Source: Octopus vulgaris (lineage: Eukaryota). Taken from it: a stretch of 64,000 nucleotides of DNA. The notes under the pieces are model-generated. The model searched no databases. It was not told the origin of the DNA and saw nothing but the letters and a program-made list of their open reading frames with translations. The DNA is taken from NCBI GenBank assembly GCA_951406725.2, contig OX597830.1:6510001-6574000 (forward strand), in the 5' to 3' direction. Shown here piece after piece: positions 1-64,000 of this stretch. The position numbers and the translations under genes were made by a program. Position 1 is the first letter of the stretch; every line of letters begins with the position of its first letter.

Positions 1-15548: not shown

Positions 15549-15703
15549 CATATATTTGTCTTCAGAGTCGCATATATTTGTCTTCAGAGTCGCATATATT
15601 TGTCTTCAGAGTCGCGTATATTTGTCTTCAGAGTCGCATAAATTTGTCTTCAGAGTCGCATATATTTGTTTTCAGAGTCGCATATATTTGTCTTCAGAGT
15701 CGC
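15549..15703. repeat. Minisatellite, 7 x 22-bp unit CATATATTTGTCTTCAGAGTCG
   Basis: Units start at 15549, 15571, 15593, 15615, 15637, 15659 and 15681, with single substitutions in three units and no spacers. Confidence 0.95.
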
Positions 15704-16165
15704 TTAAGCCAGAATGTTTATAATGCCTTTAATATTATGTGTACATTACATTGAAAGATGCTATTTCCTAGCCAATACGGAACTGAATAAAAATCCGTTC
15801 AAAATTGATTAGGGGCAGACAATCGTTTACGTTAACCATGTCATATCTTGTCCCTTATAAAATGGAAGCGTGTCATGATACGATGCATTAATCGTCGTAT
15901 AGTCCCATGTTTTATGATCGTTTAAAACATAAATAGAATTAGAAATAGTCCCAGAAAATTATTTATTCTTTTATTTGTTTCAGTTTTTGACTGCGGCCAT
16001 GTTAGAGCACCGTCATTTGTGGAACAAATCGACTCCAGGACTTATTCTTTGTGAGCTTGGTTCTTATACCATCTGTCTCTTTTGCTGAATCGCTAAGTTA
16101 CGGGAACGTAAGCACACCAGCATCAGTTGTCAAGCCATGGTGGGGGAACAAACACAGACACACAA

Positions 16166-16217
<52 letters not shown>

Positions 16218-16230
16218 GTACATATATATA

Positions 16231-17518
16231 CGAGGGGCGTTCAATAAGTAATGCCCCTGACCCACTTCCCATAGCAGTAGAGCAACGAAACTTGGCACAG
16301 TTATTAGTCTTTTTCTACATAGGAACCACCCAGAGTTATGCATTTCTCTCATTGTTTGATGCAGCTCTGGAGACCGTTTTTATAGAAGACCCCAGCTTGG
16401 TCCTCCGACCTGAACGCGACTTCAGAAATCAAGGCTGCATCATCTGGGAAACGCTTTCCTTTCAAAAACAACTTCATGAGTGGGAAGAGGTGAAAATCAG
16501 AGGGTGCAAGGTCAGGAAAGTAGGGGGATGGGAGAGGAGTTCATAGTCATACGCCTGTGCTTCTGATCTGGCGACAAGCGAGTTGTGGACCGGAGCGTTG
16601 TCCTGCAGGAGGAGGATGCCTTTGCTGATCTTGCCCCGCCTCTTGATTTTGATAACTTCTCTTAATTTCCTCAAAAGTGAAGCATAATAGGCTCCTGCAA
16701 TTGTGGTACCCTTTGCCAGGAAATCTGTCATCACTACTCCGTCCTGGTCCCAGAAGACTGTGAGCATGTCCTTGCCAGCGGAGGGCTGCACCCTTGCCTT
16801 CTTTGGAGGGGGTGAGTCACGGTGCTTCCACTGCATTGACTGGGCTTTGGTCTCTGGATCATCGTGATGGACCCAGGTTTCATCCTGTGTAATCAGTCTT
16901 TTGAAAAAGTTTGACTCATCTTCTTGGCACATTTCCAAATTCATCCTCGAGCACTCGACGCGTTCTTGCTTCTGGAAAGGCGTGAGCAACCTGGGAATCC
17001 ATCGGCAGATACCTTTTGCATATGCAAATGGTCATGAATGATAGTTTCCACAGACCCGGTACTAATCTTGACCTTATGGGCTATTTGGCGAATAGTTATG
17101 CGTCGATCTTCCAAAATGGCAGCCTCAATTGACGGATAGATGCCTCATCAATGGCAGAAGGGGGCGACCAGATCTGGGAGCTGTTTCCACAGAGTTCCGA
17201 CCATGTTTGAATTCACGATGCCAGCGTTTTACAAGGTCATATGATGGGGCATCATCACCATAAGTTACTTTCATTTCATCAAAAGTCTCCCGTGGTGTGC
17301 GTCCTTTCAAATACAAAAACCGGATCACTGCTCGACACTCAACAGGCTCCATTTCACACTTGACTCGGTTCAAACTCCTGTAAATCAGAAACCACAATTA
17401 GCTCAGAGCTGTAATTTGCTACTTACTCTATAGAGATATAAATGATTGCACATGCAGAATTTCAGCTAGATCAAACAACTGCAATGTGTCAGAGGCATTA
17501 CTTATTGAACGTCCCTCG
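16231..17518 (-). mobile_element. Full-length mariner (DD34D) transposon, 1288 bp, TA target duplication
   Basis: TIRs TA|CGAGGGGCGTTCAATAAGTAATGCCCCTGAC and GTCAGAGGCATTACTTATTGAACGTCCCTCG|TA (2 mismatches in 31 bp). Confidence 0.95.
16304..17352 (-). pseudogene. Mariner transposase pseudogene
   Basis: MEPVECRAVIRFLYLKG..RSGRP (HTH), WIPRLLT, ITQDETWVHH, QDNAPVH, YFPDLAPSDF (34 residues between 2nd and 3rd Asp after frame repair). About 3 frameshifts and 1 in-frame stop. Confidence 0.92.
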
Positions 17519-18541
17519 TATATATGACGGGCTTCTTTCAGTTTCTGTCAACCAAATCCACTCGCAAGGCTTTGGTCGGCCCGAAGCTTTAGTAGAAGAC
17601 ACTTACCCAGTGGGACTGAACCTGGAACTATGTGGTAGGTAAGCAAGCTACTTACTACACAGCCATGCCTGCAACAATTATTTGCTGAAATATGTTTAAG
17701 AATTATAGTTGACTTAAATCTCAGCATAGTTAATTTTTCTGTTCATCACTTTTACTCACTTTCCAAATGAACGAACGTCAAAAATATAATGAAAGATTGT
17801 TTTTGTACTAATAAGAATTGTAAACACAGTTTCATACAATTTTCCAAGGACATTCCTTTTTATATCTATTAACGAACTTCATTATCTTCAGAGGAAGATC
17901 TGTTTGTTTACCTTCTCATTAATATAATTAGACCACTCCTAATTGTACCTTTACATATACAATAAATGTCCAACCACTTGTAATGCGTCCGAGTGCCAAA
18001 TTAGACTAAAAATATATTATGGTATAATCCACATTTAAGTTTAAACGTATGAACTTTCAATTTCAGGTGTTTCATAACTTTACAATGTTTTCAGTTTCCG
18101 ATGAATTCGACATCGGGTGAGATTTCTAAAATGATTATGTTAAACTTTTACAGAGTCCATTAACTATCTTTATACCAGCAACGTTTCCCACAAAAGTTTT
18201 TAGTGCAGCATTGTATTTTTAAGTGTAATGATGCTTCAGCTGTTATATAATTCAGAACGCTCTATTATATCGAATATTATTTGTAGTACTGGTTTGACTG
18301 ATTTGGTTTTAAATTATGTTTTTATAAAATATATTCATACATTTAATACATTTAAGAAACTAATAAATGATTTTCCACAAATTTTCAGTGTATATTTAGG
18401 ATATACAATAAATACGATTGATGCTAATGGTCAATTCCCGGCTATCAAAGTAGATTTTTTCAAATTGTGCAATAATTTTATATTTTATTTCAACAAACCT
18501 AAGAGTGAGAAGATATCTTATATATATATTATATATATATC

Positions 18542-18600
<59 letters not shown>

Positions 18601-18639
18601 GGAGTAAACACATAAATGTGAAACAAGGTGGAAAAATTA

Positions 18640-19125
18640 AGTTTACATTTAACTTTCCCATACTTACAAACACCAAATAGATAGTTAACTCATTTTGTGA
18701 TCGTGAGTGCACCAAACCTCACGTCTGCGTATGCTCACATTTTAGCGGATGCCTCAAGGAGCGAGTGTACTTGAGCCATGCAGTTTGCCCCAGCGCGTTT
18801 ATACATCCATTTTTATTAACGGTTATTTCTAATACTTTTCTCGATGTTATTTTGTGTTCGTTTCTCATCTGTGATTTTATTTTTGATCTTCTATATAAAA
18901 GAAGATATTTCTTGCGTCTGACTGCTTTTCTTTCCAGAAGATGAGAAGTTACCTTCCGGAACTGTTATTTTCACGAGTAGTGGCTATTTATCGTCCTAGG
19001 ACATACACCTGCACCGCCGGATGCTCCTGAACCACCATTGAGGGATCGATGCTAGATGTGTCGAAACAATTACTGTGATTAATAATATAATCTCGTATAT
19101 TCCATCTTCCATATTTCATTTACCA
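18640..19125 (+). mobile_element. Short non-coding repeat with degenerate hammerhead motif (family of 57430-58245)
   Basis: 18640-18990 aligns by eye to the reverse complement of 57510-57830, and 18988-19100 matches 58107-58237 (CTGCACCGCCGGATGCTCCTGAACCA..GAGGGATCGAT.CTAGATGTGTCGAAACAATT). Confidence 0.7.
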
Positions 19126-19207
19126 TATATATATGGCTCAGGGGTCAGAAGTATTTTCGTTATAGCGTGTTAGCACAAGATAGCTGATTGTGGAGGGCTT
19201 AAAATTT

Positions 19208-19317
<110 letters not shown>

Positions 19318-19329
19318 TGTAAACATAAG

Positions 19330-19495
19330 GTGCATGTGTAGCTCTAGTAAGAAGATTGTTTTCCAACCACATAGTTCCTGATTTATTCCCACAGCGTGGA
19401 ACTTAGGAAAATGTCTTCTACTATAGCCTCGTGCCCAGCAAAGCCTTGTGAGTAGATTTGGTAGACGGAAACTGAAAGAAGACCGTCATATACGT
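19330..19495 (+). mobile_element. SINE 5' half (family of 15965-17672)
   Basis: TTCCAACCACATAGTTCC..AAAGCCTTGTGAGTAGATTTGGTAGACGGAAACTGAAAGAAGACCGTC followed by (TG)n. Confidence 0.65.
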
Positions 19496-19521
19496 GTGTG
19501 TATGCGTGTGTGTATATGTGT

Positions 19522-19568
<47 letters not shown>

Positions 19569-19732
19569 TGTGTGTTGTCACATATTGGCAGGTGTCCCTG
19601 CGGAGTTCTATTTCATCCTCTACTTTGGTGGGTTCGAAAGGTCGATTTCTAATGAAGGTTTGTCATATTACATTGTAAGCTTGCTATTGTAAGTATTTTT
19701 CGAATATAAAAATGCTACAAGTATAAGGTGTG

Positions 19733-20040
19733 CTAAGAGCATTTATAGAAGACATGATCCTATAGAAACTCAACAAGCAATTAAAGATGGAAAAGAGAAG
19801 GGGGTTAAAAGTTTCAAAAGAATTTAATCTATGCATACGTTCGTTTCAAACAGTAATATTAACATGTAAATAATATTGTAAAGAATTAATTTCTAATTTT
19901 TTTTGCCATGTTGTTTACATTTTAATATTACTGATTGAAACGATCGGATGCATGGATTAAATTCTTTAGAAACTTTTAACACTTACTCTTCTCCATCTTT
20001 GTTGAGTGTGTATAGGATATTTGTTCTATAAAAATATTAG
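19733..20040. repeat. Degenerate ~300-bp fold-back (MITE-like) inverted repeat
   Basis: Left arm GTTAAAAGTTTCAAAAGAATTTAATCTATGCATACGTTCGTTTCAAACAGTAATATTAACATGTAAA is the near reverse complement of TTTACATTTTAATATTACTGATTGAAACGATCGGATGCATGGATTAAATTCTTTAGAAACTTTTAAC. Confidence 0.7.
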
Positions 20041-20230
20041 AAAAAATAAAGAGATTCTACTAGAGTAGATGCAAGCTCTAATATATGATTTATAAAAACA
20101 TATGACATATTAATAAAAATCTGTAAATATAAAACCATCCAGATTTCTAAGTACCTTATTTTTACTAAACATACACATATATATATATACACATATATAT
20201 ATATGTACATATGTATATATATAATATATA

Positions 20231-20305
<75 letters not shown>

Positions 20306-20431
20306 GTAAAGAGTGAAAAAACTACAGAAGGCTTAAATGTTAAAAAAATATATATATTTGCGTCAATATGTCTGAAGAATATTAGAAAATTAAAAAAAAA
20401 ATTTTTTTTCTCTTATAATGACATAATTTAA

Positions 20432-20470
20432 AAGAAAGACCGGTTTCGCGTGTAGCTTTTCAAATTTCTT
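20432..20470 (-). ncRNA. Minimal hammerhead ribozyme motif (U3:A8 variant), inverted pLTR copy
   Basis: Exact reverse complement of 23284-23322. Confidence 0.55.
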
Positions 20471-20855
20471 GCGACGTTATGTTTATGTTGAATAGAGTTA
20501 TCGTTATGTTTATGTTCAGAAGAGTTCTAAATAAGGGAAGGTAGTGAGTGATTTCTTCCGGTGTAAGGGAGATAATCGCTTAACATTTTTTCCTTTCCCT
20601 TGGTGTGAATTTCTCTGTATCAGTATGTTCGGATGGTTGAGTCTGGGCTTGTACTTTTCAATGAAGAATGTTTCCTTGTTTAGTCTAATTTGTGTTGATG
20701 ATCCGAAAGCACATTGGTAAAATGGAAAGATTAAAAATTGTGGTAGTAGTTGCTTTGCGCATTTCTCAATGTGCTCACTAAAAGGTATCATTCTATATTC
20801 TGGGAATGCAATCTGTTGTCGATGCAGTGTGCATCTGCGCCTGAGTGATAGTCCC

Positions 20856-23174
20856 CAGGGACACCAGGACACAGGCTGGAACCTAGTAATAAGGAGAAAC
20901 CGAAGATAATCAATCTTTCAACCAAACCTCTTTCTAACATAAAAATTGACATCCTCTCAAAAGGGCTCAAATTTACACCAACTCCACGCAGAACCAACCT
21001 AAATGAAATCAAGGATAATATAACAGAATTTTGCAGAAAATTAAGACTAGCAGAAGCATCAACCAGTTTCAATACTGAAGATGAATCACTAGTCAAGAAC
21101 AAAAGTGAACACATCCACACAGAGGAAGAAATAAAGATCTTGATGAATTCTGTAACCACATTGAGAACTTTCCCTACCATACTATACATAAACAGAAAGT
21201 TAACTCAAATTTTAACACTACACAATGGAAAGAGCTGATAGAACTTCAAAATGATGAGGATATAACCATTAAGGAAGCAGACAAGGGAAATGCAGTTGTA
21301 ATAATGGATACATCATACTACAGAAATCTTGTAATTTCCTTACTTGATGACGACCTACATTATGAAAAAAATACCACCTACACCCCACAAAAAATAATGA
21401 AAACTCTATCTTCACTAATTAAAACCCATGAAAAGGAACTAACAACAAACTTTAAATGCAAACCTAGCCTTTTCTATGGTCTGCCAAAAATTCATAAAAG
21501 TCAAATTATAAATGAAACCATTAAAAAATCACCAAAGACATACATACACACACCTAACCCGGGGGACCTAAAACTACGACCCATTGTAGCTGGCCCAACC
21601 TGTGAAACACACAGACTAAGTCTACTTATGGACATCCTCCTGAAACCCTTCCTTAAACATATCGATAGCCATATCAGAGATGACTTAGATATGTTAAACC
21701 ACCTTCCAAAAAAAGCCAAGGAAGAAACAATCCTGGTTTCATTTGATGTAGTTAACTTATATACCAGTATACCTCATAATTATGGACTAGAGGCAATACA
21801 GTTCTGGTTAGATCAATTTCCGGAAGAAATACCAAAAGGATCAGTAAAGAATTCATTACTAAATCAATTGAATTCATCCTACACAATAACCACTTCATGT
21901 TTGACAATACATTTTACCGTCAAAAATCCGGAATTGCTATGGGTACAAGGGCAGCACCAGTCATTGCGAACTTAACAATGGGATACATGGAAATAATCAT
22001 TTACCAGGAATCTTTATCAATCTTTGGAAACCCCCTCTCTCAATACATAAAAGAGAATTGGAAACGATTCTTAGACGATTGTTTTATTCTCTGGAATGAA
22101 AACACAAAAAAACTCCTAAAATTTAAAAACCTATTGAACAGCATAAACCCAAATATACAGTTCACAATGGAATACAACCAAAAGGAGCTCCCGTTCTTGG
22201 ATATACTAATTTAAAAAATTAACCTTAAAATAGAAACAGACATTTTTTACAAAGCCACAGACGCCAAACAATACCTTCTTTTTAATTCATGCCACCCAAG
22301 ACACACTAAAACAAACATCCCCTTCAACCTTGCAAGAAGGATATGCACAATAGTGTCAGAACAAAATACCAGGAACTTTAGACTGCAAGAACTCAAAAAC
22401 ACCCTAATTGACAGACATTACCCAGCTCAACTCATAGAGGATGGGATCAGACGTGCAACAGAAATCAACATAGAAACTTTAAGAAAAGTTCAATACAACA
22501 ACACACCTTCCCCGAAAATACTACCTTACATATCTACATACAACCCCAGAAACAAAGAAGCCTTCACCATCATCACCCAGAATTTACCAATACTTCATAA
22601 AGACCCCAAATTAAAGGAAATTCTAAACATACACCAAATCATTAAAAGCTACAAACAGCCTAAATCACTCAAAAAGATTCTCACAAAGGCAAAATTGTCT
22701 TCTGAAATTACGGATGCAAAAGTAAAAAAATGTGGTAGATCGAACTGTGCAACATGTCCTAACCTGCTAGAAGGATCAGAATTCCTCTTTAAAGAGGGAC
22801 AGAAATTCAAGATCAAATCTAACTTTACTTGTGCCTCTGAAAACATAATTTATGTCATAAAATGCTCGGGCTGCCACCAAGACTACGTGGGTTCCACGGG
22901 ACTATCACTCAGACGTAGATGCACACTGCATCGACAACAGATTGCATTCCCAGAATATAGAATGATACCTTTTAGTGAGCACATTGAGAAATGCGCAAAG
23001 CAACTACTACCACAATTTTTAATCTTTCCATTTTACCAATGTGCTTTCGGATCATCAACACAAATTAGACTAAACAAGGAAACATTCTTCATTGAAAAGT
23101 ACAAGCCCAGACTCAACCATCCGAACATACTGATACAGAGAAATTCACACCAAGGGAAAGGAAAAAAATGTTAA
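20856..23174 (+). pseudogene. PLE reverse transcriptase + GIY-YIG endonuclease ORF, disrupted
   Basis: IINLSTKPLS..ILSKGLKFTP, IKEADKGNAVVIMD, YGLPKIHK, LRPIVAG, SFDVVNLYTSIP, YRQKSGIAMG, KRFLDDCF, FLDILI, SCHPRHTK, linker CGRSNCATC, IIYVIKCSGCHQDYVGST..RCTLH. Frameshifts near 21115 and 21835; in-frame stop at 22212-22214. Confidence 0.93.
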
Positions 23175-23283
23175 GCGATTATCTCCCTTACACCGGAAGA
23201 AATCACTCACTACCTTCCCTTATTTAGAACTCTTCTGAACATAAACATAACGATAACTCTATTCAACATAAACATAACGTCGC

Positions 23284-23322
23284 AAGAAATTTGAAAAGCT
23301 ACACGCGAAACCGGTCTTTCTT
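23284..23322 (+). ncRNA. Minimal hammerhead ribozyme motif (U3:A8 variant) in PLE 3' region
   Basis: AAGAAA-U-[UUGAAAA]-GC UACAC GC-[GAAA]-CCGG-[UC]-UUUCUU: 6-bp stem I with one bulged U, 2-bp stem II, palindromic stem III ACCGGU. PLE pseudo-LTRs are known to carry minimal HHRs. Confidence 0.6.
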
Positions 23323-23491
23323 TTAAATTATGTCATTATAAGAAAAAAAAATTTTTTTTTTAATTTTCTAATATTCTTCAGACATATTGACGCAAATATA
23401 TATATTTTTTAACATTTAAGCCTTCTGTAGTTTTTTCACTCTTTACTATTTTCTATATATTCACCCACGTGCTTTCACAAACCAACTTTCT

Positions 23492-23561
<70 letters not shown>

Positions 23562-23569
23562 GTATATAT

Positions 23570-23723
23570 ATAATAAGAGTGTTGAAGGATCAGAAGGTCA
23601 GTCTGCTAGAAACATACCCCAAATGGTCTATGATCCACTTAGATATAATCTAAGTGGTTCATGCACCATTTGGGATCTATTTCTATCAGAGTGGTGTTGT
23701 GATCATTCAGCACCCTTATTATA
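23570..23723. repeat. ~150-bp imperfect palindrome (MITE-like fold-back)
   Basis: ATAATAAGAGTGTTGAAGGATCA..CCCAAATGGTCTATGATCCACTTAGAT / ATCTAAGTGGTTCATGCACCATTTGGG..TGATCATTCAGCACCCTTATTAT. Confidence 0.75.
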
Positions 23724-24478
23724 ATTTTAATATAAATTAATCATTATTGTATTTTAAGTATGCTGGCCACTGATAAATCATTAAATAATGAGTTTATCCT
23801 AATTATGTGTATAATATATACACTCATATGTGTGTGTGCGTGTCTGTGTGTGTGTGTGTGTACGTGTGTGTGTCTGTGTGTACGTGCGTTTGTGTTATAG
23901 AGCATGTAGGACATCTACGAAGTCCTTCATTATTCTATACCCTAGTCGCACTCCACAATGATTGTTTCGTTTATCCAAAGATCAACAATAACATTCACAA
24001 TAGCGTTCAAGAATATTCCTCGAGGAGCCATACTATTCTTCTATGACACGTTAGCGATCATTAACTGGGCAATACTATAGAATCCATTCCTTACTTTCGT
24101 TGTTTTATTCCAATATTTCAGCTGACTATTCGATTCACCGATTTACATTTCGGCTTCATCGATAATTCTGGAGATTCAATTAAAATCTCAGATTTGACAT
24201 TTTAAATATTCCGATTGGCAGAGGAAGAAAAAATAAAAGGAATTAAAATGTAAGTATTTAGTTTTAATTGGAAGTTAGGCGATTGAAGAATTTCAAAGAA
24301 TATATTTCTTAAATATCATTTGGTATTTATGCGATATAAGCCAACCCGCACCTGCCCATCACCTCATAAATACGTACTTATACACGGACGGAATAATACA
24401 TACGTCTATGTGTACAGAATATAGAGATATCCATTATATGTCTCTGCGCGTTTATGTATGTATGTATATATATATATG

Positions 24479-24522
<44 letters not shown>

Positions 24523-24557
24523 CTATATGCATAATTATGTGCATCTATGTAAGTATA

Positions 24558-24593
<36 letters not shown>

Positions 24594-24654
24594 ATATATA
24601 CAAAAGTGTATATATATATATATATATATATATACATACATAATATATACAAAA

Positions 24655-24689
<35 letters not shown>

Positions 24690-24802
24690 TATATACATAC
24701 ATATATATGTGTATGTACGTATGGATGTATATTTATATATATTTTAAGCATACATATATATATATACACATATATACTATGCATATACATTTACAGTATA
24801 CG

Positions 24803-24837
<35 letters not shown>

Positions 24838-25250
24838 ATGTATATATATATATATATATATACATATATACATACATACACACACACACACATATATATA
24901 TACCTATATACCTATACTTACGCACACGCATACTTTTATTCAGTTGGGTCCCTGTCAGAAATGATAGATGGTGCTCAAATCAATGGCCAACTTTTTCTTT
25001 TCAATGTTAGCAACCTCTTTTCCATTTATTTCAGCACGATCAGAATAAACTGTCTTACGCCACACACACACACACACATACGCAAATGATGTATAATATA
25101 TGCATACCTCTGTGATATACATACCTATGATATATATATATATGCTAGAGTGCGTGTGTGTATGTGTGTGATTGTGTATTTATTGCTGTGTATTTTGTGA
25201 GCGTGTATGTGCGTGTGTTAACATCGAGAAAATGCCTCTATATAAATGTC

Positions 25251-25301
<51 letters not shown>

Positions 25302-26242
25302 ATTATACACATATATATATCATCTTCATATATATGTGCACATACACATATGTACAAATATGTACGTGTGTGTTTGGGTACGTGTGTGTGTGTCGTGTGT
25401 TTGTATGTCTGTGTCTGTGTCTCTGTCTACACATATTTTAGGAGAAACATATTCCTCAACCGATAACTTTGTGGGGTTATATTCATTATTTAGGCATTTA
25501 AATAAGTGACCAACCTATATAACAGGAATTATGGTATTATATATTGTATCTTCATACCAACAAATGCCAATACTAACGATTACTTATTTCCCGTTATTAA
25601 TAATTCTCCTTAGGTTATTAATAAATTGCTGTGGATTAATATTTGGTAGTGTTAATAATAATTCTTTTAATACTAATCCTCTAATTTTGTATTTAGTATT
25701 CATCTTGAAATACCTTTGGTGACAGGCTTCGTTTCCTCTCTGATTTTGTCGTGCATCCATGCTGCAATGTACTACATCAAAGACTAGGTGAAAATGCATT
25801 CTAACTCGGAGAGGATCCGTCTTATGTGTCTGTCCTATTTCACAGTTATAGTCGTGATGTTTATAATTGCGTGGTTTGCACTAACATTTGTTTTAATTCA
25901 GTTATCTAAAACATAGATTTGTGAATGTGCCTGTGTGCTTGTATACTCACACTCACACACATACATATATATGTGTATGTATATATATACACGCACACAC
26001 ACACACTTATATATATATACATATTTAAATATATATATATATATGTATGTGCACAAAAAATATACAGACATTTATATATATTATATCTATAAATGGACAT
26101 ATATATATGTGTGTATGCATATATACATATACACACATATACATATATATATATGTATGCATGTATATATATATATATATATGGGTGTAATTATACATAT
26201 ATACATTTTTATGTACACATCCAAACAGATGAATATGTATAT

Positions 26243-26293
<51 letters not shown>

Positions 26294-26972
26294 TACACAC
26301 TTATATATTGTTGAATTTCGAATGGTCATTGTTTTCTTCCAAATAAACACACGCACGATATATTTGTTCCTCGCCTGTTCATTACTGTTCTTATTTCTTT
26401 TAAATTTTAACTCATCTTTCGCCACACATCTGTGACCTCTTCAGCTCAGCGACACTTTTCGCTTTTGTGGTTACTCTTGCTCCAATTACTACATTCTGTT
26501 CTTCTAAGATGTGCATCATTATGTGCGCATGCGTTTATGTCCGTGTGTGGGTGTGTGTGCATGTGTATGTGTGTGTGTGTTTTTGTGTGTGTATCACTGT
26601 TGTTCTTAAGAACAGTGATACACACACAAACGTAAGAATATATTACTCATACACGTACACACATATTTATATATATTTTACCATTGCATTAATGCGAAAT
26701 TTCATTTTTGGAATTACTGTTAGTGTTACTAAGATCCTGTTAGTGTTATCAACTTCCTTTATATTGGCTGGAATGGAGTTTATGCCTTTCCGCGTCTATT
26801 TCGCAGCACCATTTTAAGTGACCCTGCAACAGAACCATTTTCTGACTCTCACCTCACTATTGCCTCCGGTCTTTCATATATACTATATTCTCATCAATGG
26901 CGGAAACATTTGTTATCATTATCTGTAAAGTTCGGAAGAGGAATACTCCTGTTATTATTATCAATAATATAT

Positions 26973-27189
26973 AAGGCTGGTAGCTGGCAGAATCGTTTGC
27001 GCGTTGAACAAAATGCTTAACGGCATTTCGTCTGTCGCTCTGTTCTGAGTTCAAATTTCACCGAGGTTGACTTTGCCTTTCATTTTTTCGGGGTCGATAA
27101 AATAAGTACCAGTTTAAGAGTGGAGTCGAGTAAGCGACTATTCCCCCTCCCCCACATTCGAGGCCTTGTGCCTATAATAGAAAGGATTG
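26973..27189 (+). mobile_element. tRNA-derived SINE (family of 1768-2141) with flanking 20-bp direct repeat
   Basis: AGCTGGCAGAATCG..GAGTTCAAATTTC..CTTTGCCTTTCATTTTTTCGGGGTCGATAAAATAAGTACCAG. TTATCAATAATATATAAGGC occurs at 26958-26977 and 27190-27209. Confidence 0.85.
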
Positions 27190-27964
27190 TTATCAATAAT
27201 ATATAAGGCGGTGATCTGGGAGAAGAAGAATTGGAAGAAGAAGAAGAAGAAGAAGAAGAAGAAGAAGAAAAAAAGAAGAAAAAGAAGAAGAAGAAGAAGA
27301 AAAAGAAGAAGAAAAAGAGAAGAAGAAGAAGAGAAGAAGAAGAAAAAGGAGAAAAGAAAAAGAAGACGAAGAAAAAGAAGAAGAAGAAGAAGAATAGTTG
27401 TTAGATATTCTCAGAAGAAATGCTTGTCTTTCTACATATAAATGAGTGTTTACGTGTGTAGACAGAGAGAAAGAGGGAGAGAGAGAAACGGGAGAGAGGG
27501 TGTGTGTGAGGTGCATAAAGAGGGAGTGAGAGAGAGAGAAAGTCTGAGACAGTTAGACCGATCGATAAACATATATTGATTCATGGAATTTCAGTTGGAA
27601 AGTTAGAACCATGGACACGTGATGTAGATAAATATGCAAATATATGGCAACATACAAAGACATATACATATATAAATACATGCACGTATTTGTATATACA
27701 CTCACACACACGCACACACACACTCACACATACATATATATATCTACACATACACGCATCCATATATATGTGTGTGTTCGTATGTATGTGTATTACAATT
27801 ATATAGTAGCGTGCATATATACATATACATATATATATATATGCGTGTGTGTATGTATGTGTGTAAGTGCGTGTGTGGGTGTATGAATGTGTATGTGTAT
27901 GATGTATCTCTGTACATATGTGTATGTATGTACATATGAACAATGCTGCTTGTTTTTATGTATG

Positions 27965-28063
<99 letters not shown>

Positions 28064-28072
28064 ATGTGTGTA

Positions 28073-28120
<48 letters not shown>

Positions 28121-41763: not shown

Positions 41764-42210
41764 CAAATATAGTGAAATTGACAGGTTTTCTGTGTCGGTA
41801 AATAATTTTGTGTGAAGTCGGTAAATTTGGATCAGTAACAGAAATAGTCTCACACCACCCGCCGATGCTTTTAAAGGAAACGATCCCTCCGGCGATATGT
41901 GGCCGCTCTGTAATTTACGCTAGGACAATTGTAGATATCGAAATACTGTAGATTGTCCAGACTGACCAGGTGACTTAGTGACCTACTCCTCGCTTGACAT
42001 CCATTGCTAACTTTCTTATTGTCTGTGCGTTGCTTAGTGTTAATTCAAGCGAAATTCTCTCTTTGATCTTCCCTTCATTTTCTTTCGTATTCAATTGGAG
42101 AAAAGAATACTGAAAAAAAAAGAAAACTATCAAAACGAAGAACATGTAAAATGTGTTCATAATCTTCTTCTTGTTATTATTGACCTTATTTGCTGGTGAC
42201 TGTGGTGGTG
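41764..42210. repeat. Unclassified interspersed repeat, copy 2 (inverted relative to 34292-34732)
   Basis: See 34292-34732. The terminal motif CAAATATAGTGAAATTGAC.GGTTTT also occurs as reverse complement at ~6615-6640. Confidence 0.8.
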
Positions 42211-42489
42211 CAGGAGGTAGTGATGGTGATGGGCGTAGACATGAGATTAGTGTAACTTTTCTTCAAATTTTCGTTATCTTCTTTCAAATACGAACACTTG
42301 TAATAAACCGGCCACGAAGAAGTCGCATAAGATGCAAGTATGTATGCCTTTTCTACCTGTTTAACTTTCCATACATTCATTCATTGATCAGATAATTTCT
42401 TTCTCTATGTCTGTGTGTCTCTCTTTTGCTGACAGTCTATCTGTTACTTTAGGTATGCACGCATCAACATATATTTTGTTAATATTTTA

Positions 42490-42700
42490 ATATTGATAAT
42501 ATCTATAATTGCGGAAACTTATCGAGCTTCATTCGATTTTGATGAGGGGTGGGGGTCAGAGTTACTTTCTGGATTTAATATTGAATATGGGTCGGTAGAG
42601 TTTGCATTGTTGCTTATGTCTGAATGGGGTGATATTTTATTTATAAGGTTTTTGTGTGGGGCGTTATATTTTGGAGGAGGTTCTTTGTGTTTCTATAGGG
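42490..42700 (+). pseudogene. nad1: NUMT: fragment of mitochondrial NADH dehydrogenase subunit 1
   Basis: IAETYRASFDFDEGWGSELLSGFNIEYGSVEFALLLMSEWGDILF matches the conserved ND1 motif [34 protein letters not shown].NILF. Conserved residues are mutated, there is one extra codon, and the context is nuclear repeats. Confidence 0.85.
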
Positions 42701-42849
42701 TTGTCTGCATCTTTTATTGTTGGTTTATTAAAATTTTTATGTATGTATGTATAATATATGCGTATAATTAAGTATATATATATATATGTGTGTGTATGTA
42801 TGTATGTATGAATATTTTACACGCTAACACTCAAACACAAGCACAGAAT

Positions 42850-42885
<36 letters not shown>

Positions 42886-43055
42886 ATATATATGTGTGTG
42901 TGTCCGCGCGCGTGAGCGTGTATGCGTGTGTTTTTGATTGTGCACGCTTTAATACAATTATATATATATATACATATATATATGTATGTATGTATATATA
43001 ATATATACAGAGTAAGATTTCGCGATTTCGTTTAGGCACATCTGTTATAAAATCT

Positions 43056-43121
<66 letters not shown>

Positions 43122-43436
43122 AGATACAAATATATATACATATGTGTGTATATTTACATTTATTCAAATATATAAGTATATAAATATATACATATATATT
43201 TTATAAATATTATAAATATTATATATGAAAATGTAAATGTGTGTGTATAGGTATGTATGTTTTTATCTCTAAATATAAACTTCGATAAACTTAGGCATGT
43301 TTCGACCAAAGGTTGGCCCAAGCTATATCTAACTTAATAGCACCACTTGGTCGGATTTGTTAAATCCTTTTAAAGTCAAGTTATATGGCATCATGGCTCA
43401 TTTGAGAACAGAGTTATTGATCATGTATTTATATGC

Positions 43437-43526
43437 ATTTGCAGAGTAGATTCACATAGTCCTGGGATCATGAAAGTGAAACACGCAAATATGTGTGTAA
43501 ATAAAATATATGCATACGTATGTGTG

Positions 43527-43619
<93 letters not shown>

Positions 43620-44110
43620 GATAGATAGATAGACAGATAGATAGATATATACATATTATATGCAATATATGTAATGCATATATATTAAATATACATATAT
43701 AACTAGTATGTATATATTTCGTTTTTGGATTTGGTTTGCAAGATTCTTTATATGAGTTCGTGTGTTGAAGCTTATTTTATTCTGTCTGGGGAGAGTCATT
43801 CTCTTTTAGTGCCTTATTATTCAACACACTCGCCGGTAAAATTTCCACTTATTTTTTATTTTTATTTTCTAAAATATTCGTTGCGTCTTGCAACCTTTTC
43901 CATAGTCTTGACCCTTATCAGAAATAAGTGGAAAATTTACCGGTGAGTGTGTTAAATAATAAGGCACTAAAAGAGAATGACTCTCCCCAGACACAACATA
44001 GTATGTATATATATATATTTCACACATACGTATGCATATATTTTATTTCCACACTTTTTTGCGTGTTTCACTTTCATGATCCCAGTCCTATGTGAATCTA
44101 CTCTGCAAAT
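43437..44110. repeat. Outer inverted repeat pair (~95 bp; 43437-43531 and 44017-44110)
   Basis: ATTTGCAGAGTAGATTCACATAG.CCTGGGATCATGAAAGTGAAACACGCAAA.. is the reverse complement of ..TTTGCGTGTTTCACTTTCATGATCCCAGTCCTATGTGAATCTACTCTGCAAAT. Confidence 0.85.
43716..43998 (-). mobile_element. Short inverted-arm element with decayed U3:A8 hammerhead (family of 62859-63139 and 52866-52990)
   Basis: Inverted arms ~43775-43852 and 43922-43993. Minus 43869-43905 reads CUA-UGGAAAA-G-GUUGC AAGAC GCAAC-GAAU-AUUU-UAG. TAGTATGTATATAT flanks both sides (43704, 43999). Confidence 0.75.
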
Positions 44111-44519
44111 GTTCTTCTGAAGGATATCGACATGAAACTCTTCTCGATCTGGAAAACATTTTACGCTTAAGTTAATCAGCCATGAATCTACATACAATCC
44201 GATGAAAAACTACGATTGCTAAAACGCTGTAAAATTGTAGGGTGCGTGACTGAGACATTCTCCTACATGCTTGTAAATATTATGAACAAAATAATGGTTA
44301 TTATAATAAGAACTGCAGTATTAATGGCATTTATATAAATACTGTTATTCTTTCTAAAAAATGGTTATTGCTTTTTTTTTACGTAACTTTATTTGATTCT
44401 GTAAATAAAGAACCCGGAATTTCATCTTAATGCCGTATCAATTCATAATGTGAGTTAGTATGCCCTGAGTGTCGGTAAGGCACGAAGCAAGAAATGGGAT
44501 GATAATTGAAGGAAAACAC

Positions 44520-44670
<151 letters not shown>

Positions 44671-44704
44671 TTAATAATAATAATTATTATTATTTTAAAA
44701 ATAT

Positions 44705-45068
44705 ATGCATCTCTGCTCATGAGCAGAATTAATAGAGGAGTATCATAGCCATTTGTTGACAGGAATTCGTTGGGGTTTGAATAATTCACCTCTGAATCAT
44801 GGGTGTTTCGTTCAACATCGTTAAACAAACATTTTTCAAGGACCTTTTGAGCGGGTTGGACTACACGACACGAAGAAAATTCTAACTGGGCCCCACCTAC
44901 TAGGTCATGCTTTTGTTTATCTTGATATAAGATCACCATGTCTCGCACATATGGTTGTGATGCATGCGCCTGGTGTACCCTTATCAGACGAGTAGCCACG
45001 ATGTTTATACTGTGCTTCATATATTCTACCCCGGTGTCACATTGCTGACATGCACTGCTCCCTCACTC

Positions 45069-45070
<2 letters not shown>
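44705..45070 (+). mobile_element. Unclassified retroposon-like repeat ending in (AAT)n
   Basis: Its 3' part (GATGCATGCGCCTGGTGTACCCTTATCAGACGAGTAGCCACGATG) recurs as reverse complement at ~28740-28835. Flanked by (AAT)n. Confidence 0.5.
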
Positions 45071-45120
<50 letters not shown>

Positions 45121-45381
45121 GAAAAGATGATAAAGAAGAAGAAAAAAATAACAACAACAATAATAACAATAACAATGATGATTCTAAAAACTGAGTATAG
45201 TCGATGCCGACTAATATCGTCATTGATTTTCGATATTAAATATTCTATGCATTATTTTATATAATTTGAATAACACACTGACACACAGACTTATTTGTAT
45301 GTGTATGTATGTGTGCGTGTACATATACATTGATTTGATAATATGAACTACGTTACTAACGTTTCGGCAATATTTATATGA

Positions 45382-45452
<71 letters not shown>

Positions 45453-45478
45453 ATAGGATTAGCTCGTATACGAGTAGG

Positions 45479-45590
45479 TATATATTTGTAAAAAATGAAG
45501 TTCGAAAATGCTGCTGTATTATACAATTTTTAATTGTATAATACAATTTTTAATTGTATAATACAGCAGCATTTTCGAACTTCATTTTTT

Positions 45591-45601
<11 letters not shown>
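45479..45601. repeat. Perfect palindrome with duplicated 20-bp centre
   Basis: TATATTTGTAAAAAATGAAGTTCGAAAATGCTGCTGTATTATACAATT and its exact reverse complement, with ATACAATTTTTAATTGTATA twice (45521-45560). Confidence 0.9.
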
Positions 45602-45625
<24 letters not shown>

Positions 45626-45630
45626 CTATA

Positions 45631-45664
<34 letters not shown>

Positions 45665-45675
45665 GAATATATATA

Positions 45676-45706
<31 letters not shown>

Positions 45707-46534
45707 AGGTGTATGTATTCTATATTATGAATAGCGAATAGGACAAACATATAAAACGAAAATGAAAGTATTTTCAGTGAAATTCTGAAGAAGTTGTGAT
45801 AAACCAATCCCAATTTCAGGGCAATAAAATCCAAATATATACAGCTTTATGAAATTCCGATTAAACCGAAAAAGTAAAAAAGTCAGTACTTAAGGTAGGT
45901 ATATTAAGATGTGCGTTAGTCCCCTGTAAATAGGTTCTTGTAAGTTATAAATTGTGAGCAAATATTTATAAATGAATTTCTAGAGAGACAATTACCCGCT
46001 GTCAGATTCGTGAAAATGGTCTGGAAAATTTGTTAGTTTGCTGAACTCTGAGAAATCGAAAGATTTAGAAACAGTTTGAAATCTTGAAACCGCACAAATT
46101 TTGGGGTGAAATATTGTTAATTCAATCCAGCAAATCATTTAGGGACAATGTTATTGACATTATATGATATATGTATATTTCTACACCCCCATACACCCCA
46201 CACAGACATGCACGCATGCACACAAACACAAACATGCACACGTATACACATATATGTTTATATAATTACATGTATGTATGTATCTCTATGTTTGTGAGTC
46301 TGTCTGTATGTATGTATGCATATTGGTGAAGTCCCAACAACTTGCTAAATTTTCGAGAACATGTGGAGTTATTCACGTTTGCAGTGAATCCCGGAGCACA
46401 TAAAACTACAAATAACATCATAACATCATGTACATGGGTAAAAAAACTCATTTGGTTATGAAAAAACTCGAAAGCTGACTTATGGATGGCTTTTATTGTG
46501 ACAAGATCTATCGCTCTACAAACAATATGTACAC

Positions 46535-46571
<37 letters not shown>

Positions 46572-46738
46572 GTATATATATGCATAGATATATATACATG
46601 TATATATAAATATTTATGCATATATATATATATATATATATAATATGTATTCATAAATATCCATCGATATACCTATGTATGAACATGCGGAAGCAGAGTT
46701 AATTGTTTCTGTCCATATATGTAGTTATATTGTGTGTG

Positions 46739-46791
<53 letters not shown>

Positions 46792-46861
46792 TATATGATT
46801 TTTTTGCATAATAAGATAAAAACCAAGTCTGTGTAGATATCAGAACATTCATAGATAGAAG

Positions 46862-46913
46862 GTCTTACAGCTGTTTCCGGGATATTTATTAATTATATCC
46901 CATCCTCGGAGAC
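46862..46913 (-). ncRNA. Minimal hammerhead motif (U4C variant)
   Basis: Minus strand GUCU-[CCGAGGA]-UGGGAUAU AAUUAAUAA AUAUCCCG-[GAAA]-CAGCUG-[UA]-AGAC: 4-bp stem I, 7-8-bp stem II, palindromic stem III. Confidence 0.6.
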
Positions 46914-47132
46914 AGTTTGAGAAGATGGTTAACTAATAGTTAATTTAGTGAGGTGGAGGAAAGAAAATAGATGCAAGATATGTAGGGATATTGAATTTGT
47001 AGATCCATTTTTGGGGCAGAATGGTATATATGTAAGATTCCAATACCTTATGAGTGAGATCCAACAGTATTTAAAATTGTTCACTCCAACTAAAGAATTT
47101 ATACACACACATATATATATGTACATACATAT

Positions 47133-47179
<47 letters not shown>

Positions 47180-47201
47180 TATATATATATATGTGTGTAT
47201 A

Positions 47202-47266
<65 letters not shown>

Positions 47267-47267
<1 letters not shown>

Positions 47268-47456
47268 TCTGTATTTAAGAGATGGGGAATTATGTGCATT
47301 ATTTACATTTGACGTATATTTGTCCACATCAACGTTTCGGCTGATATACCCTCCAGCCTTCATATAGCGTAGTGGATAATAGCGCGGGCTAATAACCCCA
47401 AAATTCCGAGTTCGATTCCAGGCAATAACCTGAATAATAATAATAATAATAATAAT

Positions 47457-47502
<46 letters not shown>

Positions 47503-47513
47503 TTAACACTAAC

Positions 47514-47547
<34 letters not shown>

Positions 47548-47653
47548 GCATCGAAAAGGCACCTGATGAAAGCTGGAAGTTATATCAGCCGAAACGTTGT
47601 GTTAACAACAAACAAGATGCGGACAAATATCCGTCAAGTGGAAATAATGTAAA

Positions 47654-47657
<4 letters not shown>
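47267..47657 (+). mobile_element. tRNA-headed SINE-like element with (AAT)n spacer, hammerhead-bearing tail and inverted 5' arm
   Basis: A box TAGCGTAGTGG (47365-47375), B box GAGTTCGATTCC (47408-47419), (AAT)n 47433-47546, HHR 47559-47602. 47267-47363 is an inverted copy of the HHR/tail. Both ends sit in (TA)n. Confidence 0.7.
47559..47602 (+). ncRNA. Minimal hammerhead ribozyme motif (canonical CUGAUGA core)
   Basis: GCAC-[CUGAUGA]-A-AGCUG GAAGUUAUAU CAGCC-[GAAA]-CG-[UU]-GUGU. The inverted copy has GGCUG, which restores the G10.1:C11.1 pair. Confidence 0.7.
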
Positions 47658-47710
<53 letters not shown>

Positions 47711-47901
47711 GCCTGATGAAGAATATACCTGCGGGAAAAGACAGGGTGGGAATGCAGTAAGTTTTATAGTATATATATGCATCAAATGAAATAAAAAACA
47801 GAACTATTTCATTTTTTTATTTCATATGATGCATATATCCTCTCACCTCTGCTACAAGCTGGCACATACTAGTGCTTACAGTTATCAAGTATTCACCCTG
47901 A

Positions 47902-47945
<44 letters not shown>

Positions 47946-47948
<3 letters not shown>

Positions 47949-48520
47949 GATAAATATCAAAGTGAGTTATATACAGTAGCGGTAACACATCGTGACATAT
48001 TTTTGCCATTTCAATATGGCTAACCCCTAAGGGTGGATGCTACTGTAGTTTTTAGCCCCAGGAGGACACACTCCTCCAGCTGGCCATAGACACACTTTCT
48101 GTGTCCTGTCAGTATTTGCAAAGGGAAGTCATCCTTCCCGTCTTCAACTTATGATACACACGGACTCGAGTTTCGAGGTATTGACCTCTCGTCAGCGTGT
48201 GACAATCATAGTTGTCGGCGAGAATTAGATTTCCTTCACAAATACTTATACTTTTTCCAGCGTCCACTGTCGCTGATATTGAAAAAGTGAAATCAAACAA
48301 TGATAAATATCAAAGTGAGTTATATACAGTGGCGGTAACACATCGTGACGTATTTTTGCCATTTCAATATGGCTAACCCTAAGGGTGGATGCTACTGTAG
48401 TTTTTAGTGTGTCTATGGCCAGCTGGCCATAGGACACAGGAGTGTGTCCTCCTGGGGCTAAAAACTACAGTAGCATCCACCCTTAGGGGTTAGCCATATT
48501 GAAATGGCAAAAATACGTCA

Positions 48521-48524
<4 letters not shown>
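47946..48524 (-). mobile_element. Retrozyme-like / PLE-derived non-autonomous element: 353-nt unit, partial tandem repeat and inverted 5' segment
   Basis: 47948-48056 is repeated at 48301-48407 (period 353), 48408-48524 is an inverted copy of ~47991-48095, the HHR lies in the unique part, and both flanks are (TA)n. Confidence 0.8.
48157..48201 (-). ncRNA. Canonical minimal type-I hammerhead ribozyme
   Basis: Minus strand CACACG-[CUGACGA]-GAGGU CAAU ACCUC-[GAAA]-CUCGAG-[UC]-CGUGUG: all conserved core nucleotides, perfect 6-bp stem I, 5-bp stem II, palindromic stem III ACUCGAGU, GUC cleavage triplet. Confidence 0.88.
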
Positions 48525-48576
<52 letters not shown>

Positions 48577-48685
48577 GTGTGTGTATACCATATATATATA
48601 AAGTATGTGTGTGTACCATATATATACATATATATGTATACATATAAATGTATATATATATATATGTATACATATATATATATGT

Positions 48686-48750
<65 letters not shown>

Positions 48751-49083
48751 AAATATATATCTTTTATTTACTTTTTTGCACAATAATCATTGTTATACGT
48801 TTTATCTTATATTTAATTTTTCTATAATATGTAATTTTTCGAAATGGTATGATTTATTTCATTATTGAATTGATAAAAGGTGTCTTTTTTCTTATCTATA
48901 TATATATATTATATTTTGTGAAATTTGATTTAGTATTCCTAAATTGAATTTTTCCCCTGTAAGTTTGGAATAATATTCCCTCATATATATATATATATAT
49001 ATATGTATGTATATATATGCATATATATATATAAATATATATATATATATGTATACATATATATATGCATATATATGTATATA

Positions 49084-49129
<46 letters not shown>

Positions 49130-49569
49130 ATATATATATATGTACCATATTTATATATATGTACCATATATATACATATATATGTCTATATATATGTATG
49201 TACCATATATGTCTGTGTGTGTGAGTGTATGCGTGTGGGTGGGTGTGGATGCGTGTGCCACTGTATCTACACGAGTTAGTATATTGTTATCCACATGCAA
49301 ACATTTATTCAAATGCACATAAACTTACACATATATACACATGCACGCGCATATACTGTTAAACAGAAAATATAATATAGACCAGCATTAACAAAAACGG
49401 GAGAAATATGTAGAAAGCTTTATGTATAACAGACATTATTATTAGGCAAAGGTCTATACTGAAATATTGTAGTAATTTTGCTTGTATAGAGATACAAGTA
49501 CAATCATATACATATAGACTCTCACGAGGAAATGGGGTTCCATGCAACATGTATGTAGATAGGGGCAAA

Positions 49570-49682
49570 CGTAGCCGTGTAGTAAAAAGTTTGCTTCCCA
49601 ACCACATGTCTGGGAGTACAGTCCCAATGTGTGACACCTTGGATGTGGTAGACGGAACCTGAAGTAAACGCGACGTATTTCA

Positions 49683-49726
<44 letters not shown>

Positions 49727-49945
49727 ACGCGTGTGTGTATGTTTGTGTCTATGTTTGCGTCCGTGTTTGTCCCCCATCACCGTTTGAAAACCGGTGTTGA
49801 CCACATGATGTCTCTGTAAACTAGCAGCGTGGCTAAAGGGGTTGGTAGAATAAGTAAGCAAGCTGAAGGATTTGAAGTACTGACTGATTTTGTTCGACTA
49901 TAATTCTTCAACGTTGCCACAATCTAAAGAGTGGAACAAATAGAA
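49570..49945 (+). mobile_element. tRNA-derived SINE with internal (TG)n (family of 15965-17672)
   Basis: GTAGCCGTGTAGTAAAAAGTTTGCTTCCCAACCACATG..TGGTAGACGGAACCTGAAG..(TG)n..TTTGTCCCCCATCACCGTTTGAAAACCGGTGTTG. Confidence 0.65.
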
Positions 49946-50021
49946 CAGAAAACTTATATGCACACACACACACACTCACACACAAATATATATGTACTTT
50001 AAACGCTGCAGAAACAATTTT

Positions 50022-50197
50022 TTCTGAGCTTCACGCTCCCGTTCGTCGTCTAACAAAACTGTCCGACGAACTGGAACGTGTAACTCTGAGTAACAGTTTT
50101 TGTGATATTTCTACTGCTTTTAAATAAATGATATTACTCTACCTCTGGTATTTCAGTACTCTTTTTTCCACCTTGTTTCACATTTATATGCTTACTA

Positions 50198-50200
<3 letters not shown>
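50022..50200 (+). mobile_element. Short element with hammerhead motif (U4C), short inverted arm, tail ending at (TA)n
   Basis: 50055-50100 reads AAAACUGU-[CCGACGA]-ACU GGAA CGU-GUAA-CUCUGAG-[UA]-ACAGUUUU (perfect 8-bp stem I). An inverted partial copy lies at 50022-50048, and the tail end recurs as reverse complement at 18598-18637. Confidence 0.6.
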
Positions 50201-50294
<94 letters not shown>

Positions 50295-50452
50295 AAGAGA
50301 GAAAATATGATATAATATAGAACGGAGGGTGTTATGGTTAAGGATCGAAACACAAGATAGACATTGGACACAGTCTGAGGGCATCAGTTCCACTTGGCCA
50401 AAATTCCATTCACTTTGGTGAGTGGAAAAAGCACCTCCTTATACGTGTTAAC

Positions 50453-50483
<31 letters not shown>

Positions 50484-50780
50484 CATACACATGTGTGTGT
50501 GTCTATAGAAGGAGAGAGGGAGGGAGAGCGAGAGAGACAAAGATAGAGATGGAAATAGAAAGAAAGAGACAGGATTTTTTATGGTAACCTATAAAATTAG
50601 GTTATTATCAATAGAGTCACATACAGATGTAAATGCAAAGACACAGAAACACACACACACACACCTATCTGCACACGCACAAATATGCATGTAATATCAT
50701 TAGTGACACATAGACTTACTGGAATCCCAGAGATTTACATTTTTATACACACACGTAAACACATACATATACACACATCC

Positions 50781-50835
<55 letters not shown>

Positions 50836-52258
50836 CATATATACATACATGACATGTGTGCAAATATATATATGTAAGGCTGTATAGATAAACATCATTG
50901 ACATATCTAAACTTATTCAAGAGAATCCTAAAGAGGTTTATGTTAATCTTCTTCTGATTGTTATTTAGAGATAACATTGATCCCAACAATGACACATGTC
51001 ATCAACATCATCATAATCATCATAAACATCGTCATCATCATCATCATCAACATCACCACCATCATCATCATCATCCTCGTTGCCATCATCATCAAGTTTT
51101 ATGCTTTCTTAAAGTTGTATAAAAATTTCCTTTTCTTTATTTTTTTTATCTTACTATTGTGTTTGAAGCAATCCAAAGACACTAAGCATTCCTCCACCAT
51201 TTCTCAGCGTAACCCCTAATGTATTTAAATATGATAAATTTCCTGATTTTCAATAAATACGTAAGCACTGAAGAGACACTGCACCAAAATCCACGCTGAT
51301 CCAATTCTGTGTCAATTGAACAACGAAGAACAATCTCTCCTGGCATAAACCAGTCATACTGAAAACAGAATTTATGGAAGCGGTTGTTGGACTAACATTT
51401 TCTAATTTTCACTCTGATAGAGAAATATGAATTAATTATACTAAATCACCGAAATTCAGATTAATTTGCAGCAATTTACATTAATTTACATTGCTATATC
51501 TGTATCATTATCGTCGTCGTCGTCGCCATCATCATCATCGTTTATCTTCCACTTTCCATGTCTTGGACGGTTTGAAATGAGCTGGTAAATCGGAGAGCTG
51601 CACCAGGCTCCAGTTCTCTGTTTTGGTATGGTTCCGATGGCTGGATGTCCCTCCTAACATCACTTTAAAAAATGTACTGGATACTTTTTTATATGGCACC
51701 GGCACGTGATCATTTTATGCGGTGTCAGCAGTGATGCTTTTTACGCTGTACCCTATTTATAGAGCAATACGAATTTAACGAATTTAACGAAATCCGTATA
51801 AATTTCCAGTATTATTCGAAAATACACCCTAAAATATTAAATGCTCATTAATACATAATAATGTCCACAGTTTATTAAATACAATAATGTACAGTAATTT
51901 ACAATAACAAATACATTACAAATAATTACAATATATTAAAATACATTATTTTGTCCTAATTTACTTTATATACCTTCATATACACCAATAATCAGTTACT
52001 GTCGCTACTAGCTATTAATTTACTCTCATTTACACACATGCACGCTAATATCCACAGAAATATATTAAAGCACGTTGATATACGCCCATATCCATAAATA
52101 TACGGAGTAATTTATATTATCATCCGGCAATATTGAGCAATTCACACTGATCTACACTTATATAAAATGATATATATATTAATATCTGAATACACAATAT
52201 CATTAAGTAATATATACTAATGTATATATCAATATACTTTTACATGAATTCACACTTA

Positions 52259-52299
<41 letters not shown>

Positions 52300-52493
52300 T
52301 AAATAAAGGGAGTTTAACGCAGGTGTTATCAAATATTTTTACTTTCGACACATGTTTCGAAAATTCCACTGATACTATTCAAAAGAATAAATGGTATAAA
52401 CAATGCAAACTTCGCCTCAGGAGATTTTTGCTACCCTGGTAACTATTTATTTATTTTTTCCCTGTTAATTGTTAACAAGGTAAAAATACACTC

Positions 52494-52545
<52 letters not shown>

Positions 52546-52865
52546 GTATATGCACACACACGTATATACATATACGTATATATACATGCATATATATATA
52601 CATTATATATACACTAACATATACCATTATACAGTAATATAGAATTATACATAGTAATTCATGTATACAACACACTACACCTATATACGTTAATATACTG
52701 TAATGGCGAGTGATTCACACTAACGTACTTCTCATTTATATACATTTTTATGCCCCATTTGGAACTAATTCAGACAATATTCAGAAATTTAGACTATTGA
52801 AAATGCTGCAAGTCGCAATGAAAATTTTAGTTGAAACAAAAAACAAGTAAATGAATGGAAATCAG

Positions 52866-52990
52866 ATCGGTGAGTGTGTTAAATTAATATGGTACTAAAA
52901 GAGAATGACTCTCCCCAGACAGAATAAAATAAGCTTCAGCACACGAATTCACATAAAGTATCTTGCAGACCACACACAAAAACGAAATAG
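52866..52990 (+). repeat. Tail-only fragment of the 43716/62859 family
   Basis: CGGTGAGTGTGTTAAATTAATATGGTACTAAAAGAGAATGACTCTCCCCAGACAGAATAAAATAAGCTTCAGCACACGAA..AAAAACGAAAT. Confidence 0.75.

Positions 52991-64000: not shown

What the first reader, a model, noticed from the sequence alone, without database searches (positions are those of the whole stretch)
47946..48524. Fully canonical hammerhead inside a 353-nt tandem unit: candidate circRNA-producing retrozyme
Seen: minus strand 48157-48201 has every conserved HHR nucleotide and perfect stems. The surrounding unit repeats with a period of 353 nt (47948 vs 48301), has no meaningful ORF, carries an inverted 117-bp segment at its 5' side and lies between (TA)n tracts. 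Established: animal non-LTR retrozymes are short tandem units with one HHR per unit that are processed to monomeric linear and circular RNAs. Inference: the 1.3-unit copy is what reverse transcription of a circular or tandem 353-nt RNA would leave.
Basis: partly seen in the sequence, partly recalled or inferred. Interest (0 to 1): 0.8.

Follow-up and report, generated by a model that had tools for sequence, protein, structure and literature searches.

The report
Penelope-style inserted hammerhead retrozyme copy
A 579-base non-coding insert in an animal genome carries an intact self-cutting hammerhead RNA motif inside a 353-base repeat unit; it is likely one dispersed copy of a known kind of small parasitic retroelement (a retrozyme), its ends suggest it was pasted in by a Penelope-like element, and whether the family makes RNA circles is untested.

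Summary
Minus strand 48201-48157 is a canonical type I hammerhead (Rfam RF00163, 32.2 bits, just under the cut-off of 34). It lies in a 353-nt non-coding unit followed by a 109-nt partial repeat and an inverted arm, between (TA)n tracts. In public runs the unit is a large, diverged family; the head-to-tail junction appears in 4 of 4 runs laid (2 of 4 with at least 31 letters on both sides), and one contig is a closed 353-nt cycle. The insertion has the Penelope-like (PLE) footprint: partial tandem, inverted 5' arm, microsatellite target and a 43-nt tail at one end only. An autonomous PLE in the same window shows the same layout with a 44-nt tail. Best reading: a solo copy of a metazoan non-LTR retrozyme, written by a PLE enzyme from a longer-than-unit template. 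This locus has only one hammerhead, so it cannot release a 353-nt monomer itself; cleavage, expression and circles are untested. A new member of a known kind; the insertion footprint is the only modestly new point.

The parts
47905..47946 (.). (TA)n tract, left target flank (3' side of the sense RNA)
47946..48298 (-). Full 353-nt non-coding unit, 42% GC; sense strand folds strongly (z -6.1 linear, -6.3 circular)
   Evidence: closed 353-nt cycle in run X17
47946..47988 (-). 43-nt 'tail', present at the left end only; inferred to be the gap between two reverse-transcription start sites (47946 and 47989)
   Evidence: (TA)n loose end before 47989 in 13 contigs of X1
48157..48201 (-). Canonical type I hammerhead; predicted cut between 48163 and 48162 after GUC; palindromic helix III 48164-48171
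48141..48216 (-). Predicted extension of stem I beyond an internal loop
48299..48407 (-). Partial second unit (= 47946-48055; two substitutions, one 1-nt gap); no second hammerhead
48406..48439 (.). Mosaic junction: pieces of 21, 14 and 9 nt from 48076-48107, on both strands, joined at AG overlaps and at an 8-nt palindrome
48438..48524 (+). Inverted 5'-truncated arm, 87 nt (= 47989-48075, one mismatch), ending without the tail
48523..48560 (.). (TA)n tract, right target flank

Best explanation
The insert is a 1.31-unit, single-hammerhead copy of a high-copy 353-nt non-coding repeat family, likely a metazoan non-LTR retrozyme that a Penelope-like element (PLE) enzyme probably reverse-transcribed into a (TA)n tract from a longer-than-unit RNA template. 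Shown: hammerhead core and stems, period 353, no ORF, the family and its head-to-tail junction in other runs, inverted arm, one-sided 43-nt tail, (TA)n flanks. Inferred from known families: tandem source loci elsewhere are transcribed; the hammerheads cut, probably as dimers through the palindromic helix III, to give 353-nt monomers that a host ligase (RtcB in PMC7229834) may close. Inferred from the anatomy plus PMC11167929: a PLE RT/GIY-YIG protein acting in trans nicked both strands of the (TA)n target and started two cDNAs at internal RNA sites 43 nt apart. One ran 462 nt, through an uncut hammerhead and 109 nt past its own start; the other ran 87 nt on the opposite strand; the two were joined by short template switches. 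This copy has one cut site and would not release a unit-length RNA: it is offspring, not a source.
For: Hammerhead. Period: joint 48298 to 47946 'goes back 353' in 4 of 4 runs laid, with 31 and 106 letters on the short side in X3 and X17 (26 in X1 and X6); X17 record 9 is 383 nt = 353 + 30, the whole unit closed on itself with 3 differences and no gap; three X6 contigs cover the unit with 2 differences at depths 84-104. Listed variants avoid the core: 0 of 11 core places vary, 11 of 34 other hammerhead places do (Fisher one-sided p 0.028). PLE footprint: partial tandem, adjacent inverted 5'-truncated copy, a 30-40 bp tail at one end and (TA)n targets are described in PMC8557442; the tail equals the distance between two internal RT starts and both strands are cut and extended in PMC11167929. 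The inverted arm here ends at 47989, where 13 contigs of X1 also run into (TA)n. The PLE at 20302-23494 has the same layout with a 44-nt tail. Co-folding two copies gives an 8-bp helix III and one correctly folded hammerhead (-43.1 against 2 x -19.2 kcal/mol).
Against: Only one hammerhead at this locus, so it fails the 'active retrozyme' criterion of the 2026 preprint. No tandem of two complete hammerhead units was seen directly: a closed assembly cycle can come from a circle, a tandem array or overlapping 1.3-unit copies. As a monomer the predicted fold disfavours the active form (stem II pair probability 0.25-0.31, helix III about 0; hammerhead fold 7.2 kcal/mol above the minimum), though the model ignores core and tertiary contacts. 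Rfam score is under the gathering cut-off. 8 of 9 Xenopus retrozyme dimers did not cleave in vitro, and for the anole PLE unprocessed RNA was the dominant template. No partner PLE found: the window's PLE shares no 3'-end similarity with the unit (95 of 500 shuffles scored as well). The variant test pools unlinked rows (40 of 41 shown), some from one contig, after an 85% filter. Contigs running past the ends of the laid stretch (61 in X1, 33 in X3) are mostly not described, and only 21 of 279 loose-end rows were shown.
Confidence: 0.75

Rival explanations
1. It is the 5'-truncated 3' end of an autonomous PLE whose pseudo-LTR region holds a 353-nt duplication; the hammerhead is that PLE's own.
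For: All insertion hallmarks are those of PLEs. Most PLE insertions are 5'-truncated and retrozyme units resemble pLTRs. Summed depth in X1 and X3 falls toward 48210-48298.
Against: In X17 the unit closes on itself in one contig, and in X6 the main variant returns to 47946. Metazoan PLE hammerheads are mostly minimal variants, while canonical ones mark retrozymes. No ORF remnant in the 579 nt.
Confidence: 0.12
2. Same non-autonomous family and same PLE enzyme, but the template is an uncleaved linear multimer and no RNA circle exists in vivo; the hammerhead cuts rarely or only with protein help.
For: The 1.31-unit copy needs only a tandem transcript. Hammerhead mutants did not affect insertion by the anole PLE in vitro and its hammerhead needed protein. 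Predicted monomer misfolding here.
Against: Coral, mussel and axolotl retrozymes all accumulate as circles. The core appears conserved across the family. The unit folds as compactly as described circles (z -6.3).
Confidence: 0.25
3. This very locus produces the 353-nt circular RNA (the literal reading of the finding's title).
For: Intact core; within 2-3 differences of the closed variants in X6 and X17.
Against: One cleavage site only. Two letters of this unit (47997, 48218) are minority or absent in all four runs laid, so a circle from here would be recognisable, and the closed variants in X6 and X17 lack them. No pol III A/B box found.
Confidence: 0.04
4. Assembly artefact or a local DNA duplication and fold-back between microsatellites.
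For: Repeat-rich region; such PLE structures trouble assemblies.
Against: The same head-to-tail junction and the same 47989 end occur in runs other than the flagged possible source; the three copies of the repeated part carry their own differences.
Confidence: 0.05

Closest known systems
Metazoan non-LTR retrozymes (Cervera and de la Pena 2020, PMC7229834): coral 220-245 nt, mussel 350-390 nt, axolotl 331 and 353 nt
   Same: Canonical type I hammerhead with a short helix III and 4-nt loop, unit of about 350 nt, GC under 45%, no ORF, strongly self-paired, high copy number, PLEs in the same genome.
   Different: Here a dispersed 1.31-unit copy with one hammerhead, an inverted arm and a tail, in a (TA)n tract; no target-site duplication can be told. 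Cleavage and circles were shown for those families and are untested here. Sequence identity to those families was not tested.
Non-LTR retrozymes as non-autonomous PLE derivatives (Li, Clavereau, Pollet 2026, bioRxiv 10.64898/2026.07.22.740005)
   Same: Same proposed mobiliser; solo 'monomer' copies are read there as offspring of active tandems.
   Different: Their evidence is co-occurrence and pLTR homology, mostly in vertebrates; in the parts I read they do not analyse insertion ends. Here the link is the insertion anatomy, and no homologous pLTR was found.
EN+ Penelope-like elements (Craig et al. 2021, PMC8557442; Poseidon PAc mechanism, Frangieh et al. 2024, PMC11167929)
   Same: Partial tandem, adjacent inverted 5'-truncated copy, tail at one end, microsatellite target, hammerhead upstream of the internal RT start sites.
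   Different: No RT or GIY-YIG ORF; hammerhead canonical, not minimal; tail 43 nt against the 30-40 bp usually cited. Non-autonomous PLEs (MRC1 of Chlamydomonas) are known but from a clade that mostly lacks canonical hammerheads.

Membership tests
Type I hammerhead ribozyme (Rfam RF00163) | Conserved core CUGANGA, GAAA, UH with three helices, stem I open | tested here: met
Type I hammerhead ribozyme (Rfam RF00163) | Score at the family's gathering cut-off (34 bits) | tested here: inconclusive
   32.2 bits over model 1-45 of 45, E 1.2e-5: just under the cut-off
Type I hammerhead ribozyme (Rfam RF00163) | Self-cleavage | not testable with these tools
   folding favours the dimer form over the monomer
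Metazoan non-LTR retrozyme | Canonical type I hammerhead in a unit of 150-450 bp, GC under 50% | tested here: met
   353 nt, 42% GC
Metazoan non-LTR retrozyme | No protein-coding frame | tested here: met
   longest stop-free stretch 66 codons
Metazoan non-LTR retrozyme | Many genomic copies | tested here: met
   4103 and 3254 contigs laid in X1 and X3, spread over 85-100% likeness; no copy number can be read from this
Metazoan non-LTR retrozyme | Head-to-tail tandems with a hammerhead in each unit | tested here: inconclusive
   1.31 units here; junction in 4 of 4 runs and a closed cycle in X17, but no two-hammerhead tandem seen directly
Metazoan non-LTR retrozyme | Highly self-paired predicted circle | tested here: met
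   -114.8 kcal/mol, 63% paired, z -6.3 against 100 shuffles
Metazoan non-LTR retrozyme | Expressed as linear and circular monomers | not testable with these tools
   only contigs were available to lay; they cannot show strand, ends or level
Metazoan non-LTR retrozyme | No PBS or PPT | not tested
   not searched for
'Active' non-LTR retrozyme locus (Li et al. 2026 definition) | [quoted passage not shown] | tested here: not met
   one hammerhead; filed as a solo copy, not an active locus
PLE-type insertion | Partial tandem with an adjacent inverted 5'-truncated copy | tested here: met
PLE-type insertion | Tail at one end only; microsatellite target | tested here: met
   43 nt (44 nt in the window's PLE), (TA)n both sides; the shorter end recurs in X1
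Autonomous PLE | ORF with RT and GIY-YIG endonuclease | tested here: not met
   none in the insert

The most novel reading that the evidence does not exclude
An abundant, recently active retrozyme family, probably of a cephalopod, whose genomic copies record twin-primed rolling-circle reverse transcription of a 353-nt RNA circle by a PLE enzyme: two fixed internal start sites 43 nt apart, synthesis through the ligated cut site and past one full turn. That would be insertion-level evidence for the so far proposed PLE mobilisation of retrozymes, and a test system for it.
Probability: 0.35. Interest if true: 0.55.

Novelty: new member of a known kind. Interest (0 to 1): 0.33.

Why it matters
Retrozymes of this size with this ribozyme are known across animals, so the element itself is not a surprise. 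What adds a little: which enzyme mobilises animal retrozymes was left open in 2020 (PMC7761336: the repeats show no motif that names the partner) and is supported in 2026 by co-occurrence and pLTR homology. A tail and inverted arm on a retrozyme copy is a direct footprint that can be counted across thousands of copies once the host assembly is in hand. I found no description of octopus or cephalopod retrozymes in five searches, but the host taxon is not established by my calls and the supplement of PMC7229834, which shows further invertebrate retrozymes, could not be read.

Tried and rejected
No whole genome is held for this window, so copies, flanks, tandems and a partner PLE could not be counted. 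Expression: no RNA holder listed; X6 and X17 are only guessed to be RNA runs and no silent control stretch was laid, so I draw nothing about transcription from them. Four further rows held none of the words (no proof of absence). Pattern scans for other copies: metagenome contigs 0 and 0, prokaryote genomes 0, viral contigs 0 and 2 loci that share only the 18-19 nt pattern with the unit and were set aside as chance. No second copy of the unit in the window. Promoter: no pol III A or B box, no poly(A) signal by simple patterns. The window's PLE as partner: rejected, no similarity. Host taxon: the four hits named for animals are molluscs (two Mytilus, one Saccostrea, one Octopus bimaculoides at 56% identity over 42% of the query); searches with a Tc1-like fragment were uninformative. 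That the window is octopus-like is my recall of its repeat make-up. The other 87 Rfam rows (mostly microRNA models on (TA)n tracts and hairpins) are all below their cut-offs and were rejected. Earlier findings: none by sequence, by place or by the last word search.

Full report
Observation. The window is animal DNA, rich in microsatellites and transposon remnants. On the minus strand, 48201-48157 reads as a type I hammerhead: core C3-U4-G5-A6-C7-G8-A9, G12-A13-A14-A15.1, U16.1-C17; stem I of 6 bp, stem II of 5 bp with a four-base loop, and a minimal helix III inside an 8-nt palindrome. The cut would lie between 48163 and 48162. Rfam RF00163 matches over its whole length at 32.2 bits, E 1.2e-5 for the 1.8 kb searched, under the gathering score of 34; the gathering scan of the whole window returned only a tRNA-like match. 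My descriptor finds this one site in 64 kb; 0 of 60 shuffled windows gave a hit with equally long stems and 4 of 60 a looser one.

Anatomy. On the plus strand: (TA)n, a 353-nt unit (47946-48298), a repeat of its first 110 positions (48299-48407, two substitutions and one gap), a mosaic of about 30 nt, an 87-nt inverted copy of 47989-48075 (48438-48524, one mismatch), (TA)n. The mosaic is made of 21-, 14- and 9-nt pieces of 48076-48107 from both strands, overlapping at AG dinucleotides and an 8-nt palindrome. The longest stop-free frame is 66 codons. The sense unit folds far better than shuffles, linear (z -6.1, 0 of 100 as good) or circular (z -6.3, 63% paired). The direct part is 462 nt, 1.31 units, with a single hammerhead. 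The left end reaches 47946, the inverted arm stops at 47989: a 43-nt extension at one end only.

The family elsewhere. No genome is held for the window. Of 24 sequencing runs listed, 20 hold 0.68-0.97 of the unit's 34 sampled words; they come from 12 studies, and one is flagged as a possible source of the window. I laid 4 of these 20 (X1, X3, X6, X17; not the flagged one) on the unit at 85% likeness. X1 and X3 gave 4103 and 3254 contigs across all likeness bands, so this is a large and diverged family; depth gives no copy number. The joint from 48298 back to 47946 appears in all four runs; X3 and X17 have at least 31 letters on both sides (31 and 106), X1 and X6 have 26. Record 9 of X17 is 383 nt, the whole unit plus a 30-nt terminal overlap, with three differences and no gap: a closed cycle. 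Three contigs of X6 cover the unit with two differences at depths 84-104. Such a cycle shows an exact 353-nt period but cannot separate an RNA circle, a tandem DNA array and overlapping longer-than-unit copies. In X1, 13 contigs pass from 47989 into (TA)n (consensus agreement 0.65), the same end as the inverted arm here; only 21 of 279 loose-end rows were shown. At 47997 and 48218 the window's unit differs from the majority in all four runs, so these are changes of this copy. Within the hammerhead, 0 of 11 core places and 11 of 34 other places show a listed variant (p 0.028); this is weak, because rows are unlinked, some rest on one contig, and the likeness filter biases them. Variants at 48187 and 48176 would together turn an A-U pair of stem II into G-C, but linkage was not shown.

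How it likely works. Metazoan non-LTR retrozymes are tandem units of 150-450 bp with canonical type I hammerheads, GC under 50% and no ORF; coral, mussel and axolotl families self-cleave, some better as dimers, and accumulate as circles, with RtcB the likely ligase (PMC7229834; I read parts 2-4 of 6 and passages; its supplement could not be read). The unit fits these features. The ends point to the enzyme. PLE insertions are partial tandems with an adjacent inverted 5'-truncated copy, a 30-40 bp tail at one end and microsatellite targets (PMC8557442, passages). For the anole PLE, the protein cuts and extends both DNA strands in AT-rich targets and starts reverse transcription at two internal RNA sites whose spacing is the tail (PMC11167929, parts 1-2 of 4). 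The autonomous PLE at 20302-23494 of this window (RT motifs, CX4CX2C linker, GIY-YIG) shows this layout with a 44-nt tail. Read the same way, the insert's polarity puts the hammerhead on the template strand, and the insert is the product of two cDNAs: one from 47946 running 462 nt through an uncut hammerhead and past its own start, one from 47989 running 87 nt on the other strand, joined by template switches among the hairpins at 48063-48107. The template therefore exceeded one unit: a circle copied for more than one turn, or an uncleaved multimer. These steps are inferred.

Against. With one cleavage site this locus cannot release a monomer, and it fails the 'active' definition of the 2026 preprint, which needs two consecutive units with complete hammerheads and treats solo copies as offspring (10.64898/2026.07.22.740005, parts 1-3 of 5). 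That study found cleavage in only 1 of 9 dimers tested. As a monomer this hammerhead is predicted to misfold (stem II probability 0.25-0.31; active fold 7.2 kcal/mol above the minimum), while two copies pair through the palindrome and fold one correct hammerhead, as described for short-helix-III motifs (PMC4209133, parts 1-2 of 4); nearest-neighbour folding ignores the core's own contacts. For the anole PLE, unprocessed RNA was the dominant template in vitro, so a 1.3-unit copy needs no circle. No partner PLE was found: the window's PLE is unrelated at its 3' end (95 of 500 shuffles as good). The reading that this is the truncated end of an autonomous PLE is disfavoured by the closed cycle and the canonical hammerhead (metazoan PLE motifs are mostly minimal) but not excluded without the assembly. 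Expression was not tested.

Novelty. The kind is known, and PLE mobilisation has been proposed (PMC7229834; PMC7761336, passages) and supported by co-occurrence and pLTR homology (2026 preprint). Five library searches (listings only, apart from the papers named here) showed no description of cephalopod retrozymes or of tails on retrozyme insertions; the word 'tail' does not occur in the 2026 preprint, and a 2026 Octopus vulgaris repeat annotation has no occurrence of 'ribozyme' or 'retrozyme' (PMC13282606, passages). The library lacks most subscription papers and I could not see the supplements. The host is probably an octopus by my recall of such genomes; my calls support only a mollusc-like PLE. 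Two earlier notes of this scan describe similar 339-341-nt retrozymes in sea squirts (unchecked AI notes).

Verdict. A real canonical hammerhead in a solo, PLE-style insertion of a high-copy retrozyme family. New member of a known kind; interest 0.33. The one-sided 43-nt tail and inverted arm are the part worth following up across the family.

Noticed in passing
window 20302-23494 (+): Frameshifted autonomous-type PLE (RT with DKG and RFLDD motifs, CX4CX2C linker, GIY-YIG), with an inverted 5' arm at 20302-20855 and a 44-nt tail at the 3' end only, between microsatellites; the linker suggests the Neptune or Nematis clade. My scan found no hammerhead in it. A 98% identical protein is in the collection (P0001).
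   Followed up: partly
window 47297-47363 (-) and 47566-47649 (+): Two short, 71% alike remnants in opposite orientation with degenerate CUGAUGA...GAAAC motifs resembling minimal PLE hammerheads, 300-600 bases left of the finding and unrelated to its unit.
   Followed up: partly
loose ends at 48139-48143 and joints: Diverged subfamilies in X1, X3 and X17 keep the stem I 3' arm and cut site of the hammerhead but differ next to it; X3 holds a shorter-period variant (48279 back to 47998) and X1 and X3 a short internal repeat (48186 back to 48109).
   Followed up: no
window 59337-59399 (-): tRNA-like match (Rfam RF00005, 29.9 bits); probably the head of a tRNA-derived SINE, not checked.
   Followed up: no
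window 10478-10846 (-), 16474-17031 (-), 40275-40715 (+), 1388-1708 (+): Frames that look like Tc1/mariner transposase fragments (first three) and a LINE RT fragment (last), judged by eye; homology searches with the first gave one distant hit.
   Followed up: partly
window 15549-15703: Seven copies of a 22-nt minisatellite, 95% matches.
   Followed up: no
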